Origin: a virus
Taxonomy: Duplodnaviria; Caudoviricetes
Strand: one strand, 5' to 3'
Virus record (IMG/VR): IMGVR_UViG_3300042558_004043
Length of the DNA: 64,000 nt
Part shown: positions 1 to 64,000 of the stretch, in pieces
Layout: each line of letters opens with the position of its first letter
How positions within the stretch are numbered: the first letter of the stretch is position 1
Notes under the pieces: generated by a model
Databases searched by the model: none
Told to the model about the DNA's origin: nothing
What the model saw: the letters and a program-made list of their open reading frames with translations, nothing else
Position numbers and translations under genes: made by a program

Positions 1-1
1 G

Positions 2-346
2 ATGGAAGATTTAAAACATAAGTGGGAACAAATTGACGAGGACGATTATGTTGCCAAGTATCGTGATATGAGGCTCCGAGTTGAAAAGATGGAGGAGCAA
101 CAATGGTGGTGGGCGGTTTATAGAGGAAAAGAAGAACTATGTCCCGAGAAACCATTCGCAAGAAAAAAAGATTATGCGATGAAAATGGCAGAAGAATGTG
201 CCGAAGAAAATATTGAACCTTATGTATCAGATGATTTTCAGATTGGACCAGATGGTGCGTTTGAATACACTGATGATATGGAAGATTGGGATAATACATT
301 AATGGATGGACTTGACGATGAAGAATTTAATGATGAAAATAAGTAA
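2..346 (+). CDS. hypothetical acidic protein (may be 5' truncated by window edge)
   Basis: ORF track; overlaps next gene in an operon-like run. Confidence 0.55.
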   Translation: MEDLKHKWEQIDEDDYVAKYRDMRLRVEKMEEQQWWWAVYRGKEELCPEKPFARKKDYAMKMAEECAEENIEPYVSDDFQIGPDGAFEYTDDMEDWDNTLMDGLDDEEFNDENK

Positions 347-350
347 TACA

Positions 351-551
351 ATGGAAAATAATACTGGAACTGTTAGTTATGTTGACAAACAAGAGTCAAT
401 TAAAAGAATTGAATTAATTACGGAAAGATTTAGAAAAGGAAGAATGAACACGGATGATTATATCATTCAAGTTAATCAGAGCCTTCAAAAACTCGCATCC
501 AAAAGAGATTATATAAATTATCTGATGAACATCGGTCAGTTTAATAACTAA
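351..551 (+). CDS. hypothetical protein
   Basis: ATG at 351 just after the upstream stop; track start 306 overlaps the previous CDS. Confidence 0.55.
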   Translation: MENNTGTVSYVDKQESIKRIELITERFRKGRMNTDDYIIQVNQSLQKLASKRDYINYLMNIGQFNN

Positions 552-552
552 A

Positions 553-1005
553 ATGGAATTAATAACAACCTACATTTGTAAGAAAGGTGACGAGGGTGTT
601 CACGGAAATATGTTCGGAGGTTTGATACTCGGACTTATTGATGATGCTGCGGCTTCATATGCTTCACAAATCTGTGACACCCAAAAAATTGTAACACTTA
701 AAATTGATGAGTTGTTATTTAAACGAGCGGTGAAGGTTGGAAACATTTTGAAAGTTTATGGTGAAGTTGTTTCATTTGGAAACACCTCTGTTACACTTTA
801 TATTGAAGTTAGAAAACACAATGTTTATACAGGTGAGCAAGACATTGTAACCCAAACAAAAATTGTGTTTGTTAGAATTGATGAAGACGGGAAACCCAGA
901 CCGATTCATCAGCATGTTAAAGAAAGATACTGGGATAGAAGAGAAAAATTTGGAAAGGGTCTCCTAACCCCTGAAGAAAAATTTAGAATTGGCTCAGAAA
1001 TTTGA
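553..1005 (+). CDS. acyl-CoA thioesterase, HotDog fold (YciA-like)
   Basis: HGNMFGG..L.LIDDAA motif, VGNILKVYGEVVSFGNTS, FVRIDEDGKP. Confidence 0.85.
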   Translation: MELITTYICKKGDEGVHGNMFGGLILGLIDDAAASYASQICDTQKIVTLKIDELLFKRAVKVGNILKVYGEVVSFGNTSVTLYIEVRKHNVYTGEQDIVTQTKIVFVRIDEDGKPRPIHQHVKERYWDRREKFGKGLLTPEEKFRIGSEI

Positions 1006-1050
1006 CAATTCAAAAAATAATAATTATAATTTAAAAAATATTAACAATTT

Positions 1051-1281
1051 ATGCAAACACTAGTTTTTAACACAACAGAAAAAAAAGTTTGGGTGTATGA
1101 CGGTACGGCTGAGGTCTCAAACTTAATTTACAAATTCGAAGATGTACCAACGGTAAAACCATTACAAGATTACTACGAAGTAATGCAAAAACTATCGAGT
1201 GAGTCCGCACCATCAGGGTATTCATCAGTTCCTGTGGCAAGATTTCCAATTTCTAACACCAATATGATTATTGAGAAATGA
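1051..1281 (+). CDS. hypothetical protein
   Basis: ORF after AT-rich intergenic region; overlaps next gene by 4 nt. Confidence 0.6.
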   Translation: MQTLVFNTTEKKVWVYDGTAEVSNLIYKFEDVPTVKPLQDYYEVMQKLSSESAPSGYSSVPVARFPISNTNMIIEK

Positions 1282-1799
1282 GGTATAAGGTAGTTGTAAG
1301 TGGTCGTGGTGCAGAATGTTACGTTCATTTATTAGAAGATGAACAAAGACAGAAATTATTTGAATCAGAAGTTGAAAATGGTGATTGTGAACCTGATGTC
1401 ATTAGTGAAATAGTTAATAAAAATGACATATTTGAAACTGATGATATTTTTTTGGGTCCTTTTAATAACCCTGAACATTTTATGATTCAGGTTTACAACG
1501 AAAATGACGACTTAATTTGGGAATCTAAAAATGACCATGAATTTGAGGATTATGATTTCGAATATATTTTTGAGGATGACAAATCTTTAATAATCGAAGA
1601 CTACACCAAAGGTCAATTTTTTCAATATGATATAGAATTAGATGAAGAATTCGACTCAAAAAAACTAAAACCGATAGTTACTGAAATTGGGGAAAGGGTT
1701 GAAATTATTACGAATTTTACTTACAACGAAACAGATTTATCCTTTTTCAAAGAGTATGGGGATTATTGGAGCAAAGGGTTAACATACTATTTGAATTGA
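1278..1799 (+). CDS. hypothetical acidic protein
   Basis: 173 aa ORF, ATGA-coupled. Confidence 0.65.
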   Translation: MRYKVVVSGRGAECYVHLLEDEQRQKLFESEVENGDCEPDVISEIVNKNDIFETDDIFLGPFNNPEHFMIQVYNENDDLIWESKNDHEFEDYDFEYIFEDDKSLIIEDYTKGQFFQYDIELDEEFDSKKLKPIVTEIGERVEIITNFTYNETDLSFFKEYGDYWSKGLTYYLN

Positions 1800-1854
1800 C
1801 TTTTATGTCTTTTTCTAGATATTTACCTTTATAATAAACTTATAAATTTTTAAA

Positions 1855-2640
1855 ATGAAAAAATTATTATTTCTTTTTCTACTTGGGGTTTTAACAACAT
1901 TAACATCATTCTCCCAAGCAGATACTGTAAAAACTAAAGGACTATTCTTTAGACCGGCAAAAAAAGAGAGCCCGTTTACAAGTGACTTTGGACTTTCAAC
2001 CTCTAATTTGTGGAGAGGTGTTGACGTAGGAAAACAACCTGTAATAAAAATGACTGCGGATTATCAACCAGTAAGTTGGTTCACACTGAACTCTGAGGTT
2101 AACGCTGTTTACAACCAATTTAGAGAAGGATATGCAAACACTGTGAAAAATTCAGCTTTGTTTAATGTCTTTAACACATCAATTGGAGTTCAGGACATTT
2201 ATTTTAGTCAAAACACTCCAACTCAGATTGACACAAATTATTTCCATTATAATAAGGCTACTACCAATCACTTTTTGGAAGCGGTATTGAAATATAAAGG
2301 TGATGCAAAATCAAGAATTGATTTCTTAACAAGTTATGTGTTTTATCAAAATGAATCATATAAGAGAGGTTCAATTTATTTTGAAGCTACTTACCATTTG
2401 GATTACAATGCTGACATATTTGTTGGGTACGTAACCGGTGAATCACAAGTAAACTTCCAAAAAGAAAACGGATTTACTAATGTGGGTGTTGTATTAAAGA
2501 GAACTTTATCATTCTCTAAGGGAACTGACGCCAATTCTCGTTTGACAATTATGGTTAATCCAATGTATAAGACTGTTATTGTTACAAATCCAAGTTTGGC
2601 TAACAGACCTATTACTGCTAATTTAGAAATTACATTCTAA
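1855..2640 (+). CDS. putative outer-membrane beta-barrel protein
   Basis: Sec signal peptide MKKLLFLFLLG..., alternating beta-strand pattern, SNLWRG, C-terminal Phe (LEITF). Confidence 0.55.
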   Translation: MKKLLFLFLLGVLTTLTSFSQADTVKTKGLFFRPAKKESPFTSDFGLSTSNLWRGVDVGKQPVIKMTADYQPVSWFTLNSEVNAVYNQFREGYANTVKNSALFNVFNTSIGVQDIYFSQNTPTQIDTNYFHYNKATTNHFLEAVLKYKGDAKSRIDFLTSYVFYQNESYKRGSIYFEATYHLDYNADIFVGYVTGESQVNFQKENGFTNVGVVLKRTLSFSKGTDANSRLTIMVNPMYKTVIVTNPSLANRPITANLEITF

Positions 2641-2663
2641 TAAAAAATAAATTTTAACAAAAC

Positions 2664-2690
2664 AGGGACTCGAAAGGGTCCCTTTTTTTA
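2664..2690 (+). terminator. intrinsic terminator
   Basis: AGGGAC-loop-GTCCCT followed by T-run. Confidence 0.7.
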
Positions 2691-2805
2691 TTAACATGAA
2701 AAAGTTATTAAACAAACTCAGCTTTTTATCATTCCACATTCCTTTCACAGTAATTTTTTATTGTAAAAAACTCACTAATAAGTTTAGATAATATTTATAC
2801 TTAGA

Positions 2806-3195
2806 ATGAAGGTTATAATTACGCACAGGAATTCAGGAATACCTCAAAAAGATTATAAATTGATTGATTTGTTTTTGAGGTTTTTACAAAAACAATATCC
2901 GTTAAAAAACAACTTAAAGATATTCTTTATTTCAGAAAGAACTGGTAATATGACTACTGGTAGTCGTACTGAAGAAAATGAAATAAAAGTTTTAACTAAA
3001 GGTAGAATATACCGGGATATTTTGAGGACCTTGTCTCATGAATGGGTTCATGAGTATCAAAGAGATGTGTTAAAATGGAAACACGGTTCCGATATTGGGG
3101 GGAGAAATGAGGATATGGCAAATAGCGAGGCCGGGGCTCTCATGAAAATGTTTGAGAAAATATACCCCGACCTCGAAGATAAGATGTATGAGTGA
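2806..3195 (+). CDS. putative zinc metallopeptidase-like protein
   Basis: LSHEWVHE (HExxH); TATTTATA at 2792-2799 upstream. Confidence 0.55.
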   Translation: MKVIITHRNSGIPQKDYKLIDLFLRFLQKQYPLKNNLKIFFISERTGNMTTGSRTEENEIKVLTKGRIYRDILRTLSHEWVHEYQRDVLKWKHGSDIGGRNEDMANSEAGALMKMFEKIYPDLEDKMYE

Positions 3196-3621
3196 TTAGT
3201 CGATACTAACCAACTCCAAATCAAAGATAAGTTTTTTACCTGCCAAAGGATGATTTGCATCAACCATAGCTGAGGTTTCATTCACTTCTTTAACAACTAC
3301 CATTACTGGACCACGTTCGGTCATACCCTGTAGTTGGTCACCAACTTTAACATTTTCAGGAAGATTCCCGAGAGGTACTTCACTTACCATACCCTCAACA
3401 ACATCACCATAAGCTTCTGATGGGTCAATTTCCACTGTCTTTTTATCTCCGACTGACATTCCCATCAATCCTGATTCAAAACCTTTAATCAATTGACCTT
3501 GTCCTAATACCGCAGCCAATGGTTCACGACCTTCAGTTAGTGAAGAATCGAATACAGAACCGTCCTCTAAACGTCCTGTGTAGTTAACTTTTACGGAGTC
3601 ACCGTTTTGTACTATTTTCAT
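3196..3621 (-). CDS. slyD: FKBP-type peptidyl-prolyl isomerase (SlyD/SlpA family, no His-rich tail)
   Basis: VKVNYTGRLEDGSVFDSS, DANHPLAGKKLIF; CAT at 3619-3621 and TTA at 3196-3198 show minus strand (track label + is wrong). Confidence 0.9.
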   Translation of the reverse strand: MKIVQNGDSVKVNYTGRLEDGSVFDSSLTEGREPLAAVLGQGQLIKGFESGLMGMSVGDKKTVEIDPSEAYGDVVEGMVSEVPLGNLPENVKVGDQLQGMTERGPVMVVVKEVNETSAMVDANHPLAGKKLIFDLELVSID

Positions 3622-3754
3622 TTTATATGTTTTTACTAATTATAAGTGAAAAACCATAACTCATCAAATATTTTTTGTAAAAAAAATTTTTTAATCATTT
3701 TTTTACTATATTTGTATAGTTATTATTACTATATCATTAAATTTTAAGGTAAAA

Positions 3755-3931
3755 ATGTCAAACGAAAAATTTTTAGAGGAAATACTATACTCCGCACACA
3801 GAAGCGGGGTTTTTAGTCAATTTATGGAAGAAATTGATTCGAAAATTAAGTCAGGAGCGAGTATCACGACTCACGACGCGGCTCCACAAGTGTACTACGA
3901 CTTTAAAAATAGGGGTTTGATTCAAGACTGA
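3755..3931 (+). CDS. small hypothetical protein (58 aa, not in track)
   Basis: MSNEKFLEEILYSAHRSG...; TATATTTG promoter at 3707-3714. Confidence 0.55.
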   Translation: MSNEKFLEEILYSAHRSGVFSQFMEEIDSKIKSGASITTHDAAPQVYYDFKNRGLIQD

Positions 3932-4203
3932 CTGACCAAATCATAAGTTGCAACTAATGCGAACTTATCGTGGTCAAAATTTGACCATTTTAAACTTTCC
4001 TCGATTAAAAAATTTAGTCCATCCAACCGACTTTCTTCAAAAAGAGAGATATCGGTCATAAAAAGTTTACAATCAATCAAATAATGTTTGTTAACCGTGC
4101 AAAATTTAACATGATTTATGATAATATAACTGTCTTTACCGTATAAAGCCTCTAAATCTTTGGAAAAGACATAATTTAAGAGAACAGAAAGACAAGTTTT
4201 CAT
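3922..4203 (-). CDS. hypothetical protein
   Basis: ATG at 4203 preferred to track TTG; TATTTATA motif directly upstream on minus strand. Confidence 0.55.
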   Translation of the reverse strand: MKTCLSVLLNYVFSKDLEALYGKDSYIIINHVKFCTVNKHYLIDCKLFMTDISLFEESRLDGLNFLIEESLKWSNFDHDKFALVATYDLVSQS

Positions 4204-4239
4204 ATATTTTATAAATATAAACCTAATTTTACTAAAAGT

Positions 4240-4452
4240 ATGGATATTTTGATAGAGTTTCAATGGGTATTGTCGGTTTTAGAGTCCTGTGAGACTAGAA
4301 AACAGGTGAATTCTTCATTAAGACTGTTTGAACAGTTTATAAACAAGTGGGATTACGAAATTTCTGAAGAAATTAAGTTAAAATACATAAATAAATTTGA
4401 GGATTCAAAAAAAGACCAAATTTGTAAGATAGTTTCAGGTAAAAACGAATAA
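4240..4452 (+). CDS. hypothetical protein
   Basis: 70 aa ORF. Confidence 0.5.
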   Translation: MDILIEFQWVLSVLESCETRKQVNSSLRLFEQFINKWDYEISEEIKLKYINKFEDSKKDQICKIVSGKNE

Positions 4453-4543
4453 AATCACTATTTTTGACCATAAAATTGACATATTTTTGATTTTTAGGTA
4501 TATTTATCAAAACTATCACTCTCATCAGAGAGCCTATATATAG

Positions 4544-4578
4544 AAAAAGGGACTTAATTTTTGTTAAGTCCCTTTTTT
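4544..4578. terminator. bidirectional-type intrinsic terminator
   Basis: AAAAAGGGACTTAA...TTAAGTCCCTTTTTT inverted repeat. Confidence 0.7.
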
Positions 4579-4607
4579 CATTAAAAAACTTGCCTTATCT
4601 TTGTACC

Positions 4608-4847
4608 ATGAAAGCAAAACTAACATTTGATTTGGATGACATCGATGATAAGATGGCTCACGAGCGTTGCGTGAAGGCAACCGACATGGCACTTGTACTT
4701 TGGGAGATAATGACCAACTCATACCGCGGTTTGACCAACGGATATGATGAAGAAGACGGTTATCACAAAGGAGTTGACGCAGTTTATGAAAAACTACGTG
4801 AATTGATGGAAGAACACGACATAAATCCTCATAATTTAATACGATGA
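4608..4847 (+). CDS. hypothetical phage protein
   Basis: ATG 4608 (MKAKLTFDL) just after TATCTTTG promoter 4596-4603. Confidence 0.65.
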   Translation: MKAKLTFDLDDIDDKMAHERCVKATDMALVLWEIMTNSYRGLTNGYDEEDGYHKGVDAVYEKLRELMEEHDINPHNLIR

Positions 4848-4892
4848 GAAAATTTTGGAATAAATTAGTTAAATTTTTTAAAACAGTATCAG

Positions 4893-5438
4893 ATGGTATC
4901 GATAAAACACAGTACAAAGATGGTTGGGGAAAGCTTTAAAGACATAAAATACGCTGTTAAGCGATTTATTCGAAAAATTAAGAACGTTTTTCGATGGCTT
5001 CCCACAATTTGGAAGGATGAGGACTATGATAGTCACTTCATTAACGAAATATTAATCAAAAAACTCGAACATACCCGAGATTTCTTCTTGTCTGATAGGA
5101 CTCACATAACTTCCGCTAAAGAAGTTGCTGAGGAAATCCAAGAAGCGATTGACCGTCTTCACATGACCCGTGATAGTTGGGAGTTTTATGAAGAACCGGC
5201 TCACGACATAATTGAAGAGAAGTGGGGTAAGACAACTTTTGAATTTATACCACTTGAAGACCGACCAAATGTTAGTGAAATGGTTTCAAAAACCGAGAAG
5301 GTTAAAACTCCTGAAGATAAAGAACAATATTCTGAGGATTTCAGAGCGGCAATGAAAGCCGCCCGTAAGGAATACATGAAAGATAAAAAAGAAGCATATA
5401 AATTTATCGCCAAACATATTGATGGTTGGTGGGACTAA
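4893..5438 (+). CDS. hypothetical phage protein (start uncertain)
   Basis: 181 aa ORF; IKNVFRWLPTIWKDEDYD segment. Confidence 0.6.
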   Translation: MVSIKHSTKMVGESFKDIKYAVKRFIRKIKNVFRWLPTIWKDEDYDSHFINEILIKKLEHTRDFFLSDRTHITSAKEVAEEIQEAIDRLHMTRDSWEFYEEPAHDIIEEKWGKTTFEFIPLEDRPNVSEMVSKTEKVKTPEDKEQYSEDFRAAMKAARKEYMKDKKEAYKFIAKHIDGWWD

Positions 5439-5450
5439 AAAATTAAAATT

Positions 5451-5972
5451 ATGGAATGGTACATTGTAAGAGCACAAGCAAATCGTGAGAGAAAAGTCTC
5501 AGAAAGAATTTTAAAAGAAGCCGACAAAGGGGAACTCAATGGGGTAATCGGAAGAGTTGTAGTTCCAATGGAAAAAGTATTTGCCACGAAAGATGGTAAA
5601 AAAACACAACGTGAAAAAGTTTTGTTTCCTGGTTATGTTTTTGTTGAAACATCCGCAATTGGGGAATTAAAACAAGTTGTTAAAAAAATTGATGGAGCAA
5701 CGGGATTGTTGTCTGACAGAGCTGGAAATATCCAAATTGTATCAGACCAAGAAGTAAACCGAATGATTGGAATTCACGAAGAAAACAAAACAAAAAGTTT
5801 TTCAGACATATTCAGTGTTGGAGATGAAGTTACTGTAACTGAAGGTCCATTTACATCCTTTAAGGGAAACATTGAATTTATTGATAAAGAGAAAGGTAAA
5901 CTTAAAGTAAATGTTCTTATCTTTGGCAGACCAACATCTGTTGAATTGGAGGAAACCCAAGTAAAAAAATGA
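5451..5972 (+). CDS. nusG: transcription termination/antitermination factor NusG
   Basis: NGN domain (WYIVRAQANRERKV, KVLFPGYVFVE) plus KOW (GDEVTVTEGPFTSFKG, VNVLIFGRPTSVEL). Confidence 0.95.
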   Translation: MEWYIVRAQANRERKVSERILKEADKGELNGVIGRVVVPMEKVFATKDGKKTQREKVLFPGYVFVETSAIGELKQVVKKIDGATGLLSDRAGNIQIVSDQEVNRMIGIHEENKTKSFSDIFSVGDEVTVTEGPFTSFKGNIEFIDKEKGKLKVNVLIFGRPTSVELEETQVKK

Positions 5973-6658
5973 AAATAACTTTTATATCAGATACTCACAA
6001 CAAACACAAGCAAATTACTGAAGATTTGCCAGGAGGTGACTTACTGATTCACGCTGGTGATATCTCATCAATGGGTTATAAGTATGAAATCCAAAAATTC
6101 TGCAAGTGGTTTGACAGTTTGGAAAATTATACTGTAAAGACATTCATTGCCGGTAATCACGACTTTGGGTTTGAAAAGGAACCCGAAATGGCCAAAGAGG
6201 TTGTCGGTTTTTATAATGACATTGTTTATCTTCAAGATAGTTTTCTTGGTTACGGAGTTGATACGGAAAATTATGTAAAGATTTATGGTAGTCCATGGCA
6301 GCCCGAGTTCTATAATTGGGCGTTTAATCTACCAAAGAATGGTCATAAACTTACACAGAAGTGGAATGACATTCCTGATGATACTGACATATTAATTACT
6401 CACGGACCGGCATTTGGTTATTTGGATACAATTATGGGTCAGTATGATAATCTTGGATGTGAATTACTGACAAAAAGAATTAAAACAATTAAACCTAAAA
6501 TTCATGTCTGCGGGCACATACATTCAGGGTATGGTTATGTTTTTGACGGAGATACTCACTTCATCAATGCCTCGGTATTAGACGAACAGTATCAATACAC
6601 CCAAAAACCACTAACGGTAGAATGGGACCCTGTAACGAATAAATTGGAGTTTATTTAA
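5969..6658 (+). CDS. metallophosphoesterase (calcineurin-like)
   Basis: SDTH, HAGD, GNHD, THGP, GHIH motifs. Confidence 0.9.
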   Translation: MKITFISDTHNKHKQITEDLPGGDLLIHAGDISSMGYKYEIQKFCKWFDSLENYTVKTFIAGNHDFGFEKEPEMAKEVVGFYNDIVYLQDSFLGYGVDTENYVKIYGSPWQPEFYNWAFNLPKNGHKLTQKWNDIPDDTDILITHGPAFGYLDTIMGQYDNLGCELLTKRIKTIKPKIHVCGHIHSGYGYVFDGDTHFINASVLDEQYQYTQKPLTVEWDPVTNKLEFI

Positions 6659-6662
6659 TTTG

Positions 6663-6692
6663 AAACCCGTCTAACCGACGGGTTTTTTATTT
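6663..6692 (+). terminator. intrinsic terminator
   Basis: AAACCCGTC-loop-GACGGGTTT then T-run. Confidence 0.7.
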
Positions 6693-6757
6693 TAAAAAAA
6701 CCTTAATTATAGTAATATTTTTTTTAACTTAAAGAGTATATTGATATTTATTGATGA

Positions 6758-8011
6758 ATGTCGTTAAAATTAAAATTAAACTTAATTTCATTAATAGTAG
6801 TTGTTTTCTTAATCCTGAAAACTACAGTATTACTTGATATCACTCCTTCATCACCAGTTACGAGGGGGTCGGAATATATTCTATTTTTGACAATAACATA
6901 TTTTTTATATTCCTTTATCAGACAATATATTAAGAATGAAAGGGAAAATAAAAAACTTACTGAAAAAATCACACAAAAAGAAAGAGCGTTAGCAAATAGA
7001 ATGGATGCGATTAATCGTTCAAGTCCTGTGATTGAATTTGATACTAATGGTATAGTTTGTTTTGCCAATGATTCATTTTTGGATGCAATGGGGTATAAAT
7101 CAGAAGAGGTTATAGGAAAACATCATAGTATTTTTGTTTTTGATGATGAAAAAAATTCAAATGGGTATATTAATTTTTGGAACAAACTTAAATCAGGTGT
7201 TTATTTTAGTGGGGACATTATCAGAAAGAAAAAGGACGGTAACAAGATTTATTTAAGTGCCACCTACAATCCAATTATAAATGAAACAGGAGAAACCTAT
7301 CGAGTATTAAAAATTGCAAGAGACATATCTGAAATTGTTGAAAAGTCAAAAGAAATTGAAAAACAAAACACTTATCTCGAGCACGCGGCTAAAATATTGA
7401 GACACGACATGCACTCTGGAATTAATACTTATATCCCGAGAGGTATAAGTTCTTTGGAAAGAAGATTAAAACCTGAGGACATAGAAACTTTAAAGATTGA
7501 GGCTCCCCTTAAAATGATTAAGGAGGGATTAAGACACTCACAAAAAGTTTATAAAGGTGTTTATGAATTTACCAATTTGGTTAAAAAAGATGTGGTATTA
7601 AATAAAGCTGAATGTGATTTAAGAGCGATACTAAATGATTATTTATCATCAACTGCTTATCATAGTCAGGTAATTATTGAGGAACTACCAACCATAGAAG
7701 TTAATGAAGCTCTATTCTGTACGGCAATAGACAACTTAATTAGGAATGGATTGAAGTATAATGATTCTGAAACAAAATTTGTAAAAATATATATGGAAGG
7801 TGATGAGTTAATGGTTCAGGATAATGGACGAGGTATTGACCAAAAAGATTTTGACCATTTATCAAAACCATACACAAGAAAAGAAGGGCAAAAAGAGTCA
7901 GGAACTGGACTCGGATTAAACATATGTGTTGCGATATTACAAGAACACAAGTTTTTGGTAAGATGTGAGAAAAATGAGATAGGAACTAAACTGAAAATAA
8001 AAATAAAATAA
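6758..8011 (+). CDS. PAS-domain sensor histidine kinase
   Basis: 2 N-terminal TM segments, PAS/PAC (IEFDTNG..ANDSFL..MGY; ATYNPI), H-box ILRHDMH, N-box DNLIRNGLKY, G1 DNGRGI, G2 GTGLGL. Confidence 0.9.
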   Translation: MSLKLKLNLISLIVVVFLILKTTVLLDITPSSPVTRGSEYILFLTITYFLYSFIRQYIKNERENKKLTEKITQKERALANRMDAINRSSPVIEFDTNGIVCFANDSFLDAMGYKSEEVIGKHHSIFVFDDEKNSNGYINFWNKLKSGVYFSGDIIRKKKDGNKIYLSATYNPIINETGETYRVLKIARDISEIVEKSKEIEKQNTYLEHAAKILRHDMHSGINTYIPRGISSLERRLKPEDIETLKIEAPLKMIKEGLRHSQKVYKGVYEFTNLVKKDVVLNKAECDLRAILNDYLSSTAYHSQVIIEELPTIEVNEALFCTAIDNLIRNGLKYNDSETKFVKIYMEGDELMVQDNGRGIDQKDFDHLSKPYTRKEGQKESGTGLGLNICVAILQEHKFLVRCEKNEIGTKLKIKIK

Positions 8012-8019
8012 AAAAAACT

Positions 8020-8451
8020 ATGATTGATTCAATTTTACTTGTAGATGACGAGGATTTATTCCATTTAGTATTTGAAGATAGCTGTTCGCTTCTTGATATA
8101 ACATTATCTTTAAAAAGTTTGAATAGTTCAGATGAGGCCGCCAAATTATTTGAAAAATGGCAATCAAATAGCTCTGATAAGCCTGAATGTGTGTTTGTTG
8201 ATTTGAATATCATTGGGTCTTCCTTTGATGGTATTGAGTTAATTAGAAAGATTAACTTTGAATACGGTAATAATGTTGTAATCGGAATTATTTCATCTTC
8301 AAACGAACCCGAAGAACAGGCAAAGGCAATTCAGTCAGGTGCTCAATTTTGGATTATAAAATCAGATGAGATTGAACCAAGATTGGAGGAGTTTAAGAAA
8401 GATTATGAAGGTTACAAAAACAGAACCGCTCCGTTTAAAATTTACAAATGA
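8020..8451 (+). CDS. single-domain response regulator (CheY-like receiver)
   Basis: LLVDDE acidic pocket, VFVDLN phosphoacceptor, ISSS, WIIKS Lys. Confidence 0.9.
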   Translation: MIDSILLVDDEDLFHLVFEDSCSLLDITLSLKSLNSSDEAAKLFEKWQSNSSDKPECVFVDLNIIGSSFDGIELIRKINFEYGNNVVIGIISSSNEPEEQAKAIQSGAQFWIIKSDEIEPRLEEFKKDYEGYKNRTAPFKIYK

Positions 8452-9131
8452 TAAAATTCACCCCTGAAATAAAACAAGAATTAATTATCTTATCAGAAAC
8501 CAAAAACTTATTTTTGGAAGGAAATATAGTTAAGGTAATTAATTCTGATGGGGATGAATATTTTAAAGAATACCTTAAAAAGTGTGGTGAAAGAGATGTT
8601 GCAAATAGAAAGAAGAGACTTGACATTACCAAACAAATTCAAACCCAAAACAAAGAACTATCCGACTTAAACGCCCAAAATCAAAAGATATTAGACGAAC
8701 TTCAAACAACATTAAATGAAGTTGAAGAATCTAAATTAACATTTGAAGTCCAAAACAGAGAATTAAACGAGTGGAAATTGGATAATTTGAGGTTGACGGA
8801 AGAATTAACGGTGGAGATGGTTAAATCCGAACAAGCAAGGGTTGATGCTGAAAAGGCAAAACAACATGCCGAAAATGATTTGGATGTGTTACAAAAGAAA
8901 ACTCAATTTGAGTTAATAAATACAATTGTAAGAGTTGCTTTAATTGTAATTATTGGAGTTGGAATAGTTACTACGGCATTATATTCTGTGGCATTGTTCA
9001 CAGGTCAAGATACCCAAATAATTGGCTCAACTTGGAGTAATATGTTTGGTATATTATTAACAAATGCATTCAGTATTGTCGGAACTATAATGGGTGTTAA
9101 GTATGCGTCAGAAAAACCAAAGAAGAATTAA
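8448..9131 (+). CDS. coiled-coil protein with two C-terminal TM helices
   Basis: long heptad region then VALIVIIGVGIVTTALYSVALF and MFGILLTNAFSIVGTIMGV; coupled to the regulator. Confidence 0.7.
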   Translation: MIKFTPEIKQELIILSETKNLFLEGNIVKVINSDGDEYFKEYLKKCGERDVANRKKRLDITKQIQTQNKELSDLNAQNQKILDELQTTLNEVEESKLTFEVQNRELNEWKLDNLRLTEELTVEMVKSEQARVDAEKAKQHAENDLDVLQKKTQFELINTIVRVALIVIIGVGIVTTALYSVALFTGQDTQIIGSTWSNMFGILLTNAFSIVGTIMGVKYASEKPKKN

Positions 9132-9478
9132 TCATTTGTGATATAATCCTTAAAAATTCTTTTCTCAACTAAATTTCCTTCCATATCATACATCCAACCT
9201 TCATATTTTTTACCCTTAAAATATTTGACTTGAGATACTCTAATTCCAACTGGTGAATATGTAGTCCAGATTCCATCTTTTCTACCTTTATCATAATAAC
9301 CTACAGAAAATATGCTTCCATTTTCATAATAAGCAATCCACTCACCAGTTTTTAGATTATTTGATAAATGACCACGTTGTTCGATTTGACCTTTGTCATT
9401 TTTAAACACAACTTCTTCTACTTGTGAATGTCCTACAACCTGTAAGAACATAAACACCAAAAATATAATCTGCTTCAT
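9128..9478 (-). CDS. secreted MORN-variant repeat protein (YwqK-like)
   Basis: signal peptide; GEWIAYYENG, GIWTTYSPVG, GWMYDMEG repeats. Confidence 0.7.
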   Translation of the reverse strand: MKQIIFLVFMFLQVVGHSQVEEVVFKNDKGQIEQRGHLSNNLKTGEWIAYYENGSIFSVGYYDKGRKDGIWTTYSPVGIRVSQVKYFKGKKYEGWMYDMEGNLVEKRIFKDYITND

Positions 9479-9569
9479 AGTATTAAGGATATATTATAAA
9501 TACATTAAGGAAATGTTAAGTAATATTATCAATTTTGACAATTGAAAAATTTAACATACATATTGCAAT

Positions 9570-9809
9570 ATGAAGACAATTCTTATTACAGTATTTTTTA
9601 GAATCATTTTTTTAGATTCACAAACAGATGAAACTTTGACAGGTGTTAAAGTTGAAACTAATCAGGGTGTGTATTTTTCTAACTTAGATGGTGAAGTTTT
9701 TATACCAACTGAAGATAAAGTTTTATCGGTAAGTTATGTTTCCTATGAAACAAAAAATGGTGTCACCCTTTCGAATGACACCATTATGTCTTTGAGTCAA
9801 ATTCAGTAA
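9570..9809 (+). CDS. small protein resembling a carboxypeptidase-regulatory-like domain
   Basis: DSQTDETLTGVKV...SNLDGEV.I...SYVSYET pattern. Confidence 0.45.
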   Translation: MKTILITVFFRIIFLDSQTDETLTGVKVETNQGVYFSNLDGEVFIPTEDKVLSVSYVSYETKNGVTLSNDTIMSLSQIQ

Positions 9810-9812
9810 TTT

Positions 9813-9980
9813 TTATTTTTTGAAAGAATTTTTATATTCTTCGGTTCCGTATTTTTTCCAGTTCCAATTACCGTAAAAGTCGGGATTTTCAACAGAACAT
9901 TCACCAGAAGATTTGTAGTCGGATAAAAATTTATCTGACATTTCTTTGGTATATCTATTTTTAACCTTAAAATTTTTCAT
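9813..9980 (-). CDS. small hypothetical protein (55 aa, not in track)
   Basis: MKNFKVKNRYTKE...; starts immediately after stop of 9981..10838. Confidence 0.5.
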   Translation of the reverse strand: MKNFKVKNRYTKEMSDKFLSDYKSSGECSVENPDFYGNWNWKKYGTEEYKNSFKK

Positions 9981-10838
9981 TCAAAATTTGTTTACATCAC
10001 CATAATTCATGTGTAATTCATCGTGAGAGTCTTTCATCATTTGATATGCTCTGGCAAGACGAGTTAAACCAATACCTCCACCAAATCTTTTAAAGAATTT
10101 GTGAGATAAAAACTCTTCAAGTTCTTTTTCAACTCTTTCTTTACCAAACAATTCAAACAATTTGGCAGAATAACCACCGTTTTCTATAGTATAGAACATT
10201 TGTCTCATTTCATCAACATCACAACTTCTTTCAGCAGAACCAATTGTTTCTTGACCGTAAAGAATAACGTCTACTTTATTGAATTTGTCACCTTCACCTG
10301 ACTTCATGTTCCAAAATGGGTTAGTTCTAACAGGGAAATTTTGTAATGACACCACATCACCTTTTTCTTTCCACATTTTAGTTTCGTGTTCGTTTTCCAA
10401 AATCGGAACTCCGCCATATTCTTCACAAACATCGTCATAATTCACTTCAACAGGAGAATCAAAACCTAAAAACGCAAGTAATTCAGATTCTAATTTAAGT
10501 AATTCTTTCATACCACCCTTTGACTCGAATTCAAACATTGGGAAGATTAATTCGTGACGACCTGGGATTGGGTCTTTTTCTTGTCTGTATGATGTTGAGA
10601 TACAGAACACACCTGGCCATTCGGAATTTTGTAACAATTCATACTCTAACCACATTTGACCTGTTTGTGGTAATGGCCAAATTTGACCTTGATACTCAAA
10701 CGTTGTGATTGAGTGTGGATTCTCACATGCTGCGAGAATTGATAATCTTGATTGGGTCGGAACCTCAAGAAAACCTTTGTTTAGGAAAAAGGTCCTCATC
10801 TTTTGGACCAACTCGTGATAAATTTTTGTGTTTTTCAT
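9981..10838 (-). CDS. class II aminoacyl-tRNA synthetase-like catalytic core (Asp/Asn/Lys type) lacking an anticodon-binding domain
   Basis: motif1 FFLNKGFLEVPT, LPQTGQMWLE, motif2 SYRQE...RHELIFPMFEFE, ETIGSAER, motif3 GGGIGLTRL; only 285 aa. Confidence 0.8.
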   Translation of the reverse strand: MKNTKIYHELVQKMRTFFLNKGFLEVPTQSRLSILAACENPHSITTFEYQGQIWPLPQTGQMWLEYELLQNSEWPGVFCISTSYRQEKDPIPGRHELIFPMFEFESKGGMKELLKLESELLAFLGFDSPVEVNYDDVCEEYGGVPILENEHETKMWKEKGDVVSLQNFPVRTNPFWNMKSGEGDKFNKVDVILYGQETIGSAERSCDVDEMRQMFYTIENGGYSAKLFELFGKERVEKELEEFLSHKFFKRFGGGIGLTRLARAYQMMKDSHDELHMNYGDVNKF

Positions 10839-10982
10839 ATTACTTTAGGGTAAAAAAAAACCTCCCGAAGGAGGTTTGCGTTTATTTATTATTTATTAAA
10901 TTCTTGTTCATTTTGAAATAAATACGAGATAAAGTTGAAAACTAAATATATTTTTTAATTTTTTTTTGTAATATTTATAGAT

Positions 10983-12023
10983 ATGAAAGTTTTGTTATCT
11001 GAGAACCAATTGAAAACACTTATTAAAGAAGATTTGGGAGTCTCCCGGGTTTCCTTGTCCTACAGTAATTTGATATACCAAAAACTCGAACCTAAGGTCC
11101 TTGAATTTATGGAATCAAGAATTCCATCCAAACAAAAAATCATTATAGACTTGAAAGATATTTCACAAATTTTTCAATCAAGTATGGATGATTATATTGA
11201 GTTACCCGTGGAAAAAATTGAAATTGATTTTTCTTGTTTGAAAATTCCAAAAAATACAAAAGAAAACAGATTCACGTCAGGAGGAGGATTTCAATCAATA
11301 GACAAAAAATCATTTGGTGGGTCATATTTAAAATCACCCACACTTGAGTTACCTAAGTATATTTTGGAGGAGATTACTCAAACTTTGTATGTAAAATTAT
11401 TTATAAGTTTTAAAATAGGGATTGAGTTCAATGAAGAATTGAAAGACAAAGCACTATATGACCTTAGAGATACGATAATTCACGAATGTAATCACATGTT
11501 AGAGAGTTATCGAAGGGCTGAATCAGGAGCAAAACAATTTAATACCACCTTGAGTTGGGTTGGAGGTAAAAACTATAACGTAAACAAAGAAATTTACAAA
11601 GTTTGGCAAGAATTTTTGGATATGATATACTATTCAGAACCATATGAAGTAAATGCAAAATCACAAGAGGCGGTTAGCCAAACATCAATATTACCCTTTG
11701 AAGAATTCAAAAAAACTAAACTTTGGTCCAACGCATCAGTCATGAAAAACTTTGATGCCGATACGTTTTTTGATAAGTTGACAAATAAAATTCAAGAAGT
11801 GAACCCCGATAAACTACTGTCTATTTTGAACAATTTATATAAATGGTTTATGACCGATTATTACAAATGGATGAGAGTTTACGGTGAAAAACCGGCACGG
11901 TATATAGAAAAAACTGAAGGTTTGTTAGATTTGATTAATAATTTCCAACCAAGAATCAATAAGGCCGGTGACAAACTGCAAAGAAATTTCATGAGATTAT
12001 ATACTTTAGAACTCGAAAAATAA
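10983..12023 (+). CDS. putative virion protein with HExxH motif
   Basis: IIHECNHMLE; N-term MKVLLSENQLKTLIKE; TATTTATA at 10972. Confidence 0.6.
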   Translation: MKVLLSENQLKTLIKEDLGVSRVSLSYSNLIYQKLEPKVLEFMESRIPSKQKIIIDLKDISQIFQSSMDDYIELPVEKIEIDFSCLKIPKNTKENRFTSGGGFQSIDKKSFGGSYLKSPTLELPKYILEEITQTLYVKLFISFKIGIEFNEELKDKALYDLRDTIIHECNHMLESYRRAESGAKQFNTTLSWVGGKNYNVNKEIYKVWQEFLDMIYYSEPYEVNAKSQEAVSQTSILPFEEFKKTKLWSNASVMKNFDADTFFDKLTNKIQEVNPDKLLSILNNLYKWFMTDYYKWMRVYGEKPARYIEKTEGLLDLINNFQPRINKAGDKLQRNFMRLYTLELEK

Positions 12024-12166
12024 TATATTTGTCATATATTTTTATAAAAAACTGACATTTTGTCAGTTTTTTTGTTTTGGCACATTAGTTAATAATGTAG
12101 ATTTGGAGTTGACTCCATAAAAGTTTTTTAATATACTTTAAAAAAATAAAAATAATTTTTTAAACT

Positions 12167-14044
12167 ATGGGTAAAATTATAGGTATTGATTTAGGAACAA
12201 CAAATTCATGTGTTGCCGTTATGGAAAATGGCGAACCTGTTGTGATTACAAACAGTGAAGGAAAAAGAACCACCCCTTCGATTGTTGGTTTTGCAAATGG
12301 TGGTGATAGAAAGATTGGTGACCCGGCAAAACGTCAAGCGGTTACAAATCCTGATAAAACAGTTTACTCCATTAAGCGTTTTATGGGAGCAAGTTTCGAT
12401 GAAAGTAAAAAAGAAATCAAGCGTGTTCCTTATAAAGTGGTTAAAGGTGAGGGTAACACTCCTCGTGTTCAAATTGAGGACAAGAAGTTTTCAGCTCAGG
12501 AAATTTCGGCGATGGTTCTTCAGAAAATGAAGCAAACTGCCGAAGACTATTTGGGTGAAACAGTAACTGATGCGGTTATTACAGTACCAGCATATTTCAA
12601 TGATGCTCAACGTCAGGCAACAAAAGAAGCCGGTGAAATTGCAGGTCTAACTGTTAAACGTATTATTAACGAACCAACCGCGGCGGCACTTGCCTATGGT
12701 CTTGACAAAAAAGGTCAGGATATGAAAGTTGTTGTGTTTGACTGTGGTGGTGGTACTCACGACGTATCGGTTCTTGAACTTGGTGATGGGGTATTTGAAG
12801 TTTTGTCAACTGACGGTGATACACACCTAGGTGGTGATGACTTTGACCAAGCAATTATCGACTGGCTCGTTCAAGAGTTCAAAGATGAAAATGGTTTGGA
12901 TTTGAATCAAGACCCAATGGCACTTCAGCGTCTTCGTGAAGGAGCTGAAAAAGCAAAGATTGAACTTTCATCTTCACCATCAACGGAAATCAATCTTCCT
13001 TACATTATGCCGGTAGATGGTATGCCAAAACACTTGGTTCGTACAATGACAAAGGCAAAGTTCGAGCAGTTGGTTGACAGTTTGGTACAACGTACAATTG
13101 CACCATGTAAATCGGCCTTGAAAAACGCAGGTTTGAAACCAAAAGACATCGATGAAGTTATCTTGGTTGGAGGTTCAACTAGAATTCCTGCAATCCAAGA
13201 GGCAGTTAAAAAGTTCTTCGGTAAAGAACCATCAAAAGGAGTTAACCCTGATGAAGTTGTAGCACTTGGTGCTGCAATTCAAGGAGGAGTACTCGCAGGT
13301 GACGTTAAAGACGTATTGTTGTTGGATGTAACACCACTTTCACTCGGTATTGAAACGATGGGTGGAGTATTCACAAAACTTATTGAGTCAAACACAACAA
13401 TTCCGACAAAAAAGTCACAAGTTTTCTCAACCGCAGTTGACAATCAACCATCAGTAGAAATTCACGTTCTACAGGGAGAAAGAGCAATGGCTCAAGACAA
13501 TAGAACAATTGGTCGTTTCTTCCTTGATGGTCTTCCAACGGCAATGAGAGGAGTTCCACAAATCGAAGTAACTTTTGACATCGATGCTAACGGTATTATC
13601 AATGTTTCAGCAAAAGACAAAGCCACTGACAAAGAGCAATCAATCCGTATTGAAAGTTCGACAGGACTTTCTAAAGAGGAAATTGAACAAATGAAACGTG
13701 ATGCTGAGTTAAATGCCGAAGCGGACGCTAAAGCTCGTGAAAATGCTGACATAATAAATCAAGGAGATTCTATGGCGTTCCAAGCTGAAAAAACTCTAAA
13801 GGATTTAGAAGAAAAAATGACCGATGAACAAAAAACTCAATTAACCGATGCTTTGGCTGAATTAAAAACAGCCCTACAAGAGAAGGAAGTTGAAAAGGTT
13901 AGAGACGCAACTGCAAAAGTTGCAATCACATCTCAAACAATTACCCAAGGAATTTATAGTCAGTCTGGTTCTGAAGGTGAAGGCGGTCAAACTATGGATG
14001 AAGAAGTTTCAGACGTAGATTTTGAAGAAGTACAACCTAAGTAA
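12167..14044 (+). CDS. dnaK: Hsp70 chaperone DnaK
   Basis: [54 protein letters not shown]; full length 625 aa. Confidence 0.98.
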
Positions 14045-14059
14045 TCGTAAAAAAATGTT

Positions 14060-14086
14060 AAAATCCCCACTTCGGTGGGGATTTTT
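14060..14086 (+). terminator. intrinsic terminator after dnaK
   Basis: AAAATCCCCAC-TTCG-GTGGGGATTTTT. Confidence 0.85.
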
Positions 14087-14101
14087 GTTTATATTTGTCA
14101 A

Positions 14102-14281
14102 ATGATTTATTTCATCATACAATGTTTAATTTTTACTTTTTCAAGAAGATTTGGAATGTATTACTTGGAAGATGAAAAATTTGTATCTTTGTGGGATGAA
14201 TTAAAAAAACTATTAAATATATTCCTTTGGAGTATTCCTTTAATGTTAGTAACAAATTTAGTAATTAATTTTTTATTGTAA
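14102..14281 (+). CDS. small membrane protein
   Basis: ATG 14102 after TATATTTG 14090-14097; two hydrophobic segments. Confidence 0.5.
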   Translation: MIYFIIQCLIFTFSRRFGMYYLEDEKFVSLWDELKKLLNIFLWSIPLMLVTNLVINFLL

Positions 14282-14283
14282 TA

Positions 14284-14424
14284 ATGAGTAAAATAACAAG
14301 AAAATACGAAACCGAGGACACAATCTCAATTTGGACTTACGACTTGGACAAATTTAAGAACGGTCCAATATCAGTTGAAACAATTGATAAGAAACCAGAA
14401 CCTGTTAAGAAAAAACGAAAATAA
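14284..14424 (+). CDS. small hypothetical protein (46 aa, not in track)
   Basis: MSKITRKYETEDTISIWTYDL... Confidence 0.5.
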   Translation: MSKITRKYETEDTISIWTYDLDKFKNGPISVETIDKKPEPVKKKRK

Positions 14425-14450
14425 AAAACCCCCTATAAAAGGGGGTTATT

Positions 14451-14738
14451 TTAATTAGGTTCTTCTTCATCCTTTTTCTTTCTACCTCTTCTGTCTGTGA
14501 ACTTGTCAAAACTTGCAAGACCTAGACAACCAAACGCCAATAATGCAACCGCGTCAACTAAGTATTCTGCAGGTGCAACATCAACATTGGAAAAGCTATT
14601 GTGATACATGGTTAAACATAGTGCTATGGCACAACCCATACCCACAATTCTTTTTGATGAGGGATTACCTTTCTCGTCGTTAAAAATACCTTTTAACCAA
14701 AGAAGGGCTTCTCCAAAAAGAGCAACAATTTTTTTCAT
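14451..14738 (-). CDS. two-TM holin-like membrane protein
   Basis: PSSKRIVG then two TM helices and a charged C-tail. Confidence 0.5.
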   Translation of the reverse strand: MKKIVALFGEALLWLKGIFNDEKGNPSSKRIVGMGCAIALCLTMYHNSFSNVDVAPAEYLVDAVALLAFGCLGLASFDKFTDRRGRKKKDEEEPN

Positions 14739-14759
14739 TTTTTCAGTTTTAGTTTGAGT

Positions 14760-14888
14760 TTATTTTTTTCCTTGACCTCTGTAAGCTTTGGGTTTTTCTT
14801 CTTTTGGTCCGTACTTTCTTTTAGACTTTCCTTTTTTACGTGTACCAAAAGTTTCTTTAGACCCAACAGCGCTACCTGATTTTGCCAT
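14760..14888 (-). CDS. very small basic protein (42 aa, not in track)
   Basis: MAKSGSAVGSKETFGTRKKGKSKRKYGPKEEKPKAYRGQGKK; TATTTATA upstream on minus strand. Confidence 0.65.
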   Translation of the reverse strand: MAKSGSAVGSKETFGTRKKGKSKRKYGPKEEKPKAYRGQGKK

Positions 14889-15012
14889 AATTTTTATTTT
14901 TTAGATAATTTATTTATTATATAAATATTAGGGCAACAAAAAAGGGGACAGTAGCGAACTTCCCCTTTTCCTGTTATGTAACATAACGGTCCTAAGACTC
15001 CTCTTTCGAGGT

Positions 15013-15543
15013 TTATTTTTCTTTAACTAACATTAAACATCTTTTTAAATATTCTTTCGCTCTTGGAGATGGGGTATACTCGTCATCTTTAGTTTGAAGA
15101 GCGAGTACCCTTTCAATGTCTTTAACTAGTTCTGTCCCGTGTTCATTTTCTTTATATAGTTCGATTACTTTATCCATGGCTTTATGACATTCTCCTGATG
15201 TTTCATCGTAGTAGTTTTTGTTTTTAAATTTATTCAAATGATTCATCATTTCATAAGAAAGATGGGCACCACCGTCATTAACGTCTTTAAATAATCTTAG
15301 GTTATTTAAAATACCTAAAGTGTCCACCATTGAGTTTACTCCTCTTTTTCTTTTTGTCACACCTGGAGAATATAAATCATAATCACCGGCCTCACCAACA
15401 AGTTCAGTCAATGGGATAGAATTGGTGGTCATACATTTTGGTTTAGATTCTTGAGTTTCTTTAGAATCCATTCCCATTTCCTCTTTCAGGTGTTGTCTAA
15501 TTATTTTTCTAAGTTCACCCTCGTTTATCGTAATTCTTTTCAT
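15013..15543 (-). CDS. hypothetical putative virion protein
   Basis: N-term MKRITINEGELRKIIRQHLKEE; TATTTATA upstream. Confidence 0.7.
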   Translation of the reverse strand: MKRITINEGELRKIIRQHLKEEMGMDSKETQESKPKCMTTNSIPLTELVGEAGDYDLYSPGVTKRKRGVNSMVDTLGILNNLRLFKDVNDGGAHLSYEMMNHLNKFKNKNYYDETSGECHKAMDKVIELYKENEHGTELVKDIERVLALQTKDDEYTPSPRAKEYLKRCLMLVKEK

Positions 15544-15652
15544 GACAATTTTATTTATAAATATTATTTGACTGTGAATTATTCTTCGATACCAATATTT
15601 ATATTAAAAGTATTTTAGACTCGTTCTATAAAAAGTAAATTACAAAACATGA

Positions 15653-15877
15653 GTGATGGCGATAACAAAATCAACCTGGAGGAAAATTTTTGTGGGAAAC
15701 CTGTCGGTAAAGTTTTTGATGTTAGGGATGTTCTTCAACCCTTTCGGTTTCGATTTGGTTCAATATCAACTTATTTTACTAACAGGAAGTTTGTGGAACG
15801 CAAATTTGGTTTTGTATTTTATTTCGGCCTTTTTCTTTGGTCTATCTTTTTTATCTCAAAAATATTCATCTAAATAA
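15653..15877 (+). CDS. small membrane protein
   Basis: LGMFFNPFGFD plus two hydrophobic helices; preferred to overlapping 15649..15873 frame. Confidence 0.55.
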   Translation: MMAITKSTWRKIFVGNLSVKFLMLGMFFNPFGFDLVQYQLILLTGSLWNANLVLYFISAFFFGLSFLSQKYSSK

Positions 15878-15878
15878 A

Positions 15879-16091
15879 TTAACTATTTTCTGATTCATCA
15901 TTAGATTCGGAAACATTATTTGGTATGATTTGCTGTAACCAAATGTCAAAAATCAAATAATAAATCCACCATGTGATATTGTCTAATGGGTGTTGTTGGG
16001 GGTTTATTGAGTTCATAATTAAACCACCAACTACTCTATAACATACGTATAATCTAATTACAACTAAAAATACCATCAAAAATTTTTTCAT
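15879..16091 (-). CDS. small membrane protein
   Basis: hydrophobic; TATATTTG promoter on minus strand at 16109-16116. Confidence 0.55.
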   Translation of the reverse strand: MKKFLMVFLVVIRLYVCYRVVGGLIMNSINPQQHPLDNITWWIYYLIFDIWLQQIIPNNVSESNDESENS

Positions 16092-16143
16092 AGGAAATTT
16101 ATTTGATACAAATATAGGGATATTTATTTAAAAAACATACCAC

Positions 16144-16548
16144 ATGAGTAAAATTATAAGATTGACAGAATCAGATTTGAAAAGAATTATTGAGATGGTT
16201 ACCGCTCAGATGAATGAAGGTATCATATATGAAGATGAATATGGAAGTGTTGTTGAAACTGATTTCGAATCAACTGACGTTTTAAATGAAGCGGAGTATA
16301 AGGGTAGAAAAGTACAGCTTGGTAAAATCATGCAAGGTGATATTAAAAAGTTTAAAGTTTATGTTAAGAATGAAAATGGTAAAGTTGTTAAGGTAAACTT
16401 TGGTTTTGGTGGTAAGTCCGCAAAAGGAAAAAGAATGACAATCAAGAAAAATAATCCTGAAAGAAGAAAATCTTTCAGAGCGAGACACAATTGTGACAAT
16501 CCTGGACCAAGATGGAAACCAAGATATTGGGCGTGTCGTACTTGGTAA
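16144..16548 (+). CDS. putative virion protein with conserved basic C-terminal domain
   Basis: N-term IIRLTESDLKRIIE; KVNFG...RRKSFRARHNC...YWACRTW. Confidence 0.7.
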   Translation: MSKIIRLTESDLKRIIEMVTAQMNEGIIYEDEYGSVVETDFESTDVLNEAEYKGRKVQLGKIMQGDIKKFKVYVKNENGKVVKVNFGFGGKSAKGKRMTIKKNNPERRKSFRARHNCDNPGPRWKPRYWACRTW

Positions 16549-17556
16549 TTACTTATCGTATCTTTTACGGGCGTTTTCTGTTATGAACACAAAATCAGAG
16601 TATTTGAATGACTCAAGATTTTTTGAATTGGTATAAGACATTGCCGACCTCAAATAATCCTTAAAGTTTTCAGTCCAACCCGTTAATGTGTATTCGACTT
16701 TATTCATCCGATGGACACCTTCGGATGTTTTAATTTTACCTCGGCCCCATTTTTTCTGAACTTCTTTTGTACTCATACCTCTAAACTTTTTGTAGAAATA
16801 CTTTCTCATAAACGGATACTTTTCCCAAATTTTAATTGCTCGTTCTTTGGATAATTTAAACTTACCAAACAACAGAGTGTCTGAACATGACTCCAAAGTT
16901 TTATTCAACATACCTCCTAACATTACATAGTCAGCACCCAAAGCGAGAGCTTTAATAATGTCATCGTAATTTCTGAAGCCTCCATCTGCAACAATTTTAG
17001 AATTATACCCCCACTGTTTTTTAATTTCAAAACATTCCTTAATTAAAGACGCCATTGGGTAATGGACACCAGTATTTGCCGATGTTAAACAACCACTACC
17101 ACCACCAATACCAACACGAACATACTTAACACCAATCTCGGCAAATTTTTCATATGTTTTTGGGTTGGCAATATTTCCAATCATTAATTCACCATATGGG
17201 TATTGTTCCATAAACTTTTTGGATAAATTGTATAGTTTTTCCATATGACCGTTGGCAATATCAACCAGTATTTTTGGTAGTACCGAACACTTGGTATTTA
17301 CCAATTTCTCAAATTCATCTAATGATATTGATTTGAAACCTGTATAAGTTGGTTCCAAACCTCTTGGGTAACATAGAACCATGTTTTCTTGCCAAAAATC
17401 GATAGAACTTGTATAATCAATGACAGTATCCATTGGTGATACCATAAGGGGTAAATGACGCGAATCAGTCAAAATATCAATTTCACTACGAGACGAAATT
17501 GATGATATGGTTTCAGGAACCAATGTGATATCTTTGAAATCGAACTTTTTATCCAT
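16549..17556 (-). CDS. IMP dehydrogenase/GMP reductase family protein (no CBS domains)
   Basis: SPMDTV, DIANGH, GNIA, GIGGGSGC (catalytic Cys), ADGG, FRGMS, SEG. Confidence 0.9.
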   Translation of the reverse strand: MDKKFDFKDITLVPETISSISSRSEIDILTDSRHLPLMVSPMDTVIDYTSSIDFWQENMVLCYPRGLEPTYTGFKSISLDEFEKLVNTKCSVLPKILVDIANGHMEKLYNLSKKFMEQYPYGELMIGNIANPKTYEKFAEIGVKYVRVGIGGGSGCLTSANTGVHYPMASLIKECFEIKKQWGYNSKIVADGGFRNYDDIIKALALGADYVMLGGMLNKTLESCSDTLLFGKFKLSKERAIKIWEKYPFMRKYFYKKFRGMSTKEVQKKWGRGKIKTSEGVHRMNKVEYTLTGWTENFKDYLRSAMSYTNSKNLESFKYSDFVFITENARKRYDK

Positions 17557-17619
17557 ATTATTTGTTTAACACTAAAATATAAGTGAAAAATTATTATCGG
17601 TCAAAGAGTATTTATTGAT

Positions 17620-18630
17620 ATGTTAAGTGAAAAAGCGATAGATAGGATTAATGGTCTATTAAAAGATAATACTTTCAATTATACCGGGGAACTTATACAA
17701 AATTTAAACGGTAATATTAATTTCAAGATTGAGTTATTGGGTTATAGAAATATGATAAGAGTTGGTGAGCCATACCCATACATGAGGGTAAAAATAACTA
17801 TTACCGATATCAAAGATAGAGTTAGTAGACTTGTTCTTTTACAACTTAAAAAAGTAGAAAAGGAAGATATATTACGTCATTTAGATAGAAATATGTGGAC
17901 GTTCAAACGTGGAGTTCAAAATTACTTATCTTCGGTACTCCAATTCTTCGACACAGAAAATTATGAAAATGTTGTTATTGATGAATTTGTTTTTGATTAT
18001 GATATTGACGAGGATGAACTTGTAAGGGATTTAAGGGAACAAAAAGTACCCACTTTGGCAGTTAGAACTGTAATTAGAGATATTGTAACGGTTTTAAAAT
18101 CAGGTAAAACTGATGAAATTATGTTACCTTATGACTTAAATGGTCAAGAAAGTTATGAGATAATGAATTTTCCTGAGTTTGACGTTTTTTTGGATGTTAG
18201 ACAGGTTGATTTTGAAGAGATTAAATCAGGTGCTGACTTTTTAATACAGTCAGGTTATGTGTCTGAGGGGCAACAATTACAAATTTTAATTCAGTATGTA
18301 CCTGAGAGACTACAAAAATCATTACATTCTATAGTTGGAAATCTTAATGACGATATTGCACACGAACTACAACATTTGAGACAGGATGTTGAAGGTAGAC
18401 TCGATATTACCGATTATAAAGGGTCAAATGTTGGATATTTTTTACAACCAGATGAAATTGAGGCTCAATATAGAGGACTCAAAAGAAAATCGAAGATTAT
18501 GGGATTACCTATGATTGATGTTGTTGATGATTGGTTTGAAAATAATGCAAAAAGATTTAGGTTATCTGATAAGGACGTTGCAAAGATAAAATCCGCTATT
18601 ATGAACTATCCTAAGAAGAAAATCTCTTAA
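17620..18630 (+). CDS. putative virion protein with HExxH motif
   Basis: IAHELQHLRQ...YFLQPDEIEA; TATTTAT at 17609. Confidence 0.6.
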   Translation: MLSEKAIDRINGLLKDNTFNYTGELIQNLNGNINFKIELLGYRNMIRVGEPYPYMRVKITITDIKDRVSRLVLLQLKKVEKEDILRHLDRNMWTFKRGVQNYLSSVLQFFDTENYENVVIDEFVFDYDIDEDELVRDLREQKVPTLAVRTVIRDIVTVLKSGKTDEIMLPYDLNGQESYEIMNFPEFDVFLDVRQVDFEEIKSGADFLIQSGYVSEGQQLQILIQYVPERLQKSLHSIVGNLNDDIAHELQHLRQDVEGRLDITDYKGSNVGYFLQPDEIEAQYRGLKRKSKIMGLPMIDVVDDWFENNAKRFRLSDKDVAKIKSAIMNYPKKKIS

Positions 18631-19240
18631 TTATTTTACTAATTGAATTTCTAAGACCTATTGATGATACAGTTAGTAGTCCTGAAGTTAACAATCTATC
18701 TGAAATTTCCTTAACAGTAGAACTATCAATTTCACCACTTGTGGCGTATTGGGCCAAATAGAATAAAATCGGGGCTAAAAACGCATATGACATCAAGTTT
18801 GTCACTTTATATAAATGTAAATTTAAACTTCCCATGAAATCCATAAAAGCGGTTTTAAATTCCTGACTTTTATATAATGCCATTTTGAATGGTTCTTCTA
18901 AACCTTTTTCTTTAATAACATTAAGAACTTCTTTAACTTTTGATTTATTGTCTTGGAAGTATATTGCAATAACCCCAAGTAATACTATACTCAACTCTGT
19001 GTCAGATAGCCCTGAATAGTTACCACGTATAAATCTTGATAATGGCTCAATTAAACCACCAATAGTCGCCCCCCACGATATCAAAATATTAAAATGACCC
19101 CCAAATTCCTTAGAGGTTTCCTCAATAATATTTTTAACAGTTTCGTAGTTAGTTTTTAAAACACCAATCAATTCATCAACGATTGATTCAGTGATTAAAA
19201 CTTTTTTTTGACTTTCGTTTATTACTACAGTTAATTTCAT
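18611..19240 (-). CDS. hypothetical protein with hydrophobic helices
   Basis: ATG 19240 (MKLTVVINESQKKVLITE) preceded by TATTTAT on minus strand. Confidence 0.65.
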   Translation of the reverse strand: MKLTVVINESQKKVLITESIVDELIGVLKTNYETVKNIIEETSKEFGGHFNILISWGATIGGLIEPLSRFIRGNYSGLSDTELSIVLLGVIAIYFQDNKSKVKEVLNVIKEKGLEEPFKMALYKSQEFKTAFMDFMGSLNLHLYKVTNLMSYAFLAPILFYLAQYATSGEIDSSTVKEISDRLLTSGLLTVSSIGLRNSISKIIKRFSS

Positions 19241-19284
19241 ACAATAATAAATACTTGAAATATATTTATTGTTAAAGTCAAAAT

Positions 19285-19887
19285 ATGATAAATCCAAAAT
19301 TAAAGGTCGGAGATAGGGTCCAGATATTACATATGGAGGATGAGATGGATATAATTCCTATGGGAACATGGGGAATAGTAGAAAGAGTTTCTAATGTAAT
19401 GGACGAAGACATTTATGGTGTTAAATGGGATAATGGTAAAACTTTAAACATTTTATCAACCTCCGATGTTTGGGACACCGAAGAAAATAGAGGTAAATTC
19501 AAAAAGAAAAAAATAACTGAGCAGGGTGAAATTGAAAGACATAATGCCTTGTATGGCAATATGGATGTGTTTACCAATTTTAAAATGAGGTACTTACAAG
19601 AGTATTTAAAAAAAGTTAGAGAGTGTGGTGCCGTAAATATGTTTACCGCGGCTCATTTTCTTTACATGGGAAGAGACCGAATGGAACATATGTTTCGTTA
19701 TCAGGATATTGAAAGTGATATTTGTGAAGAAGTTTTGGATATGGCAAACATGGCACAACATGAAATGGTATCAGGGGTTATTAAGGTTTTAGAAAGCGAA
19801 GGAAAAGAGGTTGAGTTAAATAAAATTAACAGATATCTCCAAAGATACTCTCAAAAAGTTTTAGATGTTTACATGCATATATTCTGA
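19285..19887 (+). CDS. DUF4314-like plus DUF5049-like protein
   Basis: LKVGDRVQILHM...VKWDNGKTL and VRECGAVNMF patterns. Confidence 0.5.
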   Translation: MINPKLKVGDRVQILHMEDEMDIIPMGTWGIVERVSNVMDEDIYGVKWDNGKTLNILSTSDVWDTEENRGKFKKKKITEQGEIERHNALYGNMDVFTNFKMRYLQEYLKKVRECGAVNMFTAAHFLYMGRDRMEHMFRYQDIESDICEEVLDMANMAQHEMVSGVIKVLESEGKEVELNKINRYLQRYSQKVLDVYMHIF

Positions 19888-20166
19888 GTAATAAATTATT
19901 TTATCATTATCAGGAATAGGGGTTATATTTAAATCCAAAAAAACGGGATTTTGGTCTCCGGCATAAAGTCCCAAAATATTATAATCATAATATTCTTCGG
20001 CTTCATCCATAGTCATACCATCTCTGACCATTAAAATATTCAAAATTTTTTCTTTTGAATATAAAATTCTTCTTCCGTTAAAATCTTCAACAATACCAAT
20101 AATAGCGGTATCTAAATCTGAAAGTATTACCGCACCTTCGGCGTATTCGTTAATATCTATTGTCAT
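19861..20166 (-). CDS. conserved phage hypothetical protein
   Basis: DLDTAIIG...LYSKEKI...EAEEYYDYNILGLYAG pattern. Confidence 0.65.
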   Translation of the reverse strand: MTIDINEYAEGAVILSDLDTAIIGIVEDFNGRRILYSKEKILNILMVRDGMTMDEAEEYYDYNILGLYAGDQNPVFLDLNITPIPDNDKIIYYSEYMHVNI

Positions 20167-20660
20167 TTTTTAATATATTCGTTAAAATCTATAGCAGTAT
20201 CATCTTTGTCACTAATAATTAATTGGTGACTACCAAGTAGTGACTCAATTCTTTTTCTAACTCCAGGTATACTCATCCAATGAATCGATACCTCATGTTC
20301 CTTTGAATAAATCTCATCAACAAAATAACTAACGATAGTTCCTGACTCCAAAGTTAAGAACCCGTGAGCATATCCTTTAGGAACAAATACGCCTTCACCT
20401 TCTTTTAATTCATACACTTCAACTTCACCTATATTTTCACCTTTTAAACATACTATAATATCAACTATTCGTCCTTTTATTACTGAAACATATTTGGATT
20501 GTTTTCTTGGTTCTGTTTGAAAGTGAAGTCCTCTCCAAGTAAATGGGTTATCATTAATACTTAAATTTGATTGAACCCAACGGTCTTCAATTTGAATTGG
20601 CGTAAATGAACCTCGATTATCTTTAAAAACAGAAATATTGAATTTTTTTGGAGTTTTCAT
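20163..20660 (-). CDS. rmlC: dTDP-4-dehydrorhamnose 3,5-epimerase
   Basis: DNRGSF, QSNLS, RGLHFQ, KYVSVIKGRIVD, VPKGYAHGF. Confidence 0.9.
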   Translation of the reverse strand: MKTPKKFNISVFKDNRGSFTPIQIEDRWVQSNLSINDNPFTWRGLHFQTEPRKQSKYVSVIKGRIVDIIVCLKGENIGEVEVYELKEGEGVFVPKGYAHGFLTLESGTIVSYFVDEIYSKEHEVSIHWMSIPGVRKRIESLLGSHQLIISDKDDTAIDFNEYIKK

Positions 20661-20720
20661 ATTCGAAATATAAAAAATAATTTCCCATCAATCAATATAT
20701 TTATTTAGAAAAACAAAACT

Positions 20721-21272
20721 ATGAATTCATATTTTTTCAAAATGACCCAAGCCGAGAAAAATAATATTCTTGACCAACATAAAACAATTTATGATGGGTT
20801 TGCAACACAATATGGTCAACCAAAAGAACAACCATTATATACTCAAGATTTTGCCAATGACAAAAACGGAATTACTGTAAGTAATAAAGGTAATGTTAAG
20901 GGATACACAAATATGAATATTAATGAAGATGTTTTTACCGGTTCGATGGGAACCCCCGAACGAACTTTCGATTTTGGTGGCCCTGATGAAACATTTGAAG
21001 ATGAAGAATTCATGGTTAGTGTAGGTGAACAATTAGATATGATTGGAGACGGTTCTGATGATTTAGACCATGGAACATTTGAGGATGATGAAACGGAGAT
21101 GTTGGTAAGTCCCGAAGGTAAAATGGAAATGTTTGTAGATAATGATAAAGATGATTTTGATGAGATTGATATAACCTCAATGTTTGAAGAAATTGAAGAA
21201 GAAAAAATCGAGCCACTACAAGAACAGATTAATAAAACTCTTGATATGTTCAAGAGATTTAAGAATTTATAA
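20721..21272 (+). CDS. acidic hypothetical protein
   Basis: EKNNILDQH N-term; TATTTAT at 20698. Confidence 0.65.
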   Translation: MNSYFFKMTQAEKNNILDQHKTIYDGFATQYGQPKEQPLYTQDFANDKNGITVSNKGNVKGYTNMNINEDVFTGSMGTPERTFDFGGPDETFEDEEFMVSVGEQLDMIGDGSDDLDHGTFEDDETEMLVSPEGKMEMFVDNDKDDFDEIDITSMFEEIEEEKIEPLQEQINKTLDMFKRFKNL

Positions 21273-21276
21273 ATTT

Positions 21277-21615
21277 ATGGAAATCAAAGATTTAGTTTCA
21301 TTTTATGTGAATGAATCTACTCACACACTAGATGTTACGTTTAGATTAGATTCAGATAGAGATGATGAAGTAAGAACCGACCAAATTGGGTTTGATGAAA
21401 TTAAAGGTTTTGGGTATAACTTTTTGGACGACAAAATAGATGTATATAAAACTCTTTTTGAAGATGAGTCTTTCGAAGATGAAGAAGAGTTTGATTCAGA
21501 TATTTTTGAAGATATATTTTCTGACTCAGAAATCGATGAACACGAGATTGTCTCATTCTTAAATGAATACTATCTGATTTATAATTCTAGATTACCAAAA
21601 TCTGAAATTTATTAA
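21277..21615 (+). CDS. acidic hypothetical protein
   Basis: ATG 21277 (MEIKDLVSFY) after upstream stop. Confidence 0.65.
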   Translation: MEIKDLVSFYVNESTHTLDVTFRLDSDRDDEVRTDQIGFDEIKGFGYNFLDDKIDVYKTLFEDESFEDEEEFDSDIFEDIFSDSEIDEHEIVSFLNEYYLIYNSRLPKSEIY

Positions 21616-22118
21616 GGTCCAACCCTTGTCATATGTATTGTCATTGATGATTGTTGCCAAATATTTGGAAACACCCATTGACCTGTGGTTCTGAATGTTA
21701 AACTTTCTGCGGAATCGTCCACAACTTTTAGAACCAATTTTCGTTCCATCAAATTAATATCAATATAACCCAAGTCATATTGATTATATGCTGGCACCAA
21801 ACTATAAAAATATTGTTCGGACCATTCTAATTGACCCACAGGATTAACATAAGGTAAAAAAGAAACCACACTATAGTCAAAATGCCATTTGGTATAACCA
21901 ACATGTATGTAATTGAGAGGAAAACTATCGGTTTCGTTTACAAAAACATCACCAGGCAGGTATGTAGTATCAGACCCAGTGTTAGGACCCTCAGTAATAT
22001 TAACAACTATTTTATCGATGATGTATTCACCACTTAGACTAACCAATGAAGGTTCTTCGTATCTATAACAAGATACTAATACACTTGATAATATAAAAAT
22101 CAAAAATATGTTTCTCAT
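21612..22118 (-). CDS. putative lipoprotein
   Basis: lipobox LVSC; CAT at 22116-22118 shows minus strand (track label + is wrong); TATATTTG on minus at 22134-22141. Confidence 0.7.
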   Translation of the reverse strand: MRNIFLIFILSSVLVSCYRYEEPSLVSLSGEYIIDKIVVNITEGPNTGSDTTYLPGDVFVNETDSFPLNYIHVGYTKWHFDYSVVSFLPYVNPVGQLEWSEQYFYSLVPAYNQYDLGYIDINLMERKLVLKVVDDSAESLTFRTTGQWVFPNIWQQSSMTIHMTRVGP

Positions 22119-22174
22119 AATAGTAATATTTTACAAATATAGGAAATTTTTGAATAACAAAATATTTATTTTAT

Positions 22175-22423
22175 ATGAAAAACGACATTGATTCAATCAT
22201 TTCTCTGATGAAATCGTTTACTCCGTCATCAGATAAAGAAGAAATGGGAGAACAGGACGCAGCAGCTCCTGCCTCTGGAGGTGGAGGAGCAAAACCCGCA
22301 TATCCCACAGTCACAAAATGGGAAAGTGGTGTTGCAAGAACAGGACCCGCTAATCAAATAGGTCTTACGAAGTGGAGTGAAATTGTTAAATTAACAAGAG
22401 GTAAAGCTAATACTTTATTATGA
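22175..22423 (+). CDS. small putative virion protein
   Basis: KWESGVARTGPANQI; TATTTAT at 22163. Confidence 0.6.
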   Translation: MKNDIDSIISLMKSFTPSSDKEEMGEQDAAAPASGGGGAKPAYPTVTKWESGVARTGPANQIGLTKWSEIVKLTRGKANTLL

Positions 22424-22463
22424 ATTTAATATAACTAAGATATATTTATTAAAAAACTAAATT

Positions 22464-23417
22464 ATGGATAATAAGAGAAAAATAGGAGAAGAGGAATTAA
22501 AAAGAGCCCTTCTTATGATGAAATACGATAGTAAAAAGACATTAACTGAAAATATAAATGAAGTAGATACAGGATATTTAACAGGGGCGGGACTTGCAGG
22601 AGCCGGTACCGCCGTTGGTTTAGGGGCTGTAGCGACAGCAATGGGAGCGGGAGCTACCGCAGGTTCATTCGTACCTGGATTAGGTACTGCGATTGGAGCC
22701 GCAGTAGGGGCCACCATTGGAATAGTTCTAGCACTCTCAAATAACACTGGTTCTGCCGATAATACAATAAAAATTATTAAAACTTGTACATCTGGTGGTG
22801 TTGGTTCCCCTTCACAAAGTGATAGTGAATTAGAAGGAATTGTAAATCAAATATATACCGCAATAGAAGGTCTTGGAACTGACGAGGAAGCTATCAAAAA
22901 CGCTATTTCATCTTGTGATACATTTCCTGATTTTTGTAGGATGTCTGAAATTTATTTAGATAATTATAATGAAACTTTAGTAGATGCGTTGGATGGTGAT
23001 TTTGATTTACCAGGGGATTGGCAAGAATATATATATACACCTCTCAAACAAGTTATGAAAAGAACTAAAGTTATTGATGAAACTAAATTATCGGCAAGTA
23101 CAACTACTGACGGTGGAGACACTACAGGAGGCGGAGAAGTAGTTCCCGTACCTTCTGTTGGTAAATATAAGGCGTGTGAAGGTACTTACACTCAAGGATG
23201 TTATTCAGACGCTATCAAACAAATTCAAACATGTTTAGATTTGGTACCGGATGGTAAATATGGACCTAAAACACAAGCAGCTTTAGAAGGGGCAGGATTT
23301 GGCTCAGGGTTTAAAGATTCTGATGTAGATAAAATTTGTCAGACTCAAACAATGCCTGAACCTGATATGGATTTACCGACACCTGATGAAGATGACATTG
23401 ATTCATTGAATATTTAA
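22464..23417 (+). CDS. glycine-zipper + annexin-like repeat + peptidoglycan-binding domain protein
   Basis: GxxxG hydrophobic stretch, IYTAIEGLGTDEEAI, IKQIQTCL...DGKYGPKTQAAL. Confidence 0.6.
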   Translation: MDNKRKIGEEELKRALLMMKYDSKKTLTENINEVDTGYLTGAGLAGAGTAVGLGAVATAMGAGATAGSFVPGLGTAIGAAVGATIGIVLALSNNTGSADNTIKIIKTCTSGGVGSPSQSDSELEGIVNQIYTAIEGLGTDEEAIKNAISSCDTFPDFCRMSEIYLDNYNETLVDALDGDFDLPGDWQEYIYTPLKQVMKRTKVIDETKLSASTTTDGGDTTGGGEVVPVPSVGKYKACEGTYTQGCYSDAIKQIQTCLDLVPDGKYGPKTQAALEGAGFGSGFKDSDVDKICQTQTMPEPDMDLPTPDEDDIDSLNI

Positions 23418-23430
23418 AAAATTTAACCGA

Positions 23431-25113
23431 ATGAAAAAAAGAAATATTATAACGGAACAAGCCGCTGTCATGGATGACAGAACAAAACTAAAAACCGCTG
23501 CCGAAAATGGATGTTATCCTAAATGGTTAAAAAATGGAAGATTAGGTAACTATAAAGGTAAAAAAGTTTGGTATGGCACAAACGATAAAGGAAATACCGT
23601 TATCTTCTATGCGGATATGACCGCAGAAGTTAAGTTCAAAGATACAGATAAACCTTCTAAAACTGGAAAATGGAAATGTCAGGCATTAGAACAAACAGTT
23701 GGTGTTGAAGCACCAATGGAACAATTTACTCCTGACCAACAAAAATACATTGAAGATTTGGTTAAGTATGAAGGTGTTGTTAGAGAAAAACCATCTGATT
23801 ATGAAACAAATCAAGGAAAATATGAAGTTATAGATTTAAATTCTAAAAACCCAACTTTATTCCCTAAAGTCGGAGTTGCGATGGTTTATAAACAAAAAGG
23901 TGAAATTAATATTGATAAACCACAACAAGACCAAATTATACAATCATATAAAGATAGAGGTTACCAAATTGAAAGACCGCCTGCAACCGAAAGTTTATTT
24001 TGGAACTCAATTAATTTAAGAACCGCTGAAGATGGTAAATACTCAGAATATTTTTCAACACCATTTTTCATGTATCAGAGAGTCCAAGATACAAAACTTG
24101 CGGACGAAGACATTAAACAAGTTGAAATTGATAGTCAAAGTCAAGATGTTGAAAAATCTTTATGTAGACAATATATTCAATCTTTATATACTCACATGTC
24201 TCAAAATAAGGCGATGGAAGATACTATGAAGAATAACATGAAGATTTATGTTAGAAGATGTGCAGCTCAAGATAAGATTCCAATGTTTGCCAAGAGTAAA
24301 TATGAGGAATTATATGGTTTGAACCCTTATAGAAATTCTTATAGTTTGAGATGTCCGGCAGGATACAAATTAAACGAATTAAAAGTATGTATGCCGGTTA
24401 AGGGAAAAAATGAAAGTATCGAACAAAAAGAAGTCATTGATAGTTACGAGATTGATTTAAAAAAATCAATTAAAGAAGGGCTTAAGAATTATAAAGGGTC
24501 AAAAAAAAAAGTTAACGAGAACGAGACCAAAATAATTAAAAATAGAATTAAATTCATAACTGAAGACATAAATTTAGATTCAGTTGAGAACCAAAAAAAG
24601 GTAGGTTCAGAATTATTCGAGGAAGTTATGTACCTTCGTTCACAAGGTTTTAATTCTCCGATATTAAATGAAGGTTTATTTGACTTTTTAGGTGGAGTTT
24701 TAGGACATTCAACTGAAGGTGTGAGTCAGTTCTTTAAGGAAAAATTGGTTGATAAGGTCCTATCAATTTTGGGAGTAAATCCTGATAGCTGGGTTGGAGG
24801 TGTAGTATCAACAACTATTGGTAACTTGGCATTAAGTGATATTCCTAAAGTATTTACCGATTGTAGTTTTACAACAAAATTATTGTCAAAATCAATCGCT
24901 GAAGAAGCCGTTAACCAAGTTAGATTAGGTGTTGGAGTATCTGGAGGTTTCTATGATATTCTTTCAAACACTTTAGTTGATATGATTGAAAAGGGTGATT
25001 TTGCCCAATCGGTTGAAGAAAAATTAGCAAATTCAATTTGTCCTATGTTATCTGATGTTAGACAAAAATTTACCGATACAGAACAAGGTTTAAAGGACAA
25101 AGTTTTTTCTTAA
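23431..25113 (+). CDS. large hypothetical putative virion protein
   Basis: 560 aa; N-term MKKRNIITEQ, internal ILNEGLFD. Confidence 0.7.
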   Translation: MKKRNIITEQAAVMDDRTKLKTAAENGCYPKWLKNGRLGNYKGKKVWYGTNDKGNTVIFYADMTAEVKFKDTDKPSKTGKWKCQALEQTVGVEAPMEQFTPDQQKYIEDLVKYEGVVREKPSDYETNQGKYEVIDLNSKNPTLFPKVGVAMVYKQKGEINIDKPQQDQIIQSYKDRGYQIERPPATESLFWNSINLRTAEDGKYSEYFSTPFFMYQRVQDTKLADEDIKQVEIDSQSQDVEKSLCRQYIQSLYTHMSQNKAMEDTMKNNMKIYVRRCAAQDKIPMFAKSKYEELYGLNPYRNSYSLRCPAGYKLNELKVCMPVKGKNESIEQKEVIDSYEIDLKKSIKEGLKNYKGSKKKVNENETKIIKNRIKFITEDINLDSVENQKKVGSELFEEVMYLRSQGFNSPILNEGLFDFLGGVLGHSTEGVSQFFKEKLVDKVLSILGVNPDSWVGGVVSTTIGNLALSDIPKVFTDCSFTTKLLSKSIAEEAVNQVRLGVGVSGGFYDILSNTLVDMIEKGDFAQSVEEKLANSICPMLSDVRQKFTDTEQGLKDKVFS

Positions 25114-25181
25114 GAAACCTAGCAGAGTAGTTTCTGCAATGGGATAAACCACTAAAAGAAAGGGGGTATTCCAAATCTAAC

Positions 25182-25208
25182 AAAAAGGTGTCGAGAGACA
25201 CCTTTTTG
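25182..25208. terminator. bidirectional intrinsic terminator between convergent genes
   Basis: AAAAAGGTGTC-GAGA-GACACCTTTTT. Confidence 0.85.
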
Positions 25209-25210
25209 TT

Positions 25211-25702
25211 TTATATGAAGGATTTTCTGAACTCCTCCCACACAAACTCAACCTGAGGGTTAACAACATCTGAAAATATTGTTGGTTCGTATGGTTTTTT
25301 TAAAAACTTCATACCCGCTTCCTCAGGTGTACAATTATCTTTTGTACGGTTACATGACGAACAACAAGTAACAAGATTTAACCAAGTATTGTCCCCACCT
25401 CGTGATTTAGGAATGACATGGTCAACCGTTAAATTTTTTTTACTACCACAATAAACACATTGATAGTCATCTCGTCTAAAAAGTCTATGACGATTAATTT
25501 TTAATTTGTGGTATCTGAATTTGACATAATTGAAAAGACGTATAATAAGAGGTCTAACAAATGTTTGTAAACCAGCAAGTATAGGTTTTTCGTGAGATTT
25601 TAATATCTCAGCCTTACCTTTATTTACCAAATTGAACCCCTTATAAACGGATGTCACATTAATGGGGGTAAAATCTGAGTTTAGAACTAAAACTTTCTCC
25701 AT
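25211..25702 (-). CDS. HNH endonuclease
   Basis: RDDYQCVYCG, LTVDHVIPKSRGG, NLVTCCSSCNRTK. Confidence 0.9.
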   Translation of the reverse strand: MEKVLVLNSDFTPINVTSVYKGFNLVNKGKAEILKSHEKPILAGLQTFVRPLIIRLFNYVKFRYHKLKINRHRLFRRDDYQCVYCGSKKNLTVDHVIPKSRGGDNTWLNLVTCCSSCNRTKDNCTPEEAGMKFLKKPYEPTIFSDVVNPQVEFVWEEFRKSFI

Positions 25703-25809
25703 CCATTCAAATATACGAAATTTTAGTCACATAAAAAATAACCTGTAAAAAAATAATTTATTTGTCAATTCGAAAATTCTACCTATATTTGTAATCACAA
25801 ACAACAAAT

Positions 25810-25883
25810 GCTCCCGTAGCTCAGTTGGATAGAGCAACAGATTTCTAATCTGTGGGCCAGGGGTTCGAATCCCTTCGGGAGTA
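25810..25883 (+). tRNA. tRNA-Arg(UCU)
   Basis: acceptor GCTCCCG/CGGGAGT, anticodon arm ACAGA-TT-TCT-AA-TCTGT, GGTTCGAATCC; CCA not encoded; TATATTTG at 25784. Confidence 0.95.
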
Positions 25884-25893
25884 CTAATTTTTT

Positions 25894-26274
25894 ATGATGA
25901 AAAAACTAATCCTAACTTTAGTCCTATCACTTTTGACAATCATCTCATTCTCACAAGTTTGGGCAAGGGCCGTCAGTCTAACAATTGGTGTTAGAGATGA
26001 TGCTTATTCCAAATTTACGTGGGGAGAAACGAAAAAATTGTCGGGTGATATTCTTGTCAAATTTGACGCTCAGGAAATTACAATATACACCGAAGATATT
26101 CAATTCTATCAGACACTTAAACCTGAATATTTTACCGAAGATGGTAATGGTTCTTATTGGTATGCGGTTGACGAAGATAGGAAAAGATGCAAGGTTTATC
26201 TTTACTATAAAGGTGGGGACATTGTTATGGTTGAATATGATGACGTATGTATAATTTATGAGGTTTTATATTAA
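25894..26274 (+). CDS. secreted hypothetical protein
   Basis: signal peptide MMKKLILTLVLSLLTIISFSQ. Confidence 0.7.
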   Translation: MMKKLILTLVLSLLTIISFSQVWARAVSLTIGVRDDAYSKFTWGETKKLSGDILVKFDAQEITIYTEDIQFYQTLKPEYFTEDGNGSYWYAVDEDRKRCKVYLYYKGGDIVMVEYDDVCIIYEVLY

Positions 26275-26340
26275 AAAGATTGAAGACAATGTTGATAAGT
26301 AAATTTTGTAAAATCAAAAAAGTTACCGTATATTTGTACC

Positions 26341-27012
26341 ATGAAACACATACTTATAACCCTCACAATTATTTCTTTATTTTCTTGTAACAACGAACCA
26401 ACTAAAGTCGTTCCATGGTCCGAAAGTGGAATTCCTGAACTTGAAAGTCTTGGTCGAAAACTCGAAAAAATGCCTGACATAGACGACACTTTGTCTCAGC
26501 ATTATGTAAAAATTCTTAAAGAAAAAGAATTAGACGAAGTCCAACCTAAAGTTGAATCTGCGGTCCGAATTAAAGGATTGGGTAATTACAATCAAAAGGA
26601 TGTTAACAAAGTTGCGGAATATGTTAACAAGTTTTTTGGTTATCGATGTATAGTTGAGGAAGGAGTCCCAACGACAAGTAAGATGTATTACAATGGAAAT
26701 AACTTAGATGTTTCCCAATGTATATTTGAACTTAATCGTCACGGAGTTAAAACAATTTATGTGACCAATGAAAACGTTGTTAATAAAGGTCAACAAATTC
26801 GTGGGGGTACGTTCTTACGTTGTAATACTGTGATTGTGGAACATACTGATTACGATGAAACTACGGTTTTACACGAAGTTGGTCATACGTTAGGTCTTGT
26901 TCACTGTGATAACCCAAAATGTTTGATGGCCATTAATAATGACGCCGAGGTAACTATGGATTTTTGTGATAAATGTAAAAAAAGATTGAAACAAGATGAA
27001 AACATTCAATGA
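26341..27012 (+). CDS. lipoprotein zinc metalloprotease (archaemetzincin-like)
   Basis: lipobox LFSC; HEVGHTLGLVHC...CLM...FCDKC. Confidence 0.8.
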   Translation: MKHILITLTIISLFSCNNEPTKVVPWSESGIPELESLGRKLEKMPDIDDTLSQHYVKILKEKELDEVQPKVESAVRIKGLGNYNQKDVNKVAEYVNKFFGYRCIVEEGVPTTSKMYYNGNNLDVSQCIFELNRHGVKTIYVTNENVVNKGQQIRGGTFLRCNTVIVEHTDYDETTVLHEVGHTLGLVHCDNPKCLMAINNDAEVTMDFCDKCKKRLKQDENIQ

Positions 27013-27280
27013 TTTGGTATTTGAACCCCACCCAAATTTGAGAGGAGGAGTTCAAGCTTTAATGACCCTTAACAACGGATACGAAATTTCAGTAGTTGGT
27101 GGAGATGAATTCTTTTACGGAGATGGTATTAACACTTTTGAAGTTGCGGTGTTTGACAGAATGGGAGAAATGATAATGCTTCAAGAAACCGACCAAGTTT
27201 TAGGGTACCAAATCAAACATGAAATCACTGATTTAATTCAGAAATACGATAATGAACCAATTTTAAAAGTTAATTTATGA
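26996..27280 (+). CDS. conserved phage hypothetical protein
   Basis: MKTFNDLVF...NGYEISVV...FEVAV. Confidence 0.65.
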   Translation: MKTFNDLVFEPHPNLRGGVQALMTLNNGYEISVVGGDEFFYGDGINTFEVAVFDRMGEMIMLQETDQVLGYQIKHEITDLIQKYDNEPILKVNL

Positions 27281-27441
27281 GTAAAGAAGCTAAAGATTTT
27301 GCATATTGGATACCGACGGTATATGAACCATGTGGCCAACATGATTGGAAATATAGGTATCCAAAAAATTCAGATGAAATGACCAAGTGTTTCACTGTTG
27401 AGGAGGTTTACGACGACTATATACAAAAAAAGGGGAGTTAA
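27277..27441 (+). CDS. small hypothetical protein (54 aa, not in track)
   Basis: ATGA-coupled; MSKEAKDFAYW... Confidence 0.5.
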   Translation: MSKEAKDFAYWIPTVYEPCGQHDWKYRYPKNSDEMTKCFTVEEVYDDYIQKKGS

Positions 27442-27472
27442 CAACTCCCCTTAATTCCCAATATTTGAAATA

Positions 27473-27637
27473 TTATTTGTTGGATAAAATTGACCATACG
27501 GTCCCAACGAAAGTTACAGTCATACCAATTATGTCCATAATTTGACCTTCTGATGCTAAGCCCCTAGCAACTAAAATTCCCCCTAAAAAAGTAAGTCCGT
27601 GTCTAACTAAACCCAAAATTTGTTCTTTTTGTACCAT
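27473..27637 (-). CDS. putative small holin (54 aa, not in track)
   Basis: MVQKEQILGLVRHGLTFLGGILVARG...VGTVWSILSNK; two TM segments, resembles Pam3-gp28-type holins. Confidence 0.65.
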   Translation of the reverse strand: MVQKEQILGLVRHGLTFLGGILVARGLASEGQIMDIIGMTVTFVGTVWSILSNK

Positions 27638-27726
27638 TGTTTAAAAATTAAAATTTATTTACTATAAATATTTTGAAAGTCGGAAAAACACACTTACATT
27701 TGTAATCACAATTAAAACGATAAAAT

Positions 27727-28095
27727 ATGTCTAAAGAAAAAAAGAACTCTATTGATTCATTGTATGAACAAACTATGTTAATTGCAAAACAAGTAGAACA
27801 ATTAAAGAAAGAAGTTATGGGTGAACAAACCTATTCCTTCACGAAACAACAACTCAAGGAATTTTCAGACGCACTGTATGATAATTTTGTTCAATTACAA
27901 AACTCCTCAATTTCTGGAATTGAATTTTCAAGTGATTATGTTCAATTAGAACTTGAGGACAATGTAATCGTTGCTTCAATTGATTCCACTGGTATTTCTG
28001 ATGAAATTGAAAGTCTTGTTGAGCCTCCGAGCACTTATGAAATGGATAATATGATTAGTGAGATTTTGGAGAGTATGAAGATAGAACTCCAATGA
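27727..28095 (+). CDS. hypothetical protein
   Basis: TACATTTG promoter at 27695-27702. Confidence 0.6.
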   Translation: MSKEKKNSIDSLYEQTMLIAKQVEQLKKEVMGEQTYSFTKQQLKEFSDALYDNFVQLQNSSISGIEFSSDYVQLELEDNVIVASIDSTGISDEIESLVEPPSTYEMDNMISEILESMKIELQ

Positions 28096-28313
28096 AAAAA
28101 ATCAAATTAAAAAAACCTTATATCGATAAAACTGATGAGACAAGAAATCAGGTAATTAGAGATATGTTTAACACCAATAAAAAACCAATTACAAAAATGA
28201 GATACAATAACAATACACCTTTTGAAGAATTTATGTACCGTTTTGCGGTTGTCTTTGGAATCACTGTGATTACTTTAAATCTAATTATTTTGGTTTTAAA
28301 GTTGATTGGTTAA
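28092..28313 (+). CDS. small protein with C-terminal TM helix
   Basis: ORF track; hydrophobic C-terminus. Confidence 0.55.
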   Translation: MKKIKLKKPYIDKTDETRNQVIRDMFNTNKKPITKMRYNNNTPFEEFMYRFAVVFGITVITLNLIILVLKLIG

Positions 28314-28349
28314 GGTTTTACCTGTATATTTGTAAAAGTTATTTGAAAT

Positions 28350-28639
28350 GCTGGGTTGATGGAATAGGTAGACATTCAGGACTTTAACTATTTGAGTGCG
28401 TCTTGAGAAATCAAGAATGTAGAACTCCGTAAATTCGGTGAACCCTCCGAAAGTGGGAACCCCGAGCCAAGCCTGAAAAGGAAGGTGTAGAGACTAGACA
28501 CGGAGCACCTAAATCGTAAGATATGGTGAAGGTATAGTCCAGACCACAAACAACTTTTAGTTGGTAGTGAAAACTATAGTGGTAAGAAAATCCTGTGGAC
28601 ATTGCGTCCGTGTGGGTTCGAGTCCCACACCCAGTACCA
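28350..28639 (+). tRNA. tRNA-Leu(UAA), intron-containing
   Basis: 5' exon 28350-28384 ends CAGGA-CTT; 3' exon 28587-28639 starts AAAA-TCCTG, long variable arm, T-arm, encoded CCA; acceptor GCTGGGT/ACCCAGT. Confidence 0.92.
28385..28586 (+). mobile_element. group I self-splicing intron (202 nt, no ORF)
   Basis: core AAATTCGGTGAA / AACCCCGAGCCAAG / AAGGTGTAGAGACTA / GGTATAGTCC; P1 ACUU:GAGU with U.G at splice site; terminal G28586. Confidence 0.92.
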
Positions 28640-28641
28640 AA

Positions 28642-28715
28642 GCACCCTTAGCTCATTAGGTTAGAGCAAGTGACTCATAATCACTGGGTGGCAGGTTCGA
28701 ATCCTGCAGGGTGCA
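28642..28715 (+). tRNA. tRNA(CAU), probably Ile2 (lysidine type), otherwise elongator Met
   Basis: GCACCCT/AGGGTGC acceptor, AGTGA-CT-CAT-AA-TCACT; resembles bacterial Ile2 tRNAs. Confidence 0.85.
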
Positions 28716-28727
28716 CTAGTTAAACAT

Positions 28728-28872
28728 AGTCAAGTGGCGGAATATTGAGAGTCTCCGGAAACATACTCTCAAGGTAGACGTACTAGATGGTTATAGCACT
28801 AGGGGTAAAAAAGCACAATGCGTGTGGTCACTATAATGGCAGCCCGTGGAGGTTCGAATCCTTCCTTGACTA
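28728..28872 (+). ncRNA. oversized tRNA-like RNA (T1, 145 nt)
   Basis: AGTCAAG/CTTGACT acceptor, GGAGG-TTCGAAT-CCTTC T-arm, hairpin inserted in D-loop, 12-nt anticodon loop, branched variable arm. Confidence 0.7.
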
Positions 28873-28975
28873 CAATTTTTTTAATTTACTATGAATGGGT
28901 TAGAATTATTATTAATTGGTATTTGGGTCGGAATGGGACTTGGGTACTTAATAACAAAAGATTTTTATAAGAAAA

Positions 28976-29620
28976 ATGGCACAAGGCGTTCATAAAATAA
29001 CTGAAGAATTTGAAAAAAAATTATCAGACTATACCGGAGCTCCGTTTGTAGTTACAGTAGATAATCAAAGTAATGCACTTTTTTTATCTCTGATGTATGA
29101 AAATGTGAAGGGAATGGATATTGAAATTCCTTGTAGGACATATCCATCGGTCCCTTGTGAAATAATTCACGCAGGAGGTAAAGTTAAATTCTTTAATGTG
29201 GAAGGAGATACGATTAAAGGGGCATATCAGTTATATCCAACTAAAGTTTGGGATAGTGCGTTAAGATTTACTCATAACATGTACATTCCAAACACACATA
29301 TGTGTGTATCTTTCACAGGACCATACAAACATTTAAAATTGGGCAAAGGTGGTGCTATTTTAACTGATGATGAAAATGCCTACAAGTGGTTTAAAAAGGC
29401 TAGATTTAGCGGTCGTGATGAATGTAGTTATCATGATGATGATTTTGATAAAAATCCGGTAATCGGATGGAATTTCTACATGATGCCTGAAATTGCGGCA
29501 AGAGGATTACTTTTAATTAGTCAGTTCTATGATTCGAAGGGAATTCCTATTATCAACGAAGATTTAGAATTACCTTATCCTGATTTATCTAAATTTAAAA
29601 TCTACACTAAAATTAATTAA
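28976..29620 (+). CDS. DegT/DnrJ/EryC1/StrS-family PLP-dependent aminotransferase-like protein (short)
   Basis: EFEKKLSDYTG, NQSNALFL, SFTGPYKHLKLGKGGAILTDD, GWNFYM. Confidence 0.8.
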   Translation: MAQGVHKITEEFEKKLSDYTGAPFVVTVDNQSNALFLSLMYENVKGMDIEIPCRTYPSVPCEIIHAGGKVKFFNVEGDTIKGAYQLYPTKVWDSALRFTHNMYIPNTHMCVSFTGPYKHLKLGKGGAILTDDENAYKWFKKARFSGRDECSYHDDDFDKNPVIGWNFYMMPEIAARGLLLISQFYDSKGIPIINEDLELPYPDLSKFKIYTKIN

Positions 29621-29622
29621 TT

Positions 29623-44986: not shown

Positions 44987-46663
44987 ATGAGTAGTTTAAA
45001 AGATATTCTTTCGAGTTTTCATCTACAAGATGAACTGAACCCAAAAATTTGGTCCAAAGACGGACAAAAAATGAATCCAAAGGTCCGTGAGAGACTATTG
45101 GAGATAACCAATGATTTTATAGAATTTTTGGGTGTTGACGTTATTGTTACTGATGTAATAATGACAGGTTCACTTGCCAACTACAATTGGTCAAAATTTT
45201 CAGACATTGATTTACATATTGTTGCGAATTTTTCTCAGTTTTCAGAAGAACAATTACCACTATACGAAGAGTTATTCAAACTCAAAAAAACTTTATATAA
45301 CGACAAACACAATATAAAGATTTTTGGTTATGACGTTGAATTATACGTCCAAAACGAAACCGAAATTCATTTTAGTAGTGGTGTTTATTCTGTGTTATTT
45401 GATGAATGGAGTAACAAACCTGAAAAAGAAACTGTCAAAATTGATAAGGAATTAATCAAAACCAAGTCTCAACAATGGATGGACATTATTGATAGTGTTA
45501 TAGAAAATGCTTCAGATGAACCAATTGAAAGTGCTAAGAAAATAATTAAAAAATACAAAGATAAGTTAAAAAAATATCGTACTTGTGGTCTTGAAAAAGA
45601 TGGAGAATATTCAGATGAAAATTTGGTATTTAAAGTTCTTAGAAGAAACGGGTATATTGAAAAACTTTTTAATTTTGAAGACAAGCACATTGATAAACAA
45701 TTATCACTCAAGGAGCAGGCTGAAAGTGATGAATACTCAAATATTGTCGATAGTTTAACCGAATTATCAAATAAAAATCTGACATTAATCAATGAACCAA
45801 AACCTAAAGGTCAAAAAATCTTTAATCCAAATACTGAAATTTTACAAACAGCTTTGACACTTATGGGTTATCCTTTACCTAAATTTGGTGTTGATGGTAA
45901 ATTTGGAAAAGAAACACAAACCGCAGTTGAGTCCTTCGAATCTGAAAATGGGTTAACTGTCGATGGTAAAGTTGATTCTAAAGACTTCAAAAAAATGTCA
46001 GAAGTTATTTTTAAAAGAAGACCTGTTAAAACTTTAGAACCAATAAAATCAAAAGAAACTGAATTAATCGTTAAAAAAGAACCGAAAATTATATCACCAT
46101 CAGGTTCAGTTGATTTTAGACAAATCACAAGAAGTGTCATTAATAATTTGGAAGGAGGTTATTACAATCCAAAATGGCACAATACAAAAGGAATGGGTAG
46201 GTCAGGTGAGACTATGTTTGGAATTGATAGAAGACATGGAGGTAACTATAATACAAGTCCTGCAGGTATTAAGTTTTGGGGTATTATAGACAAAAATAAA
46301 AGTCAACAGGTTTGGAAATATAACTACAGAGGAGGACAACTTGAAGGAGAACTCACAGATTTAGTTGTTGATATTATTCAACCTTTTTATAACGAATTTA
46401 AAAATAGATACTTGTCTCCAACGGCAAAGAAATTAGTTGATAGTGATTCAAGATTGACCTTCCATTTTGCTTATGCGGTTTGGAACGGACCAGGATGGTT
46501 TAGAAAATTTGCTAAAGTTATTAATAAAGCGGTTGAAAATGGGGAACTTAATACTGATGTATTGTCCAAAAAGGCAATAAGAAGTAGAGTTGATAGTGGT
46601 AATAGTTTGATTGCTAAGAGCGGAAGAAAGATAGATGACGTTCTTGGAATTAATGCTGCGTAA
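44987..46663 (+). CDS. nucleotidyltransferase + peptidoglycan-binding + GH108-like lysozyme fusion
   Basis: TGSLANY..SKFSDIDLH (GS, DxD); LQTAL..MGY..VDGKFGKET; LEGGYYN...GETMFGI. Confidence 0.75.
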   Translation: MSSLKDILSSFHLQDELNPKIWSKDGQKMNPKVRERLLEITNDFIEFLGVDVIVTDVIMTGSLANYNWSKFSDIDLHIVANFSQFSEEQLPLYEELFKLKKTLYNDKHNIKIFGYDVELYVQNETEIHFSSGVYSVLFDEWSNKPEKETVKIDKELIKTKSQQWMDIIDSVIENASDEPIESAKKIIKKYKDKLKKYRTCGLEKDGEYSDENLVFKVLRRNGYIEKLFNFEDKHIDKQLSLKEQAESDEYSNIVDSLTELSNKNLTLINEPKPKGQKIFNPNTEILQTALTLMGYPLPKFGVDGKFGKETQTAVESFESENGLTVDGKVDSKDFKKMSEVIFKRRPVKTLEPIKSKETELIVKKEPKIISPSGSVDFRQITRSVINNLEGGYYNPKWHNTKGMGRSGETMFGIDRRHGGNYNTSPAGIKFWGIIDKNKSQQVWKYNYRGGQLEGELTDLVVDIIQPFYNEFKNRYLSPTAKKLVDSDSRLTFHFAYAVWNGPGWFRKFAKVINKAVENGELNTDVLSKKAIRSRVDSGNSLIAKSGRKIDDVLGINAA

Positions 46664-46733
46664 TTTAAAATGAAATATTTATATTTCGCCGTATATTTAT
46701 ATAAAAAAATTAATTTTTTAAAAAGAAAAAAAA

Positions 46734-48023
46734 ATGGGAAACTTAAGACCAATTGGTAGTGAAAAATTAGATGGTATGGATAAAATTAACCGTATTATGG
46801 AGATTGCTCGTTATAACGAACATATCCCACAACCAATAAATGAAGATTCATCAAATGAATATAAAATCACTTTAGCTGATGGTATTAATTACCAAATAGT
46901 TAAAGAAAAGAATGGTTATGTAATTAAAAAAGGACTTAATGAGTCAATTGATTATCTTGAACCAATGAAAAATAGAAAATATTATTCTTCATATTCTGCG
47001 GCCTTTAAAAGACTTAATTTAATTGCTAAAGAAGTTAATATCAATGAAGGTCAAGACAAAAATATTTCTTTGTTTACTGAGAGTGAAGAATCTGAAAAGA
47101 AATATTATTTGAAATTGAATACCAACGAACAGGCCGCACCAGCACCAGCTCCCGCACCTGCTCCGGCACCTGCACCCGCACCCGAGGCGGACATTCCTGT
47201 ACCATCAGCTGAGCCTGAAGCGGAAATGCCCCCTATGGATGACATGGCGGATGAGGCTCCTGATGATGAAGTTGTTACTTTTAAAGTAATTCAAAAATTG
47301 ACAGGAAAATTAGGTCAAAAATTAAGAACACTGAATGCTGATGAAGAAACAAAAATGACATCTGATGACACAAAATATGTTATAAATTCGATTCTTTCGG
47401 CTTTAGATTTAAACGGTTTAGCTCCCGAAGACAAGGAAGAAATTATGTCCAAGTTTGAAGGTGGTGAAGATATGGGTATGGAACCTGATATGGGTGGTGA
47501 AGACATGGGTATGGAACCTGACACTTCGGAAGAACCTATGCCACCAGCACCTGAAGGTGAAATGGCTGAGGGAGATATGGGAATGTCAATGGATGATATT
47601 AGTTCAATGTTTGATGATGAAGAGTCTGATGATTTTGATTATCCTTCTGAACCAAGACATAGGAAAATTAAAGATAGAAGAATCAGTGATGACCGTGCAT
47701 ACAAAATGGAAGAAATGATTGAGGGTATTTTCTCTGAATCTAAAATTGACAAAATTTTAACCAAATACTTCCAAATTGATGAAGCGGAAAAAAGAGAAAT
47801 ACAAAATAAAAAACCAAAAGTGGTTTCAGAAGAAGTTGAACGTAAAAAATTAGTTAAGAGAGTTCAATATGTTTCTGAAAGTGAAACTCAGTATTTGAAA
47901 TCAAAGAAACTTATTAGCCAATACCCTGATGCTAAATTGTTAGGAAAAACAAAGAACAAAAATTTGGTTTTCCAAGTAAATGAGTCTAAAATTAAGATTA
48001 CTCCAAAGGGTGATGTTATATGA
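46734..48023 (+). CDS. acidic putative head/virion protein with (AP)n linker
   Basis: APAPAPAPAP tract, GGEDMGMEPD duplication; TATTTAT at 46694. Confidence 0.7.
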   Translation: MGNLRPIGSEKLDGMDKINRIMEIARYNEHIPQPINEDSSNEYKITLADGINYQIVKEKNGYVIKKGLNESIDYLEPMKNRKYYSSYSAAFKRLNLIAKEVNINEGQDKNISLFTESEESEKKYYLKLNTNEQAAPAPAPAPAPAPAPAPEADIPVPSAEPEAEMPPMDDMADEAPDDEVVTFKVIQKLTGKLGQKLRTLNADEETKMTSDDTKYVINSILSALDLNGLAPEDKEEIMSKFEGGEDMGMEPDMGGEDMGMEPDTSEEPMPPAPEGEMAEGDMGMSMDDISSMFDDEESDDFDYPSEPRHRKIKDRRISDDRAYKMEEMIEGIFSESKIDKILTKYFQIDEAEKREIQNKKPKVVSEEVERKKLVKRVQYVSESETQYLKSKKLISQYPDAKLLGKTKNKNLVFQVNESKIKITPKGDVI

Positions 48024-48433
48024 GCTATTTGATATTTGTAAATGAATTAGGACCAAATTATAAGGGAGATAACATATACGAGTTTATTTTTTCTGACGAT
48101 TTGGAAGGTGTGTGGGGGGATTCATGGGAATCAAAACCATCAAACGGATACCCCCTCCCACCTGACTTAGAACATATAAAAAAGGTTGGAGTTTTGAAAA
48201 ACGACATAATAACAATGTCTGTGATTCAAAACTCTGATTATTTTTCAATGGTTGATGCGGTTGATGGTGTGATAGCTTTGTGTTGGGAAAATGAAAGTGA
48301 AACGATTGATTTTGACAGAAACAAGCGTTTGGTTTTTAGATTCGGTGAACCTGAAGAAACTGTAAAAAATAAACTATACGAAAGAGACATCGTATTAGAA
48401 TTTGAAAAAAAAATATTCTATGAAAGCCAATAA
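48020..48433 (+). CDS. conserved hypothetical protein in head module
   Basis: ATGA-coupled; YEFIFS...DAVDGVIALCWE. Confidence 0.7.
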   Translation: MSYLIFVNELGPNYKGDNIYEFIFSDDLEGVWGDSWESKPSNGYPLPPDLEHIKKVGVLKNDIITMSVIQNSDYFSMVDAVDGVIALCWENESETIDFDRNKRLVFRFGEPEETVKNKLYERDIVLEFEKKIFYESQ

Positions 48434-49430
48434 AAAAATAATGGAGTTATTAAATCACGGGTTTAGTAATTCTTTGCTTTCTAATCTTAATGAGAGACAA
48501 ATTGATTCTTTACATCAGAGACTTGAAGAGTCAAAAAAAGAAAATAAGGAACAAATAACAACAAGTGCAACCACGGTTCAAATTGTTGGACCCAAAGGAG
48601 GAACAACTACAATCGGGGGAAAACCTGTCACTATGACTCCAACTTCCGCAGGTATGGCAATTAAAGCTGAGAGCGAAATGAATGAGGATGATGATACTGA
48701 CATTGCATTGGCTTTACAATCTAAAGAAACCAATGAACAAGAATCTAATGATGGTGATATTTTATTAGCAATGAATGACCCTGAAATTGCGGTTACATTT
48801 GGTGCTCAAGATTTAGGAGAAAAATTTGAATCAAAAAAACAACAAAAATATTTTTGGTACAAGTGTGGTGATGGTAAAACAAAAGAACAGAAAAAGTGGT
48901 GTAAGATGGCAAAAGAATTTTCTGATTCTACTAAAAATTTTAGTAAATTACCTGAAAAAAAGAAAAAAGAAACAAAAGAAGAATTTGGAATGGGTGATTA
49001 CACAAAAAAATTATCATCAGTGTTAGCAAATAATTTAGAAAAAGCTGCGTATAATATGAAACCTGATGTTAAATTTGGCGAAAGTGTTTTAGAAAAGAAA
49101 ATTAGTAATTTAGTAGAAAAACATTTACCACCTAAGATGAGCAAAAAAGATTTAGTAAATATGATTAATGAGGCCGGAAAAGAAGTTGAGACCCCTGTTA
49201 AACCGGATGTTAAACCTGAAAGACCAAAGCCTCAAACCCCATATCAACCAAAACATAAACCAGCTCCAAAGGCCGGTGAGAGAGAAGTAGAAACCCCTGT
49301 CAAACCTGACGTTAAACCTGAAAGACCAAAACCACAAACTCCATATCAACCAAAACATAAACCAGCTCCAAAGGCCGAGGATGTTCCACAATGGTTAACA
49401 TTTGGGTCCATTGGTATTAATTTGAAATAA
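48420..49430 (+). CDS. putative virion protein with Pro/Lys repeat
   Basis: ATG 48420; KKQQKYFW.KC...WCKMAKEF segment. Confidence 0.7.
   Translation: MKANKKIMELLNHGFSNSLLSNLNERQIDSLHQRLEESKKENKEQITTSATTVQIVGPKGGTTTIGGKPVTMTPTSAGMAIKAESEMNEDDDTDIALALQSKETNEQESNDGDILLAMNDPEIAVTFGAQDLGEKFESKKQQKYFWYKCGDGKTKEQKKWCKMAKEFSDSTKNFSKLPEKKKKETKEEFGMGDYTKKLSSVLANNLEKAAYNMKPDVKFGESVLEKKISNLVEKHLPPKMSKKDLVNMINEAGKEVETPVKPDVKPERPKPQTPYQPKHKPAPKAGEREVETPVKPDVKPERPKPQTPYQPKHKPAPKAEDVPQWLTFGSIGINLK
49182..49376 (+). repeat. 102-bp coding direct repeat (two copies)
   Basis: EVETPVKPDVKPERPKPQTPYQPKHKPAPKA twice, with synonymous differences. Confidence 0.9.
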
Positions 49431-49431
49431 A

Positions 49432-50757
49432 ATGAGTTTCAATCCTAATATGAAAAAAGTTATTACAGAAAGGAACAATTTAGAAAAAAAATTGGTTTCT
49501 GAGGGTCTAACGACAAAAGAAAAACAAACATTGAAAAACCTTAAATCAAAATTGAACGAGGCTCCGATTGATTACGAAGGTCCTGAAAGGATGGGTCGTG
49601 ACATCGAGAGAAAAATAACTAGTAAAGAAACTCCATATTCTGAAAATCCGGCATTACCAAAGGGTGACCGAGACTTTGTTGAGTTAGTTTCGTCAAAAAG
49701 ATTCAAAGATTCTGTTGACACTGTAAGACGATATTTGGGTACTACCGCACCTTTACAGGGAGGTAATCCCCTCATGCAACTTATGGGAATGGCAATGCAG
49801 TCGTTACAACAAGTAATGAGAATTGAATTTCAAAATAAAGAATACCTCGAAAGATTGGCGGTTGATTTGGTTAAAAAAGAAATGGGAATTCCTGACGGGG
49901 CAATGCAGTTTGATGCAAAATTGGTCCAAGGACCGATGTCATCTGCAGAAGGAATGAGGTCCACGCCTCAGAAACCAAGTAAAGAGGAAGTTAAACAGGC
50001 CTTTAAACATAAAGAAGAACTTGAGGATTTTGCTGATGAGTTTGAGAAATTCAATTTAGAAAAATCAAAAAGAAGATTTATTAATTCACTCATACAAGGG
50101 GCGTCTAAAAAAGGACACTATATGTTTGAGTTAGTTAGAGATGAACTAAACCGTCTTGACCCTAATTTGGTAAATCTATACGGTGTTAACCAATCACTTA
50201 TGGACCACCTTTATTGGGTAATGCCTGATATGGAAGGTATGGCAGCAAGTGGCGGAGGTCAAATGGGACAAACAAGTGTTGACCCTGAAACCGACCCACC
50301 AACTGTAAAAGCAAGAGCCGCAACATTCCCACTTCTTATCCACGAATTGATTAAGGGTATTTATGAAATATTTGGTACTCACGGACTTCCAGATGACCCA
50401 CGTCAGGCCGAAATGGTTATGGGGTCTGAGGATACTCTACCCGCAGAAATATGGGACATGAGATTAGGTCCAATATTTTGGGAAAAATTCACTGAAGCAT
50501 ACCCAATTGAGTTATTTGATGAAGATAAGAAACATATTCAACATTATTTGTTCATGAGATTTTCTAAATTACCGGCCGAGGATTTCTTCAAATTCGCTAA
50601 AGCGGTGTTAAACGGAGACCCATCAGGAGCAAAGGCCATGCAAAGAATGGTTGATGAGATTGTTTCAGATTTAAAGAAACAAGAATATGAACAAGAGTCT
50701 TCCAAATGGGAAGACGATGATATCGACGATGTTGACCTTTCAAGTTTAGGTCTATAA
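49432..50757 (+). CDS. conserved hypothetical protein upstream of terminase
   Basis: 441 aa; KRRFINSLIQG, LLIHELIKG. Confidence 0.75.
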   Translation: MSFNPNMKKVITERNNLEKKLVSEGLTTKEKQTLKNLKSKLNEAPIDYEGPERMGRDIERKITSKETPYSENPALPKGDRDFVELVSSKRFKDSVDTVRRYLGTTAPLQGGNPLMQLMGMAMQSLQQVMRIEFQNKEYLERLAVDLVKKEMGIPDGAMQFDAKLVQGPMSSAEGMRSTPQKPSKEEVKQAFKHKEELEDFADEFEKFNLEKSKRRFINSLIQGASKKGHYMFELVRDELNRLDPNLVNLYGVNQSLMDHLYWVMPDMEGMAASGGGQMGQTSVDPETDPPTVKARAATFPLLIHELIKGIYEIFGTHGLPDDPRQAEMVMGSEDTLPAEIWDMRLGPIFWEKFTEAYPIELFDEDKKHIQHYLFMRFSKLPAEDFFKFAKAVLNGDPSGAKAMQRMVDEIVSDLKKQEYEQESSKWEDDDIDDVDLSSLGL

Positions 50758-50809
50758 TAAAAACCCCCACTTAGTTGGGGGTTTAATATTTATATACAAA
50801 TATAGTCTT

Positions 50810-52570
50810 ATGACAAAAGAACAATTAATGCTTGAGTACGTAAAGTGCATGAAGGATACTCCATACGCACTACGTACCTATTTACAAACTTATGACAATA
50901 CCGTTTCGAAGTATGTTCCATTAGAACTATTTCCTGACCAAATTTCGTTACTTGATGACTATGAAAACTTTAACGAAAATATTGCATTAAAATATAGACA
51001 GGCAGGAGTTTCTACGGTTACCGCTGCTTGGGTATCAAAAAAGTTAGCCTTCGCAAAGAAAAACAAACCTGAAAAAATTCTAATTATCGCCAACAAACTT
51101 GACACATCTCAAGAAATGGCAAATAAAATAAGAGCGTTTATAACACAATGGCCTGAGTGGGTTGGTGTTGGATTTTCCGTCGAGAAAGACTCTCAAAAAC
51201 ACTATAAATTAAATAATGGATGTGAAGTAAAGGCGGTTGCGACATCAAAGGATGCACTTCGTGGATTCACCCCAACGATACTTATATTTGACGAGGCCGC
51301 GTTTATCGACGCAGATTCTGATTTTTGGGCGGCTTGTATGGCGTCCCTATCTACGGGTGGTAAAGTAATTGTAGTTTCAACACCTAATGGATATGACCCA
51401 ATCTATTATGAGATTTATGACCAAGCATTAAGAAATATGAATGATTTCAAAATTTCTGAGATGTATTGGTTTAGAGACCCAAGATATACCAGAGATTTAT
51501 ATTTGGTTAAAACTAAAGATATTATTCATTACTTACTAAACAAAGAAGAGTATAGTAAGGACGATGTTATAAGTTGGGAGAGTATACCCTTTGACGATAG
51601 AAACTACGAAGAACTTAAACTTATTATGGATACAGGTTATAAACCTTGTTCGGCTTGGTTTGAGGGTATGGTTAAGAAACTTAAATACGATAAACGTAAA
51701 GTATCTCAAGAGTTAGAATGTAACTTTTTGGGTTCGGGTGATAACGTATTTGATTCTAATTTGTTACAAAGAGTTAGAGAAAATTATATAAGAGAACCTC
51801 AAAATAAGATGATGGGTAACGCTCTTTGGATTTGGAAAGAACCAGTTGTTGGTCACAAATATGTTATGGGGGTTGACGTTAGTAGAGGAGATAGTGAAGA
51901 CTTTAGTTCATTTCAAATTATAGATTTTGATGAGAGAGAACAAGTTGCCGAGTACGTTGGTAAGTTACCTCCTGATACAATGGCTGAGATTTGTTATAAA
52001 TGGGCCAATATGTATTCTTGTTTTGTCGTAATAGATATAACCGGAGGAATGGGGGTATCAACAGCAAGAAAAATGCAAGAGATTGGATTTAAAAATCTAT
52101 ATGTTGATGGTGTTGATGTTGCAAACAAATGGAAGTGGGACCCAAAGGCCGCTGAAAAAATACCGGGTATTAATTTTAATAACAAAAGAGTTCAAATCAT
52201 AGCCTCGTTTGAGGAAGTCATGAGACATGATTTTAAAATTTATAGTAGTCGTTTGTTTAATGAGATGAATACATTTGTTTACATTAACGGAAGACCTGAC
52301 CACCAAAAGGGTCATCACGATGACTTAATTATGTCAATCGCCATGGCAACATATGTTGCTGAGTCATCTTTCAGTCAATTAACCAAAGTTACAGAACAAA
52401 CAAAGGCCATGATTGATTCGTGGTCTGTAAGTAATAATGATAATGTAACTAACCAACTTGCGTTTAATCCGGTATTACCAAATATCAATGAAAAAATCAA
52501 TCAATATGGTCAACAGAATGTCACCAGAGACGATTATATGAAATATAATTGGTTATTCGGAGGTAGGTAA
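50810..52570 (+). CDS. terL: terminase large subunit (T4 gp17-like)
   Basis: LKYRQAGVST Walker A, LIFDEAAF Walker B, VSTPNG, nuclease GVDVSRG, HHDDLIMS. Confidence 0.95.
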   Translation: MTKEQLMLEYVKCMKDTPYALRTYLQTYDNTVSKYVPLELFPDQISLLDDYENFNENIALKYRQAGVSTVTAAWVSKKLAFAKKNKPEKILIIANKLDTSQEMANKIRAFITQWPEWVGVGFSVEKDSQKHYKLNNGCEVKAVATSKDALRGFTPTILIFDEAAFIDADSDFWAACMASLSTGGKVIVVSTPNGYDPIYYEIYDQALRNMNDFKISEMYWFRDPRYTRDLYLVKTKDIIHYLLNKEEYSKDDVISWESIPFDDRNYEELKLIMDTGYKPCSAWFEGMVKKLKYDKRKVSQELECNFLGSGDNVFDSNLLQRVRENYIREPQNKMMGNALWIWKEPVVGHKYVMGVDVSRGDSEDFSSFQIIDFDEREQVAEYVGKLPPDTMAEICYKWANMYSCFVVIDITGGMGVSTARKMQEIGFKNLYVDGVDVANKWKWDPKAAEKIPGINFNNKRVQIIASFEEVMRHDFKIYSSRLFNEMNTFVYINGRPDHQKGHHDDLIMSIAMATYVAESSFSQLTKVTEQTKAMIDSWSVSNNDNVTNQLAFNPVLPNINEKINQYGQQNVTRDDYMKYNWLFGGR

Positions 52571-52606
52571 TATTTATATTATTGATAAAGTGATTAAATT
52601 ATCTTA

Positions 52607-54448
52607 ATGGAAAATAATAAACAATTTACGGTTTGGCAAAGACTCACAAGAGCGTTTGGACCAAACGCACTATTAAACCAAGACTATCCAACCTATAAGT
52701 TTGATAAAGAAGAATTATTAAAAACTACGTCCAAGCAGGAATATGAAAAAGAGTTATTACAAGCTCAACAAACATACTACCTTGCCAACCAATGGACAAA
52801 AATTGAAAGTAATCTTTATACTCAAGCGGTATATTATGAACCAACAAGATTGGCTTCATTTTACGATTACGAATCTATGGAATATACTCCTGAGATATCG
52901 GCAGCTTTGGACATTTATGGGGAAGAATCAACTACTGTTGACCAATATGGTTATATGTTACAGATTTATTCTGAGTCAAAAAGAATAAAAGGAATACTTG
53001 CGGATTTGTTCAATAACGCATTAGACGTAAATACTAACTTACCAATGTGGACAAGAAACACTTGTAAGTATGGTGATAATTTTGTTTATTTAAAATTGGA
53101 TTCGGACAAGGGTGTTGTCGGTTGTATGCAACTCCCAAACATTGAGATTGAACGTTTGGAACGAGGTATGCCGGCAAAATCTCAAAACGTAGAGGAACCA
53201 AAAGAAAATAGAGGTTTAAGATTTAAGTGGAAGGCAAAAGACATGGAATTCAATTCATGGGAGATTGCTCACTTTAGATTAATGGGTGATGATAGAAAAC
53301 TTCCTTACGGTACTTCTATGTTGGAAAAAGCTCGTCGTATTTGGAAACAATTATTGTTATCAGAGGATGCGATGTTGATATATAGAACATCAAGAGCACC
53401 TGAAAGACGTGTGTTTAAAGTGTTTGTTGGTAATATGGACGATAAAGATGTTGAGGCGTATGTACAACGTGTTGCAAATAAATTTAAACGTAGTCAGGTT
53501 GTTGACAGCCAAACAGGTAATGTCGATTTGAGATTCAATCAAATGGCGGTTGACCAAGATTACTTTATTCCTGTTCGTGACCCGGCTCAAGCGTCACCAA
53601 TTGAAACATTAGACGGGGCTAAAAACTTATCGGAAATAGCTGACATTGAATATATCCAAAAGAAACTTTTAACTGCACTTCGTGTTCCAAAAGCGTTTTT
53701 AGGCTTTGAGGAAGTTGTAGGGGAAGGTAAAAATTTATCTTTACAAGATATTCGTTTTGCTCGTACAATAAACAGAATCCAAAAGTGTATGATTGCCGAA
53801 TTGAACAAAATTGCTATTATTCACCTTTTCTTATTAGGTTTTGAGGATGAGTTAACTAATTTTACTTTAGGATTAACTAACCCATCGACCCAAGCTGACT
53901 TACTTAAAATCGATGTTTGGAAAGAAAAGATGTTATTATACAAAGATGCGGTTGGGGCTATTGAAGGTATTGCTCCAGTGTCTGTGTCTTGGGCTAAAAA
54001 ACATATTCTTGGATTCAGTGATGAAGAAATTAAACTTGATTTACAACAACAACGTATTGAAAAGGCCGTTGGAGCTGAGTTAACAAACACCGCCACAATT
54101 ATTGCTCACACAGGTATATTTGATAATGTGGATAAATTATATGGAGGACCTGGTTCAGGAGCAACCGCTTCATCCGCTGCAACTCCTCCACCACCTCCAG
54201 GAGGTGATATGGGAGGTGAAATGGGAGGTTTGGGTCCTGAACCTGGAGGAGCTGAATTACCTCCTCCACCACCTCCACCAGGTGGTGAAGAGGGTGGAAT
54301 AACTCCTGAATCGTTTAATAGAGATAATTTAAATATTTTATTAGAATCGGACTCATTATTTGAAGAGGATTCTTATATCGATTTATCTAAAGCTAAAAAT
54401 TCATTAGGTCAAATGGAGTCTCAACTAGAAAAACTTCTGAGAGATTGA
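52607..54448 (+). CDS. portal protein (T4 gp20-like)
   Basis: IAHFRL, SMLEKARR.WKQL, YRTSRAPERRVF, DYFIPVR, LRVPKAFL. Confidence 0.95.
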   Translation: MENNKQFTVWQRLTRAFGPNALLNQDYPTYKFDKEELLKTTSKQEYEKELLQAQQTYYLANQWTKIESNLYTQAVYYEPTRLASFYDYESMEYTPEISAALDIYGEESTTVDQYGYMLQIYSESKRIKGILADLFNNALDVNTNLPMWTRNTCKYGDNFVYLKLDSDKGVVGCMQLPNIEIERLERGMPAKSQNVEEPKENRGLRFKWKAKDMEFNSWEIAHFRLMGDDRKLPYGTSMLEKARRIWKQLLLSEDAMLIYRTSRAPERRVFKVFVGNMDDKDVEAYVQRVANKFKRSQVVDSQTGNVDLRFNQMAVDQDYFIPVRDPAQASPIETLDGAKNLSEIADIEYIQKKLLTALRVPKAFLGFEEVVGEGKNLSLQDIRFARTINRIQKCMIAELNKIAIIHLFLLGFEDELTNFTLGLTNPSTQADLLKIDVWKEKMLLYKDAVGAIEGIAPVSVSWAKKHILGFSDEEIKLDLQQQRIEKAVGAELTNTATIIAHTGIFDNVDKLYGGPGSGATASSAATPPPPPGGDMGGEMGGLGPEPGGAELPPPPPPPGGEEGGITPESFNRDNLNILLESDSLFEEDSYIDLSKAKNSLGQMESQLEKLLRD

Positions 54449-54469
54449 TATTTATAATAAAAAAAGAAA

Positions 54470-55192
54470 ATGATTAAGTTCGGAAATATTAAATCAAAGA
54501 TTGAAGAAAAATTACTTGAATCTTATTCTAAGAATACTTTTAAATCTGAAATGAGGAATTTTAAGTCTTTAGTTTTGGGTAATAAGAATATTAGTAAGTT
54601 GTTTTATCTATACGATGAAATGAGTTCAAATAAAGGTTTAAACGAATCTTTGGTTAATGATTACATCTATGAATGTGTTACAATTTATGAGAACACCGTA
54701 AATAAAATTGATGAATCAACAATCAACAATCTAAAGAAATGGGTTTCTGATGTTAAATGTGATAATAAGTACGAGAACATTGATAATTTGTTTTCAACTG
54801 ACGTTTTAACAATTGAGTCTCGTTTAAAAAGTAAAAAGGTTATTTCTGAAAACTTAATTAAGTCTACTGAAACCAAAAAAACAGAAACAGTTAATTTGCC
54901 GATTTCAACTATGATTAATATTGCAAATAAAACTTTCTCAAATTACGTTGAAAATTTAAATGAGTCTGACAGACAAGATTTAATTAAATTTTTAAAGACC
55001 GAAGACTCTGAATTGGAACCTCAGTTTGAGTCAATTAAAAATGAGGTTAAAACAAAATTAACTTCTTTGAAGGAAGGCACACAAGATAATGACACTTTAG
55101 ACAGAGTTGAAGAAACAATAACAAAAGTTGATTCTGAGACGTATAATAAATTGTCATACTTCAGATTAAAGAACTTGAACGAAAGTCTTTAA
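54470..55192 (+). CDS. hypothetical head-module protein
   Basis: 240 aa between portal and bS21; TATTTATA at 54449. Confidence 0.7.
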   Translation: MIKFGNIKSKIEEKLLESYSKNTFKSEMRNFKSLVLGNKNISKLFYLYDEMSSNKGLNESLVNDYIYECVTIYENTVNKIDESTINNLKKWVSDVKCDNKYENIDNLFSTDVLTIESRLKSKKVISENLIKSTETKKTETVNLPISTMINIANKTFSNYVENLNESDRQDLIKFLKTEDSELEPQFESIKNEVKTKLTSLKEGTQDNDTLDRVEETITKVDSETYNKLSYFRLKNLNESL

Positions 55193-55380
55193 TCCTCAGA
55201 GTCTTTTCTTTTTTGAACGTATTTGGCTTTTTTAAGAATATCTCTTTTTCTAATAGATTTTTTGGTATATTCTTTTCTATTAACCAACTCAGAGGTTTGT
55301 TTTGTTTTAATAACTTTGCTCTTAAGAATTTTAAGTGCCTTCTCAATATTAATATTTTTATCTAATTTAACGATTAACAT
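55189..55380 (-). CDS. rpsU: ribosomal protein bS21
   Basis: IEKALKILKSKV..T....ELVNRKEYTKKSIRKR....KAKY; TATATTTG on minus at 55426-55433. Confidence 0.85.
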   Translation of the reverse strand: MLIVKLDKNINIEKALKILKSKVIKTKQTSELVNRKEYTKKSIRKRDILKKAKYVQKRKDSED

Positions 55381-55475
55381 ATATTACAAATATCTTTAAA
55401 ATAAGTTTTTTTTTGACTATCGGTACAAATATACTTATTTTTTTTAAAAATAAACTTGTATAATATGGAAAGTTG

Positions 55476-55946
55476 ATGAAAAAAGGAAAGACCTCACAGA
55501 TTCAGGGGTTTAAAACGGCCAAAGTAGTTTATGGCACGGTAGATTCAGTTAATTTCAAGTCATTGTATTTAAACATTCAAACATGGGTCGAACCCAAGAT
55601 AAATTCTGAAAATTGGAATAGAATAGTTTTAAACTTAAGTCGGTTTATAAAACATTCGGTCTTAGATTCTTTAGACAAAACATTATTTGATAATAAATTT
55701 ATTGTTGATTTAGATTTACGTTCAAGCGGATTACAAAAAGGTAAAAAGTCATTTTTAAATTTGGAAATAAATTTTTATTTGACAGGAGATGAGGGTGATT
55801 TTAAATCAAGACGACTCAAAGAGTCACTTAAAAAAATATGCAAACAATTATTTCAGGAAAACTTCACAAACAACGAATACTTCAAGTTCCAACTTACAAA
55901 AACCAAAAAAACTAAGGTAGAGAAAATAGAAACCGACAATCTTTAA
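55476..55946 (+). CDS. conserved hypothetical protein
   Basis: YGTVD...KSLYLNIQTW...FIVDLDLRSSG. Confidence 0.7.
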   Translation: MKKGKTSQIQGFKTAKVVYGTVDSVNFKSLYLNIQTWVEPKINSENWNRIVLNLSRFIKHSVLDSLDKTLFDNKFIVDLDLRSSGLQKGKKSFLNLEINFYLTGDEGDFKSRRLKESLKKICKQLFQENFTNNEYFKFQLTKTKKTKVEKIETDNL

Positions 55947-55967
55947 TATTTATAAAGAAAATTAAAG

Positions 55968-56693
55968 ATGAATCATCAAATTATACAACCCGGTCAAATA
56001 GGTAAGGGATTACTTGTTGAACACGATGCGGGTTATATTTCACCTACGGAACAACGTAACGCCAATTTAATCCGTGAGTCTAAAGGAATGTTGGACCACT
56101 CAAAACCATTTGAGTTTTATGCGGTACTACAAAAATACAATACTCCAAATAGAAACGGTAGAATATATCCTGAAAAAGTATTAAAAAGAGAAGCCGACAA
56201 TTATAAAAAAATGATTGGTAAAGGTATTGCTTTGTCTGAATTAAATCACCCTGAGTCATCACTTGTCGATTTAGATAGAGTTTCTCATGCAATTACCGAT
56301 ATATGGTGGGAAGGTCCTGTTTTGATGGGTAAATTAAAATTACTCACTTCGCCAGGTTTTCATGAAAGAGGAATTGTTTCTACAAAAGGAGACCAAGCGG
56401 CAAATCTTTTAAGACAAGGTGTAACACTTGGTATCTCATCTCGTGGTGTGGGGTCACTTAAAAAAATTGGAGAACAAAACGAAGTACAGGACGATTTTGA
56501 ATTAATTTGTTTTGACCTTGTATGGTCACCATCAACACCTGGTGCTTATCTATTCTTGGAGCCAAATGACAGATTTAACTTTGAAGAAAACTTGGAGGAG
56601 GAGAACAAAATGAAAGCACAAAGAGTTTCAGGTGAAAGTTCAAACAAATCGCTTGACTTAATGAAAAAATTGAACGATTATTTGAAGTACTAA
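55968..56693 (+). CDS. prohead core protease (T4 gp21-like)
   Basis: NRNGRIYP, ELNHP, LGISSRGVGS, CFDLVWSPSTPGA. Confidence 0.92.
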   Translation: MNHQIIQPGQIGKGLLVEHDAGYISPTEQRNANLIRESKGMLDHSKPFEFYAVLQKYNTPNRNGRIYPEKVLKREADNYKKMIGKGIALSELNHPESSLVDLDRVSHAITDIWWEGPVLMGKLKLLTSPGFHERGIVSTKGDQAANLLRQGVTLGISSRGVGSLKKIGEQNEVQDDFELICFDLVWSPSTPGAYLFLEPNDRFNFEENLEEENKMKAQRVSGESSNKSLDLMKKLNDYLKY

Positions 56694-56704
56694 AAATAAT
56701 TAAA

Positions 56705-56914
56705 ATGGACGAAAAATATTTTGTAGCAAAAATTACAACAGACATGCCTGACCCCGAGACAGGTAAAATTAAAAAACTAAGACAAGAAAAATTAGTTAAA
56801 GGTTATTCACCAACAGATGTAGAAGCAAAAGTGACTAAAGTTTTTGAAAATTATTCTGAAGATTGGAGAATAACCGCAATTGTTGAAAGTAAAATAGATG
56901 AGGTGATAGAATAA
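56705..56914 (+). CDS. small conserved head-module protein
   Basis: KYFVAKI...LVKGYSPTDVEAKV. Confidence 0.7.
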   Translation: MDEKYFVAKITTDMPDPETGKIKKLRQEKLVKGYSPTDVEAKVTKVFENYSEDWRITAIVESKIDEVIE

Positions 56915-57042
56915 TCTATATATCAATGATTAAATTAAAGGAGGTTTTATACCTCCTTTTTTATTTTATTTTGGTTTGATTTGTCAATATAAATAAATTT
57001 TTTAAAACTCGATAATATTTATATAAAAAATTAAAACCAAAA

Positions 57043-58512
57043 ATGGCAAAAGAAAAATCAATTGTTGAAGAGGCAATCATCCAAATGAGAAATTTGGAAG
57101 AAGCGGTTGCTGAAAATGCAAAAGGAATACTTGCTTCTACTATGAAGGAAGAAATCAAAGAGCTAGTAAAGGAATCTCTATCTGAACAAGAAGAAGATGA
57201 GATTGAAATGACTGATGTAGACATGGAAGGACCTGAAATGGAAACAGACGACGAAATGGACTCTGATGAAATGGACATGGGTATGGAAATGGATACTGAT
57301 GACGAAATGGAAGATATGGAAGAACCTATCGACCTTACCGACAAGTCAGATGAAGAAGTACTTCGTGTATTTCAACTTATGGGACCTGATGATAACATTA
57401 TCGTAACAAAAGACGATGCTGGAAACATCAATATCAAAGATGAAGAAAATGAATACATGATTGTAGGTGAATCTGACGAAGAAATGGAAGAAGAATTCTA
57501 TGAGTCAGAAGAAATGGAAGAATCTATGGAAATGGAGAAATCATATTCTACTGACGAATCAATTGAAGACATCGTTTCTAAAATGTTTGATGATGAAGAA
57601 TCAGACGAAGAAGAAATGGATTCTGAAGAAGACATGGAATTTAGCGATGAATATTCAGAAGGTGACGAAATTATGTACGAAATCGAAATGTCTGACGACT
57701 CCGATGAAGAAGAGGAGGAAGAGGAAACTGAAGGTATGGTGTACGAAATTGAAACGCCTGATGAAGACGAAGAAGAGGAAGAATACAATGAATCTTTAGA
57801 AGAGTCTAAAAAGACGTTCAAAGCAAAAGGTAAGAACATGGGTAAACCAAAATTCTCATATAATAAAAATCCAAATCAAGGTGAAGGGTTTAAAGTTGTT
57901 AAAAAGAGTGCTAACAAAACTATGGGTACAGGTAACGCTAAAAAAGTTAATGTATACAAAGATAAGGAAACTCTTGATGGCGAATTCAAAATTAAACCAA
58001 AAGGCGCTAAGAAAACGGAAACAAAAGAAGCCGCACGTACATATGGTAATGGTTCTAAATCAGGTCGTGGTCTAAGAAAAGGGATTACTCCTAATAGAAA
58101 CCTAACTTTTGAAGGTGTGGATTCAAACGAGTTACAAATTCTTAGAGAGAAAAACGAAGAGTATAGAAAGGCACTTAACGTGTTCAGAAATAAATTAAAC
58201 GAGGTAGCGGTATTCAATTCAAACTTGGCATACGCAACACGTTTGTTTACTGAACATTCAACATCTAAACAAGAAAAAATTAACATCTTGAAAAGATTTG
58301 ATGGTGTTGAAACTCTTAAAGAATCGAAGAATTTGTATAAATCAATCAAGGATGAGCTTTCAACGGTACAAAGTCAACCAATGAACGAGTCAATCGAACG
58401 TAAAATTGAATCAGTTCCGGCTACAGGTTCTGCGGTTAACTTAATTGAATCAAAAACTTATGAAAATCCTCAATTCCTTAGAATGAAAGATTTAATGGCA
58501 AAATTAAAATAA
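57043..58512 (+). CDS. prohead scaffold/core protein (gp22-like)
   Basis: very acidic coiled coil directly upstream of MCP; NSNLAYATRLF...KRFD. Confidence 0.75.
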   Translation: MAKEKSIVEEAIIQMRNLEEAVAENAKGILASTMKEEIKELVKESLSEQEEDEIEMTDVDMEGPEMETDDEMDSDEMDMGMEMDTDDEMEDMEEPIDLTDKSDEEVLRVFQLMGPDDNIIVTKDDAGNINIKDEENEYMIVGESDEEMEEEFYESEEMEESMEMEKSYSTDESIEDIVSKMFDDEESDEEEMDSEEDMEFSDEYSEGDEIMYEIEMSDDSDEEEEEEETEGMVYEIETPDEDEEEEEYNESLEESKKTFKAKGKNMGKPKFSYNKNPNQGEGFKVVKKSANKTMGTGNAKKVNVYKDKETLDGEFKIKPKGAKKTETKEAARTYGNGSKSGRGLRKGITPNRNLTFEGVDSNELQILREKNEEYRKALNVFRNKLNEVAVFNSNLAYATRLFTEHSTSKQEKINILKRFDGVETLKESKNLYKSIKDELSTVQSQPMNESIERKIESVPATGSAVNLIESKTYENPQFLRMKDLMAKLK

Positions 58513-58540
58513 ACTTAAAATTAATAAAAAACCAAAAAAA

Positions 58541-60406
58541 ATGGGAGCATTATTAGAATCAGGTCTTGTTGGTAACATCGGTCTTAAGCACCTTAAAGTT
58601 ATCAAAGAAGATACTATCAACAAATGGGACAAATTAGGGTTCCTTGAAGGTCTTAAAGGCCACCTAAAAGAAAATGTAGCGCAGTTATATGAAAACCAAG
58701 CGTCACATTTGATTAACGAAGCTACTTCTGACGGTTCTTCAGGTTCATTTGAAACTGTTGTATTCCCAATCGTTAGACGTGTATTCTCTAAGTTACTTGC
58801 TAATGAAATCGTATCAGTACAAGCTATGAACTTACCAATCGGTAAGTTGTTCTACTTCGTACCAAAGATTCAGGCTTACAATGCGGGTAATCCATACTTT
58901 GACCCACAATTACCATCAAATAACTACGATGGTTCTTCAGGTGGTCACTTGAGTCCAGTTGGGTCACCAGGTGCTTATCCTGGTTCACCGACATCAGGGT
59001 ATACAACTGGTAACCAATTCCAAAAGAACCTTTATGATTTGTTTTATGAAGGTAATGAAGGTCAATTAGACCCTCCAGGTTTGTTTGACTATTCAAAAGG
59101 ACAGTGGTCTGCAGTTACTGTACCCGGTGACGTTCAAGTTTGGTCAAATGGTTCATTGGTTAACTATGGTGGCGAATTTGATGGTTTGAACGTTAGAAAA
59201 GTTATCGTTAAAATTAGCGGTTTTGCTAATGTTGGTAATGGTAAATTAATTGGACCTGATGGTAATGAATACGATTCAGAAACTTTCTTGTCTGATTTAA
59301 GAGTATTTGCAACAAATGATTTCGTTGACGCAGAAAGTCCTTGTTCAGTAGTATTTGACGATGCTGGAGACCCAAATTCATTATTGTTTAGAGTTGTGAC
59401 TCAACAATATGGTCAAGGTATCGTTAGCGGATTAAACACTCGCACTCCAGTTCCATGGCCAGCACAAGGTAACGGAGGTTCATTCAACGATATTTGTAGC
59501 CCAACAGGTGACATTTATTTGGAAGTTGACCTTTCTTGTCCTGTTTGTGCAACTTGTTCAGGTACCACTTTAGATGGTTATACAGGTACGACTATTGATA
59601 CTTTAGGTTTAACTAACTTAAGTGCAGTATTCAGACGTTATAAGAACTTAGAATTCGAAGACCAAATCGGTGAAGTTTCTTTCGACCTTGAGTCTGTAAC
59701 TGTTTCTGTAACTGAAAGAAAGTTAAGAGCTCAGTGGTCTCCAGAACTTGCTCAAGACGTTGCGGCATTCCACAACATTGACGCTGAAGCTGAATTGACG
59801 GCTTTATTGTCAGAGCAAGTAGCTGCGGAAATTGACCGTGAAATTCTTCGTGACCTTCGTAAGGGTGCCGCTTGGAACTTACGTTGGGACTACAACGGTT
59901 GGAGAAGAATTTCTCAAACTACTTCTTACACTCAGAAAGATTGGAACCAAACATTGATTACTGCAATCAACCAATTGTCAGCTCAAATCCACAAGTCAAC
60001 TCTTCGTGGTGGTGCTAACTGGATTGTTGTATCATCTGAGGTTTCTGCAATCTTTGATGACTTGGAATATTTCCACGTTTCAAATGCGTCTCCTGAGCAA
60101 GACCAATACAACATGGGTATTGAAAGAGTGGGTACTTTAGCTGGTCGTTACCAGGTTTATCGTGACCCATACTTCCCACCGAACCAAATATTGATTGGTC
60201 ACAAAGGTACATCGTTACTTGATACTGGTTACATTTACGCACCGTATGTACCACTTCAATTAACTCCAACTATGTACAATCCATTCAACTTCACACCAAT
60301 CAAAGGTATCATGACACGTTACGCGAAGAAGATGGTCAACAACCGCTTCTATGGCAGAATTACAATTGATGGTGTTCGTACATTTGATTTAAGAGAATTG
60401 AGATAA
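58541..60406 (+). CDS. major capsid protein (T4 gp23-like)
   Basis: IVSVQAMNLPIG, RKLRAQWSPELAQD, AEIDREI, YAPYVPL, GIMTRYA. Confidence 0.97.
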   Translation: MGALLESGLVGNIGLKHLKVIKEDTINKWDKLGFLEGLKGHLKENVAQLYENQASHLINEATSDGSSGSFETVVFPIVRRVFSKLLANEIVSVQAMNLPIGKLFYFVPKIQAYNAGNPYFDPQLPSNNYDGSSGGHLSPVGSPGAYPGSPTSGYTTGNQFQKNLYDLFYEGNEGQLDPPGLFDYSKGQWSAVTVPGDVQVWSNGSLVNYGGEFDGLNVRKVIVKISGFANVGNGKLIGPDGNEYDSETFLSDLRVFATNDFVDAESPCSVVFDDAGDPNSLLFRVVTQQYGQGIVSGLNTRTPVPWPAQGNGGSFNDICSPTGDIYLEVDLSCPVCATCSGTTLDGYTGTTIDTLGLTNLSAVFRRYKNLEFEDQIGEVSFDLESVTVSVTERKLRAQWSPELAQDVAAFHNIDAEAELTALLSEQVAAEIDREILRDLRKGAAWNLRWDYNGWRRISQTTSYTQKDWNQTLITAINQLSAQIHKSTLRGGANWIVVSSEVSAIFDDLEYFHVSNASPEQDQYNMGIERVGTLAGRYQVYRDPYFPPNQILIGHKGTSLLDTGYIYAPYVPLQLTPTMYNPFNFTPIKGIMTRYAKKMVNNRFYGRITIDGVRTFDLRELR

Positions 60407-60425
60407 TCAATATCTTAGTAATATT

Positions 60426-60454
60426 AAAAAGGTCAGAGAAATCTGACCTTTTTT
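60426..60454 (+). terminator. intrinsic terminator after MCP
   Basis: AAAAAGGTCAGA-GAAA-TCTGACCTTTTT. Confidence 0.88.
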
Positions 60455-60462
60455 ATTTTATA

Positions 60463-60502
60463 AAGGTGAGACTTGTATCTTAATCGTCTTCCATCTCACC
60501 TT
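60463..60502 (-). other. hairpin motif duplicated at 38212-38251
   Basis: 20-nt identity ACGATTAAGATACAAGTCTC inside different but paired outer stems. Confidence 0.7.
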
Positions 60503-60636
60503 ATTGATTAGAATTGTTTCACTCTAATCTTATTTTAATATGTAGACGAAACCTCATTATGATTCGACATAAATTAGTTTGATAGGACAGGCATCAAACT
60601 TAAACAACGATATTTATATGTAAATGTTTTTTACAT

Positions 60637-61212
60637 ATGAGGTTTTTATTTTTATTGTTTTTTCTACCATTACTAACAAATGCACAACTTAGGGATTCGG
60701 TTTATGTAACAACTTCTATTTTTAATGTAGTATATTCTGAAAAGTTACAACAACCAAAATGGGTTGAATATAGGGTGTTATGTACTGACGGTACAATATC
60801 CCGTAAAGGTCTTGATTTTTATCCTGTAAAGGGAATTGTCACCTCAACTGAGGAAGACTATGAAAATAATATATACGATAAAGGTCATTTGGCTCCGGCA
60901 GCTGACTTTAATTGTGACAAAGAAAATTTAAAACAAAGTTTCTCATATCTTAATTGTACACTACAACACGAGAAACTAAATCGAGGCACATGGAGACTTC
61001 TTGAGGCTTACGAGAGAGAACTCGCAAAAACTAACACAGTTTCAGTTGAAATCAGGATGAATTATAGTAAAAATTCAAAAATCTTACCTACGGGAGCAAC
61101 TATACCCGATTCTTTTACAAAAATTATAACTTACGGAAATAAAAAAGAAAAATATTTCTTCAAAAATGAAGAGCCGAAATCGTCTGACTACAACAATTAC
61201 AAGGTCAAATGA
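60637..61212 (+). CDS. secreted DNA/RNA non-specific endonuclease
   Basis: signal peptide; YDKGHLAPAADF, NRGTWRLLE. Confidence 0.9.
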   Translation: MRFLFLLFFLPLLTNAQLRDSVYVTTSIFNVVYSEKLQQPKWVEYRVLCTDGTISRKGLDFYPVKGIVTSTEEDYENNIYDKGHLAPAADFNCDKENLKQSFSYLNCTLQHEKLNRGTWRLLEAYERELAKTNTVSVEIRMNYSKNSKILPTGATIPDSFTKIITYGNKKEKYFFKNEEPKSSDYNNYKVK

Positions 61213-61238
61213 TAATAAACAATTAAACCAATAAAAAA

Positions 61239-63563
61239 ATGAAAAAAATCGTTTTATTACTTACACTTTGTCTATCCTTTATTCTCGGATACGGTCAATA
61301 TGACTTATCCAAGAATATTGAAAGACAAATTATTGTGGTTCCAAAAAAAGGAATGGAACTACAAGCAAAAAATCACTTTAACCAAGGTGATACAAAAGTT
61401 GTTGTCGAGTTCGACCAACTTGGGTGGTATGTTGTCCTGATTCCGAATGGTGCGAGCCAAGACGAATTTATTAATCGAAACAAAAGTTTAAGTTTCGTAC
61501 AAAATCTTTACAAGGATGAGACAAGAGAAATGAAGTTGGACTATCTTCCAAACGACGCTGAATTTGCATCTTGTTGGCATCTACGTCAGTCTACTGATAA
61601 AGATATTGATGCCGATGAAGCATGGGACTTAGTTCCGGCAAACAATCCATTTGTTAGTGTTGCAATGTTCGACGGAGGATTGGATTTAACTATTCCTGAC
61701 CTCGTTGGGAATACAAACAGTCCATTCAATGCGGTTAATAGCACAACAAATATTCCTTATGTAAACGCTGAGGACAAACACGGAACAACTTGTTCGGGAA
61801 CTATTGCGGCCGTTACAAATAATGGTATTGGTGTTAGTAGTGTTGGTAACAACAAAGTAAAGGTAATGCCGGTTAACATTATGTCCGAAGTTTTTGCTGG
61901 AGGTAGTTTCCGAACATCGGACGTAATTCAGATTAATGGTGTAAATGCTGCGATGGCTAATCCAACTTGTGTTGCAATTGCAATGTCTTATGGTGGGTCA
62001 TCATACTCTGCGGCTCTTGACGCTTCGTTTCAGGCGGCAAGAACAACCGCAAGAGGTGGAAAAGGTATGGTGGTAGTAGCATCATCAGGAAATGGAGCTT
62101 CAGGTACTGCAAATCAATATCCGGCTAATTACCCAGCTGTATGGGGAATTGGGGCAACATCACAATCAGATGTTAGAGCAAGTTTCTCTAACTTCGGTCA
62201 AATTTGTGACATATCGGCACCTGGTGTTGGTATTAGAACTACTGATAGATTGGGAGCTGCGGGTTATAACGCAGGTGACTACACTTCTATAAACGGAACC
62301 TCATTCTCTTGTCCTATTACGGCAGCCGCTGCGGCTTTTGTATTCTACAAGAATTGGGAACTTACTGACGACCAAGTACTACAGATACTAGCTCAATCGG
62401 CTGAAAAAGTAGGTGGATATGTTTACTCTAACAATCCTACTTGGCCGTTATCAACAAGAAGTAATGAACTTGGTTATGGAAGAATTAATTTAAAAGATGC
62501 GATTAATCTAACACCAAACCCAGGTGGTGTAATTCCTCCTCCACCTCCTCCGACGCTCATTCATAACTTTGTAATTAATACTTTAACTGTAAGTCCTGCG
62601 GCGGTTACAGTAGGTTCTAATATTACAATTACTGCAAATGTCGCGACACAAAATCCTACATATCCATCGGTGAATGTAATGACTCAACACAGATTATCAA
62701 CCAACACAACTTGGGGTGACTCTGATGATATTGTTATAGGAACAACAAGTGGCAATCTTGGTGGTGGAGTTGCAACTGACGTTGAGACAATAACTTATAA
62801 TGTTGGTAACATTACAGGACTCAGATATATTATAAGTAGAGTTAATTATATGGGTACTATATCTGAAACTAATACAACTGATAATACAAGACAAACAAGT
62901 TTCAATGTTACTCAACCTGTTGTATCAGGTGGTGACTTATCAGTTGCACTGACTATACCGTCAACACCAACTGCAACAATTTCACCAACACAAACTCAAA
63001 TTACTTTCCAATGGAAGGTTACAAATACAGGTACAGTTCCAATTACATCATTTACTTGGGACAGAATGTGGGTGAATATTCCTGAAGCACCTAGAACTTG
63101 GCCTATGCCTGCAAATGGAGGTTTTCCAGGTTCTTGGCAAGGTCCATTACTTCCAGGTCAATTCATTTATTTACCAGGTGGAGGATTACCTACAAACCGA
63201 TTAGGCGTGTCTTATTTATCGGCATCTGTATGTTTTAGTACAAACAGTTGTGCTCTACCACTCGGTTCAACAAACACTTTCAGAGTAAGAATTCTTACTG
63301 TAAATGGTGGTGCAGGTGATGAAAACCTTGCAAATAACCAAGTTGAATGTACGGTAACAAGACTTGCAACTGCGGTTAACAATGACGAGGTTATTGATGC
63401 ACCTGAAGTTAAATTTGTTGAAGTTAGACAGTTTAGTAATTTATATGAAAAACCAATTAGGTACGGTAGTATTGATGAAGCAATACTTGAAAAGGGACTT
63501 AATGTAATTCACATTCATTACTCTGATGGAACGGTAGAAATTAAAAAGATTTCTGTAAACTAA
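61239..63563 (+). CDS. secreted S8 subtilisin-like protease with CARDB-like Ig domains
   Basis: signal peptide; triad FDGG / HGTTCSG / GTSFSCP; ETNTTDN and DENLANN CARDB-like ends. Confidence 0.92.
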   Translation: MKKIVLLLTLCLSFILGYGQYDLSKNIERQIIVVPKKGMELQAKNHFNQGDTKVVVEFDQLGWYVVLIPNGASQDEFINRNKSLSFVQNLYKDETREMKLDYLPNDAEFASCWHLRQSTDKDIDADEAWDLVPANNPFVSVAMFDGGLDLTIPDLVGNTNSPFNAVNSTTNIPYVNAEDKHGTTCSGTIAAVTNNGIGVSSVGNNKVKVMPVNIMSEVFAGGSFRTSDVIQINGVNAAMANPTCVAIAMSYGGSSYSAALDASFQAARTTARGGKGMVVVASSGNGASGTANQYPANYPAVWGIGATSQSDVRASFSNFGQICDISAPGVGIRTTDRLGAAGYNAGDYTSINGTSFSCPITAAAAAFVFYKNWELTDDQVLQILAQSAEKVGGYVYSNNPTWPLSTRSNELGYGRINLKDAINLTPNPGGVIPPPPPPTLIHNFVINTLTVSPAAVTVGSNITITANVATQNPTYPSVNVMTQHRLSTNTTWGDSDDIVIGTTSGNLGGGVATDVETITYNVGNITGLRYIISRVNYMGTISETNTTDNTRQTSFNVTQPVVSGGDLSVALTIPSTPTATISPTQTQITFQWKVTNTGTVPITSFTWDRMWVNIPEAPRTWPMPANGGFPGSWQGPLLPGQFIYLPGGGLPTNRLGVSYLSASVCFSTNSCALPLGSTNTFRVRILTVNGGAGDENLANNQVECTVTRLATAVNNDEVIDAPEVKFVEVRQFSNLYEKPIRYGSIDEAILEKGLNVIHIHYSDGTVEIKKISVN

Positions 63564-63584
63564 AATAAAAAATAATTAAAAATT

Positions 63585-63610
63585 AAAAGGAGGCATTAGC
63601 CTCCTTTTTT
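63585..63610 (+). terminator. intrinsic terminator
   Basis: AAAAGGAGGC-ATTA-GCCTCCTTTT. Confidence 0.85.
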
Positions 63611-63644
63611 GTTTTATAGATATTTATAAAAAAACTTATTAAAT

Positions 63645-64000
63645 ATGGACCCTTTTATTTATTATTATGATTTCGAGGACTGTTTTCAACTTGACCTCTC
63701 AGGAAACCCATTAACCTATGTGGTAGGTTCAAATGAAGAATTGAGCTTAGACGCACCTTATTTAATCTACCCTATTGAAGAACCTAATAGTCGTAGTTGT
63801 GCGGTTTATATCACAGCATCAACATCAAGTGCTGCAACTCATTACACTGACGTTGCTTCAAAGTATGTTGATTGTGACTTATGTCTTTCTGCCAATACTC
63901 AAGTTGTTACGGTATCAGGTATTACAAAACCTGATTTAAGTAGTTTAAATTTGATTGCCGATAGTAGATTTAAAAAGGGAGATGTTTTAGGAGTAAACAT
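63645..64000 (+). CDS. partial CDS running off the window (not in track)
   Basis: ATG 63645 after TATTTATA 63621; open to the end; DCF and DCDLCL Cys pattern. Confidence 0.7.
   Translation, partial: MDPFIYYYDFEDCFQLDLSGNPLTYVVGSNEELSLDAPYLIYPIEEPNSRSCAVYITASTSSAATHYTDVASKYVDCDLCLSANTQVVTVSGITKPDLSSLNLIADSRFKKGDVLGVN

Follow-up and report, generated by a model that had tools for sequence, protein, structure and literature searches.

The cassette that we have analyzed lies at positions 6758 to 9131 of a 64,000-nucleotide stretch of DNA (the window) from an uncultured freshwater jumbo phage. It comprises three genes on the plus strand, encoding a PAS histidine kinase (HK), a stand-alone receiver (RR) and a coiled-coil protein with two transmembrane (TM) segments (ORF3) that is ATGA-coupled to the receiver. 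The IMG/VR virus record is 81.7 kb in length with a CheckV completeness of 28%, and is a fragment of a T4-like phage of ~300 kb. A terminase, a portal, a major head protein and a prohead protease are encoded in the same window, identifying it as phage DNA. A strong intrinsic terminator (6662 to 6686, plus strand), with a 10-bp stem containing five GC pairs and a T-run, ends the upstream metallophosphoesterase gene and forms the 5′ boundary of the cassette. HK and RR are separated by a gap of 8 nt. Neighboring genes encode secreted proteins (MORN, CarboxypepD_reg-like), with that on the 3′ side of ORF3 being a convergent MORN-repeat gene. The features claimed in a first-pass annotation of this DNA were all found, in the positions that it gave.

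HK (6758 to 8011, plus strand) is a sensor histidine kinase of 417 aa, with an N-terminal membrane anchor followed by a single PAS domain, a DHp (dimerization/phosphotransfer) region and a HATPase_c domain. Of its two hydrophobic segments, that at aa 10-28 is strong and the other weaker. The PAS sensor domain occupies aa 89-192 (7022 to 7333, plus strand), where PAS_9, PAS_3, PAS and PAS_4 all score above cutoff, the PAS_9 match (aa 95-192) with 52 bits. The nearest solved structures are NifL PAS1 (9qq6/2gj3, E ~1e-10), MmoS (3ewk), Aer (8dik, E = 1e-6) and LOV, with the NifL, MmoS and Aer matches spanning E values of 1e-10 to 1e-6. The resemblance to redox or oxygen sensors of the Aer/BdlA type suggested earlier thus holds in so far as these closest solved relatives are flavin-binding PAS domains. 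In the HMMER alignment with NifL PAS1 the Trp of ALW is retained (NFW in HK), whereas some other positions differ, VNRRK being replaced by IRKKK, and relatives of the kinase exchange the PAS for GAF or additional PAS modules. The suggestion of a host or environmental cue stands in part. About one quarter of the kinases of the clade are soluble and HK itself has almost no periplasmic loop, and on this membrane topology the cue is expected to be intracellular or intramembrane rather than environmental.

The DHp region (7352 to 7552, plus strand) includes the predicted phospho-acceptor His216 (codon 7403-7405) within the H-box LRH216DMHSGINTY, of which LRHDMHSGINTY is invariant in 90 relatives. 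No match to Pfam HisKA was obtained in HK above the reporting threshold and so the DHp is divergent, yet aa 194-404 align with the DHp plus CA domains of a solved histidine kinase (4jas, E = 1.8e-8). The HATPase_c domain (7715 to 8005, plus strand; aa 320-416) scores 49.7 bits against a cutoff of 26.4. All the catalytic boxes that had been claimed can be read in the sequence, with the N box at D325-Y334, G1 at D354xG356xG358, the F box at F365-R374 and G2 at G382-L387. Across 90 distinct relatives the H, N, G1 and G2 boxes show no or almost no variation. HK therefore has the sequence hallmarks of a classical HisKA-type kinase, that is a DHp histidine together with the HATPase_c boxes.

RR (8020 to 8451, plus strand) is a CheY-like receiver of 143 aa. 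Response_reg extends over aa 5-115 (35.2 bits against a cutoff of 30.2) and is the only domain, making RR a single-domain response regulator that, as noted previously, has no DNA-binding output. The intact Asp/Ser/Lys set is confirmed, since 32 diverse sequences show no variation at D9, D10, D61 (the phospho-acceptor, codon 8200-8202), S92-94 and K114. W111 occupies the aromatic-switch position. The HK boxes and the RR catalytic residues are together invariant or nearly so over 84-90 distinct sequences, and the catalytic residues of both proteins appear to be intact and under selection. Across the fetched clade the receiver is 85-100% identical, compared with 58-97% for HK and 49-94% for ORF3. 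RR resembles CheY, which acts on FliM, in that it stands alone and combines the D-D-D-S/T-K set with an aromatic side chain three positions ahead of the lysine (W111 in RR, Y106 in CheY), and in that its proposed target is a protein and not DNA. It differs in what this target is proposed to be, a novel module at the N-terminus of a coiled-coil membrane protein, in lacking any chemotaxis or flagellar context, and in its kinase, which is of a HisKA-like PAS type and not CheA.

That membrane protein is ORF3 (8448 to 9131, plus strand; 227 aa), which has the ATGA overlap with RR, the long helix and the two hydrophobic segments expected of the translationally coupled coiled-coil membrane protein described at first pass. 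It begins with an N-terminal module (aa 1-60; 8448 to 8627, plus strand) containing a LEGNI motif and an RKKRLEITKQ helix, in which E24, G25, Y42, D50, R54, R57 and L58 are invariant, and which we propose as the docking site for the receiver. The coiled-coil stalk (aa 37-158; 8556 to 8921, plus strand) varies in length among relatives, whose alignment shows indels ranging from 7 to about 33 residues. In an AF2 model (pLDDT 86.6) a single helix runs from aa 37 to 185 into TM1, followed by TM2. The two form a membrane hairpin that is the proposed output (8922 to 9131, plus strand), with TM1 at about aa 159-182, a 14-aa loop and TM2 at aa 197-219. The TM2 sequence GILLTNAFSIVGTIMGVKY is invariant and has a polar face and a GxxxG motif. 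Positive charges flank the N- and C-terminal sides of the hairpin and the loop has none, a distribution from which we infer an N-in/C-in topology.

ORF3 is not linked to any holin family by Pfam, PHROGs or the ESM Atlas. The only Pfam match is DUF7795, below threshold, PHROGs gave nothing, and in the Atlas there was only the protein's own viral family, which is unnamed. When 1.84 billion representatives were searched with a profile, 264 clusters came up, none of which could be tied to a known family. Class II holins are about 65-95 aa in length. ORF3 exceeds this at 227 aa, with a cytoplasmic extension of ~160 aa.

The earlier annotation had offered a break of synteny in relatives as grounds for rejecting its reading. 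The order HK-RR-ORF3 is held in all 99 non-redundant loci. RR and ORF3 overlap in 61 of them and are never more than 23 nt apart, and the HK/RR gap is ≤60 nt in 94; four large gaps are insertions of homing endonucleases. Relatives of the three genes number at least 572, 481 and 316 on viral contigs, so that the occurrence of the cassette is far beyond chance. Against 50,697 deposited phage genomes megablast of positions 6000-10000 gave no match, and nor did tblastn of ORF3 and RR against deposited phages, while HK returned only pieces at the level of the PAS or ATPase. In genomes ascertained by MCP, RR and ORF3 either both occur or are both missing. A complete relative of 296 kb (G006) lacks both, and the module is thus dispensable.

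Phages are known to carry single two-component genes such as phoR, phoB, nifL and narL, which are host-like auxiliary genes that cluster with bacterial references and are thought to plug into host regulons (PMC10987575). By analogy the cassette might be a host-derived moron, passively carried and with no role in infection. We regard this as extremely unlikely. While the similarity extends to the presence of histidine-kinase or regulator genes on phage contigs, here there is a complete virus-specific kinase-receiver-effector operon with its own output. ORF3 and the receiver are essentially restricted to viruses: on the cellular side 185,579 species genomes yielded just eight MAG contigs, which are mis-binned, and the Atlas clusters are 96-100% viral. 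Moreover, the module is found as thousands of clusters in metagenomes, and its catalytic residues and synteny are invariant.

The promoter-like element TATTTAT, reported previously ahead of the cassette, is present at 6745 to 6751 (plus strand), 7 nt ahead of the HK ATG. It occurs in the sense orientation ≤45 nt upstream of 26 of the 76 genes of the window, compared with six for its reverse complement, with an extended consensus of A-TATTTAT-wnAnAAA. The total number in the window is modestly above that in shuffled sequences (50 vs 36 ± 6.4), and a scan for sigma-70-type promoters revealed no enrichment (28 found, 28.4 expected from shuffles). Among 78 distinct relatives TATTTAT is kept upstream of HK in 48, in 38 of which it lies 11-13 nt from the ATG, and it is never found ahead of RR or ORF3. 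Terminase, portal and head-module genes are among those with the element upstream, and its sharing with the cassette is compatible with late expression. Short RNA contigs from four river or freshwater metatranscriptome libraries cover parts of HK, RR and ORF3, which reveals presence in RNA libraries only; none in these libraries crosses a junction between cassette genes by ≥31 nt.

The role of ORF3 is illuminated by natural domain fusions. A single protein comprising PAS-PAS-coiled coil-hairpin is found in at least 180 viral contigs (in L249 at 5341-6456), and there are PAS-coiled coil-hairpin (P0292) and GAF-coiled coil-hairpin (P0256) forms. These one-component fusions have no kinase, receiver or ORF3 N-domain. 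In a second kind of variant (L334, L335 and L331) RR is followed by an overlapping gene in which the ORF3 N-domain and coiled coil are joined to HisKA-HATPase_c. The receiver directly 5′ of this fusion is 143 aa in length, and these phages keep the kinase and receiver, so that the N-domain is attached to a second kinase core. A further apparent fusion, of the N-terminal part of ORF3 to a FecCD permease (P0314), seems to be an assembly chimera and was left out. The variants show that the ORF3 N-domain co-occurs with the receiver, and that the hairpin lies downstream of sensing. Comparison of these architectures indicates that ORF3 is probably the output of the relay, in agreement with the original suggestion that the third protein could be the effector.

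ORF3 might instead be an accessory on the input side, a scaffold or co-sensor tuning the kinase in the manner of LiaF or SaeP/Q, leaving RR to act on a host protein such as a motor, a protease adaptor or a polymerase-associated factor. The much greater conservation of RR than of its neighbors would be expected for a conserved host target, third genes of cellular two-component operons are often kinase modulators, and the soluble kinases of the clade might need a membrane tether. Yet in the one-component fusions the sensor is linked to the hairpin with no kinase there to modulate, and in the N-domain-kinase variant the N-domain, encoded after the receiver gene, is an input to a downstream catalytic module. 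The tightest coupling, too, is between RR and ORF3 and not between HK and ORF3. We consider this arrangement to be quite improbable.

Structure prediction of a complex between RR and ORF3(1-160) gave a median ipSAE of 0.37 (runs of 0.01, 0.41 and 0.37) against 0.00 for the best control. For calibration, 58 of 80 solved complexes and two of 110 mismatched pairs reached the mark; at 0.60 or under, just seven of those 80 did so, along with both mismatches. The runs share ≥93% of contacts, with a partner pLDDT of ≥84. The predicted complex lends weak support to contact between the two proteins.

The earlier proposals for the function of the third protein were lysis timing or gliding control. No neighbor or domain in any of the neighborhoods points to gliding, whereas lysis timing has the best support of any reading from the gene neighborhood of relatives. 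In 61 of 93 loci a GH19 lysin is found within ~6 kb of the cassette, inside the fetched flanks; roughly 5% would be expected by chance for a ~14-kb span in a 300-kb genome. It is adjacent downstream in 25, downstream within 1.4 kb in 11, and divergent in 15, at a median of 70 nt from HK; in eight it lies upstream on the same strand and in two downstream on the opposite one. The loci with these five arrangements cover nearly all the deep subclades. In 15 distinct junctions the ATG of the lysin lies 11-23 nt past the ORF3 stop with no promoter element between them. The fused forms keep similar company. The PAS-fused form adjoins a 93-aa TM protein in 51 of 69 loci and a PG_binding_1 endolysin in 34 of 69, and in L249 the PAS-PAS-hairpin gene has a GH19 endolysin on one side and a Phage_holin_4_1 holin on the other, with two endolysins around it. 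The GAF-fused form has GH19 and glucosaminidase genes ≤2 kb away.

In the phage of the window no lysin is adjacent, and none was found in the 81.7-kb record, where a search with the GH19 lysin of the relatives gave only a match to a PG-binding domain, in a 558-aa ORF (44987-46663). For its own subclade the link to lysis is therefore drawn by homology from other subclades. GH19 is missing from the closest complete relative (G002), where the one amidase detected lies about 87 kb away from the cassette. In another relative (G001) a GH19-like gene is situated 4.3 kb upstream of HK; this has no counterpart in the record, where the slot holds an unrelated secreted protein. Phage_lysozyme was absent from three clade genomes (G000-G002). 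There is a holin-like candidate 5.3 kb downstream of the cassette (14451 to 14738, minus strand), a protein of 95 aa that has two TM helices and a C-terminus rich in charge. It is syntenic in G001 and G002, and is linked by homology to small TM proteins flanking the cassette and lysins in relatives. It is a possible part of the relay system. The small TM neighbors (95 aa here, 93 and 174 aa in relatives) have no Pfam or PHROG family, so that holin remains a candidate label for them.

The neighborhood of lysins could reflect a common block of late, envelope-directed genes rather than direct control. The relay would then be real, with ORF3 as its output, but with the hairpin serving another purpose, such as superinfection exclusion, control of membrane potential or transport, or envelope remodeling during the long cycle of a jumbo phage. 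This would fit the lack of an adjacent lysin in the window and in G002, the secreted proteins that are neighbors here, the dispensability of the module and the dissimilarity of ORF3 to any holin or antiholin family. It is harder to reconcile with a lysin linkage that persists through at least five rearrangements, across most subclades and in three independent architectures, with the lysin operonic with ORF3 in the 15 junctions, or with the canonical holin and two endolysins that flank the fused form in L249. We judge a non-lysis role to be unlikely, if a serious alternative.

ORF3 might alternatively be the holin itself, a class-II-like hairpin with a regulatory cytoplasmic extension for which RR is the trigger or brake. 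The putative N-in/C-in hairpin would suit such a role, Phage_holin_4_1 is absent from five clade genomes (G000-G004), and in many phages a lysin lies immediately 3′ of ORF3. Against this, the complete relative G006 manages without ORF3, L249 has a canonical holin in addition, and in both clades the cassette and lysins come with separate small two-TM proteins whose C-termini are charged, among them the candidate in the window. From the absence of the module in G006 and the presence of separate small holin-like genes, a role as modulator is likelier than one as sole holin, and the latter appears rather improbable.

The explanation that we prefer is a phage phosphorelay that adjusts host lysis through protein contact with a membrane effector, to which we assign a probability of roughly 0.5. 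The gene structure, the conservation of catalytic residues, the invariant synteny, the logic of the domain fusions and the linkage to lysins in relatives form its basis. The cytoplasmic PAS of HK would sense an intracellular or membrane-proximal cue, leading to autophosphorylation on H216 and transfer of the phosphate to D61 of RR. Phosphorylated RR may then dock on the N-terminal module of ORF3, the two proteins being made in step by translational coupling. The signal would run along the coiled coil of ~120 residues to the invariant two-helix membrane hairpin, which would help or restrain permeabilization of the membrane and so set the time at which the endolysin meets the cell wall. The phosphotransfer, the contact between receiver and ORF3, the effect on the membrane and its direction (holin-like or antiholin-like) are all deduced. 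A broader formulation, held at a little under even odds, is of a programmable lysis clock in a widespread group of freshwater phages known without culture, in which a cytoplasmic PAS or GAF sensor would control a virus-only hairpin that gates or restrains lysis, either directly or via a phage-owned kinase and a CheY-like receiver docking on the N-terminal module.

For a lytic phage, the time of lysis is the chief life-history decision. In T4 lysis inhibition the holin T and the antiholins RI and RIII set the timing in response to a signal through a non-membrane domain of the holin. Superinfection is sensed in the periplasm, with RI binding the large periplasmic domain of the holin, and there is no kinase and no phosphorylation. 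With the proposed relay a T4-type phage would likewise fit lysis timing to a signal, but here the large regulatory domain lies in the cytoplasm, and the input comes from a phosphorelay or, in other phages, from a fused PAS or GAF domain. No sequence similarity was found between the cassette and the T4 lysis-inhibition proteins. To our knowledge, the established ways of adjusting lysis timing (lambda S105/S107 and T4 lysis inhibition) do not involve phosphorelays. The closest cellular parallel is LytSR of Staphylococcus and Bacillus, a two-component system acting on the holin/antiholin-like CidAB/LrgAB (PMC5717393). There too a kinase and receiver pair leads to small membrane proteins of holin/antiholin type, tying cell physiology to membrane permeabilization. 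However, LytSR is cellular, with a multi-TM sensor in LytS, and LytR acts transcriptionally through a LytTR DNA-binding domain. The phage-encoded relay has a PAS or GAF sensor and a receiver comprising Response_reg only, and its membrane protein belongs to an unrelated virus-only family that is apparently reached by protein contact. We found no phage two-component system tied to lysis in the literature, and lysis control by phosphorelay would be of a kind without earlier description.

If true, this would give phages a new regulatory principle in the form of a self-contained, virus-specific kinase-receiver-effector operon, and the combination of docking module, coiled coil and membrane hairpin would be a new class of response-regulator output. 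The natural one- and two-component versions provide a ready set of constructs for experiments, and might serve synthetic biology as a compact, signal-gated lysis switch. The phage would read the internal state of its host and pick the time of burst by post-translational phosphotransfer. This could account for how large freshwater phages match burst time to the energy or redox state of the host, with possible consequences for bacterial mortality in lakes and rivers.

The three genes at 6758-9131 of the window lie on the same strand, as the first-pass annotation had stated: a histidine kinase (HK, 6758-8011), a response regulator (RR, 8020-8451) and ORF3 (8448-9131). A strong terminator (6662-6686) ends the gene upstream. 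The kinase, of 417 aa, has a hydrophobic N-terminus, a single PAS domain (aa 95-192) and HATPase_c (aa 320-416), and the catalytic boxes ascribed to it (H-box LRH216DMHSGINTY, N-box, G1, F and G2) are legible in the sequence. Pfam HisKA gave no match in HK, and aa 194-404 align with the DHp and catalytic region of the solved kinase 4jas. RR (143 aa) begins 8 nt beyond HK, and the domain search found a receiver and no other domain. It overlaps ORF3 by ATGA, the translational coupling originally proposed. ORF3 (227 aa) has no known family in Pfam or PHROG. Its AlphaFold model (pLDDT 86.6) starts with a small helical N-terminal module, followed by an uninterrupted helix (aa 37-185) that enters the first transmembrane segment, and then by a second transmembrane helix.

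The proposal that the third protein is the effector is backed by fusion architectures. In divergent loci from metagenome-assembled genomes (MAGs) we find single proteins comprising PAS-PAS, a short coiled coil and a hairpin that is unmistakably of the ORF3 type (…DTQIIGSTWSNMF.VLLTNAFSIVGTIMGIKYA), with neither kinase core nor receiver. Viral contigs of up to 160 kb yielded at least 180 relatives of this form, and neither a kinase core nor a receiver lies beside it in any of 80 loci. Profile searching with ORF3 revealed two further arrangements, GAF-coiled coil-hairpin (cluster P0256) and PAS-coiled coil-hairpin (P0292), together with five clusters in which the N-module and coiled coil of ORF3 are fused to HisKA-HATPase_c. 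At the relatives' loci L334, L335 and L331 such a fused gene takes the exact place of ORF3 and overlaps the stop codon of the preceding receiver gene, whose 143-aa product shares 67% identity with RR of the window and which itself follows a PAS-PAS kinase. This operon might be a two-tier phage phosphorelay. The variant operons lie at 3088-6463 (L334), 2236-5611 (L335) and 164-1608 (L331), on short contigs that end before the next gene. Thus the N-module travels with the receiver, and the hairpin lies downstream of whichever sensor is present. This argues strongly that the receiver would address the N-module and that the hairpin would be the effector.

Structure prediction for RR with ORF3(1-160) gave a median ipSAE of 0.37 (runs of 0.01, 0.41 and 0.37), compared with 0.00 for the best control. 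Contacts agreed by at least 93% between runs, with partner pLDDT of at least 84. Of 80 solved complexes, 58 attained the ipSAE mark, as did 2 of 110 mismatched pairs; at scores of 0.60 or less, only seven of the 80 and both mismatches did so. The prediction hints at a contact between receiver and N-terminal part.

The sensor part of the kinase is modular among relatives, being PAS only, TM-PAS, PAS-PAS, GAF-PAS or GAF-PAS-PAS. About one quarter of the clade's kinases are soluble, and the cue is therefore likely to be intracellular. Among solved structures the PAS domain best matches flavin PAS domains, namely those from NifL, MmoS, Aer and LOV proteins, which lends some backing to a redox-type sensor with a putative cofactor. 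Some relative phages have a second kinase, of ~440 aa and without a recognisable sensor domain. The tandem kinases (L012 304-3517, L197 1744-5272, L004 5944-9187 and L243) are separated by a gene of 205-218 aa without assigned function.

Relatives are numerous in IMG/VR (at least 572 HK, 481 RR and 316 ORF3, on contigs of up to 322 kb), and in a large protein collection ORF3 and the receiver account for more than 7,660 and 3,853 clusters, respectively, every one metagenomic. Synteny stood up to inspection: the order HK-RR-ORF3 is constant in 99 non-redundant loci while the flanks vary. RR and ORF3 overlap in 61 of these, with at most 23 nt between them in the rest, and HK-RR spacing is 60 nt or less in 94. 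Four wide exceptions contain a GIY-YIG/NUMOD3 homing endonuclease (L012 3773-4240, L197 5273-5995, L087 and L114), the sole element ever splitting HK from RR in the relatives examined. Catalytic residues of kinase and receiver are invariant. Neither ORF3 nor the receiver was found in deposited phage genomes. Among 185,579 species genomes ORF3 occurs in only eight MAG contigs, whose assigned phyla conflict, a pattern expected of mis-binned phage DNA. The clusters in the Atlas are 96-100% viral. Judged by its sequence, the cassette is a real, intact and virus-specific phosphorelay with a putative membrane effector.

The window corresponds to the minus strand of a virus record 81.7 kb long and estimated as 28% complete, so the genome would be ~300 kb. 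It encodes terminase, portal, a gp23-type major head protein, prohead protease and five tRNAs. Among cultured phages the capsid comes closest to those of T4-like Flavobacterium phages (41% identity), making a Bacteroidota host plausible. There is heavy outlay on host-independent proteostasis and transcription, with a NusG-like factor (5451-5972), an AsnA-like class II synthetase-fold protein (9981-10838), a full DnaK (12167-14044), an FKBP/SlyD-like isomerase (3196-3621) and a large AAA+ protein, either protease or chaperone (42618-44666). A 558-aa protein (44987-46663, +), conserved in the related genome G002, has a weak nucleotidyltransferase-like N-terminus, PG_binding_1 at aa 281-332 and a C-terminus that matches nothing recognised, an unusual combination for a protein that binds the wall.

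The TATTTAT reported ahead of the cassette is present, 7 nt before the kinase start codon. The window contains 50 copies, against 36 ± 6.4 in shuffles. Of 76 genes, 26 have a sense copy within 45 nt upstream, at distances of 11-40 nt, among them terminase, portal and head-module genes, compared with six for the reverse complement; examples are 50787-50793, 52571-52577, 54449-54455, 55947-55953, 57016-57022 and 60611-60617. The extended consensus, A-TATTTAT-wnAnAAA, is unlike the late motif of T4, TATAAATA. Of 78 relatives, 48 keep the element before HK, usually 11-13 nt ahead of the ATG, and none has it before RR or ORF3. It is probably the lineage's own phage promoter, common to late genes, and would act late. 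Short metatranscriptome contigs from four river and freshwater libraries cover parts of HK, RR and ORF3, one with zero differences. They establish that the genes are present in RNA libraries and that the habitat is freshwater, short of proven transcription.

A GH19 lysin, often with PG_binding_1 attached, lies in the ~6-kb flanks of the cassette in 61 of 93 loci. It is immediately 3' of ORF3 in 25 of the 61, farther downstream on the same strand in 11, divergent in 15 (median distance to the kinase start 70 nt), upstream on the same strand in eight and downstream on the opposite strand in two. These arrangements are dispersed across nearly all deep subclades of the RR+ORF3 tree, and the linkage has thus outlasted repeated rearrangement. 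At 15 distinct junctions 11-23 nt separate the ORF3 stop from the start of the lysin that follows, without TATTTAT, forming a predicted four-gene operon. Of 69 loci with the PAS-fused form, 51 have a 93-aa membrane protein alongside it and 34 a PG_binding_1 endolysin; at locus L249 a GH19 endolysin lies on one side of it and a Phage_holin_4_1 holin on the other. Near the GAF-fused form, no farther than 2 kb away, are genes for GH19 and glucosaminidase.

For the phage of the window the link to lysis is weaker. Here ORF3 is followed by a convergent gene for a small secreted MORN_2-repeat protein (9128-9478, −), whose stop overlaps that of ORF3, and then by a small secreted CarboxypepD_reg-like protein (9570-9809, +). 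No lysin was found in the 81.7-kb record. In the related genome G001 a GH19-like gene is located 4.3 kb upstream of its kinase, and in the window an unrelated secreted protein (1855-2640, +) occupies the equivalent slot. That protein, of 261 aa with a signal peptide and C-terminal Phe, resembles an outer-membrane beta-barrel, has no Pfam or PHROG match, and lies on the other strand relative to the G001 gene. In G002, the closest complete genome, there is just an amidase, and it lies ~87 kb away from the cassette. A small protein of 95 aa with two TM segments and a charged tail (14451-14738), 5.3 kb downstream and syntenic in G001 and G002, is homologous to small membrane proteins close to the cassette in other phages. 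Among relatives found by capsid, the complete genome G006 (the record behind L374; 296 kb, CheckV 100%, capsid protein 78% identical) lacks RR and ORF3, and two others have both. The module is therefore accessory within the lineage, and a modulator role fits better than an essential holin. Modulation of lysis by a phosphorelay with a membrane effector is the likeliest reading, and we put its probability at about one half.

The cassette may be likened to LytSR with Cid/Lrg, a two-component system and membrane proteins (PMC5717393), which differs in being cellular with transcriptional output. Also among the closest known systems are T4 lysis inhibition, which is periplasmic and without a phosphorelay, CheY-type single-domain regulators, and the single host-like two-component genes carried by phages (PMC10987575). 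A jumbo-phage survey named only a divergent receiver, never kinase-linked (PMC7824862), and our literature search found no account of an HK-RR-ORF3 operon. The cassette is two-component signalling with a new type of output and in a new biological setting.

Follow-up and report, generated by a model that had tools for sequence, protein, structure and literature searches.

Phage tRNA genes are usually attributed to codon usage or to the replacement of tRNAs that are cleaved by host defences. Non-decoding tRNA look-alikes have been known in phage tRNA clusters since the T4 species 1 and 2 RNAs, for which the T4 record gives no function. The tRNA-like domain of tmRNA, which comprises an acceptor stem and a T arm, does not decode either, and it receives its amino acid independently of an anticodon. 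A D stem is missing from tmRNA, which contains pseudoknots and a tag reading frame and owes its alanine specificity to G3.U70. Y RNAs are also tRNA mimics, with look-alikes of the D and T arms; they are found in phages too, and some of them are cut by RNase P and bear CCA (PMC4201824).

The locus analyzed here encodes a tRNA-Leu-shaped RNA with a conserved cloverleaf-like fold and strong covariation. No prior description of its family, or of a kiss between an anticodon arm and a variable arm, was found in full-text literature searches.

Layout of the RNA gene and its tRNA cluster

The window, which is the whole stretch of DNA that was analyzed, comprises 64 kb of an 81.7-kb IMG/VR virus record with an estimated completeness of 28%. 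The phage most closely related to it is complete at 321 kb and has terminal repeats, and the sequencing runs containing window DNA were lake and freshwater metagenomes. A LamG-type protein encoded at 31240-32268 carries a type IX secretion C-terminal sorting domain, which suggests a Bacteroidota host and suggests that this protein is phage cargo for the host secretion system. The carriers are freshwater jumbo phages, and they probably infect Bacteroidota.

The RNA gene, referred to as the element, is located in a cluster with the order promoter-like site, tRNA-Leu(UAA), tRNA-Met, element and T-run. The cluster and the parts of the element are as follows.

28302-28330, promoter-like site upstream of the Leu-Met cluster
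28351-28640 (+), tRNA-Leu(UAA) with a group I-like intron of ~200 nt in the anticodon loop
28642-28716 (+), tRNA-Met(CAT), called by ARAGORN and Rfam; the element starts 11 nt downstream
28728-28872 (+), tRNA-Leu-shaped RNA gene as a whole, 145 nt including discriminator A73
28728-28734 with 28865-28871 (+), acceptor stem AGTCAAG/CTTGACT, 7/7 paired, discriminator A at 28872
28737-28781 (+), Leu-type D arm TGGCGGAAT...GGTAGACGT, stem 28737-28739 with 28779-28781
28745-28772 (+), D-loop expansion hairpin TTGAGAGT/ACTCTCAA, 8-bp stem with a 12-nt loop at 28753-28764
28783-28802 (+), anticodon-like arm with 4-bp stem CTAG/CTAG (28783-28786 with 28799-28802)
28788-28789 with 28797-28798 (+), inner 2-bp helix TG/CA of the anticodon-like arm
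28790-28796 (+), anticodon-like loop GTTATAG
28803-28845 (+), branched variable arm of ~43 nt, a three-way junction on the stem GGGT/GCCC (28803-28806 with 28842-28845)
28807-28812 (+), A6 linker of the variable arm, with five invariant columns in alignment A2
28813-28825 (+), variable-arm hairpin 1 (GCAC/GTGT), variable in sequence
28827-28840 (+), variable-arm hairpin 2 (GTCA/TGGC), conserved
28831-28836 (+), hairpin-2 loop CTATAA, the exact complement of TTATAG at 28791-28796
28848-28864 (+), T arm GGAGG-TTCGAAT-CCTTC with a 5-bp stem and the loop TTCGAAT

A 145-nt tRNA-like RNA with extras in three arms had originally been predicted, and every part of it was found where the prediction had placed it. 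The acceptor and T arms are those of a canonical tRNA, with a 7-bp stem, a discriminator, a 5-bp T stem and a 7-nt TTCRANY loop; pair 3-70 is U-A. In the D arm, A14 A15 could be assigned to 28741-28742 and G18 G19 to 28773-28774. The 12 nt enclosed by the CTAG/CTAG stem consist of a bulged A at 28787, the inner TG/CA helix and the loop GTTATAG, and a free 7-nt loop on a 5-bp anticodon stem with Y32, U33 and R37 is not found in the element. CCA is absent from the gene, and the genome reads CAA after A73. Across related phage variants, conservation starts at 28722 and ends at 28873, and a covariance model made from the homologues matches the full element from end to end with 134.7 bits.

ARAGORN made no call on the element, neither in the window nor in 77 family loci. 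The Rfam tRNA model gave 16.4 bits on the 3' part, compared with a gathering score of 29, and this sub-threshold tRNA was the only Rfam match covering the element, even at E up to 10. The whole class is missed by annotation pipelines. A normal tRNA-Ile(UAU) is also encoded in the window and was called by ARAGORN.

At the matching place in a relative (L082:6610-6695), the same tRNA-Leu is intron-less. The Rfam model Intron_gpI gave no match on the intron of the window's tRNA-Leu, even at E up to 10. The depth of RNA-library contigs peaks on the core of this intron, probably from related introns of other organisms. Parts of the element itself were present in contigs of four riverine metatranscriptome runs, at a depth of 2.5-6 and continuing into templated flanks; these contigs could stem from DNA or from a precursor and establish neither transcription nor mature ends nor CCA addition.

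Distribution and covariation of the family

Three sequence patterns matched 33, 45 and 49 viral stretches, and homologues were also retrieved from metagenomes with one pattern. Part of one loop was prescribed by two of the four patterns used; with the pattern that left both loops free, 48 of the 49 viral matches and 57 of the 80 listed metagenome loci were family members, scoring 96-140 bits (model R1). The 80 distinct homologues derive from lake phage contigs and metagenomes. No cellular member was identified among 24 chance matches of this last pattern in the representatives of 185,579 bacterial and archaeal species, and the top cellular matches of the model were ordinary tRNA-Leu(UAA) with 57-59 bits. 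Blastn against 50,697 GenBank phage records gave T-arm-sized matches only, and therefore, at the sensitivity of blastn, no isolate carries the element. One model match elsewhere in the window (62411-62547, 14 bits) appears to be coding and looks like noise.

A single copy each was found in the complete 321-kb genome, in a complete 163-kb genome and in a 175-kb fragment. In the 77 loci, the element lies nearly always within a tRNA cluster on the same strand, often separated by 3-11 nt from a tRNA-Thr, Met, Arg or Cys gene. In the relative L082 it differs at 3 of the 145 bases, and the flanks are 83-89% identical. The commonest family neighbor is a DUF932 (PF06067) gene, which is located upstream on the same strand at a median distance of 250 nt in 41 of the 77 loci (for example L211:9269-10075 (-)) and is absent from the window and its closest relative. 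This association is read as synteny and not as a functional link.

A DegT/DnrJ-like gene at 28976-29620 encodes 214 amino acids that cover only the N-terminal part of the fold. It has 532 relatives on viral contigs with 73-86% identity, which do not share their neighbors; no synteny and no copy of the element were observed in 80 DegT-like loci, and the 23 loci that were scanned for tRNAs had none. The DegT-like gene and the PglD-like and PhyH genes behind it look like a widely exchanged sugar-modification cassette.

In the 80 distinct homologues, 98.0% of the pair cells hold standard pairs, compared with 32-51% when the partners were slid by 1-3 columns, and two-sided changes could be identified in 25 of the 39 pairs. 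The observed values of pairing and covariation were reached by none of 500 shuffles. The alignment used (A4) was fitted to the covariance model, and a MAFFT alignment gave the same covariation picture. The minimum-free-energy fold of the single sequence agrees with the one drawn originally, but its stability is no better than that of shuffled sequences (z = -0.31); it is thus the comparative evidence that beats chance, and not single-sequence thermodynamics.

Apart from the D stem and hairpin 2, every helix of the cloverleaf shows double changes. All seven pairs of the acceptor stem show two-sided changes across the family, with 99.3% of the cells paired, and the discriminator A73 is present in 71 of 77 members. 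In the anticodon-like arm all six pairs change on both sides (99.6% of cells paired); within its inner 2-bp helix, U-A is replaced by A-U or C-G and G-C by A-U. The variable stem and hairpin 1 covary, and the stem of hairpin 2 alternates between U.G, U-A and C-G. The T arm, with 99.8% of its cells paired and two-sided changes at three pairs, contains the invariant sequence GGTTC.A.TCC. The original prediction was to be refuted if homologues lacked compensatory changes in the inserted stems; such changes are present in the D-insert stem described below, in both helices of the anticodon-like arm, and in the variable arm at its stem and at hairpin 1.

The D-loop hairpin and the complementary loops

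The D-loop hairpin is an optional, lineage-specific expansion with a covarying stem. It is present in ~44 of 77 members, and the remaining ~33, for example L205:2433-2549 (-), have a plain tRNA-Leu D loop in the D arm GGCGGAATTGGTAGACG, which matches the D arm of E. coli tRNA-Leu. The D loop of these insert-free members is of ordinary length (about 7-11 nt) and contains G18G19; in the window copy G18G19 are present as well, but a 28-nt hairpin is located between N16 and G18. About a dozen different hairpins of 15-30 nt occur among the lineages, in all carriers at the same position between A14-A15-N16 and G18-G19. For the insert type of the window, 14 distinct sequences were available, in which the stem GAGAG/CTCTC changes to GGGGG/CCCCC, with compensation from A-U to G-C at two pairs, and the loop core TCCGGAA is fixed. 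In the window this conserved core is located at 28754-28760, and its TCCGGA part is self-complementary.

The combination of the Leu-type D arm with an insert is more widespread than the family. A D-arm pattern consisting of TGGCGGAAT, 15-45 nt and GGTAGACG gave at least 117 matches in viral contigs (L087-L203). Among the 117 matches listed, a 7-bp acceptor stem together with a T arm was recognized in 48, of which 41 are outside the family and combine a D-loop hairpin with an unrelated middle. Also among the matches listed, D-insert types recur together with different middle modules (for example the GTACAAAGAG..ATGTGC type), which suggests modular reshuffling.

The self-complementary UCCGGA loop could, as a speculation, join two molecules at their elbows. 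An apical palindrome of at least 6 nt is present in 7 of 13 insert types of the family, compared with a mean of 2.1 in loop shuffles; several of the palindromic types look homologous, however, and reduce to a GUAC tetraloop with its closing pair. No enrichment of palindromes could be observed in the wider D-insert class (2 of 24, control 2.0). Dimerization via palindromic insert loops was for these reasons dropped as a general feature.

Every member of the family has both the enlarged anticodon arm and the branched variable arm. The loops of the two arms, UUAUAG (28791-28796) and CUAUAA (28831-28836), are complementary over six positions, and 478 of the 480 cells in the family (99.6%) are paired. 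One of the six pairs is switched on both sides, being G-C in 71 sequences and A-U in 9, and the A-U clade contains a G-C sister; four further pairs vary to G.U only. The sole break is a terminal U.U in a CTATAT variant of the loop, which was found at three loci. The support for the loop-loop pairing thus amounts to one, possibly two, compensatory events and about five changes that preserve pairing by wobble. In two members (L161 and L247) the anticodon-like loop has 6 nt and is made solely of the pairing bases. G occupies both position 32 and position 38, the latter of which covaries with the variable arm.

Since the apical loops are complementary to each other and covary, the anticodon and variable arms most likely form one joint domain. 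The two loops would form a kissing helix, most simply within one molecule; the kiss could equally be intermolecular, as covariation does not discriminate between the two. The near-invariant A6 linker may dock on the loop-loop helix. A kissing helix of this kind would bury the UAU triplet and thereby exclude the RNA from the ribosome, and with the anticodon loop paired to its own variable arm, reading of codons is probably impossible.

In the original prediction the RNA was viewed as a tRNA scaffold that displays additional modules. A tRNA-shaped scaffold under selection and a D-loop hairpin acting as an add-on module are retained from this proposal. The notion of three independent display modules is abandoned, as the anticodon and variable arms are universal in the family and their loops are mutually complementary and covary.

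Interpretation and comparison with known RNAs

[quoted passage not shown] In the family, A15, U48, G18G19, GGCGGAA, GGTAGACG and the T loop are conserved, and A73 is kept in the 71 members mentioned above. The set required by LeuRS is thus retained and only the dispensable arms are remodeled, so that the element is probably a LeuRS substrate and its leucylation is plausible. The leucine identity elements overlap with the universal tRNA core and may be mere inheritance, and the 28-nt hairpin next to G18G19 might block LeuRS.

The element is probably a non-decoding tRNA mimic that is derived from a class II tRNA-Leu, most like tRNA-Leu(UAA), and is excluded from the ribosome. It would be transcribed together with the neighboring tRNAs, excised by RNase P and a 3' nuclease, and provided with CCA by the host enzyme. 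In the four records searched, among them the two complete carrier genomes, no gene for a CCA-adding enzyme, an L/F-transferase or a FemAB-type transferase was found, and TROVE/Ro60 and DUF2828 were absent from both complete carriers. As CCA is not encoded in the gene and these four records lack a CCA-adding enzyme, host enzymes would be needed. The loop-loop lock would hide the UAU triplet and so keep the RNA off the ribosome. As a guess, the RNA might act as a decoy that binds or diverts a factor recognizing tRNAs, for example LeuRS, a processing enzyme or a defence nuclease that targets tRNAs; an alternative guess is a role as leucine carrier in a non-ribosomal reaction. The fully specified version, in which a leucine-chargeable, cis-locked and ribosome-proof carrier or decoy acts against a host tRNA-directed system the variable arm presents a codon-like loop with AUA to the UAU anticodon loop, and the D-loop hairpin serves as a second interface, is offered tentatively and is as a whole rather improbable.

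Several other explanations have to be weighed against a non-decoding mimic. The element might be a working decoder of leucine or isoleucine identity, which reads AUA with the anticodon UAU on a 6-bp stem and in which the variable-arm loop is an accessory or a regulated lock. The 7-nt inner loop GUUAUAG, in which 78 of 80 members have U33 and A37, the canonical form of all remaining arms, and the 6-bp anticodon stem of tRNA-Sec, which works in translation, speak for it. A G at positions 32 and 38 is, however, most uncommon among decoding tRNAs, and covariation links position 38 to the variable-arm loop; the loop has 6 nt in two members, the family conserves the bulged A as well as an exact 6-nt complement in cis, a normal tRNA-Ile(UAU) is already encoded by the phage, and both ARAGORN and the Rfam tRNA model reject the element, so a decoder is very unlikely. 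There is only a slight chance that the D-loop hairpin, and perhaps other extras, are short introns whose removal yields a normal class II tRNA. Removal of 28744-28771 would give the D-loop spacing of the insert-free members, and the neighboring tRNA-Leu has a true group I intron, but the 28-nt hairpin is without a ribozyme core, no ribozyme family of Rfam matched within 27000-30000, and bacteria are not known to possess the bulge-helix-bulge splicing endonuclease. The covarying stem and the conserved loop of the insert point to a role in the mature RNA. Moreover, as the extras in the anticodon and variable arms occur in every member, splicing of the D insert would not yield a normal tRNA. A joint that skips the insert was not seen in RNA-library contigs, which are a weak test and cannot exclude one. 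Decay of a tRNA-Leu pseudogene with hairpins arising by chance, to which the rejection by tRNA finders and a fold energy no better than shuffles could be ascribed, has a negligible probability: it is refuted by the near identity of the element in L082 within more divergent flanks and by the 80 distinct homologues with 98% pairing and 25 covarying pairs.

Two further readings keep the RNA intact and assign it a different partner or a role in cis. As a Y-RNA-like partner of a host or phage Ro60 (Rsr/TROVE), it would tether or gate the ring protein in the manner of YrlA. In favor of it are the tRNA mimicry of bacterial Y RNAs and their occurrence in phages (PMC4201824), as well as a TROVE gene in one carrier phage of about 98 kb (G002). 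However, TROVE and DUF2828 are both missing from the complete carriers (G001 and G003), TROVE is likewise missing from the record of the window (G000), TROVE was found within about 3 kb in 0 of 77 family loci, and conversely a family member lay within 3 kb in 0 of 50 phage Ro60 loci. The topology of the element is unpermuted, with its 5' and 3' ends forming the acceptor stem, and the Rfam YrlA model gave no match; this partnership is thus considered improbable. The gene in the 98-kb phage (L375:829-2448) encodes a 540-amino-acid TROVE/Ro60-like protein with 51 relatives on viral contigs, and in many of the relatives' loci tRNA-type genes are located ~2 kb downstream. A cis-acting element that ends the tRNA operon, by RNase P/Z cuts or by a stop of transcription and without a function in trans, would fit its last position in the Leu-Met cluster of the window, followed by a T-run, and tRNA-like punctuation is a known principle. 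In other phages, however, the element opens a cluster or lies inside one, for instance 5 nt ahead of tRNA-Arg or tRNA-Met, and punctuation needs the acceptor and T arms only, not a covarying anticodon and variable domain with complementary loops; a role purely in cis is therefore quite improbable.

As a probable non-decoding mimic, the family represents a well-defined case with many members, which is single-copy and confined to phage-type contigs. Every leucine identity element is kept and the parts ignored by LeuRS are rebuilt as a self-pairing domain, which raises the question whether phages deliberately keep chargeable tRNAs off the ribosome. The family also demonstrates that a natural tRNA body tolerates large additions at D-loop position 16/17, in the anticodon arm and in the variable arm, which is relevant to engineered scaffolds.

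Further structured RNAs were observed in the window. A GOLLD RNA of full length (38789-39182 (+), 321 bits) directly precedes a tRNA-Met at 39200-39273 (+), and 550 nt beyond this tRNA-Met a tmRNA is encoded on the opposite strand (39821-40198 (-)). A link between GOLLD and the element was considered and discarded, as GOLLD is present in G000 and the 321-kb relative G001 and absent from the complete carrier G003. A second tRNA-Leu-scaffold RNA (T3) at 34249-34357 has an acceptor stem of the same type (AGTCAGG/CCTGACT) and an unrelated middle, scores 36.9 bits with the family model, and was noted together with the segments 34078-34151 and 34570-34644. At the matching place (about L082:10897-11005), the relative has a different tRNA-like element. 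The surrounding segment of ~1 kb (33587-34643, corresponding to L082:10280-11260) is conserved and without credible ORFs, with hairpin-rich segments interleaved with tRNA and tRNA-like genes, and looks like an operon of structured RNAs.

Among the known RNAs, class II tRNA-Leu (RF00005) shares with the element the 7-bp acceptor stem with A73, the 3-bp D stem GGCGGAA..GGTAGACG, A15-U48, the T arm and a long variable arm. The element differs from it in the bulged 4+2-bp anticodon arm, the G32/G38 loop that is complementary to the variable-arm loop, the three-way junction of the variable arm (~43 nt) and the optional D-loop hairpin of 15-30 nt. The T4 species 1 and 2 RNAs (rnaC and rnaD) are similar in length (about 120-140 nt) and in their position inside a phage tRNA cluster adjoining tRNA genes. 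In rnaC (L350:1909-2047 (-)) a canonical T arm, CCGGG-TTCGAAT-CCCGG, is flanked by a terminal stem, which makes it a tRNA-shaped RNA itself and gives it a tRNA-type T arm and terminal stem in common with the element. There is no homology to rnaC and rnaD beyond the T arm and acceptor, and the family model matches rnaC only partially, with 19.3 bits; rnaC has neither the Leu-type D arm nor the pair of complementary loops, and its middle is unrelated.

YrlA and other Y RNAs (RF02553) are permuted, end in the Ro60-binding stem, have an acceptor analogue that is capped by a loop and are encoded beside rsr, whereas the element ends in its acceptor stem and is not linked to a Ro60 gene. The tag frame, the pseudoknots and the G3.U70 of tmRNA (RF00023) are lacking in the element, where neither ARAGORN nor Rfam called a tmRNA. 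The other phage tRNA-Leu-scaffold RNAs, such as T3 and the 41 elements mentioned above, have the Leu-type upper half in common with the element; the acceptor stem AGTCAGG/CCTGACT and a D-loop hairpin are frequent among them. Their middles, in contrast, are unrelated, and the UUAUAG/CUAUAA pair and the A6 linker are exclusive to the family of the element.

Follow-up and report, generated by a model that had tools for sequence, protein, structure and literature searches.

The two copies of a 20-nt motif that are found in the 64-kb stretch of viral DNA analysed here (the window) lie in hairpins that are members of a widespread, modular RNA hairpin family of Bacteroidota phages. The family is uncatalogued in Rfam, and combines a near-invariant loop, RGRN-AACGAUU-N-AGAUACAA, with stems that covary freely. 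An earlier note on this DNA had described the two copies as a recurring small RNA or protein-binding element, and this description now extends to a family of well over a hundred. As judged from the sequence, the element functions as RNA on the strand carrying the motif, which is the plus strand at 38.2 kb (copy A) and the minus strand at 60.5 kb (copy B), and its loop is most likely a docking site, still putative, for a trans-acting factor.

The 20-mer common to both sites, ACGATTAAGATACAAGTCTC, is present in the window at 38227–38246 (+) and 60468–60487 (−), and no third copy was found there even when allowing up to three mismatches. Chance can be excluded, since 0.01 matches are expected in the window and none of 100 shuffles gave two; the 20 nt that the earlier note had found in common between the two sites, 22 kb apart, are thus present beyond chance, and both hairpin sequences that it quoted are exact. 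When the search was extended to the full record and to relatives, as had been proposed, the parent record (IMGVR_UViG_3300042558_004043, 81.7 kb, 28 % complete according to CheckV) held the same two copies and no others, and relatives carried many homologous hairpins. Two covariance models, R1 and R2, run on the window with filters off, accepted only copy A (66.7 bits with R1, 53.9 bits with R2) and copy B (67.7 and 54.0 bits).

Both copies correspond to the loop plus the 3′ arm of a hairpin with a stem of 10–12 bp and a loop of 20 nt. The hairpin of copy A (38212–38251, +) has the stem GAUUUGAGAC/GUCUCGAAUC, with one U·G pair, and the loop GGAC-AACGAUUAAGAUACAA, and is followed by an A-run and no terminator; that of copy B (H2; 60464–60501, −) has the stem AGGUGAGAU/GUCUCACCU and the loop GGAA-GACGAUUAAGAUACAA, and is followed on its 3′ side by UUUAUAAAAU and then by a separate canonical terminator. 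The motif strands fold with −14.6 (z-score −4.9) and −13.4 kcal/mol (z-score −4.1) at 38.2 and 60.5 kb, respectively, whereas the complementary strands fold more weakly (−7.5 and −11.0 kcal/mol) because the U·G pair turns into A·C. A pseudoknot between a 3′ tail (ATCTTAA) and the loop (TTAAGAT) was discarded as a family feature; it occurs in copy A and locus L019, and is absent from copy B and most members.

The canonical form of the family comprises a stem of ca. 4–12 bp, unrelated in sequence among members, a linker of 4 nt (RGRN), the core (A)ACGAUU-N-AGAUAC(AA) and, immediately after it, the 3′ arm. The G of the linker is invariant in our alignment of 33 diverse canonical hairpins (alignment A2). 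The search patterns account in part for the conservation of the loop, and the core ACGAUU-N-AGAUAC, in which N is any base, is 97–100 % conserved also in second hairpins, which the search pattern did not force. The earlier note had seen a covariation-like pattern in the stems of the two copies, which differ and still pair, and covariation was indeed found in both close and diverse homologues. Among ten close homologues, half of the 10 stem pairs were changed on both sides, with 90 % of the cells paired; stems are swapped, for instance, between GGUGAGA/UCUCACC and GGUGGGU/GCCCACC or ACCCACC, and compensatory variants of the copy B stem occur in L016, L033, L019 and L229. In alignment A2 all nine pairs covary, and 93 % of the cells are paired, versus 57 % in shuffles; since only hairpins with six or more paired positions entered this alignment, pairing of the inner pairs is partly built in, which does not apply to the diversity of pair types. 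The covariation value of the same 33 hairpins was 0.99, compared to 0.27 in shuffles, and sliding one partner by one column reduced pairing to ca. 50 %. Additionally, counting with a symmetric rule over 95 unique hairpins gave 96 G·T versus 37 A·C on the motif strand, and this excess of G·U over A·C argues that the element acts as RNA.

The region at 38.2 kb contains three tandem promoters of the Bacteroidota type (TTTG, 19–23 nt, TAnnTTTG), read from the sequence and spaced by ca. 100 nt. The second of them, P2 (38175–38206, +), is a predicted promoter of the Bacteroidota sigma-A type (TTTG, 20 nt, TATATTTG) with its −7 box at 38199–38206; copy A begins 5 nt later, at about +1, and a P2-type junction of promoter and hairpin is kept in ca. 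15 related contigs. The third promoter, P3 (−7 box at 38297–38304, +), is followed by a plain hairpin (38313–38328) and a boxA (GTTCTTTGAAAAG, 38332–38344), forming an rrn-like leader situated directly before the large non-coding RNA GOLLD, whose conserved 3′ domain occupies positions 38789–39182 (+; Rfam RF02032, 321 bits). A tRNA-Met gene (39200–39273, +; ARAGORN) also lies 3′ of the three promoters, and there is a tmRNA on the opposite strand. The P2 unit with copy A is situated ca. 85 nt upstream of the P3 promoter-hairpin-boxA leader, such that copy A and boxA are parted by ca. 80 nt plus a promoter. Since P2 precedes copy A, and P3 and the plain hairpin precede boxA, copy A is not part of the boxA leader, and it is the 5′-terminal hairpin of the predicted P2 transcript, outside the boxA leader proper. 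Neither is it inside the modelled GOLLD structure, since both another promoter and boxA lie between the two. The motif had been assigned to the leader of the large RNA, which stands in that copy A is a promoter-proximal hairpin upstream of GOLLD, and fails in that this hairpin starts a separate P2 transcript and does not belong to the boxA leader.

The first promoter, P1 (−7 box at 38097–38104, +), also precedes a hairpin (38110–38154, +), GAUUUGAC...GUUAAAUC, which starts with GAUUUGA as in copy A and whose loop contains GAUGAAAGAUAC. This hairpin gave 9.7 bits with R1, was absent from the R2 list and has a fold z-score of −1.2, and we did not count it as a third family member; locus L022 has a deletion within it. 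The P1 unit is possibly a decayed duplicate of the promoter-plus-hairpin unit, with its hairpin as a degenerate paralogue of the motif hairpin. A different arrangement is found in L147, where the motif hairpin takes the place of the plain hairpin in two units, each time with a gap of 2 nt to boxA; the second of these units immediately precedes GOLLD. Between these two promoter-hairpin-boxA units on the minus strand of L147 (ca. 250 nt), that is, after the first motif-hairpin-boxA leader and before the GOLLD leader, there is a structured-looking, ORF-free RNA of ca. 200 nt with no Rfam match. In the window, an ORF that precedes the non-coding RNA operon by 1.2 kb (36486–36938, +) matches the cyclic-phosphate-processing receiver domain (cREC_REC, PF20274, 1.7e-19), which is a domain tied to RNA repair systems.

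Copy B is part of a small-RNA unit convergent with the gene for a Gp23-type major capsid protein (58541–60406, +; PF07068, 6e-74; phrog_138, 2e-66), which has genes for a non-specific nuclease and an S8 protease on its 3′ side. The capsid gene (+) and the small-RNA unit (−) have in common a predicted bidirectional intrinsic terminator (60426–60453), consisting of an A-run, a GGUCAGA/UCUGACC stem and a T-run. Two further hairpins reported in the earlier note, GATTAGA/TCTAATC (60506–60529) and AGTTTGAT/ATCAAACT (60576–60600), are present on the minus strand, 5′ of the motif hairpin. The former, H1 (GAUUAGAGU/AUUCUAAUC, loop GAAACA), is a homologue of the middle hairpin in the three-hairpin small RNAs of related phages, and its stem changes are compensated in L016, L019, L102, L229 and L276. 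The latter (AGUUUGAU/AUCAAACU) is without the motif loop and sits where relatives carry the first motif hairpin; it overlaps a TAAGTTTG box at 60595–60602, and the pairing of the corresponding hairpin is kept via G·U changes on the minus strand of L222. No canonical promoter adjoins H1 or is found directly upstream of the copy B unit of the window. The full three-hairpin version is present in L102 and L276, and the arrangement promoter-H1-H2 in L016 and L229; the unit of the window has only one motif hairpin, and copy B is the last hairpin, within the 3′ two-thirds (a remnant), of a predicted multi-hairpin small RNA. Conservation extends to the middle hairpin (GGUURGR...YCYAAYC; loop of the CGAAAcAA type) in the window and in L016, L045, L058, L102, L229 and L276, with compensatory changes in its stem, and a loop akin to its own, GAAACAAUAAU, occurs inside GOLLD at ca. 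39130–39150.

The complete close relatives G001 and G002 are devoid of copy B and both keep the copy on the GOLLD side, which indicates that copy B is accessory in this clade and dispensable; by sequence, it could be decaying in the window. In G001, a 136-aa ORF of unknown function (L253:1798–2208), flanked by the terminator of the capsid gene and by the nuclease gene, replaces positions 60455–60591 of the window. This is an indel polymorphism among close relatives, with the 136-aa ORF in G001 versus H1-H2 in the window, and the more distant L016 has both. Where a gp23 homologue was found within 1.5 kb, all 44 loci were convergent with the capsid gene and none was co-directional, and an ORF of 137–155 aa without known function often lies between the small-RNA unit and gp23. 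The copy at 60.5 kb had been expected to be antisense to the capsid gene, and this orientation is conserved in those 44 loci. A link between capsid and GOLLD expression, which the earlier note had also suggested, is unsupported: G001 and G002 keep the GOLLD-side copy only, and the capsid-side copy is also present in many T4-like contigs that were fetched regardless of GOLLD, part of which were checked for GOLLD.

Family hairpins are predicted to be transcribed from host-type sigma-A (TAnnTTTG) promoters, and 59 of the 108 unique hairpins start 0–10 nt after a TAnnTTTG box. A boxA is present within 150 nt downstream of 27 hairpins and abuts the hairpin (within 20 nt) in two. Intrinsic terminators have a short-loop, G+C-rich stem and a U-run; a T-run follows 17 of the 108 hairpins, but their loop is 20 nt long. 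They are found in three formats. One of them, to which copy A belongs, is that of the 5′-terminal leader hairpin of non-coding RNA operons (GOLLD, tRNA arrays). Another consists of mini-units with a promoter, a single hairpin, a U-run and a second promoter ca. 45–55 nt further on; huge phages contain comparable units of promoter, hairpin, T-run, next promoter and tRNA array. The third format comprises small RNAs convergent to gp23 with two to four motif hairpins, the last of which is often the terminator, and typically shows the order promoter, motif hairpin, middle hairpin (GAAAcAA loop), and motif hairpin with U-run.

An exact search of IMG/VR with a 16-mer yielded 35 matches, ca. 24 of which are homologous hairpins in two contexts, and a scan of viral contigs with AACGATTNAGATACAA produced at least 120 matches, most of them hairpins of canonical form among the matches listed. 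At least ca. 150 uncultivated phage contigs bear the hairpin. One or more motif hairpins were located on 164 fetched viral or metagenome loci (a few loci being fetched twice), with two to four of them on 67 loci, and 51 contigs have two copies 25–55 nt apart. Three copies are present in the 635-kb megaphage LR745206 and one in a 385-kb phage; a search of both with the Gp23-type capsid protein of the window retrieved only trivial matches, indicating that the motif crosses phage lineages. Among the phages in GenBank, no cultured phage matched a typical small RNA of the family. A stricter pattern, admitting only linkers of the form xGGN, was scanned against 185,579 species, each represented by a single genome, and gave 68 matches, ca. 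6 of them true hairpins, all from Bacteroidota MAG contigs; we estimate from the size of the database that ca. 70 matches would occur by chance, and a mimic of CRISPR repeats or of another host RNA was rejected on this basis. Among the Bacteroidota MAG copies examined, one adjoins an integrase and one or two adjoin a resolvase, and the surroundings of one Flavobacteriales copy offered no hint of a mobile-element or chromosomal location. In a Saprospira MAG (L207:6400–6500), a canonical hairpin (11-bp stem, followed by a T-run) is located at the end of a gene of chromosomal appearance, which encodes an S15 peptidase bearing a T9SS sorting domain; the module is therefore not exclusive to phage DNA.

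Two groups of sequence matches from MAG contigs lie outside the family. In MAG contigs from gut Clostridiales and others (L153, L167, L169, L171, L179, L191–L193, L204, L206, L210, L217–L220), the 16-mer is contained within another conserved element, ATTACAAAAYGGTAACGATTTAGATACAAYGRTATTGTACAAG...AATAATTGTCAAGTAGACA, that has no phage-type hairpin and is probably an unrelated mobile-element or regulatory region. In Prevotella and relatives (L154, L159, L173–L176, L181–L190, L199, L211–L213), the 19-mer GGCAACGATTAAGATACAA is the coding start ATG GCA ACG ATT AAG ATA CAA of a gene whose product begins with MATIKIQQ and which we take to be rpmD, for ribosomal protein L30; these matches were rejected as homologues and represent one independent coincidence.

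Comparison of both hairpin regions of the window with Rfam 15, at E-values of up to 10, returned noise matches only. Scans at the gathering thresholds gave no match in five small-RNA loci and, in five operon loci, identified GOLLD, tmRNA and tRNA only, with nothing on the hairpin. Our search of the literature likewise retrieved nothing on the motif.

We favour, with about an even chance of being right, that this modular RNA hairpin uses its fixed loop as a docking site for a trans factor, most likely a protein and probably encoded by the host. The long, invariant loop, the freely changing stems, the presence of one to four copies per RNA and the extreme 5′ position all argue for loop-specific docking. 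A protein would be the most likely partner because no complementary RNA site stands out and because the free central N is unsuited to a continuous duplex, and it would probably be host-encoded, given that phages of unrelated lineages, with only the host phylum in common, carry this loop. The small RNAs would capture or titrate the factor early in infection, and the leader copies would tag nascent non-coding transcripts with it. The hairpin had previously been viewed as a protein-binding or small-RNA element, and both parts agree with our results, in that docking is the most likely reading of the sequence and small-RNA units are seen, with two to four hairpins in 67 loci. The genes that recur beside the hairpins are gp23, ORFs without assigned function, and those for NUDIX and VanY-like proteins; among the flanking genes (a 155-aa ORF, a 490-aa ORF, NUDIX, VanY-like) there was no RNA-binding candidate.

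Several hairpins with a shared loop in one promoter-to-terminator unit are also typical of sponge RNAs such as CsrB, RsmY and RsmZ. The likeness lies in one loop borne on several unrelated stems, up to four per RNA in the family, and in that the 5′ part of the loop is often GGA; nevertheless, there is no sequence relation, and the conserved part spans 15 nt here versus A(N)GGA in the sponges. Like the RNA anti-CRISPRs formed by solitary repeat units, the family includes short phage RNAs that have their own promoter and consist of a repeating hairpin, in some cases as tandem copies, but a conserved loop on a free stem is the reverse of what occurs in CRISPR repeats. No CRISPR-like array carrying the motif was found in the genomes of the 185,579 species, scanned with xGGN linkers.

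The main rival to a docking site for a trans factor, possible although doubtful, is a cis-acting processivity element resembling nut or put, where the nascent hairpin, alone or bound by a factor, would modify its own RNA polymerase and allow it to read through terminators, including the U-run of the hairpin itself, and so reach the non-coding RNA operon. More than half of the hairpins are at about +1 of a promoter, and such promoter-proximal copies fit this role as well as they fit docking in trans. The array units of promoter, hairpin, T-run, promoter and tRNA of the huge phages are also in its favour, and the layout of PR′-tR′ of phage lambda and of PL-put of phage HK022 resembles these promoter-hairpin-T-run-promoter units. 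Moreover, as in the lambda nut boxB and the rrn boxB-boxA leader, the hairpins are promoter-proximal, defined by their loop and present on both strands within a single phage genome, and those of L147 occupy the boxB position immediately upstream of boxA, in one case ahead of GOLLD. However, boxB has a GNRA-like pentaloop instead of a 20-nt loop, and most family copies are away from boxA, with 2 of the 108 abutting it and a full promoter parting copy A from the boxA leader in the window. Many family hairpins are, unlike nut, parts of free small RNAs or terminators, and we know of no N-like protein for them; Pfam scans of 18 ORFs from the window identified neither NusG nor an antiterminator candidate. 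With the lambda PR′ 6S RNA/tR′ and HK022 put, the family shares a short, promoter-proximal structured transcript, sometimes self-terminated, upstream of a larger unit, but neither sequence nor structural similarity; here a second promoter follows the hairpin, and read-through is hypothetical. Read-through on the capsid side would yield only antisense capsid RNA, and several small RNAs with two to four copies end in strong terminators, which fits a free RNA product better.

The loop could instead be the seed of a base-pairing small RNA directed at a conserved RNA of the host or the phage, such as the start region of an mRNA or a stable RNA, which we consider unlikely. A long, conserved single-stranded loop on a stable hairpin, with a strong promoter and a terminator, is typical of the seed of a trans-acting small RNA, and the small RNAs have a fixed position beside the capsid operon; against this, the free N at the centre of the loop sits poorly with an uninterrupted duplex, and matches to the complement of the 16-mer in the window, with up to three mismatches, are at the level of chance (6 found, 5.9 expected). 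In five phage genomes, all exact matches to the complement of the core are the hairpins themselves, except for one chance match to the motif core in a coding region, and with no complementary site standing out in the window or in these genomes the search for an antisense target ended without a candidate. As a special case of docking, and a rather improbable one, the hairpin could be a decoy of the universally conserved 790 loop of 16S rRNA helix 24 that captures a factor of the ribosome platform (IF3, KsgA, uS11 or the phage's own bS21). When N is skipped, the loop reads GAUU-AGAUAC, a ten-nt identity, in a hairpin loop, with GAUUAGAUAC of the 16S rRNA (Pedobacter rrn operon), the only free position of the loop being an exact insertion of 1 nt relative to 16S, and mimicry of rrn promoters and of boxA is already a feature of this phage. 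Nevertheless, the identity is marginally beyond chance, as 262 of 5000 shuffled motifs (5 %) match the rrn operon at least as well, the closing stem of helix 24 (CAGG/CCUG) is not reproduced, and we found no literature on such mimics. If true, an early flood of mini-RNAs, multi-hairpin RNAs and leader tags would redirect translation or ribosome assembly. We give hardly any credence to an element acting at the DNA level, whether as inverted recombination sites around an invertible segment of 22 kb or as a protein-binding site in the tandem-promoter region. The two copies are indeed mutually inverted at that distance, and some MAG copies adjoin a resolvase or integrase, but no recombinase was seen near either copy of the window, and the invertible segment was rejected because the complete relatives G001 and G002 have a single copy. 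Other observations also speak against a DNA element: the stems covary instead of being conserved, the excess of G·T over A·C is strand-specific, the positions of the copies, at +1 of promoters and ahead of T-runs, are narrowly constrained, and tandem copies within 40–70 nt are co-oriented.

Almost nothing is known of RNA-level control in Bacteroidota phages, which are abundant in lakes, oceans and guts and whose hosts, to our knowledge, are without the classic Hfq/CsrA toolkit, CsrA being generally missing. A 20-nt loop that is invariant across T4-like, jumbo and 635-kb phages points to a conserved molecular partner, which could be fished directly with a 40-nt bait. Finding this partner would provide a first handle on the large non-coding RNA output of these phages (GOLLD, tRNA arrays), and the family itself would add a new entry to RNA catalogues as well as a compact and portable RNA tag for Bacteroidota.
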